Positions 1-64,000 of a DNA stretch of 64,000 nucleotides are shown one piece after another; within the stretch, counting starts at the first letter, position 1, and each line of letters opens with the position of its first letter. Source of the DNA: Escherichia phage EC150; the sequence record ON210137.1; one strand, given 5' to 3'. The position numbers were made by a program, and so were the translations under genes. The notes beneath the pieces are model-generated. The model was not told the origin of the DNA, searched no databases, and saw nothing but the letters and a program-made list of their open reading frames with translations.

Positions 1-38
1 GCACGATGCTGACCAGACTTTAATTCAATGGGTAAGGT

Positions 39-464
39 TTGATAACACTGGCGGCGGCAAGTATCGCTACTATGGCGATGAGCGATTCACCACTAAATTC
101 TATAAGGTACTCGACCATGGCTCATGTTAAAGACGAAGTGTTGTTTGGCGCAGAGATTAAGAAACGTGTCAGAGAAATGGCAGGAGAAGAAATAATGAAG
201 CCGCTGCGAAAAGGTTTTGATCACATCAATGGCGTATCCGGCACGAAGGAGATGGGCGTGTTGGTAAAAGACATCCGCATTGGCGATGTCATGGTCATCG
301 ACCGACAAGCACGAGTCGTTATCCAGGTGCAACCGAACGATGGTGAAGGTTGCGTCCTATTGAAGCTGAAGAAGCTTTCATCCAGCCCAGCAAAGGCCGT
401 CATCAAGAAGGTATGGCCCGAAGGATTACGCAAACTCATTCGTCGACCTGTGGAGAATGTGTGA
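39..464 (+). CDS. hypothetical early protein (141 aa)
   Basis: Long ORF at window edge, first of a tightly packed same-strand array; stop overlaps next start; no recognisable motif. Confidence 0.45.
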   Translation: MITLAAASIATMAMSDSPLNSIRYSTMAHVKDEVLFGAEIKKRVREMAGEEIMKPLRKGFDHINGVSGTKEMGVLVKDIRIGDVMVIDRQARVVIQVQPNDGEGCVLLKLKKLSSSPAKAVIKKVWPEGLRKLIRRPVENV

Positions 465-700
465 TGGAAGATTATATCAACGCCATGTATATGGCATTCT
501 ATGTCGTGCAACTTCCCAATGGCGCGGTATTCTATGGCGAGTATACCTTTGACGTTCAATATGACGTTTCAGAGCGTACAGTGTTAACAAGGGAGTTGAT
601 TGCGGACCTTAAGGACGACATCAAGCGCGTCGCGCGGCAGCAGTTCAATTTGGATGACACCGTCATCGTTCGAATTACCGGAATAACAGAGGTGCAGTGA
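464..700 (+). CDS. hypothetical protein (78 aa)
   Basis: Start adjusted to internal ATG that overlaps the upstream stop (TGATG); same-strand array. Confidence 0.45.
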   Translation: MEDYINAMYMAFYVVQLPNGAVFYGEYTFDVQYDVSERTVLTRELIADLKDDIKRVARQQFNLDDTVIVRITGITEVQ

Positions 701-1029
701 TGACCCGTGATCAGATACTCGCCGCGCATGAGCGTGAAAAGGTTAAAGAGATTTGGAAAAGGCACAACTACTTTGCCGAATCCTATTATTTCTTAAAGAA
801 GTGCATAAAGGAAAATGCAAAGATGGACAGTACAACATTAACATTTCGTTTATCTCCACATATAGCAAAGCTTAATGCGATATGCGCTTGTCGACTAGCA
901 AGTATGAAGTTCGATAGAGGAAATGACGGAGAGTTGACCATCTATCGATTCTCCCACCGGACCGGAGACACGAAGATAACAAGGACGCGTGAAGAGCTGG
1001 AGATTGACCTACTCCACTATGTAAAATGA
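700..1029 (+). CDS. hypothetical protein (109 aa)
   Basis: ATG 7 nt after GAGGTG, overlapping upstream stop; followed by hairpin plus U-tract. Confidence 0.5.
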   Translation: MTRDQILAAHEREKVKEIWKRHNYFAESYYFLKKCIKENAKMDSTTLTFRLSPHIAKLNAICACRLASMKFDRGNDGELTIYRFSHRTGDTKITRTREELEIDLLHYVK

Positions 1030-1038
1030 ATATCAAAA

Positions 1039-1068
1039 AGGTGAGCTAAATGCTTGCCTTTTCTTTTA
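1039..1068 (+). terminator. rho-independent terminator, copy 1 of a duplicated terminator-promoter element
   Basis: 8-bp stem AGGTGAGC/GCTTGCCT (two G-U pairs, so it folds only in plus-strand RNA), 5-nt loop TAAAT, then TTTCTTTTA. Confidence 0.5.
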
Positions 1069-1114
1069 TCAATACTTATACTCTTTTCATCAAGACTAAC
1101 AAGCGAGGTGAATT

Positions 1115-1363
1115 ATGGAACGTTATATAGATGCAGAGTGCTTGATAAGTGCAGGTTTGAATGAGGCTGTAGAAGGAAGTAAATATGCCATCTGTCAATC
1201 TGATTATCCGTACAAAGATACTTTTTGGATTGAATTTGGATCAAAAGGGAGTAAGCACCACGCCACTTATGACGTTTGGAAAGCACCAAGCGGACTTTTT
1301 TACATTTTAAAACGTCATTGCCAGCCAGAGTCAGGCGTATTGGCTGTCTTCAAGGAGGTGTGA
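1115..1363 (+). CDS. hypothetical protein (82 aa)
   Basis: GAGGTG ribosome-binding site a few nt upstream of ATG. Confidence 0.5.
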   Translation: MERYIDAECLISAGLNEAVEGSKYAICQSDYPYKDTFWIEFGSKGSKHHATYDVWKAPSGLFYILKRHCQPESGVLAVFKEV

Positions 1364-1365
1364 TT

Positions 1366-1683
1366 GTGATTTACTTAGGCATCGACCAGGAACAAGACGA
1401 GCGGTTAGGAAGCGTGTTAAACGTAGACTTGAACACAGCTGTACACATCAAGCCTTGGCCAGAGGACCACGGCGACGTAGTTGTACCCGTTGCGCCTTGG
1501 ACGCGTTACGTTGCCATTGACAATAACGGCCTTGTTCATTGTTACTCAGAAAGGCCAACGTATTTCGAGATGTACCGCGAATGGCTGATGACTAGTTGGG
1601 CAAAGGTGCGCTGTTGCGGCGAAGTCGGCCTGGAGGGGTGGAGCTTCGAGGCTAGTGAATCGTGTGTCGAGGTGAAATTATGA
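1366..1683 (+). CDS. hypothetical protein (105 aa, GTG start)
   Basis: GTG 7 nt downstream of AGGAGG, directly after upstream stop; Trp/Cys-rich product. Confidence 0.4.
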   Translation: MIYLGIDQEQDERLGSVLNVDLNTAVHIKPWPEDHGDVVVPVAPWTRYVAIDNNGLVHCYSERPTYFEMYREWLMTSWAKVRCCGEVGLEGWSFEASESCVEVKL

Positions 1684-1898
1684 ATGCCGTGCTGGGTAAG
1701 CTGTCTTTCAACAAGCGCAATGAGTTGCGCATGGTGTCTCGTTTTCAATTTTTATTAAATGCTATGTCAAGCGTTGCCATAGCAATGCTTCGCGCTGATT
1801 GCCCTGCTGAAAAGCGTGAGACTTTATTCAAGCGTCACCAACAATTACGAAATGCTGCTTATAAACTGCAGCAATATGCTATGGAGTATGCAAAATGA
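1680..1898 (+). CDS. hypothetical protein (72 aa)
   Basis: Start adjusted to internal ATG overlapping upstream stop (ATGA). Confidence 0.45.
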   Translation: MNAVLGKLSFNKRNELRMVSRFQFLLNAMSSVAIAMLRADCPAEKRETLFKRHQQLRNAAYKLQQYAMEYAK

Positions 1899-2287
1899 GA
1901 ATGAAGCGTTGCCCTTACTGCCACGATGTAATGCATCTTCCACATGAAGAGTTTGTGCAGCACATGACTAATTGTGATAAGAATCCTAAGAGCGAAAGCC
2001 AGCTTGAAGAAAGAATGTTTCTGGTGTCGTTTAAAGCTTCTGCCTATGGCGTGAAACTGGCTTATGGCGCGAGCGGCGCACCAAGTGCTATCAACTGCCC
2101 AACGACATTGAGAAGTGAAATCGACTCGATGCAGCTTGCGGCTTGGATTAACGTCAAGGAAGGCCTCACGCCGCACTTCATCGCGCGCATCCAGTCCCAG
2201 ATTCTTCAAATCAAGCGCGAATACAACCGCGACGTTACTGAAGTGAAGGTCTTGTCCATCACGCCGATGAATAAGGAGCTGGCTTGA
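1895..2287 (+). CDS. hypothetical protein, possibly zinc-binding (130 aa)
   Basis: CPYCHD...H...C Cys/His cluster near N-terminus; ATGA overlap with upstream gene. Confidence 0.5.
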   Translation: MRMKRCPYCHDVMHLPHEEFVQHMTNCDKNPKSESQLEERMFLVSFKASAYGVKLAYGASGAPSAINCPTTLRSEIDSMQLAAWINVKEGLTPHFIARIQSQILQIKREYNRDVTEVKVLSITPMNKELA

Positions 2288-2544
2288 ATAAGGGACCGAT
2301 GGCGCCACTGGCCCTTGCCGCGCGGAAGCTTCGACAGGCCGTTAATGGGTCGCGGCCCGTGGTGTTAACACTAGACGATGCAAAGGCACTGGTAGAGCTA
2401 CTCGACGAGAACAACCGACGCAAGAATAGAGAGAACACATTAAAGTACCGCGTCACGCCAGCCGGACGCGAGTGTGAAAAGAAAGCTTACTTGCGGCGTA
2501 AGTTAAGGTCAGTCGGTCTACACGAAGAAGCCGACCAGATTTAA
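2284..2544 (+). CDS. hypothetical protein (86 aa)
   Basis: ORF in same-strand array with start overlapping upstream stop; followed by terminator copy 2. Confidence 0.45.
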   Translation: MNKGPMAPLALAARKLRQAVNGSRPVVLTLDDAKALVELLDENNRRKNRENTLKYRVTPAGRECEKKAYLRRKLRSVGLHEEADQI

Positions 2545-2551
2545 TTCGAAA

Positions 2552-2580
2552 AGGTGAGCTAAATGCTTGCCTTTTTATTT
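2552..2580 (+). terminator. rho-independent terminator, copy 2 of the duplicated element
   Basis: Same stem-loop as 1039-1059 (AGGTGAGC TAAAT GCTTGCCT) followed by TTTTTATTT. Confidence 0.5.
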
Positions 2581-2622
2581 GTCTGTATTATACTTACTTC
2601 ATCAAGCAAAGGAGAGGTTATT

Positions 2623-2928
2623 ATGAGTACCGAAGCTATGAAGAGCAAGTTGTTTGAGGTGATGCAGCCCGCTGTCGAGTGCGGAGCTATTCAGGAGTTC
2701 AAAGAGACGCAAGAAGGCGGTGAGCCAGTATTCTTCTTCAAGAACAAGAAAGGTGCGGCGGCTGCGGTGATGCTCTTGAAGAACAGCGACACGACCTTTA
2801 TCCTTTGCGCAGGCGGTTATGACCTTGTTGCCGATGATGCCTACATCACCTGTGCGACGGGTCTTAATCCTATGTTAACGTTTGAGCGTCGCGGCATTCG
2901 TGTTGCGACGTTTGGAGGCGGTTTATGA
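2623..2928 (+). CDS. hypothetical protein (101 aa)
   Basis: Start adjusted to internal ATG 5 nt after AAGGAGAGG. Confidence 0.5.
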   Translation: MSTEAMKSKLFEVMQPAVECGAIQEFKETQEGGEPVFFFKNKKGAAAAVMLLKNSDTTFILCAGGYDLVADDAYITCATGLNPMLTFERRGIRVATFGGGL

Positions 2929-3110
2929 GCACCGAAGTCCATAACGCATCAGCACTGGTAAGCTTTTACCGAAACAAAGGCGTGTCGCTAGTTAAAACGC
3001 CGCAAGGCATGCTGTTCTTTGGCACGCGATTCCTTAAGGCTTCGGAGCGTGAAACGCTGTCTAAATTCGACCAGAAGACATTACACGCAGTTTGGAGAAG
3101 ACAGCAATGA
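2925..3110 (+). CDS. hypothetical protein (61 aa)
   Basis: Short ORF with start/stop overlaps on both sides. Confidence 0.35.
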   Translation: MSTEVHNASALVSFYRNKGVSLVKTPQGMLFFGTRFLKASERETLSKFDQKTLHAVWRRQQ

Positions 3111-3307
3111 CATCAAATCTTAAGGCCCGTTTATTATTCATCAAGCCGCATGTGCCGTATAAGATTAGTAAGCGCACCTGGATTAACATTTACAACCGCA
3201 GCGGCGACCGTTGTTTGTACAAGGCAAAGCGGCGCAAGAAGGTATATTTAAAGGCTGTGATGTCGCAACCCGTCGATGCATTCAACATCGGCGAAAATGA
3301 ACTGTAA
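3107..3307 (+). CDS. hypothetical basic protein (66 aa)
   Basis: Internal ATG overlapping upstream stop (ATGA); track ORF begins with TTG at 3092. Confidence 0.4.
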   Translation: MTSNLKARLLFIKPHVPYKISKRTWINIYNRSGDRCLYKAKRRKKVYLKAVMSQPVDAFNIGENEL

Positions 3308-3339
3308 ATCGGCTATCAAATTGAACTCGGAGTAAAGAA

Positions 3340-3849
3340 ATGAAAATCGAACAACTCGAAGCAGTATTGGAAATGGCTGTAAAGGCAGGCGCAATCAGAA
3401 GCTATAGCCGCGAGAAGTCGGATGACGCTGCGCACTTTTGTCGCAACTTCTATATCGTCGGCAACCTTAATGACCACTACACCATCGAGTGGTATACTAA
3501 TATGATGGCTCTTAAGTCGCGCACCATGGAGCTTTGGTGTGATGATGTCTGCTTATCCAACACCCATCCATCCTACGACGTTGCGTTAGCATTCTATTAC
3601 GGAAGCCGTCAACCTGTCGCCCACATCGGTGAGAAGTATGAGCACCTTAAGGCGCGACCAGAGGAATCAATGGACGGTTGGATTTATTGGGCTGGCGTCA
3701 ACAATCCTGTTCCTGGTAAGAAGGTCATGTTTAAATTGCGCTTCGGCTATGAATCTAAATCACCTGCTCTTTCAGATGATTTGAGATGGGAGATTGTTGA
3801 CGATGCTTATGCAACTGACATCATTGCTTATCGAGTCATGGAGGAATAA
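3340..3849 (+). CDS. hypothetical protein (169 aa) sharing a C-terminal domain with 5004-5429
   Basis: C-terminal ~58 aa (W.G.NPVPGK.V.F.L..GY.SK...SD.L.W...AYRV) is paralogous to the C-terminus of the 5004-5429 product. Confidence 0.55.
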   Translation: MKIEQLEAVLEMAVKAGAIRSYSREKSDDAAHFCRNFYIVGNLNDHYTIEWYTNMMALKSRTMELWCDDVCLSNTHPSYDVALAFYYGSRQPVAHIGEKYEHLKARPEESMDGWIYWAGVNNPVPGKKVMFKLRFGYESKSPALSDDLRWEIVDDAYATDIIAYRVMEE

Positions 3850-4190
3850 TGGAAGAGCAAGAAGGCCGTGAGCTAACGTTCGACGAGCAAATGCAAGAGC
3901 TTCAGCGCACATCGTCGCTGCGCGGTAAGGTTGTTGACATCGAGGCGAGCGAATCCAACCTCACCCAGTGGCGGCTCAAGTGCACCAGCACAAGCAAGGA
4001 TATGTTAAGCTTCAAAGTCGGTCAGACTTATTTGCTTTATGAGGCAAAAGGACTTATTATTGATGGAAGGCAAATTGTCTTCACGGTAGTCAGCGGAATG
4101 CATTGGTTCGTGAAGCGTGATGTCGAGGGCCGTGACATGTTTGTCGCAGGATTTCCAGAAACAAGATTCCAATTGGAGAAGGTTAAATGA
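3849..4190 (+). CDS. hypothetical protein (113 aa)
   Basis: ORF in same-strand array; start abuts upstream stop. Confidence 0.5.
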   Translation: MEEQEGRELTFDEQMQELQRTSSLRGKVVDIEASESNLTQWRLKCTSTSKDMLSFKVGQTYLLYEAKGLIIDGRQIVFTVVSGMHWFVKRDVEGRDMFVAGFPETRFQLEKVK

Positions 4191-4519
4191 AATTGAAATG
4201 GTACGTGGACCCTGAGACGACAGGCTCATACAGGTCATTCCAACGTCGCGGCTGGCCGATTTGTTACAGCGGCAATCCCGATAAAGAAGACTGCGAGATG
4301 CTCGCCGCGATAGTAAGTCTTAATCATGACGGCTATGAAGGCCACTACGCGAGAGCAACCAACCTTCGGCTCAAGGTGCGCATCCATTTCAAGGTCGCAG
4401 GCGAGGACCGCACCGGACTCTCCAAAGAAGAGTTCAGCAGCATTGCCGAAGCAAAGGCATGGCTAAAGGCGTTCTACAAGGCCAATCCTAAATTTTATCC
4501 AACTAAGGGTGCATCATGA
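4187..4519 (+). CDS. hypothetical protein (110 aa)
   Basis: ORF in same-strand array; ATGA overlap. Confidence 0.5.
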   Translation: MKLKWYVDPETTGSYRSFQRRGWPICYSGNPDKEDCEMLAAIVSLNHDGYEGHYARATNLRLKVRIHFKVAGEDRTGLSKEEFSSIAEAKAWLKAFYKANPKFYPTKGAS

Positions 4520-5007
4520 CTAACAAAACGCAACGCATCAATTTTGAAGGTAAAGAATACGAAATAGACGCTCGTGCAAGATTCGTTGCGCGCGATTCTA
4601 ACGGAACCATCTGGGCGTATGAGGGAAAGCCTGCATGGAACGATTGGTGCGGCCAGTGGGGATATGCAATTGGCGATTCACTTTGGTGTAAGCAAATTGG
4701 TGATGGAAAGATGTTCAAAGAGAATAAACCATCATCACGTGATTCATTGAAGGAAGTCGAATCAATCAAAATCCAAGACCAAGCGCCATCGACAGATAAC
4801 CAATACGCAGTCGGGCAACGTGACATCGAGCAACTCGACGAGGGCGGCTATTATACGCGCCACATCTATGCCATGACGCATGAAGGACTTTGCAGCAAGT
4901 CGGACATCGCCGCTGAACTGGCCCATCGTGACTTACAAATCGACCTTCTCAAGATAGAAGTGCAGAACTTACGAAACACCCTGTTAAATACTTGGAGCTT
5001 AAAATGA
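4516..5007 (+). CDS. hypothetical protein (163 aa)
   Basis: ORF in same-strand array; ATGA overlap. Confidence 0.5.
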   Translation: MTNKTQRINFEGKEYEIDARARFVARDSNGTIWAYEGKPAWNDWCGQWGYAIGDSLWCKQIGDGKMFKENKPSSRDSLKEVESIKIQDQAPSTDNQYAVGQRDIEQLDEGGYYTRHIYAMTHEGLCSKSDIAAELAHRDLQIDLLKIEVQNLRNTLLNTWSLK

Positions 5008-5429
5008 TACAACGTTACGACCTGACATATGATGTGGTATCAGAAGATTGCTCCATCACTCCCGTTCCAGAGAGTCATGAAGGACGTTTTGTTGCATATG
5101 AGGACTATGCCGCGCTGGAAGCGAAATACAGTGAAGCGCAACGCGAGTTGGTTGCATTACGCTCACAGGTCCGTGATGCATCGGTGCTTGTTAAGCAGTT
5201 GCACGACGTTGTTGCTACTATAGGCGTGGATGATGATGCGCCGAAGGAGGAAGCGTGGACCGTGTGGCTTGGTGGCGCGAATCCGGTGCCTGGGAAGATG
5301 GTTGAGTTTGAATTACTCAACGGTTATAAATCAAAAGAGGCCGTCCCTTCGGATAATTTGAACTGGGGTGCAGTGGCAAGCCCGACTGGCGCAAAGATTG
5401 TTGCTTATCGGGTCGTTAAGGAGGGGTGA
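5004..5429 (+). CDS. hypothetical protein (141 aa) sharing a C-terminal domain with 3340-3849
   Basis: Internal ATG overlapping upstream stop, GGAG 6 nt upstream; C-terminal ~58 aa paralogous to 3340-3849 product. Confidence 0.55.
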   Translation: MIQRYDLTYDVVSEDCSITPVPESHEGRFVAYEDYAALEAKYSEAQRELVALRSQVRDASVLVKQLHDVVATIGVDDDAPKEEAWTVWLGGANPVPGKMVEFELLNGYKSKEAVPSDNLNWGAVASPTGAKIVAYRVVKEG

Positions 5430-5962
5430 TGGGCGGCTTTTGGCGTAAAGCTAAATACTCTAAAGACTTGCATTACTTCTTGGATAATGAAGGCATAAGT
5501 ATATGTGGTAGGTACAGAAGGGATAATGAATCAGCGTCGCAAAGTAATAAGGCTGAATGGTTACTCAAGGAAGAATGCAAAGTTTGCCGCAAACGTTTTT
5601 GTGACAAAACTAGCATAACTGATTACATAAAGGAGCTTAGAAAAAGATGTAAAAGCCCGCAAGAGTTTGCCATAGCTCTTTGGGATGATCACCCTGAGTT
5701 GAGAAGCGAATGGTTAAAGACTGATGCAATCAATTATATCTTCAAATCGAAATACAGGACGACAGCAAGATATAAAATGGATGAAGCAGTAATTCAGAAG
5801 GTATTTTCTTATTGGAGGGATACAGTCGATATTGTGAAAATAAAGAAATACCAAAACGAAGTGCTGCTGGAATTGGAGAGGATTGGCTATAAAGTCACCA
5901 ATAAAATGATAAAAGAAGAAATAAAAAGGAGAACGGAAAAGGGACTGATGCCTAAGATATAG
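5426..5962 (+). CDS. hypothetical basic Cys-containing protein (178 aa)
   Basis: AT-rich coding region whose composition differs from neighbours; no recognisable domain. Confidence 0.45.
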   Translation: MMGGFWRKAKYSKDLHYFLDNEGISICGRYRRDNESASQSNKAEWLLKEECKVCRKRFCDKTSITDYIKELRKRCKSPQEFAIALWDDHPELRSEWLKTDAINYIFKSKYRTTARYKMDEAVIQKVFSYWRDTVDIVKIKKYQNEVLLELERIGYKVTNKMIKEEIKRRTEKGLMPKI

Positions 5963-6209
5963 TGAATAAACGAACACTGTTTACGTGTTTTGAAGAATGG
6001 AATGTGTGCAATGGGTCGCTTTATGCGGCCTTTTGTCGTTTGGGTCGTGTTTTGCGATGGAATAATTATGATGAGGTGTTTTATTTATTGATTGTGCGGA
6101 AATATTTAGAAATATATTTCATAGGTCGTGTCTATTGGTCCGTGGTGTTTGTTAGATTATATCTATGGATTGAAATTTTAGTGTCGTGAAACGTGGTGTT
6201 TGAACACAT

Positions 6210-6575
6210 TTGATACGCCTAAAATACGGCTAAAAATTAAGCGTATCATGGCTGCAGGCCGCGTCGTTCCTGGATTCTTCTTTTTAAAATTGGTACACCC
6301 TTACGTCATGATACGTCATGGTTTTTTATCCGTATCAGTGTACAGCCCTTGCCGCGCCTGGCTTGTACATTAATCTTACGGATGATACGGATAAAACTGG
6401 GCATCGTTATATATAAAACTCCAAAAATAAATAAACTCCATTTTAAAAACATTTATATTAATTTTTTTCATATCCTCATACTTATGTTAATTTATATATT
6501 TAACGTATCATCCGTAAGATATAAGTAAAAACAAAGACTTGCGGCAATACGGATGATACGTCATGATACGCTTCA
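6210..6575. repeat. repeat-flanked AT-rich element, copy A
   Basis: Multiple copies in both orientations of CGTATCATCCGTA / TACGGATGATACG (9-mer unit TCATCCGTA) flanking a ~100-bp AT-rich core (6400-6500); homologous to 22190-22460. Confidence 0.6.
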
Positions 6576-6717
6576 ACCAGCCAGCAGCGGCTAAGTCATT
6601 GATTTGCATAACAAGCGGCGAAAGGGATGGATTTCTTTTATACGTATCAAACAGTACACCACGCACCACGGTCCGCTATTCATTCAGTACTATGATTTGT
6701 GTACGTTTACAGCCAAT

Positions 6718-6746
6718 TTGAACATCAATCTGCACTTGAATATAAT
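6718..6746 (+). promoter_or_regulatory. sigma70-type promoter, near consensus
   Basis: TTGAAC, 17-bp spacer, TATAAT, about 50 bp upstream of the ATG at 6799. Confidence 0.55.
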
Positions 6747-6774
6747 GTTCATTCATTGTATAATTCACACTATT

Positions 6775-7981
6775 AATTTGCACTATGGGATTTGCACTAT
6801 GAGTCAAGATTATGTAGCAATGCCTGAAGACTTTGAAGACCCGCGATTTGCAGAGCATAATCAGGCATTATTCGATGAGTTCATTGACCTTGTTATTCAG
6901 GGCCATGACATGCGCGCAGCTTTTGCACTAGTATTTGGCATGGAGGTTGCGACCGATAACTACACTGGCCAGCGAGTCCTCTGCACGCAACGCAATCCGT
7001 ACTACAAGATGCGCTACAAAAAGCGTATGGAAGAGATGCCATTGAAGGAATTGTGGAGCGTAAAGAGTTCCATCCACAATTTAGTGAAGCTTGTGCGTGA
7101 TCCAGAAGTCGCGGCGTCAGCCAAGCTTAATGCCATTCGTGAACTGAATATCATCTACGGCATCACGATGATTGATGAGAATGGCAATAGTAAAATGGGC
7201 CGTTCCATGGACGATTTCTACAAGGATTTTGGAGAGGCAGCCAAAGAGGGTGAGCAATTCTCCCGCCACTAGCCAATTTGCACTATAAAACGGCCCTAGA
7301 ACACATTTTCTCCACTTCTAGGGCCATCGGTAATACGACGGGGAAGGTTACAACCATAAACGCGTTAGAAAGTGTATTATTATAAGTCATCTTTTAGTCA
7401 CTTTACGTAACAATTTACGACCTTCCGCCGTCCAGTCGAACGACTCCACCAGCAGATTTGCACTATAACCTAAGACGATGCGCCCTTTCTCGTTATCGAC
7501 CCGCCAACAAGTCTCGAATAGCATTCGATTTGCACTATTAACTATCGCCGCAACGCGCGCTGGGTAAGCGCAATTTGCACTATGGTCGTAAAGGGATAAG
7601 GTGCGACCACTTCCGATGGACAACGTAGCGATGAGAATAAGCGTATTCATAAGCCACCAATTTGCACTATGAAAAGCGACCCCGAAGGGCCGCCATTCGA
7701 TTAGATGATCTGGAATGTGTATGACTTGTTGCCGAACTCGAAGTTCAAGCGCCCAGCTTCCTTAAGCTTCATGCGGAAGCGAATGTGCTTGCTATCCGGT
7801 AATCCCAGCGCGATGAAAGCTACGCGGACCGATTTGAACTCGCCTACACCCTCGACCATAACGCCGTTACGGGTGAGACGCTTTTGCGCCACTTCCTTAT
7901 TATCCCAACTTTTTGCAATGCCTTCGCTATTCGAACGGCGATGGGAAGAAGTTCCATTTTGCACTACGCAATTTGCACTAT
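6775..7981 (+). repeat. array of 9 same-orientation copies of an AATTTGCACTAT-like 11-12-mer
   Basis: Copies at 6775, 6790, 7275, 7456, 7528, 7572, 7659, 7956 and 7970; irregular spacing; two copies overlap the start of the 6799 gene. Confidence 0.6.
6799..7272 (+). CDS. hypothetical protein (157 aa), possible regulatory or DNA-binding protein
   Basis: ATG embedded in a motif copy and downstream of the near-consensus promoter; function is inference only. Confidence 0.5.
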   Translation: MSQDYVAMPEDFEDPRFAEHNQALFDEFIDLVIQGHDMRAAFALVFGMEVATDNYTGQRVLCTQRNPYYKMRYKKRMEEMPLKELWSVKSSIHNLVKLVRDPEVAASAKLNAIRELNIIYGITMIDENGNSKMGRSMDDFYKDFGEAAKEGEQFSRH

Positions 7982-8327
7982 CGTTTAGGCCGCTCTTAAC
8001 GAAGGCTTCATACTCTTCGTCGGTCATCGCGTCGAGTTCTTCCTGAGTCGGCTCAGACTTTTTAACGACCGCACGCGCCTTATGCGTTTTTACATCGCTG
8101 GGCACTTCCTCGCGCGGCTTCGCGTCGGGAATGGGCGATTCGTTGGACGGCTCATCGAGCGCGTTCAAGGACTCGATTAACGCGATTACGCGAGTCTCGG
8201 CGGTCCGGCGGTCCGCGAACTTTTTAATCGGCTTCGAACCGGAATTTGCGTTGTAAAATGCAACGAGGTCGGCGGTCTTAGTTGCGATAACGTCGCCGCT
8301 AGTCGAGAAGCGATTTAAGCTAACCAT
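7701..8327 (-). CDS. hypothetical protein (208 aa)
   Basis: AGGAG 6-7 nt upstream of start at 8327; 5' half CpG-rich like the adjacent island; 3' part overlaps two motif copies so extent is uncertain. Confidence 0.5.
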   Translation of the reverse strand: MVSLNRFSTSGDVIATKTADLVAFYNANSGSKPIKKFADRRTAETRVIALIESLNALDEPSNESPIPDAKPREEVPSDVKTHKARAVVKKSEPTQEELDAMTDEEYEAFVKSGLNDSANCVVQNGTSSHRRSNSEGIAKSWDNKEVAQKRLTRNGVMVEGVGEFKSVRVAFIALGLPDSKHIRFRMKLKEAGRLNFEFGNKSYTFQII

Positions 8328-8407
8328 AATAAACTCCTATTTGTTAGGGCGCTAAGCGCGAAAGAATTTTATTAAAGCGCCGCGCACGACGCTCTTAAAA
8401 TCCTCTC

Positions 8408-8692
8408 TTACGCTTCGACGAGGGAGAAGGTTTCAAATTCTTCTTCGCCCATAACGAGTAAAATATTCCCGATTTCGACCGCTTCGAAGAAGTATCCGTT
8501 AACGTTTACTTCGAAGGCTTCGCGGTCCGATTCCGGTAACGCCGCGTAAAGTTTAAAAGCCTCGGCGACCGTTACCCCACCCGCTTCGATAGTTTGGTCT
8601 ACGTTCGCGGCGTAGACTTCGGATAAATTTTGTTTTACGCCGTAGTTCTCGACGATAGCGTTACGGATAGAAGAAACGTTAAGAATAGCCAT
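8408..8692 (-). CDS. small acidic protein (94 aa), paralog of 9326-9616
   Basis: N-terminus and V.(V/I)NG(Y/F)...(V/I)EIG block align with the 9326-9616 product; conserved leader CTCCCAACTAGGAG upstream. Confidence 0.55.
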   Translation of the reverse strand: MAILNVSSIRNAIVENYGVKQNLSEVYAANVDQTIEAGGVTVAEAFKLYAALPESDREAFEVNVNGYFFEAVEIGNILLVMGEEEFETFSLVEA

Positions 8693-8832
8693 TTTAAACT
8701 CCTAGTTGGGAGAGGCGTTAACGACCTATTCGTTAACTCATCCCGTCCCGATATGAGTACATTATAATATAGTGTAGAAAAAAGTAAAGCACTTTTTCGA
8801 TAAAAATGCGATAAATTATTTTATCTTTTTCC

Positions 8833-8860
8833 TTTACTTCTTCGTACACTCGCGTATACT
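8833..8860 (+). promoter_or_regulatory. sigma70-like promoter, duplicated element copy 1
   Basis: TTTACT, 16-bp spacer, TATACT; whole ~45-bp unit (CTTTACTTCTTCGTACACT ... TTTATATCGAGA) repeated at 9229-9272. Confidence 0.4.
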
Positions 8861-8915
8861 TGTTTATATCGAGACGGGCGATGGCCTTCCTTCTACTAGC
8901 ATCGGGAGTTTTATT

Positions 8916-9218
8916 ATGACTACTTTAATCTCTTCTATCCTTACTTACGACGAAGACCGTTTAACCGTTCGTTCTCTTATCGCCGCCGTTAACGCGGAAC
9001 TAGAATCCACCATCATTAAGGTCCGCGCGGTCGCTTTCGTCGGCCTTTCCTTCGACGATATTAAGTATGCCGAACGTAGCGCCATCCGCTTCGCGAAGAC
9101 CGACGACGAAGCCGTTACCCTTATCGAGACGGTTACGCCGCGCGGCGAAGCGTTAATTATCGTCGAGTATATCGACGTAGAGGGCGATAAGGCTTATAAA
9201 TATTTTATCGCAAAATAA
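8916..9218 (+). CDS. small acidic protein (100 aa)
   Basis: ORF with its own copy of the duplicated promoter; CpG-rich codon usage unlike the rest of the window. Confidence 0.5.
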   Translation: MTTLISSILTYDEDRLTVRSLIAAVNAELESTIIKVRAVAFVGLSFDDIKYAERSAIRFAKTDDEAVTLIETVTPRGEALIIVEYIDVEGDKAYKYFIAK

Positions 9219-9229
9219 CGAAAAAGTGC

Positions 9230-9258
9230 TTTACTTCTTCGTACACTAAGACTATAAT
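9230..9258 (+). promoter_or_regulatory. sigma70-like promoter, duplicated element copy 2
   Basis: TTTACT, 17-bp spacer, TATAAT; same unit as 8832-8874. Confidence 0.4.
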
Positions 9259-9325
9259 GTTTTATATCGAGAGGGGAGAGGAAGCGAATAGGTCGCCTTC
9301 CCGCCCTCCCAACTAGGAGAATATT

Positions 9326-9616
9326 ATGATTACTTTATCCGCTATCCGTTCCGCTCGCGTCGAGACTTCCGAAAACTCTAACGTATTTGGCGAAACCTTA
9401 GAGAGCGTTTATCTCTCTAACGTCGACGCGACTATCGAATCTATTTATGAGCCGATCAACTTCCTCGACCTTTACAAGTATCGCGACGAGGACATCGTAT
9501 CATCCCGCGTAACTATCAACGGCTTCGTCTATACGATTACCGAAATCGGCGGCGAATATATCGCGGTCCCGCAACTCGGCGGCGAAGTAACTTATTTTAA
9601 AATCGTCTCCTTATAA
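9326..9616 (+). CDS. small acidic protein (96 aa), paralog of 8408-8692
   Basis: Aligns with the 8408-8692 product; AGGAG RBS inside conserved leader CTCCCAACTAGGAG. Confidence 0.55.
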   Translation: MITLSAIRSARVETSENSNVFGETLESVYLSNVDATIESIYEPINFLDLYKYRDEDIVSSRVTINGFVYTITEIGGEYIAVPQLGGEVTYFKIVSL

Positions 9617-9781
9617 TACCCTTCCGTTACTAATAGGCCGCGCTTAGTCGCGGCTTTTCTTCGTCCCTATCCCGATGCGCGTCTACGCGAAAACTCCTTT
9701 ATCCTTCCCTTCGTCGTCGCATAATCTTCTTCGAGATGCTCCTTAGTTCGCATAACAGGTATTACGTTAAATGGAGAACAT

Positions 9782-9854
9782 CGCGTAAGTCCTTGTTTTA
9801 TATAGACACCTATATCGGACCGTTAGGGCGGGTCGCGTAAGTCGTTGTTTTATA
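9782..9854. repeat. 21-bp direct repeat, 2 copies
   Basis: CGCGTAAGTCCTTGTTTTATA at 9782 and CGCGTAAGTCGTTGTTTTATA at 9834. Confidence 0.4.
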
Positions 9855-9979
9855 AAGGCGCAAAACTTTCCCTTCGTTCCGAACTAAAACGAGAAATGTG
9901 CCGACCCTTCGCCCGAAAATAGTACGTATGCGAAATTACATGCATCTCGAATAATCCCTCCCGATATTATCCTACACGC

Positions 9980-10042
9980 AATCATTCGCTTTCGAATCAT
10001 TATGCTTCATATTGTTATGCGTCGAATCATTCGCTTTCGAAT
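9980..10042. repeat. 18-bp direct repeat, 2 copies
   Basis: AATCATTCGCTTTCGAAT at 9980 and 10025. Confidence 0.4.
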
Positions 10043-10131
10043 TGTAACGCTGGAAACTGTAACGGCGATTGATTATTGCGTTCGTGTGGTTTTTATGGCA
10101 TGGGTCTTTTGGTGCGTTTTGGTACTTGATG

Positions 10132-10244
10132 AAATTTGCAGTACACTAATCAAAATACGACACATTTGGTCCACTAACTTTTCAAAGAAAAAGTCCTAGA
10201 CAGTACCGTACTATTTTGTACCCACAGGAAATTTGCAGTACACT
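10132..10244 (+). repeat. 16-bp direct repeat, 2 copies, related to the AATTTGCA motif family
   Basis: AAATTTGCAGTACACT at 10132 and 10229. Confidence 0.4.
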
Positions 10245-10314
10245 CCTGCGCGGCAGGCAAAACAAAGGGCCGCACTAAGCGACCCACGATTCACGGTTAA
10301 ATCAGCAACACCCA

Positions 10315-10695
10315 CTATTCGCTCTTATGGGCATCACCAAAGCCATCCGCAATCTGGCTGATCAATGATTCAATGGACACAGTTTTACCAATTGATCGAG
10401 CGGTAATAGCAAGCATATTATCAATCAAACCATGATTGGATGCGTATGGTTCAGGTTTTGAATCATCTTCAGGACAACCAAAAAGCTGGTCGCGCAAACT
10501 TTCGAGAGAACGCTCAACATTTTCCAACTTCTCTTCTAAATCGGATTGGCGACGTAAAACCCATGTCAAGTCACGGTTGCCAACTTCCAATCCATCAGAA
10601 TAGCAAGGTGGAGCGTCAATTTTGTTGCTGGAACCAAAAGCAGTGCCGCTGCCTTTAGTATAAGTATGGCTCATAGAATCATTTTTATTTGACAT
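10315..10695 (-). CDS. hypothetical protein (126 aa)
   Basis: Minus-strand ORF in accessory block; no recognisable domain. Confidence 0.45.
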   Translation of the reverse strand: MSNKNDSMSHTYTKGSGTAFGSSNKIDAPPCYSDGLEVGNRDLTWVLRRQSDLEEKLENVERSLESLRDQLFGCPEDDSKPEPYASNHGLIDNMLAITARSIGKTVSIESLISQIADGFGDAHKSE

Positions 10696-10769
10696 ATCAT
10701 TACCTTTAATATTTGGTGATTAACAATAACTATAATAAAGCCGCATAGCGCGGCATTCAAATCGATTTA

Positions 10770-11018
10770 TTAATTGTGACGATTGGATTCATCAATCGAT
10801 ACCAATTGTGCAGGGTTGCCGGATACCGTTGCGCCGATGATTCCCATTTGAGAGAAAAATTCTGAATAAACCTCTTTCCAGTACTTGCGCGCTGCTTTCT
10901 GGGCTTGACCTTTGCGCTTATAACTTTTGCCTTGAAAGATGAAGCGGTCTTTTGGAGCGTAATACTCCACCACACCTTCCAGCCATTGTAAGAATGCTAC
11001 TGATTCATTTTTATTCAT
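10770..11018 (-). CDS. hypothetical basic protein (82 aa)
   Basis: Minus-strand ORF in accessory block. Confidence 0.4.
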   Translation of the reverse strand: MNKNESVAFLQWLEGVVEYYAPKDRFIFQGKSYKRKGQAQKAARKYWKEVYSEFFSQMGIIGATVSGNPAQLVSIDESNRHN

Positions 11019-11025
11019 GTTAACC

Positions 11026-11481
11026 TCAATATTTTAATAAGAAAGCGCCCAACCAACTTTCCTCAATCTCGCGGCCAGTAGCCACACGGTCGGTCTTTGA
11101 TATGGGTCTGGATTCGCCACAGGGCAACCCGTCCTGTAGTTGTGTACTATTGCCAATCCTCACCAGAACCTTTCCATCAGGGTCGATATAAGCGCGACAA
11201 CCCATGATTTCGAGTCGTTGTAGACACTGGCGAATCGTTTTCAGCTTCTCACCGGACCTGATAGAGCGCGGTCGCGACCGCTGACCGTTCTTATTCACTT
11301 TGCGCTTTGCAACCGGAATATCATTGATGCGCTGCGACTTGGGTCGATAATAGGCTTCTTCGCCAGGAGTTGCACCTGGCGTCAGTTCGCGTTTGAGATC
11401 CTTTTCAATATCGATGATCATGATTATGCCGCTGCAGCGTAAACAATTGCATAAGCAATTCCAAACAGCGCAGCAATACAT
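11026..11481 (-). CDS. hypothetical basic protein (about 151 aa)
   Basis: Start set at first ATG (11481); track ORF begins with TTG at 11493; Cys-rich N-terminus, Arg/Lys-rich middle. Confidence 0.4.
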   Translation of the reverse strand: MYCCAVWNCLCNCLRCSGIIMIIDIEKDLKRELTPGATPGEEAYYRPKSQRINDIPVAKRKVNKNGQRSRPRSIRSGEKLKTIRQCLQRLEIMGCRAYIDPDGKVLVRIGNSTQLQDGLPCGESRPISKTDRVATGREIEESWLGAFLLKY

Positions 11482-11522
11482 ACCGTGCCCCAAAATGCAA
11501 AGCGTCGTGACTCTTTATCCAT

Positions 11523-11768
11523 TTATTTATCCCCCAACGTCCATGAATTAAACACTAATTTTGCCATTTCATCTTGTGAAACCACATTATAGTGCTTAGG
11601 CAAATCGCTTTCTGATAATACCTTCTGGGCTTCTTCTTTTGTCTCAAAGAGAGGGATGAAAAAGACCAAGCGGTTATCTTCAGGATCAATGCCGCAGATG
11701 ACGTATTTTGGCAATGCTTTTGCTTTTTGAGTCTTATCAATATCTTCAAATTTCATAATACACCTCAC
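11523..11768 (-). CDS. hypothetical protein (81 aa)
   Basis: ORF immediately downstream of the tail-fibre gene on the same strand. Confidence 0.45.
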   Translation of the reverse strand: MRCIMKFEDIDKTQKAKALPKYVICGIDPEDNRLVFFIPLFETKEEAQKVLSESDLPKHYNVVSQDEMAKLVFNSWTLGDK

Positions 11769-11810
11769 TTGTTAACGTATAATGAGTATAACTTAATCGA
11801 GCATAAAGTA

Positions 11811-11830
11811 AAGGCGCTTTTCAGCGCCTT
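11811..11830 (-). terminator. putative terminator after tail-fibre gene
   Basis: Hairpin AAGGCGC/GCGCCTT with 5-nt loop, then a T-rich stretch on the minus-strand transcript. Confidence 0.4.
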
Positions 11831-11837
11831 GAGTGAA

Positions 11838-14153
11838 TTATTTTGCTGATTTCAGCACGGCTATCTCTGCCTTGAGTTCATCAATCTGATCCATCAATGC
11901 GAGAATAGCCTCGTGGTGCAATGCCGCTGCAACGCCGTAAGTGTCAACTGACTTGATATCTTCGACAACAGTCCCATCCTTGAGTTCCGTGTTTGAATAT
12001 TTCAAAGTTTTTACTGCGTCAGGAAATACACCTTCTACATCTTGAGCTATAAATCCGATGCCATTCGGTTTCTCTGACTTATCAAGGCGCTCCCAAGTCA
12101 CACCCTTGATCAATCTCATCTTTCCTAACGGGTCGGAAATCCTTTGAATATTTGTTTTGACCCTCTCATCAGACGTGCTGACCCAGTTCCCTGCAGTAGC
12201 AGTACCATCAGGCATAAATTTGAAATCTGCTGCAGCGCCTTGCCCATTGTTTATGGATATTTGCGCGTGCATCAAATCAGTTCCAGTACCTCGAACGCCT
12301 CCGAATGTATAGCTGCCAGCATACCAATCCCCTGAAAAATATGATACATACCCAGGCGTTGACTGGTTGAAGTTTATCATCCTCATACCGTTGCTTTCAT
12401 ACGCTGAAACGCCTACTGAATTCAACGGTTGCACAACAAGGTCTTTTGGTCTGAGATATGCATTAACATTCAGCGCCCCGTCTGTCCTTTCCGTACTAAT
12501 TTGATTTATGGAGTTAGGGAAATAAAATGTGCCATCTTGCGCAAACTTCCATTCTTGCACCCCATTAGATATCACAGCACCTTGTTCAGACGTTAATCCA
12601 TCAATCTTACCGTATGCTTGCAAGAATGCTTGATACGCAATGTTGGTGCCAATTTTATATTCAGATTTTACACTGCCGCCACTGACAAGCGTTCCGGTTG
12701 CAGGTTTTACTGCGTCACCATTAATAACGCTCCAAGTCGTATTCGCAGCAGCAAATCCACCCGATGCACGAATCACCCAAACGCCTACAAAGTTACGACC
12801 CATTATTTCACTGTTTGAACGGCCATAAACCGGACTTACTCGCGAAGCATCAAAACTCACCCTAATAACACCATTACCAGTTACCGGTTCTGGTGACAAT
12901 GGTGTTTCTACCTGACCCGGTACAATAGCACCCGTCTGCCCGTAGGCGACGACGCCACCAATATCCCCGTAAATGTTTGGTGCAGCTGAATCAAACACAA
13001 CACCATCAGCGTTGGAGTTTGCGGTGCCATTTCCTGCGCCGTCACCTCGTCCATAAAGAGCGGCTAATGAACCGACTTGAACGCCGTTTTTGTCGGGCAC
13101 ACGGAAAGTCGTTGAGCCATTACCAAGAGAATACTTTCCGCGCTTTGTTGGGTCCGCAAGCCAATCCGCATCAGCAATAGGAGTCAGCATTTGAGCATAT
13201 GCCCAAAGCTCAGGCCAGTCTGCGCGGTTAAGCAATTGCCCGTCTGCAACAACTTCATATGGCTGGATGTAAGCACGGCTATCACGAAGATGAAAATCAC
13301 CAACACCATAGTTCATTACACCGTTCATGTTCGGTCCAACGGTGCCAGTGTTGATAAGGTTTTCAACCCAACGTTTAGTCGCAGCATCATAATCATTCAC
13401 AGGGTCACCAGCAAGCGGAGTTGGGCCTGTCGGTCGAATATTCAACCAAGCCTGCGCATTATCCCCTGATCCTGTGCCGCCCATGGAAGTGGGCACGATA
13501 TTTTGATCAGCGACTTGTCCGAATCCAAAAGCAGACTTCATGCCCTGAATAGTACTCTGCCCTGTGCCACCGTTTGCCACTGGTACTACATCAAGTTCGC
13601 TATAAACCTTTTTCCAAGGTGACCAAAAGTCGCCATTAAATACCCTGTTGTATTCAGGGCCAACCGTTGCTGTGTATTTTTGTGAACAAGCATTTGCTGA
13701 AATTTGGATTACTTCCAATACTCCAGACGATAAGGTTGGGTAGTTCAAAGCAGGTGATGCTGATAGACTGTTCGGCTGGTAATATTGGCCAAACCATGAA
13801 CCAGTCAAAGCATTGAGATTTATTCCGTTAGGAATCTCTCCAAAGTTTCGGACAGTACCCGTCAAAGTCGCAGCAGTAGTTCGAATGGAAAGCATGTCGC
13901 CAGCCGCCCATGCACGCGCTGCAGTTCCTTCCTGTGCACGCTGCACGGTCAGGACGTTTCCAACAACGGCTGTTACTGTGACGATTTCGAATTGGAGGCC
14001 TGTCGCAGCGTCTACGATTGTCGCCACTACACGCTCGTTTGCAGCCAAGGTCGGAAATCCCGACCCTGAGCGAATTGTGATTGTGGTGTCTGAAGTCGTC
14101 GTTGGCTGAGCGAGCGCGACCTCAAAGTTGTTTTTGAATATTAGCCTTGGCAT
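11838..14153 (-). CDS. tail fibre/tailspike with C-terminal intramolecular chaperone (peptidase S74-like) domain
   Basis: 771 aa; DAATKRWVE collar-like motif; Gly/Ser/Thr-rich body; C-terminal SDERVKTNI...ISDPLGK...GVTW...GFIAQDVEGVFPDAV typical of auto-cleaving chaperone domains. Confidence 0.85.
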   Translation of the reverse strand: MPRLIFKNNFEVALAQPTTTSDTTITIRSGSGFPTLAANERVVATIVDAATGLQFEIVTVTAVVGNVLTVQRAQEGTAARAWAAGDMLSIRTTAATLTGTVRNFGEIPNGINLNALTGSWFGQYYQPNSLSASPALNYPTLSSGVLEVIQISANACSQKYTATVGPEYNRVFNGDFWSPWKKVYSELDVVPVANGGTGQSTIQGMKSAFGFGQVADQNIVPTSMGGTGSGDNAQAWLNIRPTGPTPLAGDPVNDYDAATKRWVENLINTGTVGPNMNGVMNYGVGDFHLRDSRAYIQPYEVVADGQLLNRADWPELWAYAQMLTPIADADWLADPTKRGKYSLGNGSTTFRVPDKNGVQVGSLAALYGRGDGAGNGTANSNADGVVFDSAAPNIYGDIGGVVAYGQTGAIVPGQVETPLSPEPVTGNGVIRVSFDASRVSPVYGRSNSEIMGRNFVGVWVIRASGGFAAANTTWSVINGDAVKPATGTLVSGGSVKSEYKIGTNIAYQAFLQAYGKIDGLTSEQGAVISNGVQEWKFAQDGTFYFPNSINQISTERTDGALNVNAYLRPKDLVVQPLNSVGVSAYESNGMRMINFNQSTPGYVSYFSGDWYAGSYTFGGVRGTGTDLMHAQISINNGQGAAADFKFMPDGTATAGNWVSTSDERVKTNIQRISDPLGKMRLIKGVTWERLDKSEKPNGIGFIAQDVEGVFPDAVKTLKYSNTELKDGTVVEDIKSVDTYGVAAALHHEAILALMDQIDELKAEIAVLKSAK

Positions 14154-14191
14154 TTTACGGTCCTCGTTTTGTCGACAACCGTATTATAACC

Positions 14192-14533
14192 TTAATTTCT
14201 TTTGAGAGGAATATGGCGGTTGCTGTCATTATTTGGTTTAATAATGAGCATAAAAACGATTAGAAAGATGATGGCTGATATACTTAATTCAATCAGCGCG
14301 GCTTGAGATATAGATTGATCTTCATGATACTGCTTTTGCATTTCTGCTTTCTTCTGAGCGCAAACTTCAGGTGATATGTAATCGCCTTTTGAGTTGCCAT
14401 AATAAATCTCGCCATTCTCAGAAATAAGCCTGCCGCAAATATCCGTGTCAGCCTTTGCGCTTGACATCATAATAACGGTGCCGATGATAGCGGCAATTGT
14501 CCAGATTAGCAGTTGTGATAAGGTATTATTCAT
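14192..14533 (-). CDS. membrane protein (113 aa)
   Basis: Hydrophobic segments at N-terminus and near C-terminus. Confidence 0.5.
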   Translation of the reverse strand: MNNTLSQLLIWTIAAIIGTVIMMSSAKADTDICGRLISENGEIYYGNSKGDYISPEVCAQKKAEMQKQYHEDQSISQAALIELSISAIIFLIVFMLIIKPNNDSNRHIPLKRN

Positions 14534-14728
14534 GATAACCTCTTTAATTCCCTTCCCATATCGGGAAGGGTGAATATTATTTTACGCGAAAGAATAGGCG
14601 CGTGCCACACAGCGAGTCCCAACGGCCCTCACCATCCCATATCGACCCAACACCAGCGGTGATTGGGCCAGCAGAATTGGCGGCATTGGCCCAGGCTAGA
14701 CGTTTCAACTTCCAACTGCACCAACGAT

Positions 14729-14962
14729 TCACATTTCATCTCCAGATTGCAAAACAAGTCCCGCATAGATGATTGCTAAAGCTAAAGGCGCACCACTTCC
14801 CGCCTCTCTGTTCTCTTTAATCTGAAGAGCATCCTTAAGGAATTGCAACTGAACGTTGAATTCATTTTCAATTCCAAGCACTCCAGACAATCCTTTTACA
14901 GAATCTGCATATGCCTTGTCTAGCACTTCTTTTGGTACTGTTAAAGTCAATTCATTTGCCAT
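14729..14962 (-). CDS. hypothetical protein (about 77 aa)
   Basis: Start adjusted to internal ATG (MANELTL); overlaps upstream gene by a few nt. Confidence 0.35.
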   Translation of the reverse strand: MANELTLTVPKEVLDKAYADSVKGLSGVLGIENEFNVQLQFLKDALQIKENREAGSGAPLALAIIYAGLVLQSGDEM

Positions 14963-15173
14963 TTTCTTTCCACTCCACGAATGTACTGCCACTTGTTTCT
15001 CTATTTAGCAGGTATCTGCCGCGCATTCCATGAAGGCTGAACTCAACCGTCGATGGATTAGATTTTGAAAGCCACATCACTTGACCGTCGAATGGTCCGC
15101 CGATGCATGTGTATTTGGCCTTTGGCTCACTCCTTTTGGGTCGCTTTGCCCGCTCTTTGATTGATAGTCTCAT
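14952..15173 (-). CDS. hypothetical basic protein (73 aa)
   Basis: ORF abutting the stop of 15173-15388. Confidence 0.4.
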   Translation of the reverse strand: MRLSIKERAKRPKRSEPKAKYTCIGGPFDGQVMWLSKSNPSTVEFSLHGMRGRYLLNRETSGSTFVEWKENGK

Positions 15174-15388
15174 CAGTCTTCACCTTGAGATTCAAGACAA
15201 GTAAGGACAAGCCACGTCATCGGAAGAATCAAAACCAGAGAAATAAGTGACCAAATGGACCAACACAAGATGACAGACTTGAATGTGTGAACGTCGCCAA
15301 ACGTAGCAGTGAAACAAAATCCCATTACGAAAGCAATCGCTGTGGAGTGATTATCAATGGCTTTGATGGCGCGGTCGATGAGTTTCAT
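15173..15388 (-). CDS. small membrane protein with two predicted transmembrane segments (holin-like)
   Basis: 71 aa; hydrophobic stretches TAIAFVMGFCFTATFG and VILCWSIWSLISLVLILPMTWLVLTCL; holin role is inference. Confidence 0.4.
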   Translation of the reverse strand: MKLIDRAIKAIDNHSTAIAFVMGFCFTATFGDVHTFKSVILCWSIWSLISLVLILPMTWLVLTCLESQGED

Positions 15389-15566
15389 ATTACCTCCGGT
15401 TTTGAGTTAATATGATTATAATGCAGAATTTCAGAAAGGCAAACTTTTTGTGAATTTAAATTAAAAAAATGGCCAGAAATAATCTGGCCAAAAAGATCAC
15501 CCTTTATCCACTACTAAGCTGGAATCATAATTTTACTTGATATAGCTGTCTCAAGCAAACTATAAT

Positions 15567-17027
15567 ATGAATAAAATATTAACACATAATTGGAAAGTCA
15601 TGTACCAGTTGAATCCTGCTTTAAGAGAAGTCTGGAAGACGAAAGCGCGATACAAAGTCATATACGGCGGTCGTGCATCTTCCAAATCGCACGATGCCGC
15701 TGGTTTTGCTATTTATTTGGCGGCAAACTTCAAATTAAAATTCCTTTGCGTTCGACAATTCCAGAACAAGATTTCTGAATCAGTATATACGCTATTAAAA
15801 GACAAAATAGAAATTTCTGATTTCAAAGACGAGTTCAACTTATTAAAGAACTCTATTGAACACAAAAGAACAAAATCTGAATTCTTATTTTACGGTATCG
15901 CACGCAACGTTGATGAAATCAAATCAACAGAAGGCGTTGATGTTCTTTGGCTTGAAGAAGCGCATGCGCTGACTGAAGAGCAGTGGGACATCATTGAGCC
16001 GACAATTCGTAAGGAAGGGTCCGAAATATGGATCATATTTAACCCTGATGAAGAGGCTGATTTTGTCTACCAGAACTTTGTCATGCGACCGCCGAAGAAT
16101 GCCATCGTTAAGAAGATTAACTGGCAAGACAACCCATTCTTGTCGCAAACAATGCTGGATGTTATCGCTGGCATGTATGAGCGCGACCCGAAAAAGGCAG
16201 AACACGTTTATGGCGGAGTACCGAAGACTGGCGGCGACAAGTCGGTAATCAACCGTGCATTCGTCAAGGCCGCGCTAAACCTCCACAAACACCCTACGCT
16301 GGGATGGAGCTTGTCAGGGTCTAACCGTATAGGCTTTGACGTGGCGGACGACGGCGACGACTTAAACGCCACAGCATTTGTCACTGGCAACGTATTGCGC
16401 GGCATCAAGACATGGGAAGGTCTGGAGGATGAATTGCTTAAGTCCGCAAGCGGAGTCTGGAAAGACGCATTGACATTCGGCGCATCAATCACCTATGACG
16501 CCATCGGTGTTGGTGCATTTGCTGGTTCAAAATTTGATGAGCTTAATGAGTGTGCAATCCATGAAAATCCAACATTCCCAAGAATCGAATTTAATGCGTT
16601 CAACGCGCAAGGTGCTGTTGATGATCCTGATGACGTTTTCCTTGAGTTACCACACGTTGAAATACTCAATAAAGACCATTTCGCAAACATAAAAGCGCAA
16701 AAATGGACTGAGATTGCCGAACGATTCAGAAAGACATATGAGTATGCGACAGGGCAAGCCGTATATCCGACCGATGAGTTGATTTCCATCGACACAGACG
16801 GCATCCCAGAACTTGGTATTCCCGCTTGGTCTGCGGAAGAGATTGAGACGTTTCTTTTTGAGATGTCAGCGCCGCGCAAAGATACGTCTGTTCTTGGTAA
16901 GTTCAAAGTTGAATCGAAAAAAGATATGGCAAAGCGTGGAGTCAAATCGCCTAACAAAGCGGACGCAGCAATCATGGCATTGATGAAACCAATTGTTGCA
17001 GCATCCGGCTTCTTCTCTAACCTTTAA
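15567..17027 (+). CDS. terL: terminase large subunit
   Basis: 486 aa; Walker A-like GGRASSKS; LWLEEAH Walker B-like; C-terminal nuclease-like region with acidic residues. Confidence 0.9.
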   Translation: MNKILTHNWKVMYQLNPALREVWKTKARYKVIYGGRASSKSHDAAGFAIYLAANFKLKFLCVRQFQNKISESVYTLLKDKIEISDFKDEFNLLKNSIEHKRTKSEFLFYGIARNVDEIKSTEGVDVLWLEEAHALTEEQWDIIEPTIRKEGSEIWIIFNPDEEADFVYQNFVMRPPKNAIVKKINWQDNPFLSQTMLDVIAGMYERDPKKAEHVYGGVPKTGGDKSVINRAFVKAALNLHKHPTLGWSLSGSNRIGFDVADDGDDLNATAFVTGNVLRGIKTWEGLEDELLKSASGVWKDALTFGASITYDAIGVGAFAGSKFDELNECAIHENPTFPRIEFNAFNAQGAVDDPDDVFLELPHVEILNKDHFANIKAQKWTEIAERFRKTYEYATGQAVYPTDELISIDTDGIPELGIPAWSAEEIETFLFEMSAPRKDTSVLGKFKVESKKDMAKRGVKSPNKADAAIMALMKPIVAASGFFSNL

Positions 17028-17030
17028 CAA

Positions 17031-17270
17031 TTAAATCATTCCGTGCTGAAGGTCGAGCTTTCTTGCGGCAAACGACCTGGCACGGAATCGCTTACCCGCC
17101 CTTACTGCCTGTCGAATTTTCTTTTGCAAACACTTACGGTCAAAATCGTTGCGGTCGACGGCTTCGAGTAAATCGCGACGCAGTGCACCCAGTGTCGACT
17201 TTTCGGAGACTTCAACGCCCAGCGCGGCTGCAACATCTTTCAAAACATCGAGTTCGGTTAAAGTTCTCAT
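17031..17270 (-). CDS. small HeH/SAP-like domain protein with basic tail (79 aa)
   Basis: LTELDVLKDVAAALGV...STLGALRRDLLEAV resembles Rho-N/HeH motif; C-terminus Lys/Arg-rich; 4-nt overlap with upstream gene. Confidence 0.45.
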   Translation of the reverse strand: MRTLTELDVLKDVAAALGVEVSEKSTLGALRRDLLEAVDRNDFDRKCLQKKIRQAVRAGKRFRARSFAARKLDLQHGMI

Positions 17271-17683
17271 TTGATAATCCCCTTGATGTCTGATTCTGCC
17301 ATAAAGATTGGAGTGCCGCCGCCAGGAACAATAGAGCGCGTGACCTTGTCAAACATATCGTTTTCTTCAACTTGAATACGATAAAATTTATTTTTGGATG
17401 AAGATGGGCACAATCCCATAAATTTTCCGATGCCGCGAACGCATTCATCTTCAAAGTATACTGTTTCACCTTGAATGGAGTCGATGTCGTCTACTGGATA
17501 GACCTTGCGACCCAATAGCCACTCATCCAAAGTCGCCTGCAAGACGTTGCGCGCATCTAAAATCCACGGGTCAATAGTAGCACCTTCATATCGCGCAGCA
17601 GTGGCCTTTGCCAGTTCTTCATATTCGCATACGTTAACGACTTCGCCGTTGTGCAAGACGACAAATACAATTGTTGTGCTCAT
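17267..17683 (-). CDS. hypothetical protein (138 aa)
   Basis: First gene of a two-gene minus-strand cassette inserted between terminase and portal. Confidence 0.5.
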   Translation of the reverse strand: MSTTIVFVVLHNGEVVNVCEYEELAKATAARYEGATIDPWILDARNVLQATLDEWLLGRKVYPVDDIDSIQGETVYFEDECVRGIGKFMGLCPSSSKNKFYRIQVEENDMFDKVTRSIVPGGGTPIFMAESDIKGIIK

Positions 17684-17778
17684 TTCAATCTCCTTTCGTT
17701 TGGTTAACTAAAATATAACTCAAAATGATACAAAAGCAAAATATTTTATGAACTATTTATGATCACCATACATATCAT

Positions 17779-17807
17779 TTGCTTACAAACACATGAATAT
17801 TTATAAT
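17779..17807 (+). promoter_or_regulatory. sigma70-type promoter upstream of portal gene
   Basis: TTGCTT, 17-bp spacer, TATAAT in the AT-rich divergent intergenic region. Confidence 0.5.
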
Positions 17808-17845
17808 ATAGATTGATTCCCTTTCACTGTCAGGTGGCGTTAACA

Positions 17846-20221
17846 ATGAAAATTCTTGGCATAAAACTCTGGGAGAAGACGCAACCAGAAGCCGAACCAG
17901 CGGAGATGCCGCCAGGCGACCCATTGGCACCGTTTGAACGCCTTGAAAGGCGCGGCAGCGGTCAACGCTGGGAAAAGACTGAAAGCAATCGACCGACCTT
18001 TAAAACGGTTGATGACTTCCCTTTATATGAGCCTGATATTAATGGCGATGGTGTTGCAATCATAAAAGGTCGTTCAGTCGATTCCGCAACAGTATCCAAA
18101 AAGGTTATGGATAATGCCTTAAAGAACATCAGTTCAGAAGGGCAAGTCAACCCATACACAGTACCTATTCAACTTCAAAACTGGTATTTGTCACAGTCAT
18201 TCATCGGCTATCAAGCTTGTGCCATCATCGCACAGCATTGGCTGGTGAACAAGGCATGTTCCATGGTAGGCCGCGATGCGGTCCGTAAAGGTTGGGAAGT
18301 CAAATCCAGTTCTGAGTCAGAATTGTCAGTACAGGCAAGCGAACGCCTAAAGCAAATTGATAAAGAATTTAATATCAAAGAGCACTTAGTTGAAGCCGAA
18401 CGATTCAAAAATATTTTTGGTATCCGCGTCATCATATTTGATGTGCGTAGTGATGACCCAGAATATTACAGCAAGCCTTTTAACATTGATGGTGTGACAA
18501 AGGGGTCTTATAAGGGAATCATTCAGGTTGACCCTTATTGGATGATGCCGTTTCTGACGTCTGAAAACACAGCAGACCCTGCATCACAGCACTTCTATGA
18601 CCCAGAATATTGGGTAATCAGCGGACAACGTTATCATCGCAGCCACCTCATAATCTTGCGCAACGATGAGCCAGCTGATATTCTCAAGCCGACTTATATT
18701 TACGGCGGCATTCCTCTGACTCAGCAGATTTATGAACGCATCTATGCCGCTGAACGTACCGCCAACGAAGCGCCATTGCTGGCGATGTCCAAGCGTACAA
18801 CGACGCTGCGGACCGACGTTGACAAGGCTATTGCCAATGAGCGGTCTTTTGCAGAACGTCTGATGATGTGGATCAAGTACCGCGACAACTATGCAGTCAA
18901 AGTGCTTGGCCAAAAAGAAGAGATGGACCAGTTTGACATCAACTTGTCAGACTTCGACAGCATCATCATGAACCAGTACCAGCTTGTGGCCGCAATCGCA
19001 AAAGTTCCGTCGACCAAACTGCTTGGGACTTCGCCAAAAGGCTTTAACGCCACTGGTGAATTCGAGATGGTCAGCTATCACGAAGAGTTGGAAACGTGCC
19101 AGCAGCATGACCTGACAAAAATTCTCGACCGCCATTACAAAATCCTTCTCAAATCAGAAGGGGTGGATGTCGATGTTAAGGTTGCATGGGAACCAGTTGG
19201 CTCACTTACTGCTACTCAACTTGCAGAAATCAATGATAAGCGAGCCAACACTGGCAAAACTCTTATTGATGCTGGCGTCATTTCTCCTGATGAAGAGCGC
19301 GACCGCATCAAAGACGACAAAAACAGCGGCTACAACCGTCTGCCGGAAGACGCAGCAGAAGAAACCCCAGGGATGTCTCCAGAGAATATGGCATTGCTTG
19401 GCAAGTCTGCTGGTGAAGTCCTGCAAGGTAAGGCCGATATTGAACAGGCGAAAGCTGATGTCGTTAAGATGGGCGGCCAGTTCTATAGCGAAACAGGTAT
19501 TATGCCAGAGGGTGCCGCGCGCGGTGAGTTGGCGGAAAACCCTGACAAAGCGCCTGTCGAAATCAACATGGACGATACCGATGATGAATCGAGCCATCAC
19601 ATTGATGTCCTAACGCAGTTGAAAGAAGGGCTGGAGGGTATTGCGGATTACTACCTGAAAGAAGGTCAGGATGTGGATTTTGACCCTCAAAAAGATTCAC
19701 GGTCGGTGCAACCGTCTACCCTTCCAAGCGTTAAAGGACACGTAGTCAACTTACGCCACAACGTGGGTAAAATGGACGCAGCATCATTACCTAAGATGAA
19801 GTTGCACGGAATGATTCTTGGCATTGAGAATCCGCGAAACAGCATTCGTAGAGGAAACAGCATTGACGGTGAATGGGCCGTGAAGATGCCGCACCACTAC
19901 GGATTCATCAAGGGCACCAAGGGCGCAGACGGTGATGAAGTCGACTGCTTTGTGGGTCCAAATCTGAAGTCGCCGAAAGTCTTTATTGTGAACCAAAACG
20001 ATAACTACTCTGGCGAGTTTGATGAACACAAGTGTATGCTTGGATTCGATTCAGCAGAAGAAGCGAAAGAAGCTTATCAAGCATCATTTGGTAACGGTTG
20101 GAACGGCTTCGACTCAATCCACGAATTAGATGTGAACTCATTCAAGGAGTGGTTGAAGGGTGATTGCTCTCAAGCATACGGAGCACTCAATAATCCTACT
20201 AATTCACCGAAGCAAGGTTGA
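17846..20221 (+). CDS. portal protein with C-terminal inorganic-pyrophosphatase-like extension
   Basis: 791 aa from ATG after AGGTGG; position after terminase; C-terminal ~150 aa contains HYGFIKGTKGADGDEVDCFV, matching the family I pyrophosphatase signature as recalled. Confidence 0.8.
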   Translation: MKILGIKLWEKTQPEAEPAEMPPGDPLAPFERLERRGSGQRWEKTESNRPTFKTVDDFPLYEPDINGDGVAIIKGRSVDSATVSKKVMDNALKNISSEGQVNPYTVPIQLQNWYLSQSFIGYQACAIIAQHWLVNKACSMVGRDAVRKGWEVKSSSESELSVQASERLKQIDKEFNIKEHLVEAERFKNIFGIRVIIFDVRSDDPEYYSKPFNIDGVTKGSYKGIIQVDPYWMMPFLTSENTADPASQHFYDPEYWVISGQRYHRSHLIILRNDEPADILKPTYIYGGIPLTQQIYERIYAAERTANEAPLLAMSKRTTTLRTDVDKAIANERSFAERLMMWIKYRDNYAVKVLGQKEEMDQFDINLSDFDSIIMNQYQLVAAIAKVPSTKLLGTSPKGFNATGEFEMVSYHEELETCQQHDLTKILDRHYKILLKSEGVDVDVKVAWEPVGSLTATQLAEINDKRANTGKTLIDAGVISPDEERDRIKDDKNSGYNRLPEDAAEETPGMSPENMALLGKSAGEVLQGKADIEQAKADVVKMGGQFYSETGIMPEGAARGELAENPDKAPVEINMDDTDDESSHHIDVLTQLKEGLEGIADYYLKEGQDVDFDPQKDSRSVQPSTLPSVKGHVVNLRHNVGKMDAASLPKMKLHGMILGIENPRNSIRRGNSIDGEWAVKMPHHYGFIKGTKGADGDEVDCFVGPNLKSPKVFIVNQNDNYSGEFDEHKCMLGFDSAEEAKEAYQASFGNGWNGFDSIHELDVNSFKEWLKGDCSQAYGALNNPTNSPKQG

Positions 20222-20222
20222 T

Positions 20223-21074
20223 ATGGCTTTTAAAGCTTCGAAAAAACGTGAACGCCGCTCACCCGATAGAGTCGGGCGCGGCAGTCCGATAATCCCATCC
20301 AACGCTATTGCGATGGCCTATCGTCGTGAGATGAAAGGTCTTTGCTATGCGATGATTGACGACTATCAAGCAGGAATTGCTGAGTGGCTTGAAAAGAAGC
20401 AGGTTAAAAAGTTCTTTGCGCAAGACTCTGCTGATTCAACTTTTCAGACCTTGATGAAGCGACTGCAACTGAAATGGGCAAAAGCTTTCGCCCGTGTCGG
20501 GTCAAAGATTGCCGCAGATTTCATCAAGTCAGTTGAAAAGGGCGCCACTTCTGCTACATTTGCAAGTCTTAAATCTGCAGGAATAGAAGCGCCAAAAGCC
20601 ACATATAATAAATTCGTTGAGAACACTCTTAAAACAAGCGAGACGTTCAACACGACTTTAGTGACTAAGGTTGGCGAAGATATTCACAACAGGGTGTACG
20701 AAGCGGTGATGCTTTCGCTGACTTCGCCAGACCCAGCACAACAAGGCACGTCAGGCATTCAGGCGGCATTGCGAAACGTAAAACACTTCTCTGCAAAGAG
20801 AGTCGACTTGATCGCTAAAGACCAGACAAGCAAGTTGTATTGCGTTCTAAGCGATGAAAGGATGCGCCAGAATGGAGTCGAAGAATTTGAGTGGGCGCAC
20901 TCAGGAGCAGGAAAGGAGCCGCGAATCTCTCATGAACACGTCGACGGAATGAGATTCAAACTTGATGACAAGCGCCTATGGGAAGTTGGCGGCGAATTGA
21001 AGTTCAAAAAGGGTGACATCGGTCCTCCTGGATGGGCAATACACTGCAAGTGCAGAAAAATACCAATCATTTGA
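20223..21074 (+). CDS. head morphogenesis protein (MuF/SPP1 gp7-like)
   Basis: Start adjusted to internal ATG right after portal stop; position and length typical of minor head protein. Confidence 0.7.
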   Translation: MAFKASKKRERRSPDRVGRGSPIIPSNAIAMAYRREMKGLCYAMIDDYQAGIAEWLEKKQVKKFFAQDSADSTFQTLMKRLQLKWAKAFARVGSKIAADFIKSVEKGATSATFASLKSAGIEAPKATYNKFVENTLKTSETFNTTLVTKVGEDIHNRVYEAVMLSLTSPDPAQQGTSGIQAALRNVKHFSAKRVDLIAKDQTSKLYCVLSDERMRQNGVEEFEWAHSGAGKEPRISHEHVDGMRFKLDDKRLWEVGGELKFKKGDIGPPGWAIHCKCRKIPII

Positions 21075-21081
21075 GGTCATT

Positions 21082-22002
21082 ATGACGATACCAATCAGCA
21101 CGTTTCCTCTATCTGGACAAACGCCAGTATTGCCTGCTGTATATGCTAACGGTTTGGCGATTGTTTCAGAATTTACATCCGATAAAAACCTGATTGTTCC
21201 ATTGAGTCCGCCATTGGCATCTGGATACAATTCAGTTGGTCAATTCTTTATGATCGGTAATGATGGCGATTCTACCAGCAAGCCGAATCTGACACTTTCA
21301 GTTCCCAAAATGAACATAACAGACGTGCAGACTGGTTTAACTGCATCTACAATCACCATCGCTTTTGGAGAAGCAGTGATTATAGGCATGGAGTCTGGAG
21401 GGTCCAAGAATGCTGTCGCCGTTAAGGTAGTCAAATCCAGCGGCAACCAATACACGTTACCAGCGGCAACGGCTTCTGTTCTCGGCGGCGTCAAGATAGG
21501 AAGTGGCATAAGTGTTGCAGGTGACGGTACAATTAGTGTTACTCAATACTCGTTACCGATTGCATCAGCATCAACCTTGGGTGGCGTAAAAGTAGGAACG
21601 ACACTATCAATTGATGGTTCTGGAGTTCTTAATGCTGCTGCAAGCAATGTGCAAAACACAAGCAATAGTGTAAGCAATCCTCCGACAACTCTGGTGAATC
21701 TGGCAACATTAAACCTGCCTGCAGGGAAATGGCTTGTGACAGCAAGTCAGTTGACTGTCGCAACAGAAGGAGTTCAAGCGAATACCGGAATTACAGTAAA
21801 ATTGTCAACAAGTAATTCAGATATTACGGATGATGCATTCACGATGTCTGCTGGCATTCGGGCTGCAGGTCGTTTCGGCGGCAATATTCCAACAAAGATA
21901 ATTACTCTTGCCGCGCCTGGCAACGTGTATCTAAACTATCAATGCACAGACGCATTGACATCTACCGTTTACGGACAGATCACCGCAATTAAGTTGAACT
22001 AA
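21082..22002 (+). CDS. structural protein with fibre-like repeats (possible head fibre or decoration)
   Basis: Repeated ...A(T/S)AS(V/T)LGGVK(I/V)G... units; Gly/Ser/Thr-rich; GAGG RBS. Confidence 0.55.
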   Translation: MTIPISTFPLSGQTPVLPAVYANGLAIVSEFTSDKNLIVPLSPPLASGYNSVGQFFMIGNDGDSTSKPNLTLSVPKMNITDVQTGLTASTITIAFGEAVIIGMESGGSKNAVAVKVVKSSGNQYTLPAATASVLGGVKIGSGISVAGDGTISVTQYSLPIASASTLGGVKVGTTLSIDGSGVLNAAASNVQNTSNSVSNPPTTLVNLATLNLPAGKWLVTASQLTVATEGVQANTGITVKLSTSNSDITDDAFTMSAGIRAAGRFGGNIPTKIITLAAPGNVYLNYQCTDALTSTVYGQITAIKLN

Positions 22003-22012
22003 AGAGGAAGTT

Positions 22013-22150
22013 ATGCAAAAGATTATGCAGTCACGTTACGTTAAAGTGCGAAATATTAATTGCAACTCTTTGCTTTCTTGGAAATGGGCTGTTTACGACT
22101 CGATGCTGATTGGCGTTTTAGTTGCTGGAGTGCTTTTTAATATTCACTGA
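22013..22150 (+). CDS. small hydrophobic peptide (45 aa)
   Basis: ATG 5 nt after AAGAGGAAG; product has hydrophobic C-terminal half; below the size cut-off of the ORF track. Confidence 0.3.
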   Translation: MQKIMQSRYVKVRNINCNSLLSWKWAVYDSMLIGVLVAGVLFNIH

Positions 22151-22189
22151 ATCGCCTGGCAATGGATTGCCGCAGGATTTCACGCGTAT

Positions 22190-22460
22190 AATGACGTATC
22201 ATCCGTATCAAGTAAGTAGTTGTTTTCAAAAGAATCTTACGGATGATACGGATGATACGCGTTGCCGCGATACTTTATAGGAATTCAAATAAATTAATTT
22301 AAAATTATATATCTAATTTAATTTTATTTTTTTATAAACTCTTATATATGAAAAGTATCCGTATCATCCGTATCATCCGTAGCACACCAGTGATAGCGCG
22401 GCTTATACACCGATACGGATAAAAATACGCCTCATTTTATCCGTATCATCCGTATCACAC
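22190..22460. repeat. repeat-flanked AT-rich element, copy B
   Basis: Tandem and inverted copies of TCATCCGTA / CGTATCATCCGTA around an AT-rich core (22280-22350); homologous to 6210-6575. Confidence 0.6.
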
Positions 22461-22574
22461 TAATTAAGGCGCGCGGCTATATCGGTTGTTATACATATTC
22501 AAACCATAATTATTGTTTGCCTAAGTTTTTTTCATTAGATATAATACACAATACTTATTTGAGGGTGGATGCGA

Positions 22575-23987
22575 ATGCAAACGGCACGCGAAATTGACAA
22601 AAATGGATTCTTGACGATTGTGGGTTGTCCCATTTCGTCATTTGGCATTTTTGATTATTCTGCAGGTCAGGTTGGACTTGATGGTGATCCGAATCGCATC
22701 GTAAAAGTTTATCGCCCAGAGTCAGCGGTGAAAGACCCCGAAGCGATAGATTCATTCAAAAATATCCCTTTCATCGACAATCACGAAATGCTTTCTGGAT
22801 TCGAAGGTGATGAGGATAACACAGCACCCGAAGAGTATGGCGTTGATGGCGTTCTAACTGGCAATGTTTATTATGACAAGCCATGGATGCGCGGCGACCT
22901 TAAAGTTTTTAGCCGTCGTCTGAAGAAAGCCATCGATTCTGGAAAGGTTGACTTGTCTTTGGGCTATGACTGTGAATTCATCATACAGTCTGGAGAGTTT
23001 GACGGGCAGCCGTATGAAGTGGTACAGACAACTCTTCGCGGCAACCACATTGCTCTCGTGGACGTTGGTCGAGTACCAGGTGCACGGGTGCTGGATGGTC
23101 GTTGCTTTGACCATCTTTGTTTGACGACTGTAACACCATCCAACGAGGATTTAGACATGCCAAAACCGTTAAAAGGTAAAGCGCGTGATAATGCTGTTGA
23201 ACAGCTGAAGTCGCTGATCCCTGCGCTCGAACAATTTCTGAATGAAGAGAGCACCGAAGCTGCTCATCAGGACGAAGTTGAAGTGAAAGCAGAAGAGAAG
23301 GATTCAACCGAAGAACGTGAAGAAGTGATGGTTGATCCAGAAGTCAAAGCAGAAGCTGAAGAGACTCCAGAAGGTGAAGAGAAGTTTGAAGTTGAAACTG
23401 AATCTCACGCTGGCGGCGAGCTTCCGCAACTGATCAGCCAAATCGAAGCACTTATTGCAAAACTGAAAGGTGGCGCGGTAGGTGATGAAGAAGAAGTTGA
23501 AGCCGAAGTCAAAGACGAAGAAGTTGAAGTCAAGGCTGAAGATGTATCACCTTGCGACAAAGCTGAAGATGTGGTTAGCGGCCTGCAAAACAGCAACGTA
23601 AAGGGGGCTTCGGTCGAAAAAGATGACAAACCGACAAAAGCGGCGAAAGCGTCGCCAGGTCCAGCAAAAGGGGAACACTCAATGGCATCTGATTCAGCAG
23701 TTGCTGCTTTCTACGCTGATTCTGCTCGTAAGAATAGCCTCTACCAGCGCCTGTCTAAAGTTGTTGGTGCCTTTGATCATGCAACTATGGACTCCAAGTC
23801 CGTAGCGAAATATGGCGCTAAAAAGTTAGGCTTGAAGTGCGTTGATGGTGCTGAGTTTGACGTGGTGGATAATTATCTGCGCGGCGTTGAACACGGTCAA
23901 AAACAGCGTGTAGTCGCAAAACAAAAGGCTGCTGCGGATTCTGCAGCAACTGACGAAGCGTTTGAAGCTTGGTTGAAAGGGGAATAA
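22575..23987 (+). CDS. scaffolding protein (possibly with prohead-protease-like N-terminal domain)
   Basis: Position between head morphogenesis and capsid genes; highly acidic Glu/Val/Lys-rich central region; start adjusted to ATG 6 nt after GAGGGTGG. Confidence 0.55.
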   Translation: MQTAREIDKNGFLTIVGCPISSFGIFDYSAGQVGLDGDPNRIVKVYRPESAVKDPEAIDSFKNIPFIDNHEMLSGFEGDEDNTAPEEYGVDGVLTGNVYYDKPWMRGDLKVFSRRLKKAIDSGKVDLSLGYDCEFIIQSGEFDGQPYEVVQTTLRGNHIALVDVGRVPGARVLDGRCFDHLCLTTVTPSNEDLDMPKPLKGKARDNAVEQLKSLIPALEQFLNEESTEAAHQDEVEVKAEEKDSTEEREEVMVDPEVKAEAEETPEGEEKFEVETESHAGGELPQLISQIEALIAKLKGGAVGDEEEVEAEVKDEEVEVKAEDVSPCDKAEDVVSGLQNSNVKGASVEKDDKPTKAAKASPGPAKGEHSMASDSAVAAFYADSARKNSLYQRLSKVVGAFDHATMDSKSVAKYGAKKLGLKCVDGAEFDVVDNYLRGVEHGQKQRVVAKQKAAADSAATDEAFEAWLKGE

Positions 23988-23989
23988 AC

Positions 23990-24607
23990 ATGACTTTCCA
24001 AACTAGTGTAGGCCGTCAATATACAACTGGCTTTCCTGGCGACATCGTTCGCGACGGCCCACAGCGTGGGAAGCCAGGCCGAATTGCCAACGCTAACGAA
24101 GGCGCAAACGTAAACGCCATCAGCCGTGTGTTCGGTTTTAAGACTGACGTATCCTTAATGGGTACTGGTCAAACCAAAACTTTGGGCGCGCAGGACTTTG
24201 AAGTTGAGCTGGGCGGCACTAACTACTACGGCATCCTCGGCAATAGCAAGCGTTACGCGCTGTATGGCAACTCTACTGGCCCTTTGGGTGCCAGCATGGT
24301 TCTGCCTCAATATAGCGAAGGCGAGTTCTATGATATGTGCACGGGCCTCGTAGTTGAAGTATTCAACCCAAGCACCAGTCCGCAGACGCTTAACTATGGC
24401 GACCTGCTTGCTTATGTACCTAAAGGCATTTCCAGCGGTAACAACCCGAACAACTTGCCTATTGGTGCAATTATCGCCTATACTGGCTCATTGCCAACTG
24501 GCATGGTTGCCATCCCAGGCGGTATTGTGATTGACCCGACGACTATTGCCCTTTCCGGCCCAAGCGTCCAGTCTTCCACTTATACCATTGTACAATTGAC
24601 TCGTTAA
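23990..24607 (+). CDS. head protein (about 205 aa)
   Basis: Gly-rich ORF between scaffold and major capsid genes; start adjusted to internal ATG. Confidence 0.5.
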   Translation: MTFQTSVGRQYTTGFPGDIVRDGPQRGKPGRIANANEGANVNAISRVFGFKTDVSLMGTGQTKTLGAQDFEVELGGTNYYGILGNSKRYALYGNSTGPLGASMVLPQYSEGEFYDMCTGLVVEVFNPSTSPQTLNYGDLLAYVPKGISSGNNPNNLPIGAIIAYTGSLPTGMVAIPGGIVIDPTTIALSGPSVQSSTYTIVQLTR

Positions 24608-24621
24608 TAGGCAGGTGAATA

Positions 24622-25761
24622 ATGACTCGCATTAGCCAAACACACTCTCGCCTCCCAGCGAGCAAGGTGCGCCCTTTTGATATGCAATCCGTGACCGACG
24701 CGGCTGTTTCCCAGCTTGCGCGTATCGGTATTGTGTTTGATTCCGCGATTGTGCGTGATCAGATTGAGCACTTAAACCGTGCAGGCGCTTTCCGCGTAGG
24801 TGACGCCGCATTTACTGCGCCGCAGACCACGCCATCAATCCCGACCCCGCTGCAGTTCCTGCAACAGTGGCTGCCTGGCTTCGTCAAAATCATGACCGCT
24901 GCCCGTAAAATTGACGAGCTGGTTGGTATTGATACTGTTGGTCAGTGGGAAGATGCAGAAATCGTTCAGGGCATCGTTGAACCAGCTGGCACCGCAGTTG
25001 AATATGGTGATTTCACCTCTATTCCTCTGGCAAGCTGGAACGTGAACTTTGAACGCCGTTCCATCGTTCGCGGTGAAATGGGCATGGCAGTCGGCATGCT
25101 GGAAGAAGGCCGCGCGTCTGCGATGCGTCTGAACTCTGCAGAGACCAAGCGCCAGCAGGCTGCTGTATCTCTGGAAATCATGCGTAACGCAATCGGCTTC
25201 TATGGTTGGTATAACGGGAACAACCGCACGTTCGGCTTCCTGAATGATCCAAACCTGCCAGCGGCAATGACTTCAAACACCACTTCCGGCTGGGCTACTG
25301 CGACCTTCCAACAGGTGACTGCAGACATCCGTTTGATGGTTCGTCAAATCCGTGTCAACTCTCAGGACCAGATTGATCCAGAGAAGGTTGATATGACTCT
25401 GGCGCTGCCGACCAACTCTATTGATTGGCTGTCAAACACCACCGACTTCGGTATTTCTGTACGTGACTGGATCACCCAGACTTATCCGAAGATGAAGATC
25501 AAATCTGCACCGGAACTCAACGGCGCACTTGGCAGTGACCCGACTTTCCTGAACGTGGCATATCTGTACGCTGATCACATCGATTCCTCAATTGATGGCT
25601 CAAGCGATGATGGTTCCGTATTCAGTCAACTGGTCCAGACTAAGTTTATGACTCTGGGCGTTGAGAAACGCGCTAAGAGCTACGTTGAAGACTACGCAAA
25701 CGCAACAGCAGGCGTTCTGCTCAAGCGTCCTTTCGCAGTCGTCCGTATGACTGGTATCTAA
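24622..25761 (+). CDS. major capsid protein
   Basis: 379 aa; position after scaffold; followed by a stem-loop (25787-25816). Confidence 0.7.
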
Positions 25762-25876
25762 TTGCTGTGATTACACAGTAAAACACATGGGGCGTGGTCG
25801 AAAGGCTTCGCCCCATATCAATAGACCTCAAGGGCTGTAGGGGCTTATCTGAGGCTTATATAAATAGGACTACAAA

Positions 25877-26341
25877 ATGCCAAAATACATCGTTTCAACT
25901 ATGTCTATGTCAGTCAACTACACTTTCTATACGGAAGTGAAAGAAAACCCGAATGCAAAAGCTGGTTCAGGCGCTCTTCCAAATATTCGCAAACAGATTC
26001 TGATCAAGGGCGGTGCTGGTCTTACTTCGGCAACTTCCGGCTTTGGTGAAATGGCAAAAGGCGCTGATGGTGCACCTTTGTGGACTCCTGAAGGAATCGT
26101 CACCGTTGTAAGCGATGCTGATTTTGAACATTTAAAAGATCATCACGTATTCAAGCAGCACCTTGAAAAAGGTCTGGTTAAAGTGGTTAACCACGACATC
26201 GTTGGCAATCATAAAGCTGTCGCTAAAGAAGCGCGCGGCATGTCAGATGACCCGTTCGCACCTATGACGCGTGAGACGGCTGACAAGCGCATCAAGGTTA
26301 AATTGAGCGGCGAACAAGAAGATGATTTGTTCCGCGTTTAA
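25877..26341 (+). CDS. hypothetical head/neck protein (154 aa)
   Basis: ORF in structural operon. Confidence 0.5.
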   Translation: MPKYIVSTMSMSVNYTFYTEVKENPNAKAGSGALPNIRKQILIKGGAGLTSATSGFGEMAKGADGAPLWTPEGIVTVVSDADFEHLKDHHVFKQHLEKGLVKVVNHDIVGNHKAVAKEARGMSDDPFAPMTRETADKRIKVKLSGEQEDDLFRV

Positions 26342-26346
26342 ATAAG

Positions 26347-26811
26347 GTGAATGCCATGTCATTAGATTACGAAAAGTTCAGAATAAAATTTCCACAGTTT
26401 GCTGATCAGGTAAAATTCCCTGACACAACGCTTCAAGTATTCTATGACATGGCATGTGAATTTATTGAATCACAAGACAGTCCTTGTCGTGTTTTAAATG
26501 GCAGTAAATTGGAGCTGGCATTGGAATATATGACGGCTCATCTTTTATGCATAGCCACAGACCAACAGGTGTCTGTGTCTTCTGGTGACGGAGTTGAACA
26601 AGGCGGCTTCGTGACTGGTGCAACAATCGGTGACATCACCGTGAATAAGGTAGCGCCGCCTGCAAGTGATGGTTGGGAATACTGGCTTTCAAGCACTCCT
26701 TATGGCATGGCGCTTTGGGCGCTTCTGCAAGCACTGGCTGTCGGCGGCTTGTCGTTTGGCGGTCTTCCAGAGCGCGAAGGATTTCGTAAAATTGGTGGGG
26801 TATTCTGGTGA
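26347..26811 (+). CDS. head-tail adaptor-like protein
   Basis: Position between capsid and tail genes; 154 aa. Confidence 0.45.
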   Translation: MNAMSLDYEKFRIKFPQFADQVKFPDTTLQVFYDMACEFIESQDSPCRVLNGSKLELALEYMTAHLLCIATDQQVSVSSGDGVEQGGFVTGATIGDITVNKVAPPASDGWEYWLSSTPYGMALWALLQALAVGGLSFGGLPEREGFRKIGGVFW

Positions 26812-27194
26812 GGATTCCTGGCGTAAACTTATATCGAGTTGCGACAAAGGTCATCGGTCGCCAACCGATTCAATATTACATGTACAAGGGGCGCACTCTT
26901 GATAAAATGCGCAACTACGTTACCACTTATGAAGAACCAATCACGCTACTTGCTTCGGTGCAGGCTGTTCTTCGAAATCAATACGTCGAGCTTGGATTGG
27001 AGCTTCAAAAGAACTATGTCAAAATCTGGGTAGACAAAGACATTGTTGACCTTGACCGCGACGCTTCCGGCGACTATTTTGTGTTTGGTGGGAAAACGTA
27101 TAAAATGGAAGATGAAACGACATGGTTTGACCAAGATGGTTGGACGACTTGCCTTGCCGTGGAAATAAAACAAAGCTTTCCAGTGTCTACTTGA
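26808..27194 (+). CDS. neck/head-completion protein (128 aa)
   Basis: ORF in structural operon with overlapping start. Confidence 0.5.
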   Translation: MRIPGVNLYRVATKVIGRQPIQYYMYKGRTLDKMRNYVTTYEEPITLLASVQAVLRNQYVELGLELQKNYVKIWVDKDIVDLDRDASGDYFVFGGKTYKMEDETTWFDQDGWTTCLAVEIKQSFPVST

Positions 27195-27195
27195 G

Positions 27196-27777
27196 GTGTA
27201 TATGACAGATGTCGACCTGATTGACATGCTGGCAACGCGAATTGAAGAAGGTCTGGCGGCGTATAGTCGTGCAGACCTTTCTGCTGTTCCGGTCCAGAAA
27301 AAGTATCAACCGACTCAACAGGGTATTCCGACTGGTGACCAAATTTGGTTTAACCTTTTATTCTCAGTTCCGTTTGGATGGTCCATGAGGAAAAGTGAAT
27401 TTGTCAATGATGAGTCTCAATTTGTAAACGGAAAATTCAAAGATATTGAAGATCAAATATACGCTACACGTTTTCAAATCAGCGGCTTATTTCCAGAAGT
27501 TCCTGGCAATCCAGAAAAGCCTACTGCTAATGACGTATTGACTTATTTGGCAAGATTCATAACTCATAAAGCGAATTTGAGGGATTGGTTCAAAAAGCAT
27601 CAGGCATCAGTATATCGAATCGACATGAATAATAATGAAAAGTTTTATGATGACATGTCGCAATTTGAATCATTCCCTTCTTTTGATTTGGTAATACTTC
27701 ACAGAAACGCAATTTCAATTGATACTCCTGCTGTTGCAAGAGCTGTTAATAATGATTTGGGTGATATTCCGGTGTAA
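27196..27777 (+). CDS. neck/tail-completion protein (193 aa)
   Basis: ORF in structural operon. Confidence 0.5.
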   Translation: MYMTDVDLIDMLATRIEEGLAAYSRADLSAVPVQKKYQPTQQGIPTGDQIWFNLLFSVPFGWSMRKSEFVNDESQFVNGKFKDIEDQIYATRFQISGLFPEVPGNPEKPTANDVLTYLARFITHKANLRDWFKKHQASVYRIDMNNNEKFYDDMSQFESFPSFDLVILHRNAISIDTPAVARAVNNDLGDIPV

Positions 27778-27778
27778 T

Positions 27779-28264
27779 ATGACAAAATCAAAAATGATAG
27801 AAAAACAGATTAAGGCGCTTCAGTCTATGAAGGGTCTTACTGTTGAGGCAGGATGGTTTGATTCTACCAGATACCCTTCAGAAACTGGTGGAGAAGGAAT
27901 ACTGGTGTCAGAAGTCGCGCGACTTAACGAGTTTGGTCACATAGCTGTTTTGAACTTTGGACAAGGCCCAGTCAGGGTAGAAGTGCCACCCAGACCATTC
28001 ATGAGATATGCCTATGAATTATTCGTTAGTGAGCGCAGTGAAATAGAGAATAAAATTGCTAAAAAGATTTTTTCCGGTAAAATAGACGCTAGACAGGCAT
28101 TGGGTCAAATTGGGCTTGCGATGGAAGCAAAGATTGTCGAATCAATTAAAAACGGACCGTGGCAACCAAATGCCAGATATACTGTACGTGTGAAGGGATT
28201 CGACAAGCCTTTGATTCACACTAGCCTCATGTGGCAATCTGTCAGCAGCCAAGTCATTAAATAA
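27779..28264 (+). CDS. hypothetical structural protein (about 161 aa)
   Basis: Start adjusted to internal ATG just after upstream stop. Confidence 0.5.
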   Translation: MTKSKMIEKQIKALQSMKGLTVEAGWFDSTRYPSETGGEGILVSEVARLNEFGHIAVLNFGQGPVRVEVPPRPFMRYAYELFVSERSEIENKIAKKIFSGKIDARQALGQIGLAMEAKIVESIKNGPWQPNARYTVRVKGFDKPLIHTSLMWQSVSSQVIK

Positions 28265-28276
28265 GAGGACACCGAC

Positions 28277-29815
28277 GTGATCAGTCAATCTCGTTATATT
28301 AAAATTGTATCAGGGGTCGGAGCAGGCGCGGCTGTTGCAGTTCGCAAACTGTCGCTTCGCGTCATGACTTCTAATACAGTTCTGCCGCCGGGCATTGTAG
28401 CAGAATTTTCAACGGCTGATGCTGTTGGATCATATTTCGGTTATTCTTCCGAAGAATATAAGCGCGCAGCATTATATTTTGGATTCATCAGCAAGCAAAT
28501 TAACTCGCCTGATTCAATCAGCTTCTCGCGTATTGTTTCAACTGCGATTCCAGCAATGGTCATCGGTGATACTGAGCCTAAAGTGCTTGCTACGTTTCAA
28601 GCATTCACTGGCGCTATTTTAAGCATCACTTATGATGGCACAGACTACCTGACTGACGCAATTAACCTTTCAGCGGCAACAAGTCTGGCGAATGTGGCTG
28701 AACTTCTGGAAACGGCAATCAATACTAAATTTGCAGCAGAAGGTGGCACGTCGGTGCCTGCACTTGCTGATGCAGAAGTGTATTGGAACGCTAATACTCA
28801 GCAGTTCACGCTGGAAGCAGCGCCGTCGACCGCTGGCGCAGGCAACCTGTCTATCAACGTCACAGGCCAACCGACCGACCCGTCTCAAGCATTGGGTTGG
28901 ACCACCACTGGCACCGTAACCGTTGCAGGCCAGGGCGTTTCAAGTCCGGTAGAAGCAATCGCAGCATCTGTGGAAATCTCCAACAACTTCGGCTCATTCC
29001 TTTTTGCTGGGGCTGACCGAACTCTGGAAGAAATTACCGCTGTGGCAGCGTGGAATCATTCGCAGAATAATATGTACATGTATTTATTCTCGACTTCGTT
29101 TGCTAATATCGGGTCATACTACACCGCTCTGAAAGGGTACTCAGGCGTTGGCATGATGATTCGCGCAACTAACCTTGCCAACGATTACATCGACCAAGCA
29201 CCTGCTGAAATCCTCGCGGCAACAAACTATAATACTGTGAATGCGACTCAAAACTACATGTATTATCAGTTTGATACTCGCAACGTGACTGTTTCAACTG
29301 ACTCTCGCGCAGATACTGCTGATCAAAACCGTGCGAACTACATCGGCGCTACTCAGCAGGCCGGACAAACCTTGGCATTCTTCCAGCGCGGCGTATTGAT
29401 GGGCGGGTCAACAGCAGCAGTTGATATGAACACTTATGCCAACGAAATGTGGCTCAAGTCTGCTATTACATCTCAGCTGTTCAGCATGTTCTTGAATCTT
29501 GGTCGCGTCCCTGCTAACGAAGAAGGGAAAGCGACTGTGCAAGCCATGATTCAGGTTGCTGTGGATAACGCAAAAGTGAACGGCACCATCTCTGTTGGCA
29601 AGGCGCTGACTGAGATTCAGAAACAATACATCACGCAAACTTCCGGTGACAACACTGCTTGGCGGCAGGTTGAAACTATCGGTTACTGGCTGACTGTAGA
29701 TTTTGATACTGAAACCACTTCCGATGGGCGCACCGAATACTATGCAACATACACGCTAATCTACTCTAAAGATGATGCTGTGCGTCGCGTTGAAGGTCGT
29801 GACGTTCTTATCTAA
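28277..29815 (+). CDS. tail sheath protein
   Basis: 512 aa; immediately upstream of tube genes; Gly/Ala/Thr-rich. Confidence 0.7.
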   Translation: MISQSRYIKIVSGVGAGAAVAVRKLSLRVMTSNTVLPPGIVAEFSTADAVGSYFGYSSEEYKRAALYFGFISKQINSPDSISFSRIVSTAIPAMVIGDTEPKVLATFQAFTGAILSITYDGTDYLTDAINLSAATSLANVAELLETAINTKFAAEGGTSVPALADAEVYWNANTQQFTLEAAPSTAGAGNLSINVTGQPTDPSQALGWTTTGTVTVAGQGVSSPVEAIAASVEISNNFGSFLFAGADRTLEEITAVAAWNHSQNNMYMYLFSTSFANIGSYYTALKGYSGVGMMIRATNLANDYIDQAPAEILAATNYNTVNATQNYMYYQFDTRNVTVSTDSRADTADQNRANYIGATQQAGQTLAFFQRGVLMGGSTAAVDMNTYANEMWLKSAITSQLFSMFLNLGRVPANEEGKATVQAMIQVAVDNAKVNGTISVGKALTEIQKQYITQTSGDNTAWRQVETIGYWLTVDFDTETTSDGRTEYYATYTLIYSKDDAVRRVEGRDVLI

Positions 29816-29862
29816 ATAATTGCCGCCGTAACTGGCGGCCATCTCTCTGAGAGGAATCTGTA

Positions 29863-30330
29863 ATGATTAACGTTTCCGGTTTTGGCGCTTCGATTCGTTT
29901 AGTGGCATCAAACACTTTTCCAAATGGTGTAACCCTTTCTGATTTCGCAGATGATGCTGATCCGATTGACGCGCCTGATCTTCAAATCTCTGAAGCCGCA
30001 ATGGGGCTTAACGGTGACCTGGTAGTCTGGAACCGTGCCAACCCTCTTGAAGTAGGCGTCAACATCATCCCTACTTCTGAAAGCGATGTAAACTTAGATG
30101 TTCTGGCAGCGGCTAACCGTGTAGGCAAGCGCAAGAACTCTGCGAAAGACGTGATCACCCTTATTCTGACCTACCCTTCTGGCATGGTCATTACACTGAA
30201 CAAGGGCACTTTGACGACTGGTTCAGTAATTCCTGGCATCCAGTCTCAGGGTCGTGTAAAAACACGTCAATATCGCTTTAAGTTTGAGAACGTAGTCAAA
30301 ACTGGCGTGAGCAACCAAGAGATTTTATAA
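29863..30330 (+). CDS. tail tube protein
   Basis: 155 aa directly after sheath; N-terminus MINVSGFGASIRLVA; paralog at 31281-31778. Confidence 0.65.
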   Translation: MINVSGFGASIRLVASNTFPNGVTLSDFADDADPIDAPDLQISEAAMGLNGDLVVWNRANPLEVGVNIIPTSESDVNLDVLAAANRVGKRKNSAKDVITLILTYPSGMVITLNKGTLTTGSVIPGIQSQGRVKTRQYRFKFENVVKTGVSNQEIL

Positions 30331-30659
30331 TGTATCAAATACCACTTGACAGCGTACCTAACCAGAATATCAGCTTTAACGTTGACGGGGCTTATTGGCA
30401 GCTGCACATATTCGCCGCAATTGAGCACATGTGCGCAGATGTTTACCGCAATGGCGAATTGTTGATTCAAGGGGTGCGCTGTTTTGGTGGTATACCAATG
30501 GTGCCTTATAAATATCTCATGATTGGGTACGGCAATTTTATTTTTGACAGCACGCCCGATTATGAGAACTTTAATTCTGGCGGCTGTAATTTATATTACA
30601 TGTCAGAATCTGAGTTGGCTGAATTCCAGAAAACTGCTGAAGCGGAGTTTGCAATTTGA
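30330..30659 (+). CDS. hypothetical tail protein (109 aa)
   Basis: ORF in tail operon. Confidence 0.45.
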   Translation: MYQIPLDSVPNQNISFNVDGAYWQLHIFAAIEHMCADVYRNGELLIQGVRCFGGIPMVPYKYLMIGYGNFIFDSTPDYENFNSGGCNLYYMSESELAEFQKTAEAEFAI

Positions 30660-31012
30660 CAACTCTAACGATTGAAGTTAATGATAACAACGACCTGTTT
30701 CTGCCTGATGGAAGAAATTTGAATATTCTGTCAGGAGAAAAGGCCATGGTACAAGTTATCAAGGCAGCGCATCAAATGCGACTTGGTGAAGACTTGTACG
30801 ATGTTGAAAACGGAGTCGATTATTTAGGCACTGTTTTCAAATCGCCCGTTGATGAAGACGGTGCGAGAAAGTCGATTGCAGATGCTATTCTGAAGAAAGC
30901 AGACGTTGCCGGAATCGACTCATTGACTGTCACCATCCAAAACGGTATTCTTGGATTCACCGCTGAAGTGGTGACTATTTATGGCGAACGTATAAAGGTG
31001 AGTAATCAATAA
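30656..31012 (+). CDS. hypothetical tail protein (118 aa)
   Basis: ORF in tail operon. Confidence 0.45.
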   Translation: MTTLTIEVNDNNDLFLPDGRNLNILSGEKAMVQVIKAAHQMRLGEDLYDVENGVDYLGTVFKSPVDEDGARKSIADAILKKADVAGIDSLTVTIQNGILGFTAEVVTIYGERIKVSNQ

Positions 31013-31278
31013 TGGCACAAGTAATTCATTTTGCTAATGGCGTCATGAAATTTGGCGAAAAATTTGAAGACGCATCTGAATTATTTAACAAGACTTCAAA
31101 GCCTGTTGTGGAGAAGAAAGAACAGGTTGAAGAGAAGGCAGTAGAATCGAAAGTTGATTTTGATTCGATGAGCGTCTCTGAATTGAAGGCTTATGCAAAG
31201 GAACATGAGATTGACATCAAAGGTCTTTCTTATAAGGATGAAATTCTTGCAGCAGTTAAATCTGCATCTGCGGAGTAA
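31012..31278 (+). CDS. small protein with C-terminal HeH/SAP-like motif (88 aa)
   Basis: MSVSELKAYAKEHEIDIKGLSYKDEILAAV resembles Rho-N/HeH DNA-binding motif. Confidence 0.45.
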   Translation: MAQVIHFANGVMKFGEKFEDASELFNKTSKPVVEKKEQVEEKAVESKVDFDSMSVSELKAYAKEHEIDIKGLSYKDEILAAVKSASAE

Positions 31279-31280
31279 AC

Positions 31281-31778
31281 ATGGTCAATATTAGTGGATT
31301 TGGCACAAGCATTAGAATTGTCGCTCTCCAATCTTTTCCTGTTGGGCTGAATATCAGTTCTTTGTCTGATGACCAGGATTCGCTAATTATTGAGGAAGTT
31401 GAATCAGTAGGCTATCAACTTACTTATGACGGCGGCATTTGTATTTATGACAAGGCCGCCGTCGTTCGCGTATCCATTGCGGTGATCCCAAACACTGAAG
31501 ATGACATAAACCTAAAGCTTTTGCTTTCCGCTCGTAAAGGCGGATTCAAGTGGCTTCCTATACAGGATGTCACGTCAATGCTTATTACATATCCTGATGG
31601 CGGCAGAGTAGCATTTTCGAACGGGACCATAATCAGCGGTCCGCTTGGCGACTCCATTGAGCAATCCGGTCGTCGCAAGACAAACAGATATACATTCGTG
31701 TTTGCCAGCTACGGCGGCGCACAGAGCACATCGCAAATTGCAAAAGGCGTGGTGCAGAGCATATTGGGGTCAATTTAA
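31281..31778 (+). CDS. tail tube protein paralog
   Basis: N-terminus MVNISGFGTSIRIVA and overall pattern align with the 29863-30330 product. Confidence 0.6.
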   Translation: MVNISGFGTSIRIVALQSFPVGLNISSLSDDQDSLIIEEVESVGYQLTYDGGICIYDKAAVVRVSIAVIPNTEDDINLKLLLSARKGGFKWLPIQDVTSMLITYPDGGRVAFSNGTIISGPLGDSIEQSGRRKTNRYTFVFASYGGAQSTSQIAKGVVQSILGSI

Positions 31779-32311
31779 TGGCTATCGATTTATTGTCATA
31801 TAGTCTTTCAAACAGAAGCTTCAAAATAAGAAGCTTCAACCTTGGGGAAGTGTCAACGCTTGGTTGGGCTATTGTTAACGTAAAAATAAGACTCCAAGCA
31901 AAGATATTCAAAAACCAAAGGGAAGACGGAAGCTATATCGTCGATGGCAGAGTCAAAATGCCTAGAATATTGACTGTGACTGTAATAGCACAGACAAAAA
32001 GCGCGTCCGACGCAATCGCAAAGATGTTGCAGAACAGGTCCACGATATACACAATAAATTCTCGTGGGCTAATCTTTGAACGTATGGTACTGCAAAATAA
32101 CAATTTCAGCCAAGATGCTGACAATATAACCTCACAACCCATACAACTAGTCTTCCATGAGATATTAACACAGCAGGATGTGTCTATTCAAACAGCGCAA
32201 GCAGCCGACTCAACTGTCATTGAGCGCGGCATCGCTTACATAAAAGAGACTACTGCCAGCGTCACTGGCGTTGCAACAAAGGTGATGAATGGCATCAAGG
32301 GGATGTTCTGA
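31778..32311 (+). CDS. hypothetical tail protein (177 aa)
   Basis: ORF in tail operon. Confidence 0.45.
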   Translation: MAIDLLSYSLSNRSFKIRSFNLGEVSTLGWAIVNVKIRLQAKIFKNQREDGSYIVDGRVKMPRILTVTVIAQTKSASDAIAKMLQNRSTIYTINSRGLIFERMVLQNNNFSQDADNITSQPIQLVFHEILTQQDVSIQTAQAADSTVIERGIAYIKETTASVTGVATKVMNGIKGMF

Positions 32312-32871
32312 TGGACTTTGTTTCGATTCTGCTTTCTGGTCAATCTCTGACCATAACGAATGAGTCGACAGGGCTTCCTGTCTGGACAAGGCTTTCTCCA
32401 GTGTCTGCAGAAATAACATCACCAGCAGAAACTACTCAATTTCCACTTGCTGGAACGGCGATGCAGGTGGTGGAAGTATCAAGCACATCCTCAGTAAGCA
32501 ATTTACAGGCGGCAAAAGTAATAATGCCAGCGCACATGGCGCTAAACGTAATTTGCAACGACCAATCGACTATTGAAAACATAATTAATACATTCGACAA
32601 TGATGAAGTCACATTTTCAATAGCTTCTCGAAGCATAATTGCAAGTAAAATGTCGATGTCTGATGTCGAAATAACTCAGTCAGAAGAAAACCTGAATGGA
32701 GTCTCAATTGTAATAACATTTGAACAGACGTCATTTAGTATTCAAGGAAGCTTTGACCCTAAACAGTCCGCAGATGAATCGTCAAATGGCGTGGCTATTA
32801 AAGAGCCAGTCAGTTTGACTACAACTGTGAGTTCGTTATATAATAAAATAAAATCAACAGTAGGAATATAA
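32311..32871 (+). CDS. hypothetical tail protein (186 aa)
   Basis: ORF in tail operon upstream of tape measure. Confidence 0.45.
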   Translation: MDFVSILLSGQSLTITNESTGLPVWTRLSPVSAEITSPAETTQFPLAGTAMQVVEVSSTSSVSNLQAAKVIMPAHMALNVICNDQSTIENIINTFDNDEVTFSIASRSIIASKMSMSDVEITQSEENLNGVSIVITFEQTSFSIQGSFDPKQSADESSNGVAIKEPVSLTTTVSSLYNKIKSTVGI

Positions 32872-32872
32872 A

Positions 32873-33289
32873 ATGAAGATCACCAATAAACAAACTGGTC
32901 GTAAAGTAGAAATTAAAATCAGCAAAATGACTGCGATGGAAGGTTGGAACATACAGCGCCGATTTATCGAATTTGCAATGTCAAAAGACCCTGCATTCCG
33001 TTCAGAATACACAATGGAAGTATTAAGCTTTGCAAAGGTTGAACTTGATGTCGGGCAAGAAATTCCGCTGAGCACTGGCGCACTTATTGACAACCATCTT
33101 GGCGACTGGGAAAACTTGAAATTGGTTTTCGAAGCGGTGTTGATGGAAAACGGAATCAACCCAGAGACTCACGCTGAACGTGAAGGATACTGGGAACAAG
33201 CTGGCGGCGAAATGGCTGCAGCATTTATTGGCGAATCGATGCGATTAATCGCGCCATTCCTCAGCGGCGAGACTCCAAACAAGGGGTAA
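32873..33289 (+). CDS. tail assembly chaperone-like protein
   Basis: 138-aa ORF immediately upstream of tape measure gene. Confidence 0.45.
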   Translation: MKITNKQTGRKVEIKISKMTAMEGWNIQRRFIEFAMSKDPAFRSEYTMEVLSFAKVELDVGQEIPLSTGALIDNHLGDWENLKLVFEAVLMENGINPETHAEREGYWEQAGGEMAAAFIGESMRLIAPFLSGETPNKG

Positions 33290-33292
33290 ACT

Positions 33293-35473
33293 GTGTCTGA
33301 CTCATTAGAAAAATTTGTTCTTCAATATACGGTGGACTTGAAAGAGTCCATCAATCGTCTTGAGCAATTGCAAGATAAGGTTGATCGGTTGATCAGACAA
33401 ATAAAGGCCGCTGGTAAGGACTTCACCGGAGCATTCAAAGATGTGTTTGGTGAGCTGAAGCCTCTCACAGCTGAACTGGGGTCCATTGACGGAATCCTTG
33501 CGCGGCTTACTTATCGCTTTGCCGCGCTCGTTCCTGTTGTCGCAGGATTGGCTGTCGTAGTCAAATCCATTGTTGATGTTCGAAAAGAATACGAAGCGCA
33601 AAGGAAGCTGGGTTTTGAAGCAGGACTTTCACCAATTGGCGTGGAGCAACTACAGCGACAATTGAATGAGAGTTCAGGCGGAGTTCTTGGTGCGCAAGGG
33701 TCAAGGGATTTGATCAGCAAGGCTTCTAATCTCGCATTCAACGCATACACCAACCCAGATGTTATGAACAAGGACAACTTGTTACTTAACAAGATGGGAA
33801 CCAGTCCTTTCAACAGTAACGGCGGCATCAAAGACACAAACCGGCTGCTTGATGAAATTGGCACAAAGCTGAGAAGTGTGAATGAGCAAACCGCTCGTGC
33901 TATTGGTGCTCTGGCAGGTTTTACCGCTGATGAAGTCCGTGCGCTTCGTGAGCGAAATCAATCAGTCAAAGAAAGCACCCGTATAAGCGACGAAGAAACC
34001 GCGAAGCTGCAAAGACAGCAGGTCGCACTTGAAACGATACGAAACAGCATGGGCCAAATTCAAGAAGACTGGCGACGCATTGAACTGGTAATCGGCGAGA
34101 ACGTGATGCCGGCATTCTCGACGCTTGTCAGCAAGACTGCCGATACAGTCGAAGGATTCCAGATGATGTTTCAAAGAATGTCTGATGGATGGTCTGAATT
34201 TGTCGACAATTTCATCGCTGACTTGAAACACCCGTTTGATAAACAGGCGGCTGTCAACGAGCGCCACGAGCGTGCCGTTGATAGATGGATCACTCAGATG
34301 GCTGACGGCGATGTGAAACGCCAGAGGAGTCAGGAGCAAAACGCGGCTGAACAACGTTCTGCGCAAGCACTTTTCACTCGCGATATAAACCTGTTTTCAA
34401 GCGCCGTTTCAACCTTTGCTGGTGTTATTGATGAGCGACAAGCGTGGGCTGCATGGGCTGGTGAGATAGGACGAAGCGCAGGCCAATCCGCAATGCCTGG
34501 CACGCCAGCACTAAGCACTGGTGCGACCGTAGGCAACAACTTGGGGTCAGGAAATCCGACTGCATATGACTCAATCTATGAGGAAGCCTCCAAGCGTTAT
34601 GGAATCCCTGTTGCGATGATGAAGGCCGTCACAGAAGTCGAATCTGGATTCAACCCTAATGCCGTAAGCGGAGCAGGCGCGACCGGACTGATGCAAATAA
34701 TGCCTTCCAACTTCAAGGGACTTGGTATCACAGACGGTAATGACCCAAGACAAAACATTATGGGCGGCGCTCAACTTCTCAAGGAATATTTAACTGCTGC
34801 CAATGGCGATTGGAATCTTGCACTGACTATGTATCACGGCGGATATGACCGCAGCGGATGGGGAAAGAACACCCGTGCATACCCTGGCAAGGTGATGGCC
34901 GCTCTCGAACGACAGGCGAATGGAGAATACGCCACGGGAGCGCCGCAAGGTGCACCAGTTACTCCAGTGCTTAGCGGTAGCGGAGTAGAAGCGTCAAAAG
35001 GCAGCTACGCTCCAGTACAGGGCCAATCCCGCCAAACGGTGCAATACAGACAGTTGCAAGAAGCCATTGCAGGATACCTAAACGTGCCAGTTGAGCAGCT
35101 GATGCAAGGACAAGTCAACAAAGGTGATATTGACTTTGCTCAAACTTACCTTAAACTTGGAACGCAAAGGGATTATATTAAAAACATGCAGCTGGCTTCA
35201 ACTCCAGGTGTAAGGCCGAACATTCAGGCCGAAGCCATGAAGAATGCTCGTCTCGCGGCATTCCAGCTTGAAGCATTCCAGAAATACGGCGGCGACCTTT
35301 CCGCGAATAGTCGACCTGGTGGGCGTGATATTACTATGGGTCAGAAAAACGTTGTCATCAACGTCAACGGCGCTCAAGACCCAAGAAGCACGGCGATTGA
35401 GACTAAGCGTGTGCTTGAACAAGATGATATAAACGACATAAACAACCTTACTGCTACACCTTTGAAGTGGTGA
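33293..35473 (+). CDS. tape measure protein with lytic transglycosylase (SLT) domain
   Basis: 726 aa; coiled-coil-rich N-terminus; TEVESGFNPNAVSGAGATGLMQIMPSNF ... YHGG matches SLT catalytic region. Confidence 0.85.
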   Translation: MSDSLEKFVLQYTVDLKESINRLEQLQDKVDRLIRQIKAAGKDFTGAFKDVFGELKPLTAELGSIDGILARLTYRFAALVPVVAGLAVVVKSIVDVRKEYEAQRKLGFEAGLSPIGVEQLQRQLNESSGGVLGAQGSRDLISKASNLAFNAYTNPDVMNKDNLLLNKMGTSPFNSNGGIKDTNRLLDEIGTKLRSVNEQTARAIGALAGFTADEVRALRERNQSVKESTRISDEETAKLQRQQVALETIRNSMGQIQEDWRRIELVIGENVMPAFSTLVSKTADTVEGFQMMFQRMSDGWSEFVDNFIADLKHPFDKQAAVNERHERAVDRWITQMADGDVKRQRSQEQNAAEQRSAQALFTRDINLFSSAVSTFAGVIDERQAWAAWAGEIGRSAGQSAMPGTPALSTGATVGNNLGSGNPTAYDSIYEEASKRYGIPVAMMKAVTEVESGFNPNAVSGAGATGLMQIMPSNFKGLGITDGNDPRQNIMGGAQLLKEYLTAANGDWNLALTMYHGGYDRSGWGKNTRAYPGKVMAALERQANGEYATGAPQGAPVTPVLSGSGVEASKGSYAPVQGQSRQTVQYRQLQEAIAGYLNVPVEQLMQGQVNKGDIDFAQTYLKLGTQRDYIKNMQLASTPGVRPNIQAEAMKNARLAAFQLEAFQKYGGDLSANSRPGGRDITMGQKNVVINVNGAQDPRSTAIETKRVLEQDDINDINNLTATPLKW

Positions 35474-35477
35474 TAAT

Positions 35478-36350
35478 TTGAAAAAGAGAATCCTTAAGGT
35501 CACCTTATCTATGCCGGATGGCACAAGCCAAGTTCTTGATGAAGGATTGATGCTCAGATGCCGAATCAAAAAGGCAGCACTTTCCGTTCAGAATAAGGCC
35601 ACGATTGAAGTCGCAGGATTAACAGGGTACTTGAGAGAGTACCTGCTTTCCAACTTCACGGCATTCAACAAACGTCTGCGTGATCAAGGTCAGTTGGCGG
35701 CGAACTACGTTAATGTGACTATTGAAGCTGGATACAGAGAAGGGAGCGTAATCAGCAGCAACTTGGTATACAAGGGACAGGTGACTACGGTGGAGATAAC
35801 AGCGCCGCCGCCGAATATCGTCATCAGAATCACGTGTTATACAAACCAAATAAACAGAACGAAGTTCATAACTCAAGCCGCGCCATCCAACCCGACTTTC
35901 AAAGAGTTTGTGGAATGGTCTGCAAAGCAAATGGACATTGATACTGTTATTTGCGACACGTCGATTAACAATCAGCGCCTTGTAAACCCAGGAAGAACGA
36001 CATATGTTGCTGCTGCGCTGCTGCTTGAGATCCAGAACTATCAACGCAACTCCATCGCGGCATACATTGATGACGATACGTTAATTGTTAAGGATAAAGA
36101 CAAAATTCTAAATCCAGACCAGATTACGGTCATTGAGGAATTTGTCGGAATACCGATGTGGAACGAGTGGGGTGCAGACTTCACTTGTATGTATAACGCA
36201 GATTTGAAGCTTGCACAAGGTGTTAAATTCAAATCAGTCTTAAACCCAAGCTTGAACGACACCACATTTGTCATCATGCAACTTGAATATGATTTAGCGA
36301 GTCGTGATGACATATTTACGGTGACGGGCGGCGTTGCACCATCGGCATAA
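35478..36350 (+). CDS. baseplate hub-like protein
   Basis: 290 aa directly after tape measure. Confidence 0.45.
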   Translation: MKKRILKVTLSMPDGTSQVLDEGLMLRCRIKKAALSVQNKATIEVAGLTGYLREYLLSNFTAFNKRLRDQGQLAANYVNVTIEAGYREGSVISSNLVYKGQVTTVEITAPPPNIVIRITCYTNQINRTKFITQAAPSNPTFKEFVEWSAKQMDIDTVICDTSINNQRLVNPGRTTYVAAALLLEIQNYQRNSIAAYIDDDTLIVKDKDKILNPDQITVIEEFVGIPMWNEWGADFTCMYNADLKLAQGVKFKSVLNPSLNDTTFVIMQLEYDLASRDDIFTVTGGVAPSA

Positions 36351-36352
36351 AT

Positions 36353-36874
36353 ATGAGAAAGAATAAAATAATCGACTTGTTTGGCGTAACTTATGAAATT
36401 CATCAATTCAGCGCAATAGATGCATTTGAAATGGTCGATGACATAAGTATATTAACCCCACTTGAATTATTGAGTGAATGTTATGTAATAAAATACGACG
36501 GGTCCAAAGTAAGGCTTAATTCTGAAAAAGTAATTAGTGAAGAAGTGAAAAGTATTCCTAATCACTTGCCGCCTAATCTTGTGTTGAAAGTGTTAATGGA
36601 AGCCGTTAAAAAGCACAACTTTGGATTCCTTAGCGATTGGAAAAGCACCAAAATTCCAAATAGATTCTTGGCGGATGCACCGACAGTAGAGCCTAATTAT
36701 CTTGAGCCAATGGTTGCAAGTCTAATAAATAACGGCCTTGCATCTTTAAAGGAGTTGGAAGAATACTATTCACTGCGTGATGCATTTGCTATGTTTGATG
36801 GTTTAATAGCAAAATCACTTAATGAAGCCTACTCAAACGAAGCTGCCATTAAAGAATCAAAGTCAAATCGCTAA
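36353..36874 (+). CDS. hypothetical protein (173 aa)
   Basis: AT-rich ORF inserted between baseplate genes. Confidence 0.45.
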   Translation: MRKNKIIDLFGVTYEIHQFSAIDAFEMVDDISILTPLELLSECYVIKYDGSKVRLNSEKVISEEVKSIPNHLPPNLVLKVLMEAVKKHNFGFLSDWKSTKIPNRFLADAPTVEPNYLEPMVASLINNGLASLKELEEYYSLRDAFAMFDGLIAKSLNEAYSNEAAIKESKSNR

Positions 36875-36934
36875 AATATTGCTTATAGACTCCTTATAGA
36901 TTATAATTTGTTGATCAGATATAAGGAGTCTATG

Positions 36935-37660
36935 ATGGCAGAAAAGTTAACCCAACTTACAAGCCCCAACCAAACTGACAAATCAAGTATGTTTGCCGCG
37001 CTTCAGGGAATGCTGGACCGTGGCAAGTATACCACTGATGGCATGATTCCTGCGCAAGTAATATCTTATGACCGCAAGAAAAATTTAGCAGTCATAAAAC
37101 CTGTTATTCATTTCGTAAGTCTTGATGATAAGCCAGTGGAGCGTCAACCTTTGGTGTCAATTCCGGTACTGGCAATCGGCGGCGGCGGATTCGTGATCAA
37201 CTTCCCTTTGAAGGAAGGCGACTTGGGCTGGATATTCGCTGGCGACCGCGAGTTGTCGACATTCCTTGAAGAATTGAAGCCGGCCGCGCCTACCAATGGC
37301 CGTGTAAAAACTTTCGCTGATGGACTGTTCATACCGGATGTATTCCGAAAATACACCATAAGCGGAGAGGATGCAGGGTCAATGGTAATTCAATCCCTCA
37401 GCGGCGCTGTGAGAATTGCACTAAGCGATGACTCAATAAACATAATTGCGTCTGCTGGAGTAAACGTCAAGACCCCGATAACCACTATCGATCAACAATT
37501 GATAGTAAATGGAAAGGCAACATTCAATGGTGGGATAGAAGGCAAAGAAGGAACGACGGCAACGCTTCCGACTGGCACAACGGTCGGTGGCATTGATGTA
37601 TCCACTCACGGGCATATCGGTAACGGGCCTGGAAACAGAACTGGGAATATGATAGAATGA
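36935..37660 (+). CDS. baseplate spike/central-spike-like protein
   Basis: ATG 6 nt after AAGGAG; Gly-rich VLAIGGGGFVINFPLKEGDLGWIFAGDRE segment. Confidence 0.45.
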   Translation: MAEKLTQLTSPNQTDKSSMFAALQGMLDRGKYTTDGMIPAQVISYDRKKNLAVIKPVIHFVSLDDKPVERQPLVSIPVLAIGGGGFVINFPLKEGDLGWIFAGDRELSTFLEELKPAAPTNGRVKTFADGLFIPDVFRKYTISGEDAGSMVIQSLSGAVRIALSDDSINIIASAGVNVKTPITTIDQQLIVNGKATFNGGIEGKEGTTATLPTGTTVGGIDVSTHGHIGNGPGNRTGNMIE

Positions 37661-38928
37661 GTGCACAATATTCTTACATAGTAAGCACTGGTGTGATCAC
37701 CATTGACACGGCAGATTTATTGGCTGATATTCAAGGTGAATGGATTGAGTCTTTAGGGGTCGGGCTTGATGTTGATGCTTCGACGCCGCAAGGCACGCTA
37801 ATCGCAACAGAGACGTTGGCAAGAACTTCAGTGATGAAGAATAATGCCGAATTGGGAAGTCTCATCAACCCTAACTACTCATATGGAGTATACCTTGATG
37901 CAATAGCGGCGCTTCTTGGCATCGAGCGCACAAAGAATGTAAGCACAATGTTGAAAGGTGTGACTGCAGAGGGAACGCCGCTGCTGGAAATTCCTGCTGG
38001 AAGTCTTCTTACTGATTCAAATGGTACATACTGGTATGTGCTGGAAGACGTTCAAATCACTTCGACTGGCAAGACAAGCAATATGACTCTTGCTTCAAAA
38101 GAGTATGGCTCATTCACTGTTGCGCCTGATGAAGAGTTTACAGTTGTGCAAGGTTATGACGTCATCGGATGGTCAAGAACTTATTCAACATCATCAACGA
38201 CGACCGTGCCAGGCACGCAATACATGGGCGACGGAGCATTAAAGGCCGCTCGCGTTAAGCGTCTTTACCAGCAGGGAATCGCATCGCTTGGTGCCATTCG
38301 CGCTCGCGCCATGTCGGTCGACGGTGTAGAATCTGTGATGGTCGTGGAGAATGACACGGGAGTCCCTGGAACGGTGCGCGGCATTACGTTCTCAACGCCT
38401 AACGGTGTTTGGGTATGTGCAAGCGGAACATTTGACAAGCAGGTGTTTGCGGAGACGATATTCAAGGCGAAGATGGGCGGTCAACCTTGGGACTTTGGTG
38501 CTACTAATCAAGGGAATCCGGTAAACTCGCCTGATGGAATCGAAGTGGTCGATGCAGAATCACAGTTGTCTTATTTCGTCAAATTTAACACTGCAGTGAT
38601 ATATGATTTGTATGTTGACATAACCGTTTCAAGAGGAACGGCGACCGCTGATGCAGAGTCCATTATTGCCGCTGTACTAAATTACGGAAATGGCAATTTT
38701 AACGGTGAGCAGGGATATACAGTAGGCCAATCTCAATCTTCTTTTGAAATTGCTTCGGCAGTATCCTGCGAATATCCAGGACTTTATATCAAAGATTGCA
38801 AAATTGCAGCAGTTAAAAGCGGACAGGCAGCGCCAACTTATCCTTCCGATTATGGCAGCGAGTGGATTGCCAATCCTTGGGACAAGGCCAATACTATGCG
38901 CGGCTTCATCAACGTTAAATTTGTGTGA
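37657..38928 (+). CDS. baseplate J-like protein
   Basis: 423 aa; position after spike and before wedge/fibre genes. Confidence 0.5.
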   Translation: MSAQYSYIVSTGVITIDTADLLADIQGEWIESLGVGLDVDASTPQGTLIATETLARTSVMKNNAELGSLINPNYSYGVYLDAIAALLGIERTKNVSTMLKGVTAEGTPLLEIPAGSLLTDSNGTYWYVLEDVQITSTGKTSNMTLASKEYGSFTVAPDEEFTVVQGYDVIGWSRTYSTSSTTTVPGTQYMGDGALKAARVKRLYQQGIASLGAIRARAMSVDGVESVMVVENDTGVPGTVRGITFSTPNGVWVCASGTFDKQVFAETIFKAKMGGQPWDFGATNQGNPVNSPDGIEVVDAESQLSYFVKFNTAVIYDLYVDITVSRGTATADAESIIAAVLNYGNGNFNGEQGYTVGQSQSSFEIASAVSCEYPGLYIKDCKIAAVKSGQAAPTYPSDYGSEWIANPWDKANTMRGFINVKFV

Positions 38929-38934
38929 GGAACT

Positions 38935-41673
38935 ATGCAAAAGTTTGACACAAACCTGTTGCAAAACCTTAAGTGGATGCAGAACAACGCGCCAAACATC
39001 ACATCTTTGGTTCAGAAGAAGAGTGATTGGTATGAGCGATATCAAGATCAGTTTTGGATTGACTGGTACAAAAACATATTCAACATTGATACTTGTGATG
39101 CAATGGGCATCTATATTTGGTGCGACATCCTATGCATACCAAGAGACTTTGTTGACTTAAGTAACTATGAGCACAACTGGGCATTCGGGCCAACACGCGA
39201 CAACTTTGAAGGGCCGGACAATATCGGCGGCAACTTCTTTGGTGCTGGCGGAAAGGTTGTGAAAAACATTGAAGAAGCGCGCATCCTTCTGAAGCTTCGT
39301 TATCTGACGCTTACAAGTGATGGCCGCATCGAAAGCATCAACCGTATGCTTAAGTGGATTTTTAACCGTGGGGAAGCTTGGGATTACTCTTCATCCCGAT
39401 ACGCATATGTGACAGACAATACTCAAGGCGCGGTGTCTTCTTCTGAATCAACAAACGGTTCATTCCTTCTGTATGACTGGCAGGGGTCGACTGAGATTCA
39501 GCACGATTATAAACAAATTCTTTTGAGTCACGGCAACAACGCAGGACTTACCATAAGTGGGGTGGCAGGGACTGTTTCGCGAATGGCACACCCAGACTGG
39601 TATTCATGGGGTAATGGGTCCGGCGCTGGTATTGTCGGCGGTGATACACGCCAATATGGCGGCCCTGACTATTACGGCCAACTGTGCGGTGATTACCCAG
39701 GAGAGGCCATAGAGAATTTCGCCAACGCAGTACGGGTCATCAAGACTGCTTCCAGCGGCGAGCCTGTGTATTCTTTGGCCAGTAATCCAAGTGCCCAATC
39801 TATTGCGCTTCCTTCTCAGGCTGGTGTCAACGTTTGCTATAGCTTCTACATAAAAGTGCTTTCTGAAAACGTGGCTTCTGTTTCCGTAACAGAGAACAGT
39901 GATGCATCGAGTAATGGAAAACTTTTCGACCCAGTGACTGGGCAGTTCAACCTTGACTCTTCTTTGAGTTATTTCATCACAGGCAAGTTCGACGGTGTGA
40001 GAAGGGAATCAAACCGTGGTGGCATCAAGGCAATCGGCGGCGATTGGTACAGAATCTGGATTGTAGAACAAACTGCGAACGCGACAGCTGGGGTAAACAC
40101 AAGCTTTTCAATTGAGTTGAAAGCAACTGCCGCTGGATCAACCCAGACTCGCGAATTGCCTGAAGGGTCTGATGCACTTCTTTTTGGATACTCCATTTGC
40201 GTTTGCGACCCTGTTCAGAATCCTAATGGGCCTGAGCCTTATTTCTATGGGACTCAAAATCCGCCTGCAGATGGAACAGCAATTTTGTCTGTCACGGCAG
40301 GAACGCTCAACAGCATTTCTTGCGCAAACGGTCCGTTGACGACAAGAAATGGCGTGGTGGGCGAGTCATTTATGCAGCCTGGGTCATCACTTGCGTACTC
40401 TGGTTCAATCGGCGGCTACCCGTACCCAGGAAACGCCACTCTAATCGCAGAAACAGACGGAATCAGACGCTCATGGAACGTTAGCCGATTGGACGGAGTA
40501 CCGCCGCCGCCGACCGCTGACTATTACATGGAATACGTCATCGGGCCTTATTTCGCCAACAACTTGTCTGATAACTTTAAGACGCTAGTTGGTGACAGGA
40601 ATGAAGGATTCTTGCCAGCAAATGCCGGAATACGTTGGCAGCTTTACCAAGAAGTCGCAGACTTATCTGATATTGATTTGACTGTCAGCAACATAACAGA
40701 CACGCGAGTAGGATTCGAAACGGAAGGTGTCGCATGGATTAACACTGACGGCATCATCAGAGTTGGCGGCATTAACGAGTGGCCGTTGAACAACTTCAAA
40801 GGTGTTATACGACAGCTTGAGTCTTTGAAAGGTGTGAACCAAGTTATCGACGGCGCACTTGTCAACGACTATTCAATCTCAAAAGCATCAAGAGATGACT
40901 TTGGTCGTGAAATCCCACGTGCCGCGATCACAAACTACTGGCGATACACACAGCCCAATGACGGCACATCTTTTGGCAACATCGTCAAGGACGGAGACAA
41001 CACGGTAACGGCAACGCCAATAAGCGGTGTGCCCAACCAGTTTCCATCATTCAAGCTTTCCGCTACAATAGGGACTGTGCCAGCGTCCGGCTATGCACGC
41101 GCTGTACTTGCTACTAAATACACTGGCAGCCTGACTGGTCCTTTGTCATTTATCGCAATAGTTAAAAACAACACGGTAAACGGTCAAAAACTTTTCGTAA
41201 CCGTACCGGATGGTATGGGCGGCTATATCCCTAAATTCTACAGCATAGGCGCAGGTGATTTGCAACGTATCGAAATTGACCTTGCCGCTGAGATTGTTGC
41301 AGGAACGACTTGGGATGGTTCGACGGGTGGAGTCAGTATTGGTTTGATATCAGGGAAAGACTTGCCGACCGAAGTTGGTACGACTCTTGAACTTGATATT
41401 TTAAGCTTGATGCTTGTTTCTGGTAATACGATGAATGCGCTTGCGATTTCAACAAGCGAAGATTTTGCAAAGAAAACTGCAACTTCTATATACATCAAAA
41501 ACCCAGGGTCACTGGCGACTGGAGTGCAATTGATAGCTTCGAATGGGGATGTTGTAGCGACAGTAAACTTTCCAAGAAGTGCTGCTGGCGGTTATGTTTC
41601 AAGCATGAATATAACTGACTTAACTGGTGATTGGGCATCAACCCTTTTATCAAAAATTAAATACATCGTGTAG
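38935..41673 (+). CDS. baseplate wedge / tail-fibre-associated structural protein (912 aa)
   Basis: Large Gly/Ser/Thr/Asn-rich protein downstream of baseplate J-like gene. Confidence 0.55.
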   Translation: MQKFDTNLLQNLKWMQNNAPNITSLVQKKSDWYERYQDQFWIDWYKNIFNIDTCDAMGIYIWCDILCIPRDFVDLSNYEHNWAFGPTRDNFEGPDNIGGNFFGAGGKVVKNIEEARILLKLRYLTLTSDGRIESINRMLKWIFNRGEAWDYSSSRYAYVTDNTQGAVSSSESTNGSFLLYDWQGSTEIQHDYKQILLSHGNNAGLTISGVAGTVSRMAHPDWYSWGNGSGAGIVGGDTRQYGGPDYYGQLCGDYPGEAIENFANAVRVIKTASSGEPVYSLASNPSAQSIALPSQAGVNVCYSFYIKVLSENVASVSVTENSDASSNGKLFDPVTGQFNLDSSLSYFITGKFDGVRRESNRGGIKAIGGDWYRIWIVEQTANATAGVNTSFSIELKATAAGSTQTRELPEGSDALLFGYSICVCDPVQNPNGPEPYFYGTQNPPADGTAILSVTAGTLNSISCANGPLTTRNGVVGESFMQPGSSLAYSGSIGGYPYPGNATLIAETDGIRRSWNVSRLDGVPPPPTADYYMEYVIGPYFANNLSDNFKTLVGDRNEGFLPANAGIRWQLYQEVADLSDIDLTVSNITDTRVGFETEGVAWINTDGIIRVGGINEWPLNNFKGVIRQLESLKGVNQVIDGALVNDYSISKASRDDFGREIPRAAITNYWRYTQPNDGTSFGNIVKDGDNTVTATPISGVPNQFPSFKLSATIGTVPASGYARAVLATKYTGSLTGPLSFIAIVKNNTVNGQKLFVTVPDGMGGYIPKFYSIGAGDLQRIEIDLAAEIVAGTTWDGSTGGVSIGLISGKDLPTEVGTTLELDILSLMLVSGNTMNALAISTSEDFAKKTATSIYIKNPGSLATGVQLIASNGDVVATVNFPRSAAGGYVSSMNITDLTGDWASTLLSKIKYIV

Positions 41674-41683
41674 AGGAACGGCA

Positions 41684-43471
41684 ATGCCAACACTTATTAA
41701 CAGACCTTTCGCGCAAAGCGGTGATGTATCCGTGGTGCCGGATGCAAGCCCAAGCGGTTATGTGAACTTCCAGCGCGGCTACACCCCTGACTATGCACTT
41801 GCCCTGGAGGCTGGAAACGTCGCCGCGAAAGCTGTTGAGCGCGAATCAATGAACTGGTTGCTGAATTTGATTACAGACAACCTTATGTTTATTCAAGATC
41901 ATGGCGCTCAACAATATTTCTCTTCTGACTTGAAGCCGGATGGATACCCGAAAAACGCCATCGTAGTAAGCAACTCTGGAACGCCTTCAGCGCCTGAGTG
42001 GCGCATCTTTCAAAGCGTGGTCGACGGCAACACAAGCGCCGTACCAGCTAACGGAGAAACGGAATCTTGGCAGGAATTAACGTTGCCCAGCGAAGCGCGA
42101 AAATACATTCCGATGCCTGCTGGCGGCGATGCGCAAAACCCGTACTTTGTTCGCGGATTGATTTCAAGTTTTGTGGACTTCGATAATATTACGACTTCCA
42201 CCACTATTGTAATTCAATCCGATTCCGTCGCTGCTCTGTGCTCTAACATCCCGAATGCGGTTGGCGCAACGAAGGTTGCAGGTCGGCTGCAGGTCTGCGC
42301 TTGGCAGGTCGATGCACAAACATTTGCCTTGCAGCAATATACATCAATGAATGGCTATTTGTTTACTCGCTCTTACACTTCTGGTGCTTGGAGTGCTTGG
42401 ATTCAAAATGCCACTGTTCAAGACGTGCAAATCGGAACTCCAAACCTTGCATCTGGTAAAGGCGCGCAAGATATAATCCTCACCGTTCCAGCAGGGTATT
42501 CATGGCCACCTTCTGCGGGTAGTCGTTTGACCATCGTCAATGACGTGACTACTACCGGACCTGTCACCGTGACCATTGGTGTAAACAAAGTTGCCGTTCT
42601 TGGATTCGACGGCGGCGAGTTACCAGCTGGCGCTATCGTAGGCTTGTTGCCATTCACCATCATTTATGACGGCGCTGTTTGGCGTCTCCTTCAGGCATTT
42701 GGCGCGGCGCAAATCGGCGTTGATGCTACTGAGCCGCAACAGTTTGTTACAAAGCGCCAACTCGATGCTTTGGCTGCGAAGTTGATCACTATGGGTGATG
42801 TATTCGAAGTAGGTGAGACTCGATTCCTCACCAACGGGACCAACCCAAACACTAAACTGGGCGCTTACGGTCAGGTATGGACACGACTTCCTGATAACAT
42901 GGTCATCAGAACATCTGGCACGGCGCGAAACGGTCTTGCCACTGGCGGCGCGGACTCTGTTACTCTTACCGCCGCCATGCTTCCTCTCCACAATCACAGC
43001 GTCAACATAACAACGCGCCAGAGCGGACCATGGTCCAATACAACTGGAGACGCAGGTAACCATAACCACACAGGCGATACAAGCCAAAACGGCGCTCACG
43101 TCCACGGTATGGATGCAGCAGGGAATCACCATCACGACAGCGGTTGGGGAGAGTCAAACGTTCAAGATGCAAGGTACGGCGTTTATGATGGAACGCAAAA
43201 CAACTTCGGAAGTCGAAAGGGCGGCGACTGGGATAACTACAAATACAATACTTCAACTAATGGCAACCATGTCCATAATATTCAATCTTCTGGATCACAC
43301 ACCCATGGTTTGAATATAAATTACGCTGGTAATCATAGCCATGGCTATACACTTCCCGCTCACACTCACGATGTGGTCGGGAATACTGGCGATGCAGGAC
43401 AGTTGGTGCCAACGGCTGTTGCGACTTTGCCGCGATACGTTGTTTTGAATGGCTGGTACAGAAGCGCATAA
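41684..43471 (+). CDS. tail fibre with His-rich repeated C-terminal region
   Basis: 595 aa from ATG after GAGGAA; C-terminal HNH...NHNHTGD...HVHG...NHHHD...NHVHN...SHTHG...NHSHG...HTHD repeats. Confidence 0.7.
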   Translation: MPTLINRPFAQSGDVSVVPDASPSGYVNFQRGYTPDYALALEAGNVAAKAVERESMNWLLNLITDNLMFIQDHGAQQYFSSDLKPDGYPKNAIVVSNSGTPSAPEWRIFQSVVDGNTSAVPANGETESWQELTLPSEARKYIPMPAGGDAQNPYFVRGLISSFVDFDNITTSTTIVIQSDSVAALCSNIPNAVGATKVAGRLQVCAWQVDAQTFALQQYTSMNGYLFTRSYTSGAWSAWIQNATVQDVQIGTPNLASGKGAQDIILTVPAGYSWPPSAGSRLTIVNDVTTTGPVTVTIGVNKVAVLGFDGGELPAGAIVGLLPFTIIYDGAVWRLLQAFGAAQIGVDATEPQQFVTKRQLDALAAKLITMGDVFEVGETRFLTNGTNPNTKLGAYGQVWTRLPDNMVIRTSGTARNGLATGGADSVTLTAAMLPLHNHSVNITTRQSGPWSNTTGDAGNHNHTGDTSQNGAHVHGMDAAGNHHHDSGWGESNVQDARYGVYDGTQNNFGSRKGGDWDNYKYNTSTNGNHVHNIQSSGSHTHGLNINYAGNHSHGYTLPAHTHDVVGNTGDAGQLVPTAVATLPRYVVLNGWYRSA

Positions 43472-43479
43472 GGTGATTT

Positions 43480-44124
43480 ATGATTAATGCAAACGTAATA
43501 TCTAAAGGGACCGGATGCAGCATGGATGTTGCAGAGAAATGGGTGGACCCTTTCAAGCAGGCTTGTGAGCACTACGGAATCAAAAGCAAGAATGCCATCG
43601 CGGCATTCCTTGCAAACGTAGGAGTAGAGACGGGCAGCTTGAAGACCTTTGTGGAAAATCTCAACTACTCTGCTCAAGGTCTTGCCAATACATGGCCTAG
43701 TCGTTACAGCGTCAGCGGTCGCTCTGGAAGTGCCCCGAACTCATTGGCCCTGTCGATTGCCCGTAAACCTGTGGAAATCGCCAATAATACATATGCAAAC
43801 CGCATGGGCAACGGTTCAGTAGCATCTGGCGACGGTTGGAAGTACCGTGGCCGTGGTGCCATTCAGCTGACTGGAAAGGCCAACTATGCGGAATATACGC
43901 GTCAATCAGGCTATGATGCATTGAACAATCCTGATATTCTGACTGAACCAAAATACATTGCTGACAGCGCGGCATGGTTCTTTAAGAATAGCGGCTGTAT
44001 TCCTCTTGCGGATGCAGGAAATTTTGATTCAACCGTTAAGCGGATTAACGGGGCCGCGCCGAACGCAGCAAACCACGGTGAGTTGCGAAGAAAGCGTTAC
44101 AAAGATGCACTAGCAGTTATGTAA
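43480..44124 (+). CDS. endolysin, glycoside hydrolase family 19-like
   Basis: AIAAFLANVGVETG and GDGWKYRGRGAIQLTGKANY motifs typical of GH19 lysins; no signal peptide. Confidence 0.8.
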   Translation: MINANVISKGTGCSMDVAEKWVDPFKQACEHYGIKSKNAIAAFLANVGVETGSLKTFVENLNYSAQGLANTWPSRYSVSGRSGSAPNSLALSIARKPVEIANNTYANRMGNGSVASGDGWKYRGRGAIQLTGKANYAEYTRQSGYDALNNPDILTEPKYIADSAAWFFKNSGCIPLADAGNFDSTVKRINGAAPNAANHGELRRKRYKDALAVM

Positions 44125-44150
44125 GAAAAAGGCCCATATGGGCCTTTGTT
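44125..44150. terminator. bidirectional rho-independent terminator
   Basis: Palindrome GGCCCATATGGGCC flanked by an A-run upstream and T-run downstream, between convergent endolysin and minus-strand genes. Confidence 0.6.
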
Positions 44151-44380
44151 TATTTTACGGCTTCAACTTGGACGGGCGGAGCGGAACTTGTATCAATGTC
44201 TGGTAAGTCGAAATAATACCCCGCCATACCAATTGCACCCACAATCGCGGCCCGTGCCACCTTGCTGCTAATTGACTCCCCAATAAGCTTTACCAACAGG
44301 GATAAGATTTGAGACATCAAAGCCTTTTTCAGCCTTTTGTTTTCTTCCAAATCTTTCTGCATAACTACCACCCATGTCAA
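44150..44380 (-). CDS. hypothetical protein (76 aa)
   Basis: Last gene of the minus-strand block; contains hydrophobic AAIVGAIGMAGYYF segment. Confidence 0.35.
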   Translation of the reverse strand: MTWVVVMQKDLEENKRLKKALMSQILSLLVKLIGESISSKVARAAIVGAIGMAGYYFDLPDIDTSSAPPVQVEAVK

Positions 44381-44919
44381 CGCACTTCCTGTGTCTTAAC
44401 ATTACCTGAAGCATCTCTCAAGGGCAGTGGATAGTAGGCCATTTGGTAGTCTGATACGCCTTCAATGTGATAAAACACGATTACGTCTTTGCTGTTGATG
44501 AGCATGTTAACGATATCTGATTTATCTTCTGGAGTGAGTATTAGTGCGCCGCCTGTCCTGCTGTCTACTGCAACAGGGTATGTCTTGTCGACAAGGCCGC
44601 TGTCCAATGTATTATACCTGACAACGATTTCAGGGGCATCAACTTTTTCCATTGACATTCCGAACACAAACGACACGACCTGCCGACCGCGATCATTCAT
44701 TACGCACATCTTTTCTTTGTCAAATCTTTCTTTTATTGCGTCGTATTTATTCCAGCAAAACTCAAATGACTGCCCATTGTTGAAATATCTTGTCAAAACT
44801 TTTGCACTTCCATTCGGCGGCGTAAACATATTTTCAGCCGATGCAGTCTTGGTGAAGAATATAACTGTCAGCACAGCCATGATGATGATCAAAACAATCT
44901 TTAACTTGTTCGCTTTCAT
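44377..44919 (-). CDS. secreted/periplasmic protein (180 aa)
   Basis: N-terminal signal-peptide-like sequence MKANKLKIVLIIIMAVLTVIFFTKTASA. Confidence 0.5.
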   Translation of the reverse strand: MKANKLKIVLIIIMAVLTVIFFTKTASAENMFTPPNGSAKVLTRYFNNGQSFEFCWNKYDAIKERFDKEKMCVMNDRGRQVVSFVFGMSMEKVDAPEIVVRYNTLDSGLVDKTYPVAVDSRTGGALILTPEDKSDIVNMLINSKDVIVFYHIEGVSDYQMAYYPLPLRDASGNVKTQEVR

Positions 44920-45003
44920 TATAATTCACCTTTTGATTATGAATATTAATAGTATAGGCTCAAGGTTTTGAAAGTAAATACGCCGAAAGTAAATAAAAGA
45001 AAA

Positions 45004-45022
45004 GCCGGAAATTTCCGGCTTT
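45004..45022 (-). terminator. rho-independent terminator after ligase gene
   Basis: Palindrome GCCGGAAATTTCCGGC flanked by A- and T-runs. Confidence 0.55.
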
Positions 45023-45094
45023 ATGTATACACTGTATATTAAATTCTAGAAAACGGCGCGATAGATTATACGCACCAATTATTTATCCAGTGTG

Positions 45095-46072
45095 TTAAAA
45101 ATACTCCATATCGGTAATATCACGGAAGCATTTATACAAGGCAGAGCGCGGCACGTCAACGATGCCAAAGTTGAAGAATTTATATGTCAGATACTTGTTG
45201 CGATAATTCTCGCGATTCTCCCAAAGCATTTTTCTCTCTGCCATAGGCATTGAACCAGCGGATACGCGGAAAGGAATCATTTCACCTTTCTCATCAACAT
45301 ATTTTGGATTGACAACCACAAATGATCCAAGGTATCCTTTTGCAACTAAGCCTTCAGCCTCTTTCGAACGCTTAGTGCGACCCAACTCATCAATGAATGC
45401 TTCGTTGTTATTCTCCATCATCTCAACGAAGTCTATGATCAGACCTTCTTCATCGGTCCACGGCTTGTCCTTCCACACATCACGTGACTTTGGCGTCGCG
45501 CGGCCATGCTTGTATTTGCCCGTCCAAGACTTGCCATACAAGCCTTCATAGCCAAGCTGGTCTGCTTCGATTTGCATCGCCGCGTACTGTTCCATATTTT
45601 CGATGTTTCGATATTCGAGAGCGCGAAGGAATGGGCGTCGACCATGGTTGAGGAGGTGCTGATTGACTTCAGCAACTCTAGCGCGATAGTTTGCATAACG
45701 CTTTTCAAAAGGCAAATCAGGGTCGCTGAAGTCATCAAACACCCACCATGTAAAGTTAGTGATTGCATCAGTGTTCATGCATGCAGTATAGGCCTGTTGC
45801 ATGACGTTCTTGTCGTTCGGATTACCGTCAATTAGCTCTCCATCAAGTCCGTGAATCAATTCACCCAAGAATAGGAACTCTTTTTTGATTTGAATATTGC
45901 GCAGCGCCATGCCGGACGTGCCCATTGGCAAGTTGTCATACGCCATCGCGCGTATGCCATCGACCTTGAAGGATAATCCGCAAGGCAGCGGCACATCTTC
46001 GCCGCGCTCGATGATTTGTTTACGCTGACAGCCTTTCATTGGTTTTAATGCTTTGATTTCTCCTGCCATCAC
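45095..46072 (-). CDS. ATP-dependent DNA ligase (nucleotidyltransferase superfamily)
   Basis: 325 aa; adenylation motif I KxDGxR present as SFKVDGIRA. Confidence 0.65.
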   Translation of the reverse strand: MMAGEIKALKPMKGCQRKQIIERGEDVPLPCGLSFKVDGIRAMAYDNLPMGTSGMALRNIQIKKEFLFLGELIHGLDGELIDGNPNDKNVMQQAYTACMNTDAITNFTWWVFDDFSDPDLPFEKRYANYRARVAEVNQHLLNHGRRPFLRALEYRNIENMEQYAAMQIEADQLGYEGLYGKSWTGKYKHGRATPKSRDVWKDKPWTDEEGLIIDFVEMMENNNEAFIDELGRTKRSKEAEGLVAKGYLGSFVVVNPKYVDEKGEMIPFRVSAGSMPMAERKMLWENRENYRNKYLTYKFFNFGIVDVPRSALYKCFRDITDMEYF

Positions 46073-46662
46073 TCAAACTCCTTATTCATCACTTGTTCCA
46101 GCGCATAGGCATAAGCCTGATCAGTCGATTTGATAAACGTTCCGTTGTACATCACACCTTTACGGTCCTTGATGTCTTCATAGGCGGCTTGAGCGCAATC
46201 AGACAGTCGAAGTCCATAATCATGTGCTACGCCGGAAAGATAATCGACTGCGCCCATGATGGTGACATCAATATCCATACTTTGATTTTTAGCAATGGCG
46301 TCACCAAGCCGTCCAAGAGTCTTTGCCAAGCGAAGGATAAACGAGTGAGGGTGAGCGCCTTTGTCAGCGCAACCGCCGCCGTTGATGTCTTCGATTTTTG
46401 CACCGTTTTGCGCGGCAAGAATAGTTAACACAACAAGGCAATCGCCGATGTCATCCTTGATTGCGGATTGTAAATCACAGATGGCCTGCTCTGTATATCC
46501 GATTTCAGGGTCAAAGAACACAAGGTCATGTAATTGATCAACGTGGTCGGTCAACTCCCCAAACTCGCTAATAAGCTTCGGGTATTGGTCCTTAAGGTCG
46601 CAGCCTTGGATGATGTTACGTTCAGAAGCCCACTGGCGAATGTTTGCATAAATCTGGTTCAT
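46069..46662 (-). CDS. mazG: MazG-like nucleoside triphosphate pyrophosphohydrolase
   Basis: KLISEFGELTDHV and DIGDCLVVL motifs of the all-alpha NTP-PPase fold. Confidence 0.7.
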   Translation of the reverse strand: MNQIYANIRQWASERNIIQGCDLKDQYPKLISEFGELTDHVDQLHDLVFFDPEIGYTEQAICDLQSAIKDDIGDCLVVLTILAAQNGAKIEDINGGGCADKGAHPHSFILRLAKTLGRLGDAIAKNQSMDIDVTIMGAVDYLSGVAHDYGLRLSDCAQAAYEDIKDRKGVMYNGTFIKSTDQAYAYALEQVMNKEFE

Positions 46663-47177
46663 TTATTTTCCTTTGATGCGTTGAATTGATCGATTTTAAT
46701 TTTAGCCTGATTATAAGTATCAATCAAGCTATTAACCTTCTCTTTTAATCGGTTTGTTTCTGCGGCGAACTGAACAAGAAATCTGACATCGTCTTCTGAT
46801 AGTCCACAGTTTCCTTCTGGGATAGAGAGGCGTCCAGTGGTCGCAGAGTCGGGCACACTCCTGAGTAACTCACGGGAGCAGCTGAGTTGCTCGCGCAGCT
46901 TGATATTCCCAGACTTGTAACGAGCAATAGTGTCATCAGCAACCAGTTGCGCTTCCTGGCGACCCTTCTCATATGCCGATGCCGATTCAACCTGTAAAGA
47001 TGCAATTTGCTCTTCGAGTGCATTTATCTTGTCCTTACGCTCATTAAGCGATGTCAGATATTGATTATCCTTTGCCAGTGATGCGTTGGTTTGCTGCAGG
47101 TCTTCAACGTATGATCCAGCGGCAAACGCGCCAACAAGGGCAAGAATCTTCAGGAGCGGTACAATTCTTTCTATCAT
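46659..47177 (-). CDS. Rz-like inner-membrane spanin (i-spanin) candidate
   Basis: 172 aa; N-terminal transmembrane segment IVPLLKILALVGAFAAGSYV then coiled-coil-like domain with Cys residues; o-spanin-like ORF embedded in +1 frame. Confidence 0.45.
   Translation of the reverse strand: MIERIVPLLKILALVGAFAAGSYVEDLQQTNASLAKDNQYLTSLNERKDKINALEEQIASLQVESASAYEKGRQEAQLVADDTIARYKSGNIKLREQLSCSRELLRSVPDSATTGRLSIPEGNCGLSEDDVRFLVQFAAETNRLKEKVNSLIDTYNQAKIKIDQFNASKENK
46745..46972 (-). CDS. embedded Rz1-like outer-membrane lipoprotein spanin (o-spanin) candidate
   Basis: Alternative frame inside 46659-47177; MRRVARKRNWLLMTLLLVTSLGISSC gives basic n-region, hydrophobic core and lipobox-like ISSC; short Pro/Cys-containing mature part. 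Confidence 0.35.
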   Translation of the reverse strand: MRRVARKRNWLLMTLLLVTSLGISSCASNSAAPVSYSGVCPTLRPLDASLSQKETVDYQKTMSDFLFSSPQKQTD

Positions 47178-47234
47178 GATGCACCAGATAAATAAAAGGC
47201 CGCCAATCGGCAGCCTTGTTGATTTGATTGTCGA

Positions 47235-48095
47235 TTAAAACTCTTCTGCGTCGGTCGGAGTTTCATTGACAGGACCAGCGGCACCGCTTGCTTCTTCCTG
47301 CTTGCTGCGGTCAATGTTAACGTTGCCGCCAACTACGTCGTTGTGGAATGCTTTGGCGACTTCGTACAAACCTTTGTCCTGCACCAGACCTTCCAGCTCA
47401 AACTTCAGAACTGACCATGTGTTGCCGTCTTTGGACTGGGATGCAGTACCCATGCGAACGATGTTCATAAAGGTCGGCGGCGTTTTCAGACCCTGCGGAG
47501 TCTGAACTTTCTTCTGCTGCAGAGCGGTCATCAGCATGCGAGACGGCTTGATCATGGAAGAAGTCAGAGACAGCATTGCGCTACCAAATTCACCAGTTTC
47601 TTCGTTCAACAGAATCACAAAGTGGTTGCGTGTATCTGCGTAGTAAGGCGATTTCTTCTCGTGCACCTTGCCGTTTTCGTCCGGCACGAATACCTTACCG
47701 TTGATCTCAACAGCGCGGCCTGCCGCGACTTCTGCATCAACGTGCTCTTTGGTGAATTCACCTTTAAAGCCTTTATCGTCGGACTCGCGACCGCCCCAAA
47801 GGATGAAGGTGCGTTTGAATGCGCAAGGGATGATCTGCACGCCTTTCTTACCGTCATACAACTCACCAGTAACGGTGTTGTAAAGCATTCCGGCTTTTGC
47901 GCCAGGAACGTGTTTTGGATCATCTTCGTCGACCATAGGAGACATCTTCTGCAGGACGACGATAAAAGGAATGGCATACGCATCGGCATCGGCACCTTCA
48001 AAACCAGCGCCAAAATCGGTCATGTCGACAAAATCAGCCATAGCGGACATCTGGGTGTTTTTCACTGCAACTTCGGTAGTTTCTTTCTTAGACAT
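47235..48095 (-). CDS. hypothetical protein with acidic C-terminal tail, possible ssDNA-binding protein
   Basis: 286-aa ORF is solid; C-terminus ...TDAEEF is an acidic tail ending in Phe as in some phage SSBs; function is inference. Confidence 0.35.
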   Translation of the reverse strand: MSKKETTEVAVKNTQMSAMADFVDMTDFGAGFEGADADAYAIPFIVVLQKMSPMVDEDDPKHVPGAKAGMLYNTVTGELYDGKKGVQIIPCAFKRTFILWGGRESDDKGFKGEFTKEHVDAEVAAGRAVEINGKVFVPDENGKVHEKKSPYYADTRNHFVILLNEETGEFGSAMLSLTSSMIKPSRMLMTALQQKKVQTPQGLKTPPTFMNIVRMGTASQSKDGNTWSVLKFELEGLVQDKGLYEVAKAFHNDVVGGNVNIDRSKQEEASGAAGPVNETPTDAEEF

Positions 48096-48154
48096 TTGAT
48101 ATTTTCCTATAGTATCAAGTTTCGTGGCAACCTGATTTCAAGATAAAGGTTAAA

Positions 48155-48712
48155 TTACTTTTTGCTTTTAGGCAAGGTTATTTTAGCTTCTTTGTATTCA
48201 AAAACGCTAATATCTTCACTAACTGGATTGCCTGCTTCCAGCTGTTCTTTTACAAATGACTTCAGTGTAGCAGAATGAACGCCTTGTTTCAAGGTGGCTT
48301 CAACACCATCTTCACGCAGCGCGGCAACAATCTCTTGCGCCTGTTCGATTTCTTCGCGACCAAACTCAGCCGTGACGCTGGACTTGATCAGGCCGCCGTA
48401 ACCGTTGTTTACAAGCCAATCGAAAACTTTTAATTCGTTTTCTTTCTTGATTGAAGCGTTCACCTTGGACTCGACCTTGATTTTGGTCTTGTCCTCAAGC
48501 TTGATTTCGGACACGCCAAGCTCATCCATAACGCCAGGAAGCAAAACAGTTTTGATTTCACTGATACGCTGCTTTTGCATATCAGCTTCATCTTCAAGCT
48601 CTGTCAAAGCTTCTTGGCGTTCTGCCAGTTCAGATACTAAGCGCGCAAGGCGCTCTTGAATGCTCTCAGGAGCAACCTGCGGCAAATCATCTTCCCAATT
48701 AATATTGCTCAT
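48155..48712 (-). CDS. hypothetical acidic protein (185 aa)
   Basis: ORF in replication block; coiled-coil-like N-terminus. Confidence 0.5.
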   Translation of the reverse strand: MSNINWEDDLPQVAPESIQERLARLVSELAERQEALTELEDEADMQKQRISEIKTVLLPGVMDELGVSEIKLEDKTKIKVESKVNASIKKENELKVFDWLVNNGYGGLIKSSVTAEFGREEIEQAQEIVAALREDGVEATLKQGVHSATLKSFVKEQLEAGNPVSEDISVFEYKEAKITLPKSKK

Positions 48713-48972
48713 ATTTTACCTTCTTGCATTAGCCCTTCAACACGGGTCATTTGATAACGTTCAGGTTTCCAAGCCGCCAAAGCCTTCTCAGCGCCTTTTA
48801 AGGTTTTATACGCCTTGATGCCAGGCGTGATAACAGTATTCACCCCAGCACCGTTGCCATAATCAAACTCTTTAACAACGCGAAACATTCCGTCAATTTC
48901 TTTGACCAAAAGACGTTTGAAAGCGATTGCGCCAGTAGCTTCATTTTTGTAACGTTCAAGGATGCGTACCAT
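48709..48972 (-). CDS. hypothetical protein (87 aa)
   Basis: ORF with 4-nt overlap to downstream gene. Confidence 0.45.
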   Translation of the reverse strand: MVRILERYKNEATGAIAFKRLLVKEIDGMFRVVKEFDYGNGAGVNTVITPGIKAYKTLKGAEKALAAWKPERYQMTRVEGLMQEGKI

Positions 48973-49046
48973 TTTGTATTCCTCTGTTTCGTTTCGATGA
49001 AGTAATTATGACTCATCTTCCATGACAAGTCAAATTATTTTTGATA

Positions 49047-50570
49047 TTAATTCATCTTTTTGCCGTCGAGGATGTGATCAGCAAGCATAGATTTCATGCT
49101 CAGTGAACGCTGAATTTCTTCGTCGATGGTATCAACGCCAATAAAATCAACATACAACACGCTTGATTTGGTGCCGATGCGGTGATTTCGGTCTTCGGAT
49201 TGTTTGCGCAGCTCGTTGTCGTAGTTGCAAGAATAATAAATTGCCAAGTCAGCGGCGGTAAGCGTGATTCCGATGCCTGCCGCTGCAGCGTGACAAACCA
49301 AGACTTGCGTTCCACCGTTCTCGACTGTGTTTTTCTGGAAGTCATCAATCAAGAACTCGCGCTGCTCTTTTGACGTCTCACCGTTATATACACCAGTGAC
49401 CACGCCTTCAGACTCAAGCCAATCCTTAATCTGGTTCATCTCTTCCTTAAAGATGGCCCAAACGATGAATTTGCGCTCTGGGTCGTCTTCCAGCACCCCT
49501 TCCACATAATCCTTAAAGGCCGTGAATCGTGGGTTGTCTTCCATGTAAACCATCTCATCATACACCTTAACAAAGCCTGATGTCACCTGCTTCATCTTAG
49601 TGCGCGACGCGATCATCTCAAACTTGACGTTTTCTTCTTCGCCCTTGTATTCCATCAAATAGTTGTACTCATTCTTGAGTTCATCGTAAACATCACGTTG
49701 TTTAGGCGACAACTCGAAGTCAATAAACTTGTACACCTTCTCTGGAAGGTCAGGCAAGTATTCTGCTTTTGTTGCACGAAAATAGTGCGGTTCCATCAGC
49801 CGGATAAGCTTGTCAAGGTTTTTGTACATCGGTCGGCCAAACTGGTCTTTGCGCGGCACTTGCGGAATCCCATAGCCATTGCCGCCGATTTTCTTGAGGA
49901 TGGCTTGCATCTCTGGGTCGTGCGCTTCAAGCAGCACTGTAAATTCAGAGTTAAAGGCACGGAATGATTTAGTGCCGAGCAATCCTGCTTCAAGGAAGTG
50001 GTATTGCATGTAAATATCCGCAGGCGAGCGCGGCAACGGCGTGCCAGAAAGGATTCGACGGGCCTTTGCCAGCCGTCCCAATTCCACAACCTTGATGGAG
50101 CGTTTGGCTGTGTTATTCTTGATGCGCGTTGATTCGTCGATGATCATCAGGCAGCGGTACTTCTTCAAGACCGACTCGATGTGTTGATAACCGACTGGTG
50201 TGTTGACAGTGTCGATGTTGAATGAGAAGATGCGCGCAGGCACTTCGCCTTCGGGGTAGTGATCAGCAAACATCTTCTCCCAAAGCGCCTTGCCCTTTTT
50301 AGTTTTCATCTTATCGTTGCCGCGCCAGTAGTGTCCAATCCACTTGATGGAAAGGTGCTCTGGTGCTTCACGACGAATCCAGTTTGAGTGGACACCGTTT
50401 GGAGCGATGACGACCATGGCATCGAACGCGCCAGCGGCGAAGTGCTTTTCAAACTCTGCCAAAGCGGTCCAAGTTTTACCAAGACCCTGTTCCATGAAAT
50501 AGGCAAAGTATTTTCTGCGGCCTGCTTTATCAAGCGCCAGAAGCTGGTGGCGCATCCCTTGTGTTTTCAT
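49047..50570 (-). CDS. SNF2/RAD54-family helicase
   Basis: Walker A GLGKT, DExx box IIDESTRIKN, C-terminal helicase domain. Confidence 0.8.
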   Translation of the reverse strand: MKTQGMRHQLLALDKAGRRKYFAYFMEQGLGKTWTALAEFEKHFAAGAFDAMVVIAPNGVHSNWIRREAPEHLSIKWIGHYWRGNDKMKTKKGKALWEKMFADHYPEGEVPARIFSFNIDTVNTPVGYQHIESVLKKYRCLMIIDESTRIKNNTAKRSIKVVELGRLAKARRILSGTPLPRSPADIYMQYHFLEAGLLGTKSFRAFNSEFTVLLEAHDPEMQAILKKIGGNGYGIPQVPRKDQFGRPMYKNLDKLIRLMEPHYFRATKAEYLPDLPEKVYKFIDFELSPKQRDVYDELKNEYNYLMEYKGEEENVKFEMIASRTKMKQVTSGFVKVYDEMVYMEDNPRFTAFKDYVEGVLEDDPERKFIVWAIFKEEMNQIKDWLESEGVVTGVYNGETSKEQREFLIDDFQKNTVENGGTQVLVCHAAAAGIGITLTAADLAIYYSCNYDNELRKQSEDRNHRIGTKSSVLYVDFIGVDTIDEEIQRSLSMKSMLADHILDGKKMN

Positions 50571-50989
50571 GACAATTCCTCTAAATACTTGATGATGTGG
50601 TGAATAGTTCCCTTCACGATTATCTCACGTTGAACGTCTGCAATATTATAACGCTTTAATTCAATCGAAGGGTGGACTAAATAAAACATCTTCTCAGAAT
50701 CGACTTTAAGCAAAACAAATGATGGGTATTTCCAATCATTCCACGAAGAAAGAAAGCTGCACTGACCTTTCTCAAATGCATTTCTGAAAGGTGCAGTGGT
50801 GGCCCTTGCAGGCCACGATTCAAAGAACTTCATTTCAAGCCAAAAGCCGCGCCCTTTCCGGTTGGTGCCGATTACATCCGGCACACCATCACCCGTCATG
50901 GATTCGATTCTTTGAAGCTTCAATGCTGATTCTGAATGCTTCTTCAGGGGCACAAAAATGTATTTTTGTTCACGGTTGTTTGTTGCCAT
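50567..50989 (-). CDS. VRR-NUC domain nuclease
   Basis: GVPDVIG...GFWLEMK matches PD-(D/E)xK VRR-NUC pattern; start adjusted to internal ATG (MATNN). Confidence 0.6.
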   Translation of the reverse strand: MATNNREQKYIFVPLKKHSESALKLQRIESMTGDGVPDVIGTNRKGRGFWLEMKFFESWPARATTAPFRNAFEKGQCSFLSSWNDWKYPSFVLLKVDSEKMFYLVHPSIELKRYNIADVQREIIVKGTIHHIIKYLEELS

Positions 50990-53873
50990 CTGGATACACC
51001 TGTTTGATAACGTCGACGATGAACATATCAATGCCTTCAAGCTTGCGGCCTTTCATCAGGAAGAATGCACCGTTCCCGACGTACTCTGCAATGTACTTCC
51101 CGTATTTCTGGAACTTCTCTGGGCGAATCCTGAAGCGCATTGGCGAGTCGGTCGAATCGTCCTTGCACATAAGGTCGATGAATTGAGTTTCAAGCTTGTT
51201 TCCATACTGGTCAAATTCTGCGTAGCGGCCATCGGCCTGAAGACCCTTTTTAAGCTTGCCGTGCTTTGTATAAATGCCGCGCTCAAGACGTTTACGGATG
51301 CGTGTTGCTTCGTTCTCGTCTGCCAGCACTTTCTTGGTCAGCTTGCCGATTACTATTGCACGCTCATCATCGCCTACTTCCTTCATCTGGCGTATTGAAG
51401 CGCCGGAAGTGACGCCAATCAGATATGGGTCATTATATGCCCAGCCGAACTTGGTGTGCATCTCTGTAAGGTCGCCGTATTTAACTTCAGCATTGGCCAA
51501 TGCATCCTTCTGCTTTTGCGTTAAGGTTCCGGCTTCACGTGCTTCGATGTACTTCATCGCCTTCACCATTCCGTACCCTTTAGCGTTCATGATGCCGCCG
51601 ATTAGCTTTCCGTTAGCGATGGTCCAGTTCATTGAAGAGTGATCAGGGTCGATTGGCACATAATCCACGCCTTCCTTCGCAAGTTCACGTAATATCGCAA
51701 TCGTCTGGTCTTCGTCCTTAGCAGCGCGTAAGCAAGCAGCGGCAAATTCCAACGGGTAGTGTCGTTTAAGCCACAAGGTCCAGTAGGTTACGACCGCGTA
51801 TGACACGGAGTGTGACTTGTTAAAGCCCCATGACCCGAACGTCGCCATCGCCTGCCAAAGCTTTCTTGCATCCGCTTCCGGTACGCCGTTATTTATTGCG
51901 CCTGCAACGAAGTCTTCGCCAAGCTTGTTAAAGTATTCCTCGCCCTTACGACCTGACATCGCCTTACGCACGGCTGATGTTTTCGCCCAGTCGAATGAAC
52001 CAATCTCTTTAACCACGGCCATGATTTGCTCTTGGTAAAGAAACACGCCGTAAGTCTCTTTTAAGTACGGCTCAAGCTGCGGCACGTCGTACTCAATCGG
52101 CGCACGCCCTGCCGCGCGTTCAATGTATTTCTGGGCCATACCGGATGACAACGGGCCAGGTCGACCAAGTGCTGTCAGGTTATCGATTTTGTTGAAGTTG
52201 TCAACGTGCACAAAGTTGGTTACTGAGCGCACAGCGTCACCTTCAAACTGAAAGATTCCTGACATCTTGTTTTCGTTAAGGATATCAAGGACGCTTTGGT
52301 CATCAAGCTTGATTCCGTATAGCGTTTCAGCATCTATCACGCCAGTATCAGAAATGATTCCGAGGGTGCGAAGACCCAACGCATCAAGCTTCAAAAGGTT
52401 AAGGTATTCGCTGTCAGGCTTATCAATTTGCGCAATCCCTTCCGCCGTTACCGTACAGTAATCAGAGATTGGGTCATTACACACGATGATTCCCGCTGCG
52501 TGAACGCCAGTGTGGGAAGGGTGAATCTCAAGGTCACCCATGCATCGCGCGGCGTCAGGATATTTCGCCACGAACTCTTGGCCCGTGGTCGTTGTTGCAA
52601 AAGTATCCTCCAGGCCGTGACCATAACGGGCGTCACCGGATGAGTATTCAAGCAATGCGTTTTTAATGTTGGCCGTTTCGTGATATCCAATGTTGAACTT
52701 CTTACCAACCTGAGCCATTACTGAGTTGGCCTTAAGCGTGTTGATGTTGCCAAGCTTTGCAACGTTCATTTCGCCATATTTTTCTTTAAGGTAATCAAAC
52801 ACCATATAACGTTTGGTGTCCTCAAAGTCAATATCAATATCAGGGAGGTCGGCGCGGCTTACGTCGATGAATCGGGCAAATAGCAGCTTATACGGGATTG
52901 GGTCAACTTCCGTGATGCCGAGGCAATAACAAACCAGTGAACCAGCCGATGAGCCGCGTGCAGGACCGACAAGCATTTTTGTTTTTGCGAATCGTACAAG
53001 GTCCGCTACTACCAGAAAGTATGAGTCGAAATCTTTCAACTGAATCTGGTGAATTTCTTCGTTGAAGCGGTCCTCATATTCCTGAGTCCATTCTTTGATG
53101 TGACCTGCTTTGAGACGGTACTCCATCCCCTCACGCGCAAGCTTTACCATATCACCAGCAAGGTGAATAATCGGTGCCTTGCGTAATTTCAGGTCAAGTC
53201 CGACTATGCCGTTTGCTATGTCAACAGCATTGGCCGTTGCCTGATTCAGCTCATCTTCCGTCAAGATGCCTTTAAGCTGTTTGCGCAAGTCTTCCGCGTC
53301 AACGATGCAGTGCGGCTTGACCGTGTCGCGCACTTCCCAAGCATAAGCAAAGTCAACGTGCTCAGGTGAAGGCATGTGGTTGTATCCGGTTAAAACCAGC
53401 GGCCTTCCGTTGCTGCGGTGAGCCAACACCTGGCGCTTAGCCAAAAGGAACGATGATGGGTTGACGTCTATATAATCGTAGTCCTCTGGCCGCAGCAGCT
53501 CAACGGCACCGCCACAGAATTTAACGACGCCATCAAGCGCACCGAACTCTTCACGGGTAAGCCCACCGCGCTGCGTTGAAAGTGTTGTAGCGTTGTAAAA
53601 AGATTTTAAGTCAAGGGACAGTATCCAAGCCTTCGGTTTGAATCCCTTTTTCGGGTCCGCATCAGGGTCGATGATTGGAATCTCCATCCCAAACATAGGC
53701 TTAATATCATTTTTCTGGCATTCCTTTTCCCAGCGGACGTGACCCCATGTGTTGTTATCAACTAATGCCGCGACTTCGCAGCCCAACTCTTTGAGCCGTG
53801 CTATAATTTCAGGATGCCGTCCATAAACTTCTTTGAACGTGTAACCGCTGCGAACTCTCAATTGTGGAAACAT
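50970..53873 (-). CDS. dnaE: DNA polymerase III alpha-type (DnaE-like) replicative polymerase
   Basis: 967 aa; GPARGSSAGSLVCYCLGIT, PDIDIDF and YQEQIM motifs; N-terminal PHP-like region lacks the usual His pairs (LRVRS). Confidence 0.9.
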   Translation of the reverse strand: MFPQLRVRSGYTFKEVYGRHPEIIARLKELGCEVAALVDNNTWGHVRWEKECQKNDIKPMFGMEIPIIDPDADPKKGFKPKAWILSLDLKSFYNATTLSTQRGGLTREEFGALDGVVKFCGGAVELLRPEDYDYIDVNPSSFLLAKRQVLAHRSNGRPLVLTGYNHMPSPEHVDFAYAWEVRDTVKPHCIVDAEDLRKQLKGILTEDELNQATANAVDIANGIVGLDLKLRKAPIIHLAGDMVKLAREGMEYRLKAGHIKEWTQEYEDRFNEEIHQIQLKDFDSYFLVVADLVRFAKTKMLVGPARGSSAGSLVCYCLGITEVDPIPYKLLFARFIDVSRADLPDIDIDFEDTKRYMVFDYLKEKYGEMNVAKLGNINTLKANSVMAQVGKKFNIGYHETANIKNALLEYSSGDARYGHGLEDTFATTTTGQEFVAKYPDAARCMGDLEIHPSHTGVHAAGIIVCNDPISDYCTVTAEGIAQIDKPDSEYLNLLKLDALGLRTLGIISDTGVIDAETLYGIKLDDQSVLDILNENKMSGIFQFEGDAVRSVTNFVHVDNFNKIDNLTALGRPGPLSSGMAQKYIERAAGRAPIEYDVPQLEPYLKETYGVFLYQEQIMAVVKEIGSFDWAKTSAVRKAMSGRKGEEYFNKLGEDFVAGAINNGVPEADARKLWQAMATFGSWGFNKSHSVSYAVVTYWTLWLKRHYPLEFAAACLRAAKDEDQTIAILRELAKEGVDYVPIDPDHSSMNWTIANGKLIGGIMNAKGYGMVKAMKYIEAREAGTLTQKQKDALANAEVKYGDLTEMHTKFGWAYNDPYLIGVTSGASIRQMKEVGDDERAIVIGKLTKKVLADENEATRIRKRLERGIYTKHGKLKKGLQADGRYAEFDQYGNKLETQFIDLMCKDDSTDSPMRFRIRPEKFQKYGKYIAEYVGNGAFFLMKGRKLEGIDMFIVDVIKQVYPDGNKQP

Positions 53874-54415
53874 TATTTACTCCAGATGTCATATACGCCA
53901 ATTTGTTGGCAGACTTTGTGCAGTAATATTACGTCGTCTAATGCACGGTGCTTCTGTTCATATTTTCCGAAATATAATTCATACAGCTCTTGAAGCTTAA
54001 CTCTTCGGCCAAAAATAGGCAAGGTTTGCTCAACTGTACATATGTTTATTTCTGGAAAATTAACATCATCAAGCGTAAGTCCTTCGCGCTGTAGTGCATA
54101 ATCAAGAATGTTTTTATCGAACGCATGGTTGTGCGCGATAGTTGCATCAGTCTTCTTGAAGATTTCTTTTAGCTGCGGGACGAAATTGATGAACGGTGGA
54201 TTGCACTCAAGGTCTTCATTAGTTAATCCGGTAATCTTTGTGATGATTTCTTCAATCACAATTTCAGGATTAATTATGAATTCAAACGTTTCAAGAATCT
54301 CTTTGCCGTCTGTCAACAGACCTGCAAATTCAATAGGACGCGGCTGCATCCCAAGCGGCGCTTTCGGGTGCACGGTCAATCCGGTTGTTTCGAAGTCATA
54401 AGGGAGAAATAACAC
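53873..54415 (-). CDS. DnaQ-like 3'-5' exonuclease (DEDDh)
   Basis: Exo motifs YDFETTGL, AHNHAFD and HRALDD. Confidence 0.8.
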   Translation of the reverse strand: MLFLPYDFETTGLTVHPKAPLGMQPRPIEFAGLLTDGKEILETFEFIINPEIVIEEIITKITGLTNEDLECNPPFINFVPQLKEIFKKTDATIAHNHAFDKNILDYALQREGLTLDDVNFPEINICTVEQTLPIFGRRVKLQELYELYFGKYEQKHRALDDVILLHKVCQQIGVYDIWSK

Positions 54416-54426
54416 ATTAGCCTCCT

Positions 54427-54453
54427 ACAAAAAGGCCGCCCATTAGGACGGCC
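54427..54453 (-). terminator. putative terminator after accessory operon
   Basis: Imperfect hairpin GGCCGCC/GGACGGCC preceded on the plus strand by an A-run (U-run in the minus transcript). Confidence 0.35.
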
Positions 54454-54469
54454 ACAGATTCACGATTCG

Positions 54470-55021
54470 TTATACGGTGTACGGAGTACCGTCTTGATTC
54501 AAGCGCACGATAAACTTAAGGTCGACGCCAATAATATCACGCGTGTCAAAGATCACATAGTTGTAGCGACGTTGACCAGCAATGTTAGGATTGGTGTGGG
54601 AGTCGGTGATGACTTCCTGCGCAACCTGAATATGTTCGTTCTTAAAGAACTCACGCCATTCGGCAAGTTCTGCGGCAGTCACGTGCATGCCAAGGTGGCT
54701 AACCTGATTATCGTGCGCATCGATGTATTCAATGTTTTCGTTAATCCAGTTGCAGCCCTTTGTGTAGTCAAGGATTTCAAGCTCAAGAGGCTTACCAGCG
54801 CTGCCATCAGTTCCGTTTCCAGCTTGATAGTTGAAGCGTAAATCAGCTTCGTTGGTGCAATCGCCGCGCTGGCCTTTAAAGTCATCAGATTCAAATACGC
54901 GACCAGTAGCAACAACGTGATCATGGAACCATTCTGTCAGGCCGATTTTAGCCAGGAAATTCTGTGCGCGCTGAGCACCTGGGATTGACAGGGCGATTTG
55001 TTCAATTTTAAAATGTGGCAT
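54470..55021 (-). CDS. VOC/glyoxalase-fold protein
   Basis: FKIEQIALSIPGAQRAQNFLAKIGL and VSHLGMHV fit the two-module pattern of glyoxalase-like proteins. Confidence 0.4.
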   Translation of the reverse strand: MPHFKIEQIALSIPGAQRAQNFLAKIGLTEWFHDHVVATGRVFESDDFKGQRGDCTNEADLRFNYQAGNGTDGSAGKPLELEILDYTKGCNWINENIEYIDAHDNQVSHLGMHVTAAELAEWREFFKNEHIQVAQEVITDSHTNPNIAGQRRYNYVIFDTRDIIGVDLKFIVRLNQDGTPYTV

Positions 55022-55117
55022 TTTGTTTCCTTAATTAAATATTATTGATTAATTACTGTGTTATCTTCGTCCTGTTTCTTTTCAGGAGCGGGTGTGACAA
55101 CTTCAAATGTTCGTGAT

Positions 55118-55801
55118 TTATTTCCCAAATGGAATATCAGTACCAGACATAAAGCGCCATGCGCCCGTAATTAAGATATGGCGAATGAAGTCAGCAATTA
55201 CTTGCGGCTCAGTCTCCAATCCATTCATCAGTGCCTTTTTCTGGTATTCAGCAGCATACTCAGGAGTCCAGCCGCGAGTCGCGCAAACAGCATCTTCAAT
55301 CTGTTTGGACATGCCAGTACCACGTAGCTTGTTAGGACTAATAGAGAATACCGTGATGCCGTATTTAGGCGTAAGCTCGTGAGCCATCTGCTTGCTAATC
55401 ATAAGCGCAGCAGCCTTGGATGCATTATAACACAAGCTGGACGTCATAGGAATGTGCGCAGCGTTAGAAACGATATTGATCACAAAACCTTTGTTGTCGA
55501 TAAGACTTTTCAGCGCGGCTTGAGTCGTGTTAACGAAAGAGAATGCGTTGGTGTGCATAACGCGATTGAACTCTTCGTAGTTAACATCTTCGAACCAGTT
55601 GTTGGAGTTGACGCCAGCGCAGTTGATCAAGCCTTCTACATCATATGGGCTTAAAATTTCTTTCATCTGTTTAGCGTCGCGGACGTCATATCCGTATGCT
55701 GAATCGATGCCAAGCACGTTATGACCGTAAGCGCCAAGGGTGTCAAAAATAGATTTACCAAGACCGGAATTGGAACCTGTTACAACAATTACTTTTTTCA
55801 T
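55118..55801 (-). CDS. short-chain dehydrogenase/reductase (classical SDR)
   Basis: TGSNSGLGK cofactor-binding motif, NCAG, catalytic YNASK. Confidence 0.8.
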   Translation of the reverse strand: MKKVIVVTGSNSGLGKSIFDTLGAYGHNVLGIDSAYGYDVRDAKQMKEILSPYDVEGLINCAGVNSNNWFEDVNYEEFNRVMHTNAFSFVNTTQAALKSLIDNKGFVINIVSNAAHIPMTSSLCYNASKAAALMISKQMAHELTPKYGITVFSISPNKLRGTGMSKQIEDAVCATRGWTPEYAAEYQKKALMNGLETEPQVIADFIRHILITGAWRFMSGTDIPFGK

Positions 55802-55866
55802 TTATTTATCCTTTTTGGACTTCGTTTCGATGAGATAAATATAACTCATCGAAACGCACAAGTAAA

Positions 55867-56739
55867 CTATTTATTGAAATTAATATTATGGGTGTTGACA
55901 AGACGTTCACACATGGCGCTGTAAACACCATCGTCGTGTATTGAGTCTTCGTGCTTCAGGCCGCTGATTGCGAAGCGTGTAAGCTTGACAATCTTAAGCT
56001 CGAACAGATGCCACATGTGGTAGTCTTCCGGCGTTTTCAACGTTACGCCATTAGGGAAAAGCACCTGCATAACCTGGCCTACCATCACAGCGTTATCGCC
56101 ATAGACAGCGTTGCGCTCACGAAAGGTTGCTGCCATTGCATCAAGAATATCGGCGGCAGTTGCCGGAGATTGTTCAACTTCCACAGCCTTAGTCTCTTCT
56201 TGCCCTGTTGCGCTTGGATCAATTGCTAATTGTTGCACCACTTCACCTGCCTTGCAAAGATTAAATGTAAAAGCGATTTTATTTTGAGCAACGGAATTAT
56301 AATACAATGCTTCATCTTGCATCCGCGCGAGTACGTCTTGTCGGTCGTCGAATACGTTGATGATTCGATAATCGCCGTGGCGCAATGCGTGCGATAGCCA
56401 TGCAGATTTCATAATAGTTGATGGACGTTTGTCGCCATAGTCTCTCATCTTGATTGTAAATTCATCAAAAGGAAAAACATTGTCCAGACGTTCAAAAGTC
56501 ACTTGTCTGTATTTTTCTGGCCTTGCAGTCCAATATTCAACCGCCTCACCGCGAAGAGATGCCGACTCTACTGCTGATGCAATGTGAGGATAGAACTGAT
56601 CATAACCAATACCGCTATGATAGTCATCATAGTCTGACAACGGACCTGCCACCTTGATGCGGTCTAAGCGCCAACGGTCATCAAACAGCGTTCCGTCAAG
56701 GTCGAATACGTTTAAGATTTCGCTGTTTTTAATGCTCAT
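55867..56739 (-). CDS. HAD-superfamily phosphatase (T4 Pnk phosphatase-like) fused to an uncharacterised C-terminal domain
   Basis: VFDLDGTLF motif I; later DDRQDVLARM resembles the Pnk phosphatase domain; C-terminal ~140 aa unassigned; 4-nt overlap with upstream ThyX-like gene. Confidence 0.65.
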   Translation of the reverse strand: MSIKNSEILNVFDLDGTLFDDRWRLDRIKVAGPLSDYDDYHSGIGYDQFYPHIASAVESASLRGEAVEYWTARPEKYRQVTFERLDNVFPFDEFTIKMRDYGDKRPSTIMKSAWLSHALRHGDYRIINVFDDRQDVLARMQDEALYYNSVAQNKIAFTFNLCKAGEVVQQLAIDPSATGQEETKAVEVEQSPATAADILDAMAATFRERNAVYGDNAVMVGQVMQVLFPNGVTLKTPEDYHMWHLFELKIVKLTRFAISGLKHEDSIHDDGVYSAMCERLVNTHNINFNK

Positions 56740-57539
56740 CCTTTTGATACTCCATCTTTAGCAACTGGATTGTTGGTGATTGGCATCGCACTCCAAAACT
56801 GGATGCGCAACTCTTCTTGCTGTGACGTGGTATCCATCCAATCACGATACCAAGGGCAATGGGCTTTGCCATGACGAGGAAACGCGCATTTACCCATACC
56901 GATGCATTGCGGCTGTAATAATGGATTTGCCCACGGGTGCACCTTGAGGACTTCCGCAACCATTGCGCGGAATACTTCTTGATACTCGCCTTGAGTGCGC
57001 GTGCACAAGCGGTTTGACGCCATCTGCTGCAGCGTGCGCAAGTTGAACTTTGCCATGATATGCGTTTGCATATTAGAAGGCAACACGGCACGTGCATCTT
57101 GAATCTCTGCGCCAGCCGCGCGAAGCTCTTGATACAAAGCATCGATAGTCGCCATCGCATCATCCCACTTCTCTGCCAGTTCAGCGGCCTTCTCGTCATG
57201 ACGAGTCCATCCCTTTGGATCATCCTCTGGGTAAGTGAATTTAGCAGGACGAATCGCATCAAATGCAGACGACTCCTGAGCGCGGCTGGTGCGTTCTTGA
57301 TATGCGCCTGTGCGTGTGCGTACCATCTGATGGGTCATGTTCTTTGATACATCTGTGATATCAAAGATATAGTCCACAAAGTCAAAAGGCGACTTGATTG
57401 TATCAAGCATGTAGCGCCAATGCTCTTGCTTCTCTGATTCCGTCATCTCAGAGACAGGCTTACCAGTCATGCGCGTGTTCTTTGTTTCCAGCAAAAGGTC
57501 AAGTGCATCTTGGGTGTATCGAATTAATTCAACTTTCAT
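56736..57539 (-). CDS. thyX: flavin-dependent thymidylate synthase (ThyX)-like protein, divergent
   Basis: 267 aa; QMVRTRTGAYQERTSR aligns with the ThyX signature region but His of RHR is Thr; C-terminal TRTQGEYQ...HPW resembles the ThyX SHAQ.E...CPW region. Confidence 0.65.
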   Translation of the reverse strand: MKVELIRYTQDALDLLLETKNTRMTGKPVSEMTESEKQEHWRYMLDTIKSPFDFVDYIFDITDVSKNMTHQMVRTRTGAYQERTSRAQESSAFDAIRPAKFTYPEDDPKGWTRHDEKAAELAEKWDDAMATIDALYQELRAAGAEIQDARAVLPSNMQTHIMAKFNLRTLQQMASNRLCTRTQGEYQEVFRAMVAEVLKVHPWANPLLQPQCIGMGKCAFPRHGKAHCPWYRDWMDTTSQQEELRIQFWSAMPITNNPVAKDGVSKG

Positions 57540-57552
57540 TTTAATTATCCTA

Positions 57553-57999
57553 TTAACGGTAATTCACTAGTTGCTGATCACCAGAGAAGGTGCAATGATA
57601 AACGAATTGTGCGTTATAAAGCAACTGAAAACTTTTCTTTGGTTCATTATTAGAACTCATCGATGTAAAGATTTCTGCACCAGAACGGTTTTCACCAATC
57701 AGATTAATAAAGCCGCCAGTTGAACGAGGCTGGACGAAAGTGAAACGTTGCATCCACGGAGTACGGTTGGCACCTTTCCCTGTGAATCCCTGAATCTGAA
57801 TATTCAGACCTTCTTGCTCGTTCACACCGATGTAAGTGGTAATCTTCGCACCAGTCGTTGCTGCGGTCTTACCGTCCATCGCTTCGCAATCGTAAACAGC
57901 GATTGAATCGGAAGTACGGATGGCAGCTTCAGTCGCTTCCATATACATGGTGCCGAGAATAGCAGTTGCGGCAAGCGCGATTCCAGTGATTCGTTTCAT
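57553..57999 (-). CDS. secreted protein of unknown function (148 aa)
   Basis: Signal-peptide-like N-terminus MKRITGIALAATAILGTMYMEATEA; two Cys in mature part. Confidence 0.5.
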   Translation of the reverse strand: MKRITGIALAATAILGTMYMEATEAAIRTSDSIAVYDCEAMDGKTAATTGAKITTYIGVNEQEGLNIQIQGFTGKGANRTPWMQRFTFVQPRSTGGFINLIGENRSGAEIFTSMSSNNEPKKSFQLLYNAQFVYHCTFSGDQQLVNYR

Positions 58000-58064
58000 T
58001 TCCGTTTCCTCTATGAGTTCTGCTTCAATGATTAAAGTATACGCCCATTGAAGCAGAAAGCAAA

Positions 58065-59060
58065 TTATTTATTAGCAATATAAGCAAATTTTTGATAGTT
58101 ATTTGCTTTGATGAGTTTTTCAACTTCAACAAGGTCATGAGCGACGTCATCAAGCAAAATGTTGCGCCAGGTAGCAAATCGACCGACACTAAACACGTTC
58201 AAATCCATGGTCAGCTGCAGGAGTAGGGCGTGTCGCAAGTCTTTCGGAATGTCGACAATCTTGCCATATTTCTGGTCGACCTTTTCAACTTCTTCAAGAG
58301 CAATGTCACTCCATGAGAGGCCAAAAGCTGTCAACACTTCGTCGACTTCTGCGCGCAGCTTGATGTCACGGTAACGAGTGATGCCGCCAGCGGCTTCAAC
58401 TGCAGCTTCACTCACGCTGACCAAAGGAATTGTTTCAATGATCAGTGTGTCGCCAGTGATTGATGCGCGGTAAGTTCTGACGGAGTAGTCAGGGAAGTAA
58501 ATTGTTTGATACAAATCACACTTACGTTTAATCTTAAAGCGGTAAACGCGAATGTTTGCTTTATCAAATGAGAAATCAAGCTTTTGATCAATCCCAGCCA
58601 GCTTCATCATGACTGGCAGCGGCGACGTGTTGATGATTGGCGTCTCGCTATAGCCGCAAAGAGTATCAACCGGAGTATTAAAGAATATGCGGTCACCCAG
58701 TTTGTCGACAAGCTGATCATAAAAGTCATCAGGCGCAATATAACGTGTTGCAGTCTTAAGCTTCATGATTGAACGGCTGCCAAACTGATTGGTGACCTTC
58801 ATGGAATACATATTGGCAAGGTTGATTGGGCAATGGTCGTGGTAGTAGTTGCCGCGAAAATACACAGCCTTGTCAACTGTCACGGCCTTGAAAGGGATTC
58901 CGGTAATACGGCTTACTTCTTCGCCGCGAAAGCGTAGAAGCGCCTTGTGCTGTTGCGCTCGTTCCCCTGCTTCGTACACAATAGAGTTCGGGAAGTGACA
59001 CGCTGTGATAAGTCCTGCCAGTCCGCCGCCGATAATCATTACAGGTTGTTTCATGTTCAT
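58065..59060 (-). CDS. FAD/NAD(P)-binding oxidoreductase
   Basis: N-terminal Rossmann dinucleotide-binding motif VMIIGGGLAGL; 331 aa. Confidence 0.65.
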   Translation of the reverse strand: MNMKQPVMIIGGGLAGLITACHFPNSIVYEAGERAQQHKALLRFRGEEVSRITGIPFKAVTVDKAVYFRGNYYHDHCPINLANMYSMKVTNQFGSRSIMKLKTATRYIAPDDFYDQLVDKLGDRIFFNTPVDTLCGYSETPIINTSPLPVMMKLAGIDQKLDFSFDKANIRVYRFKIKRKCDLYQTIYFPDYSVRTYRASITGDTLIIETIPLVSVSEAAVEAAGGITRYRDIKLRAEVDEVLTAFGLSWSDIALEEVEKVDQKYGKIVDIPKDLRHALLLQLTMDLNVFSVGRFATWRNILLDDVAHDLVEVEKLIKANNYQKFAYIANK

Positions 59061-59137
59061 TTGTCCTTTGTGGGTGATATGAGAAGTATAATAGCTAAAT
59101 TATTTTACAGCAACAAGTCATTTTATTTAGTACAGAT

Positions 59138-59165
59138 GAAAAAAGACCCACAACAAGTGTGGGTC
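59138..59165 (-). terminator. rho-independent terminator after Lys/Ala/Glu-rich gene
   Basis: 8-bp stem GACCCACA/TGTGGGTC, 5-nt loop, U-run in the minus-strand transcript. Confidence 0.5.
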
Positions 59166-59192
59166 AATTACCGCTGCATAACCGTCCTAAGG

Positions 59193-60038
59193 TTATTCCG
59201 CTTGATCACCGTCTTCGGCATCTTCGTTGGATTCAACATCGACAAACTCGATGTGACCCATCTCTTCCAGCTTGCTCAGGTAGGAGCGAACTGAAGCGCC
59301 AAACAGTTGATCTTTAACTTTTTCGCCCAGCTCATCGATAGACTGTGCCACGCCAACTTCGCCTTCTTTGATCGCCGCCAGAACGCGTCCACGGGTGGAA
59401 TGCTCTTGCGGCTGACTCAGGCCATTGCCAGTGTAGATGAAGTGAGTAGCTTTTGCACGACGCTGACCATTGGCCTTTTTGGCAGCCTTACGTTCTGCGA
59501 TGGCTTTGCGACGTTCTTCAGCTTCTTGCTTACGCTGTTCTTTCTGCTGTTCTGCAGCTTCTTTCGCCGCAATCTTAGCAGCTTCACGCTCTGCCTTGCG
59601 TTTCGCTTTGGCTTCTTCTTTGGCCTTCTCTTTTTCGGCCTTCGCTGCAGCACGGGCTTGATCACGCTCTGCTTTCTTAGCAGCAGCTTGTTCAGCTTTC
59701 AGGCGCTTGGCTTCTTCTTTAGCCTTTGCCTTTTCGATTTCTTTCGCTGCTTTAGCGGCTTCACGCTCTGCTTTCTTAGCAGCAGCCTTTTCTGCACGCT
59801 CTTTGGCCTTCTTGGCTGCTTCTTCAGCACGCTTCTGAGCCTTCTCATCAGCAGCCTGCTTGCGTTTCAGGGCAGCTTCTTCACGCTTGGCTTGTTTTTC
59901 CTGCTCACGCTTCTGGCGTTTTTCTTCGGCTTCTTTCTTTTTAGCCAGACGTTTTTCTTCAGCCACGCGACGACGTTCTGCTGCAGCTGCTTGTTTTTCT
60001 TCTTTAGATAATACTTTGATTGCTTCGGCCATGTTCAC
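59193..60038 (-). CDS. Lys/Ala/Glu-rich low-complexity protein with acidic C-terminal domain
   Basis: About 190 aa of charged helical repeat (EEKR..KAK.EA...) then a ~90-aa C-terminal domain ending in an acidic tail. Confidence 0.6.
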   Translation of the reverse strand: MNMAEAIKVLSKEEKQAAAAERRRVAEEKRLAKKKEAEEKRQKREQEKQAKREEAALKRKQAADEKAQKRAEEAAKKAKERAEKAAAKKAEREAAKAAKEIEKAKAKEEAKRLKAEQAAAKKAERDQARAAAKAEKEKAKEEAKAKRKAEREAAKIAAKEAAEQQKEQRKQEAEERRKAIAERKAAKKANGQRRAKATHFIYTGNGLSQPQEHSTRGRVLAAIKEGEVGVAQSIDELGEKVKDQLFGASVRSYLSKLEEMGHIEFVDVESNEDAEDGDQAE

Positions 60039-60191
60039 AGTCCTTAAATAAATTAGTTTATTTTATATTCCCCGTTTGGGATAACTTAATTATGCCTTCA
60101 GTCGCCGCCAGTAGCAACTAAAAACTCTGGCAGCAATGCCACTTTAATTAAACTGATTTTCAGTTTTATTTTTCGTAAATTTACGTCAACA

Positions 60192-61376
60192 TTAACGCGC
60201 TTTCAAATCACGGTACACGGTCAGATTCTTTTTAGCGCGGGTAATAGCGGTGTACATCATCTTTGCATACGGAACGCCGCGCAGGATTTCTTCCAACACG
60301 CACACATTGTCCCACTCGCTGCCTTGCGATTTGTGCACCGTTATGACATAGCCATAGTCCATGCCTCCAACGGCTCGTTGGGCCTCTTTGCGCACTTCCT
60401 GATCAGTAGAGAAGGAAAGAGGATTTATCTTCACCTTTATATCTTTGCCATCGGTAAGCGAGCGCAAGTTGACATACATGATTTCATTAGACTCGTCTTC
60501 ATCCCTTTCAAAGTCCGGCACTGGCTCATAACTAATAACAATCCCTTGCTCGCCATTACAGAATCCTGGACCGTGTTGGTTGAATGTGCAAATAACTTTC
60601 TCTCCGATTCCTGGCATCGGCGTTATACGTCCGCTCACTTGCCGCAATAATGAATTCCATTTATCTTTGGTGCTATTATATGAGCAAATAATTTGATCAT
60701 CTTCGCCCATGAATTTCTTCAACGCAGTAACGCGCGGCGATTCAGCCAACACCTTGACATCATCGTATTCACGCGGAGGAAGTCGGTTGCCCTGTCGCAC
60801 GAAGAAGGAAGCGCGGATGATGTTGGACTCTTTCCCTTGCCGCATGATTTCGGTTAACAGTACGTCAACGGCATCTTCAGTAAAGTAGGCGGCGGCTTTT
60901 ACCGGAGGGACTTGTCCAATGTCGCCTAATGCCAGAACAGGGATGCGGTGATCAAGAAGGCGCTCTGCGTCCCACTCGCCAACCATTGAAGCTTCATCAA
61001 GGACGACAAGATGCGGCCTTTCATCAAGCGTTGACTTCCTTGCAAAGATTGGTTCATTGTCATCGTTAACGCCGCGCACGTTATAGATGAACTGGTGAAG
61101 GGTCTTAGCGCCACGACACCCTTTCTGCTTCAATCGGCTGGCGGCCTTTCCGGTCGGCGCAATATAAATGGCACCGTACTCACCGACACAACGGCGCACA
61201 ATCTCACGCGCAATAGAGGTTTTACCTGTTCCTGCATAGCCAGCGATGAAAAACACGCGCTTCGTTGTTTTGCCGTCCTGCAATCGCTTGTACCATGCAA
61301 CGGCCTTTTCGATGGCGTCAATCTGTTGCGCGTTAAACTGAATCACTGGCTCATCATTAAATTCTGGAATGTTCAT
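60192..61376 (-). CDS. SF1 helicase (Dda/RecD-like)
   Basis: Walker A GYAGTGKTS, Walker B VVLDEASMV, C-terminal HKSQGSEWD motif. Confidence 0.8.
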   Translation of the reverse strand: MNIPEFNDEPVIQFNAQQIDAIEKAVAWYKRLQDGKTTKRVFFIAGYAGTGKTSIAREIVRRCVGEYGAIYIAPTGKAASRLKQKGCRGAKTLHQFIYNVRGVNDDNEPIFARKSTLDERPHLVVLDEASMVGEWDAERLLDHRIPVLALGDIGQVPPVKAAAYFTEDAVDVLLTEIMRQGKESNIIRASFFVRQGNRLPPREYDDVKVLAESPRVTALKKFMGEDDQIICSYNSTKDKWNSLLRQVSGRITPMPGIGEKVICTFNQHGPGFCNGEQGIVISYEPVPDFERDEDESNEIMYVNLRSLTDGKDIKVKINPLSFSTDQEVRKEAQRAVGGMDYGYVITVHKSQGSEWDNVCVLEEILRGVPYAKMMYTAITRAKKNLTVYRDLKAR

Positions 61377-61702
61377 TATAACTCCACTACGCTTTCAAGG
61401 TCCAGATATACTGGAATAAAATGGCAATCTTCTTTTCGTTCAAACATCTCACCGTCAACATGACTGAAGAAAACAGTTGTGTTTGGTATCTTCCACCCTT
61501 GCTCGCCGCGCACTAGGTATGCCATGGATTCAACAGGGATGTAAAGCGATACCGGATTTGCGGCAAAGATGAATTTGATTCTGTCTGGTTGACCAAGGAA
61601 TCGCATAATTGTAAGACTTGAATTCAGTCTTGTATTAAGGAAGGACTCAACGATGCCGACGTGTGTTGCACGTTCGCGTTGCTTCGTATCTTTTTCGTTC
61701 AT
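61376..61702 (-). CDS. hypothetical protein (108 aa)
   Basis: First gene of the minus-strand replication block. Confidence 0.45.
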   Translation of the reverse strand: MNEKDTKQRERATHVGIVESFLNTRLNSSLTIMRFLGQPDRIKFIFAANPVSLYIPVESMAYLVRGEQGWKIPNTTVFFSHVDGEMFERKEDCHFIPVYLDLESVVEL

Positions 61703-61862
61703 TTCAGGCGACCTTTGTTAGTGCGGAAATATTTTCTGATAGTATAATTGCAGATATAGTATAAAGCAAAGTAAATCGAAATTGTGAACTAAATGGTAAA
61801 TATTGTTGACTTTGTATCACTCAATATTATACTGCAGGTATTGATCACCGAAGGAAAGAAAG

Positions 61863-62945
61863 ATGGCTAGTTTAAGAGAAGAAGCAAAAATAATCGAAGA
61901 GTTTTTGACAGAACTCCAAAGAGGCATTCCAGAAGATGAACGCGTCATGACCGTGTTTGCGCCTGAAGCAACGGTGCAGACCGACGAGCGCGGCAAAAAG
62001 ATTAACAGCAGCTTCTGGCCTAAGCCTTGGAAGCTTGGCAAGCCGCTGATGCAACATCAGAACGGTTACGCCTGCATAAGTTCAATGCGTAAGTCTCCCA
62101 ACCCAAAGACAGGCGAGATGCGATACTGGCGCACGGAATCGGCTTTCGGTCATGGCATGGCGATGATGGTCGACGACATCGGTCACGGTAAAGGGTCCAA
62201 AGGCGATTTAGATTTAGAGTTCTTTTTCGAGCGTCTGAAGCCAACCGTCATTGTTGAGACTTCACCGAACAACCACCAGCTGTGGTATTTCTTTAAAGAC
62301 CCGATTGACCATCTTATCCAGTTCAAAGCATTCCTTGGGTCTTTCGTAAACATGGTACTCAAGAAGGGCGGCGACAACACGATTAAAGACGTGACGCGCG
62401 TGGGCCGTGTTCCTGGTTGCATCAACAACAAGCGTGTGACTCACGACGGCCCTTACAAATATGTCGATGAGAACGGCGACCCGTTCCGCTGCCGACTTGT
62501 CCATGCAGACTATTCTTTGCGATACACAATCGAAGAGATTTGCCAAGCCTTCGGTTTCCACGTCGTTATGCCGCAAAAGCGTGAAATTCAAATTGACGTT
62601 GACGAATACAAATATGATGCTGTTTGGTATAAAATAGCCCAGCAAATCCTTTCGCGCAATAAGATGGGTGAAGGGTCCGATGGCGATGTTGTTGAAAACA
62701 TGTCAGGTAAATGCCGCATCATCTGCCCTTGGGGTGAAGAGCACACCAACGGCGACCCATATGGCGCTTACTTTCGCGGCCCAATCCCTGGCGCTGAACA
62801 TGAATTCGTTTTCGGTTGCGCTCACGACTGTCACCGGAAAGGTGAAGGTAAGAAAGGCTGGACAGCTTTTGTTGAAGCAGTAGTCATGCCTTATATTGAG
62901 AATCAACTTGATATGATAAATCGTCGCGCAGGTGGCATAAAATAG
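61863..62945 (+). CDS. primase-like / replication initiation protein with zinc-binding region
   Basis: 360 aa; MMVDDIGHG acidic motif; Cys/His cluster CRIICPWGEEH...FGCAHDCH; assignment is tentative. Confidence 0.4.
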   Translation: MASLREEAKIIEEFLTELQRGIPEDERVMTVFAPEATVQTDERGKKINSSFWPKPWKLGKPLMQHQNGYACISSMRKSPNPKTGEMRYWRTESAFGHGMAMMVDDIGHGKGSKGDLDLEFFFERLKPTVIVETSPNNHQLWYFFKDPIDHLIQFKAFLGSFVNMVLKKGGDNTIKDVTRVGRVPGCINNKRVTHDGPYKYVDENGDPFRCRLVHADYSLRYTIEEICQAFGFHVVMPQKREIQIDVDEYKYDAVWYKIAQQILSRNKMGEGSDGDVVENMSGKCRIICPWGEEHTNGDPYGAYFRGPIPGAEHEFVFGCAHDCHRKGEGKKGWTAFVEAVVMPYIENQLDMINRRAGGIK

Positions 62946-63003
62946 TTTGCTTTTATTTTTCTAGCAACTATAATCATTTTATGAACTGAAGCAGAGGTGA
63001 TTT

Positions 63004-63150
63004 ATGAAAAGCGAAGAATTGAATATCGAGCTTGAAGGTCTGTTAAAGTCGTTAGAACCTAAGCCCGTAGAGCTTCCCACCCTTGAAGGTGTCATGGCTC
63101 ACCACCAATCGGCTGCGGCCAAACACTACTATGAATTTATTAAGGAATAA
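63004..63150 (+). CDS. small protein (48 aa)
   Basis: ATG after GAGGTGA; stop 2 nt before the next gene; below ORF-track size cut-off. Confidence 0.3.
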   Translation: MKSEELNIELEGLLKSLEPKPVELPTLEGVMAHHQSAAAKHYYEFIKE

Positions 63151-63152
63151 AA

Positions 63153-63443
63153 ATGAACGAACCAAAAATGATGACTGTTGAAGAAGCGCAAAAGCTTCGT
63201 GTTGAAAACGAGCTTAAGCTTGTCAACCAGATTCTTCCCTTGTTTGCAGGCTACGCAGTTGAGGAAGTTGTTGGTGCAATCCTTAACGTATCCACGCACG
63301 TAGCGATGAATCTTCAGGCCGAGCGATTCAACACGCTGCTGACTATTAAAAATCTTACGGTCAGTGCAACGTTCACCGTTGAGCCAGTCAATTTTGACGA
63401 AGCTTCAGCCGCGATTCAACAGCAAAGAGATCAAGAGGTGTAG
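63153..63443 (+). CDS. hypothetical protein (96 aa)
   Basis: ORF with AAGGAATAA upstream. Confidence 0.45.
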   Translation: MNEPKMMTVEEAQKLRVENELKLVNQILPLFAGYAVEEVVGAILNVSTHVAMNLQAERFNTLLTIKNLTVSATFTVEPVNFDEASAAIQQQRDQEV

Positions 63444-63444
63444 C

Positions 63445-63708
63445 ATGGGCGCTTTCCGTAACGAGTTCATCTGGAACGTTACTAGCAATCTCTCGACTTG
63501 TCCTAACTGTGCGAGCGATGTGATCAAGGTGCGGCAGCATCGCAACGCAGAGGAAGGTGCCTGGGAGGACGGCGACCTTGTAGAGTGCCAGTGCTGCTCT
63601 CACGAAGGCGTGGTGGAGCTTTACGCAGGAGAAGGTTGTCCACCAGCAGAACGTTCAGCACGCGTTGAATGGGATGCGACAGACTCCATCGGTGATCCTC
63701 AACAGTAA
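63445..63708 (+). CDS. small zinc-ribbon protein (87 aa)
   Basis: CPNC...CQCC Cys pairs; start adjusted to internal ATG right after upstream stop. Confidence 0.45.
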   Translation: MGAFRNEFIWNVTSNLSTCPNCASDVIKVRQHRNAEEGAWEDGDLVECQCCSHEGVVELYAGEGCPPAERSARVEWDATDSIGDPQQ

Positions 63709-63726
63709 ATTTAGGTATAGATACAT

Positions 63727-63831
63727 ATGAAAGCCGTAAAGAAATACACATTAATCATTTCCCTTGTTATCATCCTGGGGCTATTATATGTATTGGATAT
63801 GGCATATTATTTGGCAGGGGTGAGTAAGTGA
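63727..63831 (+). CDS. small hydrophobic peptide (34 aa)
   Basis: Single hydrophobic segment; overlaps the start of the next ORF. Confidence 0.25.
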   Translation: MKAVKKYTLIISLVIILGLLYVLDMAYYLAGVSK

Positions 63832-64000
63832 ATATTGTAATTCTTTATGGTGAGAATATCAGCGATGACGACATCGAAGTTGCCGTTGATGTTTACGGTA
63901 TCGATGAGGTGAAACGTGTTGAAGAAATTAATGGCGCAAATCTTAACGAGATTGTCAAAGAAGCTGGTTGCCCTTCGGAAGAGATTCTGGTGGTTACTAA
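63828..64000 (+). CDS. hypothetical protein, 5' part only (runs off window)
   Basis: Open frame from GTG 63828 to window end. Confidence 0.3.
   Translation, partial: MNIVILYGENISDDDIEVAVDVYGIDEVKRVEEINGANLNEIVKEAGCPSEEILVVT

Follow-up and report, generated by a model that had tools for sequence, protein, structure and literature searches.

A ThyX-like gene in a phage replication module

Positions 54000-61500 of the window, the 64,000-nt stretch of Escherichia phage EC150 DNA (ON210137.1) analysed here, were 96.7% identical to vB_EcoM_WFH, a Wifcevirus, with 95-97% identity to ECML-117, FEC19 and Bas101; the window is Wifcevirus DNA, from a group of E. coli myophages with genomes of ~68 kb. 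Read along the coding strand, genes for a Dda-like helicase, a 281-aa K/E/A-rich protein, a 331-aa protein, a 148-aa secreted-looking protein and a ThyX-like protein are followed by those for a HAD/DUF6378-like protein, a short-chain dehydrogenase/reductase, a 183-aa protein, an exonuclease and a DNA polymerase, and the ThyX-like gene lies inside the replication module with helicases on one side and the DNA polymerase on the other (Table 1).

Table 1 Features of the ThyX-like locus and their positions in the window
Feature	Position	Strand	Length	Remarks
Short-chain dehydrogenase/reductase	55118..55801	minus		Pfam adh_short, 109 bits
HAD (PNKP-type) phosphatase, ~aa 1-160, fused to a DUF6378-like domain, ~aa 195-290	55867..56739	minus	290 aa	
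ThyX-like (Thy1 fold) gene	56736..57539	minus	267 aa	Virus-specific 'class B' subfamily; from ORF and Pfam
Four-Cys region: C179, C212, C218, C228	56856..57005	minus		Invariant columns in alignment A1
Motif RTRTGAYQERTSR, residues 74-86	57282..57320	minus		Counterpart of ThyX RHR(x)7S.R
Flavoprotein-fold partner, GxGxAG N-terminus, phrog_4828	58065..59060	minus	331 aa	Adjoins class B ThyX-like genes

The initial annotation had described the 267-aa product as ThyX-like, which we confirm while reassigning the gene to the minus strand. The protein scored 107.1 bits with Pfam Thy1 (PF02511; cutoff 24.8), over profile positions 2-191 of 191, and an AlphaFold2 model derived from 42 homologs (pLDDT 88.9) returned the PBCV-1 and T. 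maritima ThyX proteins as top Foldseek matches (E 1e-10, TM(target) 0.73-0.78), at ~20% sequence identity to solved ThyX structures. The full-length Pfam score and the ThyX fold together place the protein in the ThyX superfamily, and its score of 83.1 bits against NCBIfam TIGR02170, the thyX equivalog model, fell below the threshold of 87.9.

The proposed replacement of RHR by RTR was borne out by translation of the minus-strand ORF and by a phmmer alignment against the PDB, in which 'qmvrtrtgayqertsra' of the phage protein paired gap-free with 'qwfrhriasynelsgry' of T. maritima ThyX. In this register R74, T75 and R76 correspond to T. maritima R78, H79 and R80, so both arginines of the canonical RHR are present and the histidine is replaced by Thr75, while T84, S85, R86 and A87 correspond to Ser88, Gly89, Arg90 and Tyr91. 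The motif reads RTR(x)7T.R, with the spacing of the canonical motif, and the partner of Ser88 is T84, a conservative change, and not S85 as had been read. Translational coupling to the phosphatase gene was likewise evident, as the TGA of the ThyX-like gene shares bases with the ATG of the HAD_PNKP phosphatase gene in an ATGA at 56739-56736 of the coding strand (tcat on the plus strand at 56736-56739).

The phosphatase gene matched Pfam HAD_PNKP at 33.5 bits and belongs to phrog_4889, and the C-terminus of its product was 41% identical (E 1.6e-16) to the product of a separate DUF6378 gene at a metagenomic locus, L004. The best structural match of the 331-aa protein was UDP-galactopyranose mutase (UGM), whose fold it shares together with the N-terminal GxGxxG FAD-binding motif; it matched no Pfam or NCBIfam family, UGM models included. 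The short-chain dehydrogenase/reductase gene is absent from the corresponding Pbunavirus position and may be an accessory gene whose membership of the module is uncertain.

RTR is widespread among relatives of the phage protein

RTR, as VRTR, occurred in all 120 of the closest 90%-identity clusters, which were 52-100% identical to the phage protein and include the EC150 protein as a member at 100% identity (P0001). Long contigs among these clusters were mostly 60-75 kb. Orthologs 48-49% identical to the phage protein were present in the ~290 genomes of the sister genus Pbunavirus (PB1-like Pseudomonas phages) in the phage collection, and that of phage DP1, the sole one translated, has the same RTR motif. 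When 1.84 billion cluster representatives were searched exhaustively with HMMER, 1,620 relatives were obtained at E <= 1e-3; among the best 150 of these the middle residue of R-x-R was T in 63, H in 31, Q in 12, S in 9 and N in 6, and among 102 near-full-length representatives it was T in 60, H in 25, S in 7 and N in 6, with other residues in the rest. Judged from these alignments, RTR is a clade signature and the commonest state of the subfamily, not a lesion or a lone substitution.

In ThyX, the RHR residues form hydrogen bonds to the FAD phosphate and ribityl groups, and the motif also binds the dUMP phosphate (PMC6514825). The hydroxyl of threonine could plausibly supply the hydrogen bonds that His79 gives to the FAD phosphate or ribityl groups; a literature search on His79 in ThyX returned nothing. 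The initial annotation had regarded conservation of this histidine in active ThyX enzymes as decisive, and at the level of homology, which is what the alignment covers, the histidine was not conserved.

Class B proteins lack His53 and Tyr91 equivalents

Aligned with T. maritima ThyX, the 102 near-full-length representatives were split into two classes. Class A, with 10 of the 102, kept the equivalents of His53 and Tyr91 and mostly those of His59 and His79 as well; class B, with 90 members including the phage protein, had neither His53 nor Tyr91. At the His53 position class B usually has Ile (I48 in the phage protein), at His59 Phe (F54), at Tyr91 Val, Thr, Ile or Ala (A87) and at His178 Arg (R181). 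I48 was invariant in the close-clade alignment A1, with Ile in 73 of the 102 representatives, and the Ala of A87 was invariant in the close clade, while the Ser88 position was Ser in 54, Thr in 22 and Ala in 12 of the 90 class B proteins. In canonical ThyX, Tyr91 and Ser88 have been described as 'strictly conserved' and critical for activity, mutation of Tyr91 slows flavin oxidation ~1000-fold, and His53, hydrogen-bonded to Tyr91, stacks with both the folate pterin and the reduced flavin (PMC11940539).

The equivalents of Gln75, Arg78, Arg80, Arg90, Arg147, Arg165 and Arg174 were present in 85-90 of the 90 class B representatives, and those that bind and activate dUMP (Gln75, Arg78, Arg90, Arg147 and Arg174; Q71, R74, R86, R150 and R177 in the phage protein) in 86-90. 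Across hundreds of clusters, the substrate- and flavin-binding arginines together with Gln75, Asn163 and Glu185 were under strong purifying selection. From the sequence comparison, class B appears to be a large, mostly viral ThyX subfamily under clear purifying selection without His53 or Tyr91, in which the active site is retained on its nucleotide side and rebuilt on its folate/flavin-gating side. A TIGR02170 score just under the cutoff is in line with such reshaping, and the kept residues are those expected if the pyrimidine mononucleotide substrate is unchanged and the flavin phosphate is bound. No enzyme assay of any class B member was found in the searchable literature.

The phage protein also has a C-terminal extension of ~60 aa, absent from T. 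maritima ThyX as aligned, with a four-cysteine cluster and a conserved NNPVAKDG tail; C179, the first of the four, lies two residues past R177, the Arg174 equivalent. This quartet may plausibly form a metal site. A phage-specific origin of the four cysteines was considered and rejected, as the quartet is also found in canonical-like archaeal and viral class A ThyX proteins, and its distribution suggests that it is ancestral to a subgroup.

The ThyX-like gene shares its neighbours with distant relatives

Homologs of the flavoprotein (27-41% identity) lie beside a ThyX-like gene in Pbunavirus and in metagenomic relatives, where the ThyX-like protein had RTR (L004, L007), RHR (L014) or RNR (L016). 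In Rhizobium phage RHph_Y65 (207 kb, RNR) the flavoprotein gene lies ~1.6 kb upstream, with an exonuclease gene and three small ORFs between; this flavoprotein homolog is mis-annotated as a polysaccharide deacetylase. The association between flavoprotein and ThyX-like protein is independent of the middle residue of R-x-R. In Pbunavirus F8 the ThyX-like protein, the flavoprotein and the phosphatase are gp59, gp65 and gp57, respectively. A HAD phosphatase gene lies downstream of the ThyX-like gene at most of these loci, and DUF6378, fused to the phosphatase in Wifcevirus and Pbunavirus, has its own gene in L004. An RNase_T exonuclease is likewise encoded on most contigs bearing the block, and a DnaE-type polymerase on several; the block order may therefore be inherited and need not reflect functional coupling.

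RTR is the norm of the subfamily, and RHR, RNR or RSR can stand in its place amid the same neighbouring genes, so the motif by itself tells little about chemistry. The altered chemistry that the initial annotation had deduced from the His-to-Thr change is therefore not upheld as stated, since the middle residue varies and the same neighbours accompany RHR, RNR and RTR.

In RHph_Y65, no thymidylate synthase other than the class B homolog is annotated within the first 150 kb, where that homolog lies among genes for dUTPase, ribonucleotide reductase, dCMP deaminase and DHFR. Searches by tblastn with E. coli ThyA gave nothing below E = 2 in the window, the Bas101 locus and the Pbunavirus loci and found no ThyA-like sequence in RHph_Y65 1-100 kb, and no other thymidylate-synthase homolog was annotated or detected in Wifcevirus or in the Pbunavirus loci examined. 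The search for a second synthase does not discriminate between the functions discussed below, as phages with a hydroxymethylase also use dUMP.

A proposed non-canonical flavin-dependent thymidylate synthase

Taking these observations together, we put the probability that the 267-aa protein is a non-canonical but functional flavin-dependent thymidylate synthase at roughly 0.5. The class B enzyme would bind dUMP and flavin as ThyX does and would move a methylene unit to C5 of dUMP, yielding dTMP for phage DNA replication. Thr75 would take the place of the histidine that forms hydrogen bonds with the FAD phosphate or ribityl groups, and the folate/flavin-gating side would have been remodelled (His53 to Ile, His59 to Phe, Tyr91 to Ala and His178 to Arg) with the nucleotide-binding and -activating arginines all kept. 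The full-length Thy1 match, the ThyX fold and the kept arginines argue for this function, as do the position in the replication module, with no ThyA-like gene in the window, and the nucleotide-metabolism context in RHph_Y65, which is also compatible with a hydroxymethylase; the gene order shared with the flavoprotein and phosphatase could in turn reflect common descent. Against dTMP synthesis stand the loss of the Tyr91 and His53 equivalents, Ala at the Ser88 position in 12 of 90 class B proteins, the TIGR02170 score below the equivalog cutoff, the retention alongside, across 31-41% identity, of a UGM-fold flavoprotein without an obvious role in making dTMP, and the thymidine hypermodification of Pbunavirus, to which genes have not been assigned.

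A possible link to hypermodified thymidine

Pbunavirus DNA, once thought unmodified, was described in a 2025 preprint as carrying a thymidine derivative at ~1/4 of T, in TG context and as a single novel nucleoside peak, which in F8 was a 362 Da 'erythrose/threose sugar alcohol derivative' and in 14-1 a 390 Da 'circularized aldopentose derivative', in phages without homologs of known modification genes (PMC12191111). By arithmetic, 362 and 390 Da match adducts of 5-hmdU (plus tetritol or plus pentose, respectively, each minus H2O) and equally adducts of dU (plus aldopentose plus 2H minus H2O, and plus hexose minus H2O). All characterised phages that hypermodify thymidine begin the pathway with a thymidylate-synthase homolog that serves as dUMP hydroxymethylase (PMC8989533), and the only such homolog here is the ThyX-like gene. 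Wifceviruses resist most restriction systems, EcoRI and EcoRV included, with EcoP1_I as the exception (PMC11990801), and their genomes contain 30-38 EcoRI, 8-14 EcoRV, ~87-92 EcoCFT_II and ~90 EcoP1_I sites.

The principal alternative to dTMP synthesis, which we hold tentatively, is that this ThyX has been neofunctionalised and releases a C5-substituted dUMP for thymidine hypermodification. C5 of dUMP would still be activated via a flavin-N5 adduct, after which either water would trap the exocyclic methylene to give 5-hydroxymethyl-dUMP, or an aldose or aldose phosphate would replace formaldehyde/CH2-THF as the electrophile to give a reductive or cyclised adduct. Class B enzymes would then be flavin-dependent dUMP C5-alkylating or hydroxymethylating enzymes that might, in concert with the neighbouring UGM-fold flavoprotein and HAD phosphatase, form a new pathway, the missing one behind the sugar- or sugar-alcohol-bearing thymidine of Pbunavirus, and the DNA of Wifcevirus and of many uncultured relatives might be likewise modified, which would also explain the restriction resistance of Wifcevirus.

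Several features of the enzyme and its partner are consistent with such a change. Two solved ThyX structures among the Foldseek matches, 7ndw and 7ndz, contain a formaldehyde-derived N5-carbinolamine flavin, showing that aldehydes are chemically accessible to the ThyX fold as electrophiles, and the equivalent of His53, which stacks the folate, has been lost. The reaction of UGM, the best structural match of the partner, involves a uridine nucleotide and proceeds by way of a flavin-N5-sugar adduct. In addition, the divergence between F8 and 14-1 is concentrated round the ThyX-like gene, where the genes are 78-82% identical and the flanks 96-99%. The broader suspicion of non-canonical chemistry in the initial annotation is thus reasonable, on grounds stronger than RTR, namely the loss of His53 and Tyr91, the equivalog score, the flavoprotein neighbour and the Pbunavirus thymidine, and the neofunctionalised enzyme is a serious possibility.

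However, the TG specificity and the single new peak argue for a post-replicative, DNA-level step and not for a modified dNTP pool, as does the fact that ~3/4 of Pbunavirus thymidines are canonical. The ThyX-like proteins of F8 and 14-1 differ by 19 substitutions, all in variable loops and an insertion, and their cores are identical although the modifications differ; differences in the ThyX-like protein were accordingly rejected as the cause of the two distinct modifications. The loss of Tyr91 and Ser88 gives no specific prediction of hydroxymethylation, and we know of no ThyX-fold protein for which hydroxymethylase activity has been shown; the block order, moreover, is perhaps inherited. No glycosyltransferase, kinase, oxygenase or transglycosylase was recognised in the Bas101 annotation or, by Pfam, in the ten larger unannotated Wifcevirus ORFs. 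Of the known phage thymidine-hypermodification pathway (Lee et al. 2018/2021), neither the 5-hmdU DNA kinase nor an enzyme of the aGPT-pyrophosphorylase family appears in the Bas101 annotation, the ten larger ORFs having no Pfam match of either kind, and tblastn and annotation revealed no ThyA-family dUMP 5-hydroxymethyltransferase. A search of the window for the anti-END inhibitor of Pbunavirus (14-1 gp87/gp88; anti-END1) found no homolog, which weighs neither way.

We regard it as improbable that thymidylate-synthase chemistry has been lost altogether, leaving a nucleotide-binding regulator or an enzyme that acts on UMP, dCMP or nucleic acid. Such a loss would accommodate the departure from the canonical extended motif at four positions and the TIGR02170 score under the equivalog cutoff, and the ThyX paralog PolB is known to methylate UMP as well as dUMP (PMC5954106). 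The purifying selection on the substrate- and flavin-binding arginines, Gln75, Asn163 and Glu185 nevertheless speaks for a working active site, and the arginines that read uracil O2/O4 are retained, which would disfavour cytosine; dCMP, which the initial annotation had listed as a candidate substrate, is thus disfavoured, both uracil-polarising arginines (the Arg90 and Arg174 equivalents) being kept. The ThyX active site is buried at the tetramer interface and would be ill suited to polymers. The departure of RTR from the textbook motif might also have pointed to a sequencing error, a pseudogene or a deleterious mutation of recent date, but all three are refuted by the intact ORF and by the presence of RTR in 120 of 120 closest clusters and in Pbunavirus at 48-49% identity.

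Implications

ThyX is an antibacterial drug target, and its 'extended motif' is treated as universal. If class B enzymes make dTMP, ideas on which residues of ThyX are catalytic (His53, His79 and Tyr91) will need revision; if they do not, this would be the first ThyX-fold enzyme feeding DNA hypermodification. Pbunaviruses rank among the phages most often chosen for Pseudomonas therapy; a role in hypermodification, if true, would identify the missing genes behind their modified thymidine and could explain the resistance of Wifceviruses to EcoRI, EcoRV and other restriction systems.

Comparison with known systems

The phage protein resembles canonical ThyX (T. maritima TM0449, M. tuberculosis Rv2754c and PBCV-1 A674R) in its Thy1 fold, in the R-x-R(x)7[S/T]-x-R spacing, in the equivalents of Gln75, Arg78, Arg80, Arg90, Arg147, Asn163, Arg165 and Arg174, and in the nucleotide or replication context of its gene. 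It differs from canonical ThyX at His79 (Thr), His53 (Ile), His59 (Phe), Tyr91 (Ala), His178 (Arg) and Ser88 (Thr). The Cys-quartet ThyX proteins of archaea and some viruses have four cysteines placed as in the phage protein (RLCxxxQ...C-x5-C...C), examples being P0227, from a cluster with a Methanobacteriota MAG protein, and P0258, from a phage-like contig with FolD-like and dNMP-kinase neighbours. By contrast with the phage protein, they keep the His53, His59, His79, Ser88 and Tyr91 equivalents and occur in an ordinary dTMP-pathway context.

A further non-canonical viral wing is formed by the actinobacteriophage proteins named 'ThyX-like thymidylate synthase' (such as Gordonia phage Rumi gp83 and Mycobacterium phage PLot gp68), which share with the phage protein the absence of a His53 equivalent, a non-His middle residue (RQR) and the Cys quartet. 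They differ in their length of 366-375 aa with large insertions and in having Phe at the Tyr91 position, and neither a UGM-fold flavoprotein nor a HAD phosphatase is encoded next to them.

The ThyA-family dUMP hydroxymethylases of hmU and hypermodified-thymidine phages (SPO1, phiW-14, M6 and ViI) are possible functional analogues, being thymidylate-synthase homologs in a hypermodified-thymidine setting, but they have an unrelated fold and mechanism, with a cysteine nucleophile and no flavin. PolB, the ThyX paralog of the polyoxin pathway, is likened here by description and not by sequence; it still methylates, is bacterial and belongs to a biosynthetic cluster, and it offers a precedent for a ThyX fold that makes C5-modified uridine nucleotides for a secondary product.

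A cysteine quartet and a conserved C-terminal extension in the ThyX-like protein

The ThyX-like protein of EC150, in which RTR replaces the canonical RHR motif, has four invariant cysteines, which may form a Zn or Fe-S site near the Arg174 equivalent (T. maritima ThyX numbering). Some members of the clade carry an insertion of 20-50 aa between the third and fourth cysteines, and the conserved C-terminal extension closes with NNPVAKDG. The identical quartet is shared by canonical-like ThyX proteins of archaea and viruses.

Features at the EC150 locus and in the actinophages
Feature	Record	Coordinates	Strand
227-aa short-chain dehydrogenase and 183-aa protein without a family	window	54470-55801	-
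HAD_PNKP phosphatase domain with DUF6378-like C-terminal domain	window	55867-56739	-
177-aa ORF, TTG start	window	56729-57262	-
Invariant C179, C212, C218 and C228 of the ThyX-like protein	window	56856-57005	-
148-aa ORF, N-terminus resembling a signal peptide	window	57553-57999	-
281-aa protein, phrog_4765	window	59193-60038	-
gp83, 'ThyX-like thymidylate synthase'	Gordonia phage Rumi (L025)	2836-3963	
gp68, 'ThyX-like thymidylate synthase'	Mycobacterium phage PLot (L026)	2836-3936	

Genes surrounding the ThyX-like gene

The adjacent phosphatase gene is annotated as 'polynucleotide kinase/phosphorylase', yet its product consists only of the HAD_PNKP phosphatase and DUF6378-like domains, connected by a variable acidic linker; no kinase domain was detected. 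On L004, a metagenomic contig carrying an RTR relative, HAD_PNKP-type and DUF6378-like domains are encoded as two separate genes. On this contig, the ThyX-like and HAD phosphatase genes are separated by an inserted SAM-dependent methyltransferase gene (Methyltransf_23/11; L004 6750-7295).

In Wifcevirus, the short-chain dehydrogenase and 183-aa protein genes separate the phosphatase from the exonuclease gene. Pbunavirus has neither of them at this point in the gene order, and a lineage-specific tailoring role is possible for both. The 148-aa ORF, inserted between the flavoprotein and ThyX-like genes, has no match in Pfam, NCBIfam or PHROGs. The bulk of the 281-aa protein, labelled 'TolA' in some records, is a Lys/Glu/Ala-rich low-complexity region followed by a conserved C-terminal domain; ORF066 of Pbunavirus F8 is also K/E/A-rich and matches in position, a likeness of composition and position. 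The 177-aa ORF, nested wholly within the ThyX-like gene in a different frame of the same strand and overlapping the phosphatase gene start, is probably spurious.

Comparison with other phages

The Pbunavirus phages F8 (L012) and 14-1 (L013), compared at loci 7772-10651, have been reported to differ in their thymidine modifications (PMC12191111). Their flanking replication proteins share 96-99% identity, the phosphatase and small ORFs around the ThyX-like gene only 78-82%, and ORF070, a Cys-rich coiled-coil protein, only 56%.

The 207-kb Rhizobium phage RHph_Y65 contains both the flavoprotein and a ThyX-like gene of class B, the mostly viral subfamily lacking His53 and Tyr91 equivalents; this RNR variant lacks the Cys quartet. 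Annotations in its first 150 kb include dUTPase, ribonucleotide reductase, DHFR, dCMP deaminase and 5'-deoxynucleotidase, together with phosphoheptose isomerase, a PurZ-like adenylosuccinate synthetase, a nucleotide-sugar epimerase and a 2OG-Fe(II) oxygenase.

The actinophage 'ThyX-like thymidylate synthases' Rumi gp83 and PLot gp68 represent an additional non-canonical group: they read RQR, carry Phe in place of Tyr91, lack a His53 equivalent, possess the Cys quartet, and reach 366-375 aa because of large insertions.

Follow-up and report, generated by a model that had tools for sequence, protein, structure and literature searches.

Periplasmic beta-barrels of the size considered here are typically protein inhibitors, such as PliC/MliC and the T6SS immunity proteins, or ligand binders, such as the lipocalins and avidins. 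Among phage-encoded proteins, Spackle (gp61.3) of T4 is made early, bears a signal peptide and a single disulfide, and inhibits the tail lysozyme in the periplasm (PMC7677548). Llp of phage T5 acts from the periplasmic side and contains an intramolecular disulfide (PMC9586334). For Wifcevirus phages, almost nothing is known about how the host envelope is handled after infection. Members of the genus serve as agents against E. coli O157, and the therapeutic Pseudomonas PB1-like phages are their close cousins. Superinfection exclusion and envelope protection matter when phages are combined in cocktails. A conserved, predicted-exported protein encoded behind a host-type promoter is an easily cloned candidate for exclusion or protection. 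For one of these phages, vB_Eco4M-7, in vitro assembly has been reported (PMC11074155).

Here, such a gene was analyzed in a stretch of 64,000 nucleotides from Escherichia phage EC150 (ON210137.1), referred to below as the window. The window belongs to the genome of a Wifcevirus; this virulent myovirus of E. coli/Shigella is a relative of the PB1-like phages, and the 6-kb region around the gene is 94 to 97% identical to WFH, ECML-117, Mansfield, FEC19, and the BASEL phages Bas98-101. The first-pass annotation had placed a 148-aa ORF with two Cys residues between a FAD gene and thyX. This ORF was recovered at 57553-57999 (-), with exactly two Cys (C38 and C136) and with the neighbors as described (Table 1). 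By tblastn, it was matched in 28 phage records at 96 to 100% amino acid identity, that is, in 28 of the 28 Wifcevirus genomes found, and all 28 records annotate it as "hypothetical protein." No source in the cluster look-up names the protein, and the Mansfield genome announcement does not mention the gene. The GC content is 45.2%, and GC and codon usage are the same as in the neighboring genes. The pooled pN/pS over six Wifcevirus genomes (Nei-Gojobori) was 0.07, compared with 0.036 for the UGM-like flavoprotein neighbor. With its Shine-Dalgarno site, its presence in all 28 genomes, and this low ratio, the ORF is a real, translated, genus-wide Wifcevirus gene under strong purifying selection.

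Table 1. Positions in the window of the 148-aa ORF, its signals and neighbors, and the other envelope or lysis genes discussed
Feature	Position	Strand	Basis or remark
CDS, 148-aa precursor, stop codon included	57553..57999	-	ORF with ATG start
Shine-Dalgarno GAGGA	58007..58011	-	7 nt 5' of the ATG
Predicted Sec/SPase-I signal peptide, residues 1-25 (MKRITGIALAATAILGTMYMEATEA), predicted cut A25/A26	57925..57999	-	n/h/c architecture; diverged signals at the homologous position in all family members
Mature domain, residues 26-148 (123 aa), predicted eight-stranded up-and-down beta-barrel	57556..57924	-	AlphaFold model
Cys38 codon, strand 1, invariant in family	57886..57888	-	Family alignment
Cys136 codon, strand 8, invariant in family; presumed disulfide partner of Cys38	57592..57594	-	Alignment and model
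Sigma70-like promoter TTGCTT-N16-TATACT, directly upstream of the ORF	58036..58063	-	Recurrent motif; promoter-like element at homologous position in relatives
Hairpin with 14-bp stem enclosing the -10 element, dG -19.1 kcal/mol	58018..58058	-	Identical in six Wifcevirus genomes
TTGC-N17-19-TATACT copies	1054-1082 (+), 2567-2594 (+), 58036-58063 (-), 59085-59113 (-), 61741-61769 (-)		59085-59113 lies upstream of the UGM-like gene
UGM-like FAD protein, 331 aa, upstream neighbor, N-terminal GGGLAG motif	58065..59060	-	phrog_4828; conserved in 361 phage records
ThyX, downstream neighbor	56736..57539	-	Pfam Thy1 E=1.3e-30; start 13 nt after the stop of the 148-aa ORF
Intrinsic terminator closing the preceding unit, followed by promoter 59085-59113	59145..59165	-	Also annotated in Mansfield
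Intrinsic terminator ending the unit with the 148-aa ORF, thyX, HAD/PNKP, SDR, and VOC genes	54434..54453	-	Also annotated in Mansfield
Second secreted protein, 180 aa, N-terminus MKANKLKIVLIIIMAVLTVIFFTKTASA|EN, signal ending TASA|EN	44377-44919	-	Predicted signal peptide
76-aa protein with hydrophobic segment	44150-44380	-	phrog_5165
GH19 endolysin	43480-44124
i-spanin with embedded o-spanin	46659-47177	-	Mansfield annotation; between MazG-like and Pam3-gp34-like genes

The gene sits in a gap of a conserved backbone, in the order helicase, Lys/Ala/Glu-rich protein, UGM-like protein, thyX, HAD/PNKP phosphatase, SDR, VOC-like protein, exonuclease, and Pol III alpha. Every family member lies directly after a UGM-like FAD protein of ~320 aa and before thyX, sometimes together with one or two extra small ORFs. 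The flanking backbone is far more widespread than the gene: the UGM-like protein matches 361 phage records, mostly of Pseudomonas Pbunavirus, and 333 of these 361, with the same enzyme set, lack the gene. The slot is empty in Xanthomonas phage Carpasina, where the two flanking genes are adjacent, and it holds five unrelated small ORFs in Pseudomonas phage 14-1, one 86-aa ORF in Serratia phage SMP, and one 135-aa ORF in Salmonella phage PCSE1. None of the slot ORFs of 14-1, SMP, and PCSE1 has a signal peptide. We infer a plastic, promoter-proximal accessory position between the UGM-like gene and thyX, in which the EC150 gene would be a long-kept occupant in one lineage. Since the slot appears plastic, the gene would be an accessory gene and not a step of nucleotide metabolism. 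The same gap can be viewed as a promoter-proximal hot spot for lineage-specific accessory genes in PB1-like phages.

This bears on two proposals of the first-pass annotation. The first, that the gene may be a moron, agrees with the variable promoter-proximal slot and with the presence of a promoter-like element of its own. A recent arrival is not indicated: base composition does not deviate, GC and codon usage are those of the neighbors, the position is the same across genera at 17 to 33% identity, and pN/pS is 0.07. No terminator stands in the 13-nt gap before thyX. The second, that an exported protein is out of place in a nucleotide pathway, is right in that the protein is not a pathway enzyme and overstated otherwise. 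Envelope-acting genes among replication genes are normal in EC150, because the i-spanin and o-spanin genes are also found among ligase and MazG genes in the same-strand block.

Besides the UGM-like flavoprotein and ThyX, the terminator-bounded unit at 54434-59165 (-) encodes a HAD/PNKP-type phosphatase that has an additional C-terminal domain, an SDR, and a VOC/glyoxalase-like protein, together with a small ORF. Hundreds of PB1-like phages share this unit, which could represent a nucleotide or DNA-modification pathway. Considerable restriction resistance has been reported for Wifcevirus phages (PMC11990801). Within the unit, thyX of Ro157lw is 27 nt longer and out of register in an ungapped comparison (L016 1661-2491 and L017 1661-2464, versus window 56736-57539), and thyX of ECML-117 shows non-synonymous divergence (pN about 0.06) much above that of the flanking genes. 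This suggests that thyX contains an indel or a recombination patch. The Lys/Ala/Glu-rich low-complexity protein (281 aa, 59193-60038, -) is called "TolA" in several records, a label that is probably due only to composition; the protein was seen by mass spectrometry in phage preparations (PMC7048862).

The promoter upstream of the 148-aa ORF is one of five copies of the motif TTGC-N17-19-TATACT in the window, compared with 0.33 expected, and all five copies are intergenic and on the coding strand. In the homologous intergenic region, a sigma70-like promoter was present in every relative examined: TTGACA-17-GATAAT in PA1, TTGACG-17-CATAAT in SMP, TTTACT-17-TAATAT in 14-1, and (T/C)TTGCT-17-TATACT in L002, L003, and L008. 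For phage 14-1, 26 sigma70-like promoters and short transcription units have been mapped experimentally (PMC10914365). The hairpin at 58018-58058 has a perfect stem and no T-run, which rules it out as a classical terminator; a hairpin of other sequence is found at the same place in the metagenomic relatives L003 and L008. Host RNA polymerase would transcribe the gene from its own sigma70-like promoter, plus read-through from upstream, and the gene and thyX are predicted to be co-transcribed, because thyX starts 13 nt after the preceding stop. Judged from the promoter-like sequence only, expression would be early.

The N-terminus of the EC150 protein consists of MKR, ITGIALAATAILGTMYM, and EATEA|AIRT. 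The n-region (MKR) carries two positive charges (+2), the h-region comprises 17 uncharged residues with a maximum 8-residue KD of 2.41 and a 19-residue mean of 1.38, which makes it shorter and weaker than a transmembrane helix, and the predicted cleavage site TEA|A has Thr at -3, Ala at -1, and no Pro at +1. No twin-arginine motif was found in this signal, and no lipobox L-[ASTVI]-[GAS]-C was found in the EC150 protein, whose first Cys is residue 38, or in any family member. A crude signal-peptide heuristic was positive in 5 of 238 shadow ORFs (2%) and in 6 of 92 gene-like ORFs, the six including the i-spanin, the second secreted protein, and a FAD-binding GxGxxG protein, a known false-positive type. 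One heuristic positive on its own is weak evidence for a signal peptide, because about 2% of shadow ORFs also score positive.

The comparison with diverged relatives is more informative. An exhaustive phmmer scan over 1.84 billion representatives returned one distant relative (E=7e-5), and follow-up searches, with the family profile later run against 5.8 billion proteins, gave a total of seven related protein clusters. The members come from Wifcevirus, the Pantoea Kylevirus phages PA1 and Kyle, and five metagenomic phage contigs, and identity across genera is 17 to 33%. They start with MK(R/T), followed by a hydrophobic core of 15 to 18 residues and small residues at -3/-1. A positive n-region is found in all seven clusters, as is A at -1 and A, S, T, or V at -3. 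The h-regions of the homologs reach a KD of 2.6 to 3.3, and their cleavage sites (VGA|A, VGA|G, ATA|G, ANA|A, and SFA|A) fall in the same alignment column as that of the EC150 protein. The signal sequence diverges much faster than the mature part across the family; in P0003 and P0005, for example, the mature parts are near-identical and the signals, of 25 and 18 residues, differ in sequence. Signal sequence turnover beside a steady mature part is the classic behavior of a cleaved targeting peptide.

Export is supported because all seven diverged clusters keep a tripartite signal at the same alignment column, far beyond chance. The EC150 product is very probably exported by a signal conserved in kind and not in sequence, and the conserved Cys pair fits an oxidizing compartment. 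The clear N-terminal signal peptide noted in the first-pass annotation was thus borne out as a predicted Sec/SPase-I architecture. Compared with the homologs, however, the EC150 N-terminus has a less hydrophobic core (maximum KD8 2.41) and more acidic residues in its c-region (EATEA). It may therefore stay uncleaved or act as a SAR-type anchor, like that of T4 RI, instead of being a cleaved signal.

The family is very small, phage-only, and undescribed, and it is absent from Pfam, PHROGs, and NCBIfam. No Pfam family matched the EC150 protein or four homologs even at E<=0.1 (MliC, lipocalin, avidin, YceI, and OMP included), PHROGs and NCBIfam scans of the protein and its homologs gave nothing, and the family profile matched nothing among all PDB sequences at E<=10. 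By the Pfam, PHROGs, NCBIfam, and PDB profile searches, no sequence relation to characterized exclusion factors or lysozyme inhibitors was detected. IMG/VR scans with two homologs returned nothing, and two sub-family alignments run against GTDB genomes and JGI metagenomes yielded no new member, only a contig already known. Any function found for this family would therefore be a new annotation. In Pantoea phage Kyle (L020 1882-2809), the slot holds two small signal-peptide, two-Cys proteins in tandem, the family member gp076 and gp077. The start of gp077 is more likely internal, at MKRFIIAAAAIVAASTLCPVAVHA|ES. It has a short AVY..C...LYS..TP.G stretch in common with the family, and homology of gp077 to the family lacked statistical support (hhalign probability 10%).

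To model the fold, AlphaFold was run on the mature sequence with an eight-row family alignment. The model (pLDDT 79.1, pTM 0.74) consists of eight antiparallel strands, arranged up and down, with a short helix placed in the first loop, and an independent BFVD model of the Mansfield ortholog superposes on it at TM 0.88. A single-sequence run on the full-length protein was uninformative (pLDDT 42); its N-terminal segment was unstructured, and the mature domain is predicted to fold without this segment. The mature core measures 104 to 108 aa in most family members and 123 aa in the EC150 protein. The invariant Cys pair lies near the end of strand 1 and at the start of strand 8 of the model. A C38-C136 disulfide that closes the barrel is likely, because strands 1 and 8 adjoin in a closed barrel. 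Taken jointly, export and the barrel fold are held with high confidence. The fold matches are generic barrels (Cap15, PliC, lipocalins, and avidins), along with one T6SS periplasmic immunity protein, and carry no functional signature, and Foldseek returned no match below E=0.01 for the model. Thus, of the checks proposed in the first-pass annotation, structure prediction gave a compact barrel at pLDDT 79, and the fold search gave only generic barrel matches. The idea of a periplasmic binding protein in the classical SBP sense disagrees with the predicted fold, a small eight-stranded beta-barrel.

The second secreted protein mentioned in the first-pass annotation is also real: at 44377-44919 (-), a 180-aa protein begins with a predicted signal (MKANKLKIVLIIIMAVLTVIFFTKTASA|EN). 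No Pfam, PHROG, or NCBIfam match was found for it, and its distribution is as narrow as that of the 148-aa protein (Wifcevirus and Pantoea Kylevirus). Kinship between the two proteins was rejected (BLASTP E 0.94). Together with the 76-aa protein gene, it forms a two-gene unit between terminators (44150-44919, -) that converges on the GH19 endolysin. The 76-aa protein may be the counterpart of PA1-LRP, the "lysis-related protein" of Pantoea phage PA1 (PMC11538084). The spanin pair at 46659-47177 is far from the endolysin, and the lysis genes are dispersed in the EC150 genome.

We propose the following function. The Sec pathway would export the 148-aa protein, and signal peptidase I would cut the 25-residue signal, releasing into the periplasm a soluble mature form of about 13.5 kDa. 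This form would be a compact eight-stranded barrel closed by the C38-C136 disulfide between the first and last strands, and its gene would be accessory cargo of the replication/nucleotide transcription unit and not a pathway step. In the periplasm, the barrel would bind or inhibit, stoichiometrically, some conserved component of the envelope or of a phage tail, and the outcome would be a superinfection-exclusion or protection-from-without factor, by the logic of T4 Spackle or the PliC/MliC barrels. A candidate target is the SLT transglycosylase domain, at about residues 430-530 of the virion protein at 33293-35473, with a conserved host envelope protein as the alternative. The SLT-domain protein has been detected in virions (PMC7048862). 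In lysate/virion mass spectrometry of vB_Eco4M-7 and ECML-117, the VOC-like, SDR, and Lys/Ala/Glu-rich neighbors were detected and the 148-aa protein was not (PMC7048862), an absence that weakly fits a non-virion protein and that also counts against the proposal. Variable receptor-binding domains have been described for Wifcevirus (PMC11990801). The partner would be a conserved one, not the variable O-antigen or receptor-binding proteins, because the very low pN/pS of 0.07 is not what an arms race with a changing partner would leave. The whole chain, from the exported barrel to a binder or inhibitor in superinfection exclusion or envelope protection, is tentative, and we hold it with somewhat less than even confidence. 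Superinfection exclusion, one of the suggestions of the first-pass annotation, is thus a reasonable guess.

The leading alternative is a periplasmic small-molecule binder of lipocalin, avidin, or YceI type that, instead of blocking a protein, sequesters a lipid, an isoprenoid-linked intermediate, a cofactor, or a signal. We consider it doubtful. The mature core of 104 to 108 aa in most members is below lipocalin size, the model has neither a C-terminal helix nor an N-terminal GxW motif, and no Pfam lipocalin, avidin, or YceI match appeared even at E 0.1.

The localization and fold evidence for a periplasmic binder or inhibitor serves equally well for an envelope-directed host-takeover or anti-defense factor. 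Such a factor would favor the ongoing infection, and not exclude other phages, by binding a host periplasmic or membrane protein such as a protease, a nuclease like EndA, Tol-Pal, Bam/Lpt, or the periplasmic part of a defense system. The strong purifying selection fits a conserved host target, the phages that carry the gene all have Enterobacterales hosts, either Escherichia/Shigella or Pantoea, and the fold matches include a T6SS periplasmic immunity protein. However, no candidate target has emerged, the Pfam, PHROGs, NCBIfam, and PDB profile searches gave no homology to known anti-defense proteins, and Serratia and Salmonella relatives with the same genome backbone do without the gene. This role ranks second among the alternatives and is improbable.

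A third alternative, improbable and ranked below the host-takeover factor, draws on the composition of the N-terminus. In a lysis-timing regulator such as a T4 RI-type antiholin, the weakly hydrophobic, Gly/Ala/Thr-rich N-terminus would be of the signal-anchor-release type, with a holin or spanin as the binding partner of the periplasmic domain. The core ITGIALAATAILGTMYM is indeed G/A/T-rich and only moderately hydrophobic, the EC150 lysis genes are scattered among replication genes (the spanins, and the 76-aa membrane protein and second secreted protein beside the endolysin), and unusually fast lysis has been reported for Wifcevirus (PMC11990801). However, the cores of the homologs are stronger and their cleavage sites, for example ANA|A and SFA|A, are of the textbook AXA form, no lysis gene adjoins the 148-aa ORF, and related phages with the same lysis genes lack it. 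In addition, the periplasmic domain of T4 RI is helical, whereas the EC150 domain is modeled as a barrel.

A barrel with an export signal could also be a small outer-membrane protein of the OmpX/Ail/Lom or PagL kind, inserted by Bam and altering the cell surface. Natural eight-stranded OMPs comprise about 150 aa, and the family members, at 104 to 123 aa when mature, fall below this size. Five of the eight predicted strands span only 6 to 9 residues (membrane-spanning strands, at least 10), the C-termini (YR, WTK, YRK, KY, and NY) lack a consistent terminal aromatic beta-signal, a Cys pair is conserved, a short helix occupies a loop, and no OMP Pfam match was found. When the hydrophobicity and conservation of alternate strand faces were compared, as a contrast between soluble and outer-membrane barrels, the entropy was equal on both faces. 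An outer-membrane barrel is unlikely, with a slim chance at best, because of the small mature size, the short strands, the C-termini, and the Cys pair. Finally, a cytoplasmic component of the nucleotide or DNA-modification pathway, with an N-terminus that is no signal and a barrel that binds a nucleotide as the Cap15 barrel binds cyclic dinucleotides, is highly improbable. All members keep the signal architecture even as its sequence turns over, the gene is missing from 333 of the 361 phage records that have the same enzyme set, a conserved Cys pair is in keeping with the periplasm, and by the positive-inside rule the barrel lies outside the cytoplasm.

For the preferred reading, a periplasmic binder or inhibitor in exclusion or envelope protection, several known systems offer a comparison. 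Llp of T5 and Cor resemble the EC150 protein in being small phage-encoded proteins with action on the periplasmic side and an intramolecular disulfide, which is predicted for the EC150 protein. However, Llp and Cor are lipoproteins with a lipobox Cys, whereas the EC150 family has no lipobox, and the llp gene adjoins that of the receptor-binding protein, whereas the EC150 gene is not near tail-fiber genes. Compared with lipocalins and avidins, the EC150 protein is smaller and lacks their family sequence signatures; strand 8 is the last element of its model, which lacks the C-terminal helix of lipocalins, and GxW is absent. The Cap15 barrel is a cytoplasmic domain behind two transmembrane helices, unlike the EC150 barrel, which is predicted to be periplasmic.

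The PliC/MliC inhibitors are eight-stranded periplasmic beta-barrels, as the EC150 protein is predicted to be. They insert a conserved loop motif, SxSGAxY, into the active site of their target, and this motif is not conserved in the EC150 family. Moreover, the EC150 protein and four homologs have no MliC Pfam match even at E 0.1, and PliC scores below other generic barrels as a fold match.

Spackle is similar in biology and different in structure. Both proteins are small, carry an N-terminal export signal (predicted in the EC150 protein) and one Cys pair, are encoded away from the lysis genes, and belong to a virulent myovirus. Spackle binds the peptidoglycan hydrolase of the incoming tail, and EC150 also has a virion peptidoglycan hydrolase, the SLT domain. 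However, Spackle is a 75-aa alpha-helical bundle, whereas the EC150 mature domain is a 123-aa predicted beta-barrel with an all-beta model, and the PDB profile search detected no sequence similarity between them (nothing at E<=10). A bolder and doubtful version of the proposal is that the EC150 protein is the founding member of a new family of periplasmic beta-barrel inhibitors, which would provide Spackle-like exclusion in PB1-like myoviruses of Enterobacterales by blocking an SLT-type tail transglycosylase or some other conserved step in the passage through the envelope. If this is true, the family would represent a second, structurally independent solution to exclusion, convergent with the bacterial PliC/MliC inhibitors.

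What the first reader, a model, noticed from the sequence alone, without database searches (positions are those of the whole stretch)
59193..60038. Lys/Ala/Glu-rich repeat protein with its own terminator
About 190 residues of low-complexity charged helical repeat precede a ~90-aa C-terminal domain ending in an acidic tail. The repeat resembles TolA or histone-H1-like spacers. In a phage replication block this could be a nucleoid-associated or DNA-condensing factor, or a host-protein mimic. The large opposite-strand ORF 59307-60011 is a shadow of this repeat.
Basis: partly seen in the sequence, partly recalled or inferred. Interest (0 to 1): 0.5.

Follow-up and report, generated by a model that had tools for sequence, protein, structure and literature searches.

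The report
Abundant long-helix winged-helix phage protein
This is a real, strongly expressed gene found in nearly all PB1-like (Lindbergviridae) phages; it encodes a 26-nm charged helix joined to a small winged-helix domain and an acidic tail, it probably binds DNA next to the replication machinery, it is not TolA, and its function has never been tested.

Summary
The minus-strand ORF 59193-60032 (279 aa; the real start is ATG 60032, not GTG 60038) encodes three parts: a 177-residue Ala/Lys/Glu/Arg helix, a roughly 80-aa C-terminal domain, and an acidic tail. It has its own sigma70-like promoter and a strong terminator. The opposite-strand ORF is a shadow (pN/pS 1.9, against 0.026 for the sense frame).

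The window is a Wifcevirus (phage Mansfield, 99.9% identity). The gene belongs to PHROG 4765 (function unknown). It occurs in at least 8 of the 10 Lindbergviridae genera and always sits directly after the Dda-like helicase gene.

The C-terminal domain folds confidently (core pLDDT above 90) as a divergent winged helix. A conserved Arg-Arg arm precedes it. The helix has no heptad pattern, but its Lys/Arg residues recur every 3.65-3.70 residues, forming a one-sided basic stripe. This is seen in the window, in 6 of 6 orthologues from other phages and in 15 of 18 family representatives, and it is absent from TolA.

Published mass spectrometry found the protein in CsCl-purified Wifcevirus virions with 422 spectra, similar to the portal protein. 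Codon usage is of the high-expression type.

The "TolA" and "structural protein" labels have no support. My best reading, with confidence 0.4, is an abundant DNA-binding accessory or architectural protein of the replication module. This is inferred, not shown.

The parts
59193..60032 (-). CDS, 279 aa plus stop (Mansfield CPT_Mansfield_073 orthologue; PHROG 4765)
   Evidence: ORF list. The GenBank CDS is 840 nt in all Wifceviruses. pN/pS is 0.026. PHROG 4765 matches at E 2.3e-84. Peptides were found by mass spectrometry in vB_Eco4M-7 and ECML-117.
59475..60005 (-). Residues 10-186: a single uninterrupted Ala/Lys/Glu/Arg helix of about 26 nm, with a one-sided Lys/Arg stripe recurring every 3.7 residues
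   Evidence: AF2 predicts helix 10-186 with pLDDT rising to 97. There is no 3.5-residue hydrophobic periodicity. The Lys/Arg periodicity peaks at 3.70 residues with power 3.67, against a null 95% of about 1.7-1.8. pN/pS in this region is 0.007.
59589..59786 (-). Internal duplication, 2 x 33 aa (3 x 11 residues each), residues 83-148
   Evidence: TRF reports period 99, 1.8 copies and 79% matches. 20 of 33 amino acids are identical.
59439..59540 (-). Residues 165-198: the conserved end of the helix plus the basic arm (consensus E.RR.A.A.R.A...G.RR.KATH). R192 is invariant and R191 nearly so
   Evidence: Alignments A1, A2 and A3. The arm has a mean net charge of +2.8.
59241..59444 (-). Residues 197-264: divergent winged-helix domain (beta-alpha-beta-alpha-alpha-beta). 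Q209, S212, R214, R249, K254 and L255 are invariant
59196..59240 (-). Residues 265-279: acidic tail (DVESNEDAEDGDQAE), predicted disordered
   Evidence: Composition. pLDDT is about 50. The family mean net charge of the tail is -6.3, range 0 to -18. The intact C-terminal peptide was seen by mass spectrometry with 162 spectra.
60041..60045 (-). Shine-Dalgarno sequence AAGGA, 8 nt before ATG 60032
   Evidence: Sequence. It is invariant in 8 Wifceviruses and annotated as an RBS in Mansfield.
60089..60117 (-). Sigma70-like promoter candidate, TTGCTA-17-CATAAT
   Evidence: Consensus scan, 9 of 12 matches. The element is invariant across 8 Wifceviruses in an intergenic region that is 99% identical. 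It is predicted only; no transcription start site has been mapped.
60120..60142 (-). Weak terminator-like hairpin closing the upstream helicase operon
   Evidence: 5-bp stem followed by GAGTTTTT. It is largely conserved, with 3 variable positions in or just after the stem.
59135..59165 (-). Intrinsic terminator, GACCCACA-CTTGT-TGTGGGTC followed by T6
   Evidence: Invariant in 8 Wifceviruses. Annotated as a terminator in Mansfield and WFC. Positional equivalents exist in 14-1, MTx and XcP1.
59307..60011 (+). Shadow ORF (234 aa, Phe/Leu/Ser/Cys-rich); not a gene
   Evidence: It is the in-register antisense frame of a region poor in TTA, CTA and TCA codons. pN/pS is 1.9.

Best explanation
Proposed function. 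This is a core, highly expressed Lindbergviridae gene. It encodes an abundant nucleic-acid-binding (most likely DNA-binding) accessory or architectural protein that works with the phage replication module.

Proposed mechanism:
- The conserved C-terminal ~100 residues dock on DNA. They comprise a basic helix end, an Arg-Arg arm and a divergent winged-helix domain with invariant Arg and Lys on its third helix.
- The ~26-nm single alpha-helix presents a continuous Lys/Arg stripe on one face and Glu/Gln on the other. It could lie along or bridge DNA, or pair side by side with neighbouring molecules.
- The acidic tail either folds back on the basic surfaces (self-inhibition) or recruits a partner, as acidic tails do in SSB, T7 gp2.5 and HMGB1.

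What is shown:
- The gene is real and under strong purifying selection.
- It is its own transcription unit, by sequence signals.
- The protein is made and is abundant in virion preparations.
- The fold class, the charge stripe, and the fixed position after the Dda-like helicase.

What is inferred:
- The ligand (DNA).
- The roles of the helix and the tail.
- The link to replication.
For: Real, constrained gene:
- pN/pS is 0.026 overall and 0.007 in the helix, with 71 of 80 variable sites at codon position 3.

High expression:
- A predicted promoter plus flanking terminators, with a 99% conserved leader.
- 25 of 25 Arg codons are CGT or CGC and 9 of 10 Leu codons are CTG, against 74% and 22% in neighbouring genes.
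- In CsCl-purified vB_Eco4M-7 it gave 422 spectra, score 1198 and area 3.1e9. The portal gave 559 spectra, score 1112 and area 2.0e9 (PMC7048862).

Fold:
- AF2 models the C-terminal domain at mean pLDDT 85, with the core above 90.

Features typical of DNA binders:
- An invariant RR arm with net charge +2.8.
- A basic first helix (+1 to +4, most often +3).
- Invariant R249 and K254 on the third helix.

Helix:
- One continuous helix over residues 10-186, with no heptad signal.
- Lys/Arg periodicity of 3.65-3.70 residues in the window, in 6 of 6 orthologues from other phages and in 15 of 18 representatives. It is absent from TolA domain II.

Context:
- The gene lies directly downstream of the Dda-like helicase in 11 of 11 contexts with enough flanking sequence.
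- In three metagenomic relatives it lies between the helicase and the Pol III epsilon/alpha genes.
- No SSB or other DNA-coating protein is annotated in the curated Bas99 genome.
Against: - No DNA-binding family matches by sequence in Pfam, NCBIfam or PDB.
- Foldseek against PDB finds nothing significant; the best E-value is 0.45.
- The winged-helix core is slightly acidic, mean net -1.5, and its third helix is net neutral. Many winged-helix domains bind proteins rather than DNA (RPA32C, Scc1, ScpB).
- The helix is 20% Glu and is nearly neutral in several orthologues, from net -5 to +24.
- The weak YejK/NA37 signal is unreliable: E 0.1, E 0.007 in 3 of 19 members, and hhalign probability 40%.
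- A monomer AF2 model cannot show oligomers or complexes.
- No experiment on this family was found.
Confidence: 0.4

Rival explanations
1. Protein-protein adaptor or spacer of the replisome. The winged-helix domain and acidic tail bind a phage or host protein (for example the neighbouring Dda-like helicase, Pol III alpha/epsilon, host SSB or the clamp). The rigid charged helix acts as a 26-nm stalk or ruler and does not bind DNA directly.
For: - The winged-helix core is net acidic.
- The helix shows enrichment of Lys followed by Glu at i+4 (z 2.9) and no hydrophobic seam, as in single alpha-helix spacers.
- The gene is strictly adjacent to the helicase gene.
Against: - A pure spacer would not need a Lys/Arg stripe kept in phase across genera, nor near-zero amino-acid change within the genus (pN/pS 0.007).
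- The invariant RR arm and the basic helix end look like a nucleic-acid contact.
- The very high abundance exceeds what a stoichiometric replisome adaptor would need.
Confidence: 0.25
2. Virion-packaged internal protein, a phage 'histone' or ejection protein. It is bound to the genome inside the capsid and injected with it, to protect or organise the incoming DNA.
For: - It is abundant in CsCl-purified vB_Eco4M-7 virions (422 spectra, similar to the portal) and was also detected in ECML-117.
- It was not among the 31 proteins found in DNA-depleted 'ghost' particles of the Pbunavirus SCUT-S1. That is what a DNA-bound cargo would predict.
- Several GenBank records call the orthologue a 'putative structural protein'.
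Against: - The same preparations also contained clearly non-structural enzymes: the glyoxalase-family protein at score 718, a helicase and a reductase. Carry-over of abundant lysate proteins is therefore plausible.
- In ECML-117 the signal was tiny: 2 peptides and score 3.2, against 318 for the portal homologue PI34_gp34.
- The gene sits in the replication block behind a sigma70-like promoter, not in the late structural module.
- The C-terminus is unprocessed.
- The source of the 'structural' label could not be traced.
Confidence: 0.15
3. TolA homologue or envelope-spanning protein, as annotated in FEC19, ECML-117, vB_Eco4M-7 and several Pseudomonas phages.
For: - The only support is an Ala/Lys/Glu-rich composition like that of TolA domain II.
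Against: - BLASTP against E. coli TolA gives E 0.078 for a single pairwise comparison.
- There is no hydrophobic segment: the maximum Kyte-Doolittle 19-residue score is 0.61, against 2.45 in TolA.
- There is no TolA C-terminal domain; E. coli TolA itself matches PF06519 at 2e-38.
- TolA lacks the 3.7-residue Lys/Arg periodicity, with power 0.35.
Confidence: 0.01

Closest known systems
PHROG 4765 (orthologues include Pseudomonas phage 14-1 ORF66, PB1 gp69 and JG024 gp67, Serratia MTx gp078, Burkholderia BcepF1 'TolA protein')
   Same: It is a full-length member (E 2.3e-84). It has the same three-part architecture and the same position after the Dda-like helicase.
   Different: Nothing of substance differs. 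The family has no assigned or tested function. Its labels ('TolA', 'putative structural protein', in one record 'ATP-dependent DNA helicase') are inconsistent.
Winged-helix DNA-binding domains (Fur/PerR, MecI/BlaI, ArsR, ORC/Cdc6 winged helix)
   Different: The strand order is beta-alpha-beta-alpha-alpha-beta: an extra N-terminal strand and only one strand after helix 3, so there is no true wing hairpin. The core is net acidic. There is no sequence-level match to any HTH family, and Foldseek finds nothing significant.
Linker histone H1/H5
   Same: The overall logic is similar: a small winged-helix globular domain joined to a long Lys/Ala-rich extension, in an abundant protein.
   Different: The domain order is reversed. 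The extension is a Glu-rich, predicted rigid helix with only a modest or zero net charge, not a disordered polycation. There is no Linker_histone Pfam match, and the Foldseek match to the yeast H1 globular domain has E 2.9. The resemblance is a loose analogy, not membership.
E. coli TolA domain II
   Same: Ala/Lys/Glu-rich, predicted long helix.
   Different: No significant similarity, no membrane anchor, no TolA domain III and no 3.7-residue Lys/Arg periodicity.
Acidic-tailed DNA-binding accessory proteins (E. coli SSB, T7 gp2.5, T4 gp32, HMGB1)
   Same: It is abundant, appears to have its own transcription unit within a replication block, and ends in a disordered acidic C-terminal tail.
   Different: There is no OB fold or HMG box. 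The tail lacks the terminal aromatic residue of the SSB and gp2.5 tails. Binding to single-stranded DNA is untested.
ER/K single alpha-helix (SAH) domains and 11-residue-repeat (hendecad) helices
   Same: A continuous charged helix without a hydrophobic seam. The periodicity is close to 11/3 = 3.67, and the internal duplication is 33 = 3 x 11 residues.
   Different: It contains 30% Ala. The charges are segregated onto opposite faces rather than distributed around the helix. Glu followed by Lys at i+4 is not enriched (z -0.8).

Membership tests
PHROG 4765 (Lindbergviridae core protein, function unknown) | Full-length profile match | tested here: met
   E 2.3e-84; residues 3-281 match profile positions 14-271 of 294.
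PHROG 4765 (Lindbergviridae core protein, function unknown) | Conserved C-terminal domain with the motif G.RR.KATH...PQ..S.RG...LYG..R..LSKLE, preceded by a K/A/E-rich helix | tested here: met
   Alignments A1 and A3 and the family sequences. Exhaustive HMMER finds only 26 cluster representatives; every full-length sequence inspected has this layout.
TolA (Tol-Pal system) | N-terminal transmembrane anchor (domain I) | tested here: not met
   The maximum 19-residue hydropathy is 0.61, against 2.45 in E. coli TolA.
TolA (Tol-Pal system) | TolA C-terminal domain (PF06519) | tested here: not met
   No Pfam hit at E <= 0.1. E. coli TolA matches at 2e-38.
TolA (Tol-Pal system) | Sequence similarity beyond composition | tested here: not met
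   BLASTP with composition adjustment gives a best E of 0.078 for one pairwise comparison.
Winged-helix (wHTH) fold class | Three-helix bundle with helix-turn-helix, packed against a small antiparallel sheet | tested here: met
Winged-helix (wHTH) fold class | Binds DNA through helix 3 and a wing or arm | not testable with these tools
   R249 and K254 on helix 3 and the RR arm are invariant, but helix 3 is net neutral and the core is net -1.5. A binding assay is needed.
Linker histone H1/H5 | GH1/GH5 globular domain (Pfam Linker_histone) | tested here: not met
   No Pfam match, including when each of 19 family members was scanned at E <= 5. Foldseek against Hho1p GII gives E 2.9.
Linker histone H1/H5 | Highly basic, disordered Lys/Ala/Pro-rich tail | tested here: not met
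   The region is 20% Glu, has no Pro, and is predicted as a continuous helix. Net charge is +24 over 179 residues here and ranges from -5 to +15 in other members.
Canonical coiled coil | Heptad (3.5-residue) periodicity of hydrophobic residues | tested here: not met
   Power at 3.5 residues is 0.04-0.05, against a null 95% of about 1.7. There are only 7 Leu/Ile/Val in 179 residues.
ER/K single alpha-helix | Charged helix stabilised by i to i+4 Glu-Lys/Arg pairs and monomeric in solution | tested here: inconclusive
   The helix is continuous in the AF2 model. Lys/Arg followed by Glu at i+4 is enriched (z 2.9), but Glu followed by Lys/Arg at i+4 is not (z -0.8). The oligomeric state cannot be tested here.
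NA37 / YejK nucleoid-associated protein | Significant profile match to PF04245 or to the YejK structure | tested here: inconclusive
OB-fold single-stranded DNA-binding proteins | OB fold | tested here: not met
   The model is a helix plus a winged-helix domain, with no beta-barrel. Only the acidic tail is shared.

The most novel reading that the evidence does not exclude
The protein is a phage-encoded chromatin-like factor of a new design. Many copies would coat the phage genome, using the winged-helix domain plus Arg-Arg arm as an anchor and the 26-nm 'Janus' helix (a Lys/Arg stripe facing DNA, a Glu stripe facing the next molecule) to zip DNA segments or molecules together. It would be partly packaged and injected with the genome, shielding it from host nucleases or defence systems and organising the very fast replication reported for Wifceviruses.
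Probability: 0.15. Interest if true: 0.7.

Novelty: new variant of a known kind. Interest (0 to 1): 0.45.

Why it matters
Lindbergviridae include the Pbunavirus phages that are among those most used for Pseudomonas therapy. They also include the Wifceviruses, which are reported to have 3-5 minute latent periods (10.1101/2024.09.12.612763).

This gene is one of their core genes. It is apparently among their most abundant products, and it is mislabelled in databases as TolA or as a structural protein.

If it is a DNA-coating or replisome-organising factor, it would fill the gap left by the absence of any recognisable SSB or architectural protein in these genomes. It would also give a simple model for how a long helix with separated charge stripes engages nucleic acid.

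If it is truly packaged, it matters for virion composition, for quality control of therapeutic preparations, and for phage-defence interactions.

Even the modest result is useful: the TolA annotation should be removed, and the opposite-strand ORF should not be called.

Tried and rejected
Searches that gave nothing:
- Sequence searches of the C-terminal domain against PDB (single sequence and profile), Pfam, NCBIfam and a 5.8-billion-protein index gave no informative relatives.
- Exhaustive HMMER found only the protein's own family, 26 representatives.
- Foldseek against BFVD returned only family members.
- Foldseek against PDB returned nothing significant.
- The AFDB library was not available.

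Leads followed and set aside:
- The recurring weak YejK/NA37 hit reached only 40% hhalign probability and is treated as unproven.
- TolA homology is rejected.
- A canonical coiled coil is rejected.
- An amphipathic lipid-binding 11-mer helix was considered because of the 3.67-residue periodicity. It is rejected because Ala and other hydrophobic residues are not polarised (Ala resultant 0.12).

Literature:
- The source of the 'putative structural protein' label was sought in the JG024, KTN6/KT28, SCUT-S1, Pa193 and E217 papers and in GenBank notes. It could not be traced.
- The original PB1 comparative paper is not held.
- The 14-1 ONT-cappable-seq supplement, which would give TSS and TTS positions, is not held.
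- A 'gp66' hit in a Gabija preprint refers to phage D3, not to this family.

Other:
- GC-skew analysis did not indicate an origin in or next to the gene.
Full report
**Where the window comes from.** The region is 99.9% identical to Escherichia phage Mansfield and 95-98% identical to about 27 other Wifcevirus records. Wifcevirus belongs to the family Lindbergviridae together with Pbunavirus (the PB1-like phages) and eight other genera. The finding lies in the minus-strand replication and nucleotide-metabolism block. Reading along the minus strand, the gene order is:
- RepB-like primase (divergent, on the plus strand);
- a 108-aa ORF;
- the Dda/RecD-like helicase (60192-61376);
- the target gene;
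- a UGM-like flavoprotein;
- a 148-aa ORF;
- ThyX;
- a phosphatase/PNK, an SDR, a glyoxalase-family protein, and Pol III epsilon and alpha.

**The observation.**
- *ORF and start.* The ORF is real. An AAGGA Shine-Dalgarno sequence (60045-60041) lies 8 nt from ATG 60032 and only 2 nt from the GTG. Every annotated record calls an 840-nt CDS.
- *Composition.* The composition is as described: residues 13-200 are 85% A/K/E/R with net charge +27, followed by an ordinary ~60-aa segment and a tail of net -9.
- *Repeats.* The region is low-complexity rather than a regular repeat array. The one clear repeat is a 99-bp (33-aa) duplication.
- *Terminator.* The terminator hairpin at 59165-59145 is strong and invariant in eight Wifceviruses. 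A terminator occupies the same position in 14-1, MTx and XcP1.
- *Upstream region.* A weak hairpin closes the helicase operon, and a TTGCTA-17-CATAAT promoter candidate follows. This 153-nt spacer is 99% identical across the genus, while synonymous sites in the CDS differ at pS 0.14. By its signals the gene is therefore a separate transcription unit. The promoter is predicted only.

**Coding strand.** Eight Wifcevirus alleles have no indels and 80 variable sites, of which 71 fall at codon position 3 of the minus-strand frame. pN/pS is 0.026 overall, 0.007 in the low-complexity helix and 0.076 in the C-terminal part. The plus-strand ORF 59307-60011 is the exact antisense register. It stays open only because TTA, CTA and TCA codons are nearly absent, and its pN/pS is 1.9. 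The shadow call is correct. The near-absence of amino-acid change in a low-complexity region is itself notable.

**Distribution.**
- There is no Pfam or NCBIfam hit, but there is a full-length match to PHROG 4765, function unknown.
- tblastn with the C-terminal 91 aa finds 356 phage records: 293 Pseudomonas, plus Serratia, Burkholderia, Xanthomonas, Pantoea, Luteibacter and Vibrio phages.
- An exhaustive HMMER scan of 1.84 billion cluster representatives finds only 26.
- All full-length members share the layout: a short variable N-terminus (His-rich in 7 of 18), 100-250 aa of K/A/E-rich sequence, the conserved motif G.RR.KATH...PQ..S.RG...LYG..R..LSKLE..GH.DF, and a usually acidic tail.
- At least 8 of the 10 Lindbergviridae genera are represented.
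- In 11 of 11 contexts with enough flanking sequence, the gene directly follows the Dda-like helicase on the same strand.
- What lies downstream varies. In three metagenomic relatives it is the Pol III epsilon/alpha pair, preceded by one or two small ORFs and, in one contig, a PNKP-like gene.

**Structure of the C-terminal domain.**
- With a 19-sequence alignment, AF2 gives a confident C-terminal domain (core pLDDT 93-96) with topology beta-alpha-beta-alpha-alpha-beta.
- Foldseek against PDB is not significant, and against BFVD it returns only family members.
- The domain is therefore a divergent winged-helix variant.
- The invariant residues are R192 in the arm, Q209/S212/R214 at the start of helix 1, and R249/K254/L255 on helix 3.
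- By charge, the arm is +2.8 on average and helix 1 is +1 to +4 (most often +3). Helix 3 is neutral and the whole core averages -1.5.

**Structure of the helix.**
- The full-length model is one uninterrupted helix over residues 10-186, about 26 nm, with pLDDT up to 97.
- There is no heptad signal: power at 3.5 residues is 0.05, against a null 95% of about 1.7.
- Lys/Arg positions show a sharp periodicity at 3.70 residues (power 3.67). Asp/Glu, Gln and the few Leu/Ile/Val sit on the opposite face, and Ala is unpolarised.
- The same 3.65-3.70 peak is the global maximum in six divergent named orthologues and in 15 of 18 cluster representatives, although these helices cannot be aligned and their net charge ranges from -5 to +24.
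- E. coli TolA domain II lacks the peak, with power 0.35.
- The 33-aa duplication equals three 11-residue units, which keeps the stripe in phase.
- The conserved property of the 'spacer' is therefore a one-sided basic stripe on a long helix, not charge or length as such.

**Expression.**
- Codon usage is of the E. coli high-expression type. All 25 Arg codons are CGT or CGC, 9 of 10 Leu are CTG, and 78% of Glu are GAA. The six neighbouring genes use 74% CGT/CGC and 22% CTG.
- Necel et al. (PMC7048862) analysed CsCl-banded virions of two Wifceviruses by LC-MS/MS.
- In vB_Eco4M-7 the protein (gp83, labelled 'TolA protein', 31.1 kDa) gave 7 peptides, 25.8% coverage, 422 spectra, score 1198 and area 3.1e9.
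- For comparison, the portal gave 559 spectra, score 1112 and area 2.0e9.
- All confident peptides come from the C-terminal domain, as expected after trypsin digestion of a Lys/Arg-rich helix. They include the intact C-terminal peptide (162 spectra), so the tail is not removed.
- In ECML-117 only 2 peptides were found, with score 3.2.
- The same preparations contained non-structural enzymes (the glyoxalase-family protein at score 718, a helicase and a reductase), so carry-over cannot be excluded.
- In LiCl/DNase 'ghosts' of the Pbunavirus SCUT-S1 the orthologue was not among the 31 proteins detected.
- The protein is therefore made and abundant. Whether it is truly inside virions is unresolved.

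**Interpretation.** I think the most likely function is an abundant DNA-binding accessory or architectural protein of the replication module, with confidence 0.4.
- Shown: a real and constrained gene, transcription-unit signals, abundance, a winged-helix-type fold, the conserved basic arm and stripe, and fixed linkage to the Dda-like helicase.
- Inferred: that the ligand is DNA, that the helix stripe contacts it or zips molecules together, and that the acidic tail self-inhibits or recruits partners in the way SSB, gp2.5 or HMGB1 tails do.
- Against: the acidic winged-helix core, the Glu-rich and sometimes neutral helix, the lack of any sequence link to DNA-binding families, and the many protein-binding winged-helix precedents.
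- Rivals: a replisome protein-protein adaptor or stalk (0.25), a genuinely packaged internal or ejection protein (0.15), and TolA homology (0.01, rejected).
- The curated Bas99 genome annotates no SSB or other DNA-coating protein. This leaves room for such a role but does not prove it.

**Comparison with known families.**
- The protein is a member of PHROG 4765.
- It is not TolA: there is no anchor, no domain III and no significant similarity.
- It is not a linker histone: there is no GH1/GH5 match, the domain order is reversed, and the extension is helical, Glu-rich and weakly charged.
- It shares the fold class of winged-helix DNA binders, but with a variant topology.
- The weak, repeated hit to the nucleoid-associated protein YejK (E 0.1; E 0.007 in 3 of 19 members; hhalign 40%) is recorded as an unproven lead.

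**Verdict.**
- The functional guess (DNA-associated factor) is reasonable but untested. The TolA and H1 resemblance is only compositional.
- New here are the family-wide 3.7-residue basic stripe, the divergent winged-helix assignment, the strict linkage to the helicase gene, and the connection to published proteomics showing high abundance.
- I rate it a new variant of a known kind (a winged-helix nucleic-acid-binding protein with an unusual charged-helix module), of moderate interest.

Noticed in passing
window 48300-59060 (minus strand), especially 58065-59060 and 57553-57999: Just downstream lies a cluster: a UGM-like flavoprotein, a 148-aa ORF, ThyX, a HAD phosphatase/PNK, an SDR and a glyoxalase-family protein. 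The flavoprotein has no Pfam or NCBIfam hit, and the Mansfield annotators cite an HHpred match to 1I8T. The 148-aa ORF has a signal-peptide-like N-terminus and no family hit. Together this looks like a nucleotide, sugar or DNA-modification module whose chemistry is unknown.
   Followed up: partly
window 60039-60191 (intergenic, minus strand): The spacer between the helicase gene and the target gene is about 99% identical across eight Wifceviruses. It is more conserved than synonymous sites of the flanking CDS (pS 0.14). It contains two hairpins and a small CCC-AAAC-GGG stem in the predicted 5' leader. This suggests regulatory RNA or DNA elements beyond the promoter.
   Followed up: partly
family members P0007, P0011, P0014, P0015, P0017, P0019, P0020: Seven of 18 family representatives start with His-rich peptides (for example MSHTHHHD, MSHGHHNHGVSDAGHSHN, MHKHHNHDHN). 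This feature is absent from the Wifcevirus protein. It may be a metal-binding or partner-binding N-terminal tip at the far end of the helix.
   Followed up: no
published MS of vB_Eco4M-7 and ECML-117 (PMC7048862); window orthologue of the glyoxalase-family gene, Mansfield CPT_Mansfield_066: The glyoxalase-family protein of the same block is also abundant in CsCl-purified virion preparations (score 718, 8 peptides). Either these preparations carry over abundant middle proteins, or several 'metabolic' proteins are packaged.
   Followed up: no
window 61703-61862: A divergent intergenic region lies between the minus-strand replication operon and the plus-strand RepB-like primase and small-ORF block. 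It holds promoter-like sites on both strands (TTGACT-16-TATACT at 61806-61833). The cumulative GC skew turns here, which mainly tracks the switch in gene orientation. It is a candidate control region or origin.
   Followed up: partly
GenBank records of Lindbergviridae: Annotation of this gene is inconsistent across records. Labels include 'TolA protein', 'putative structural protein', 'hypothetical protein', and in one Pseudomonas phage record (Nello) 'ATP-dependent DNA helicase' over the match. None of the labels could be traced to evidence.
   Followed up: yes
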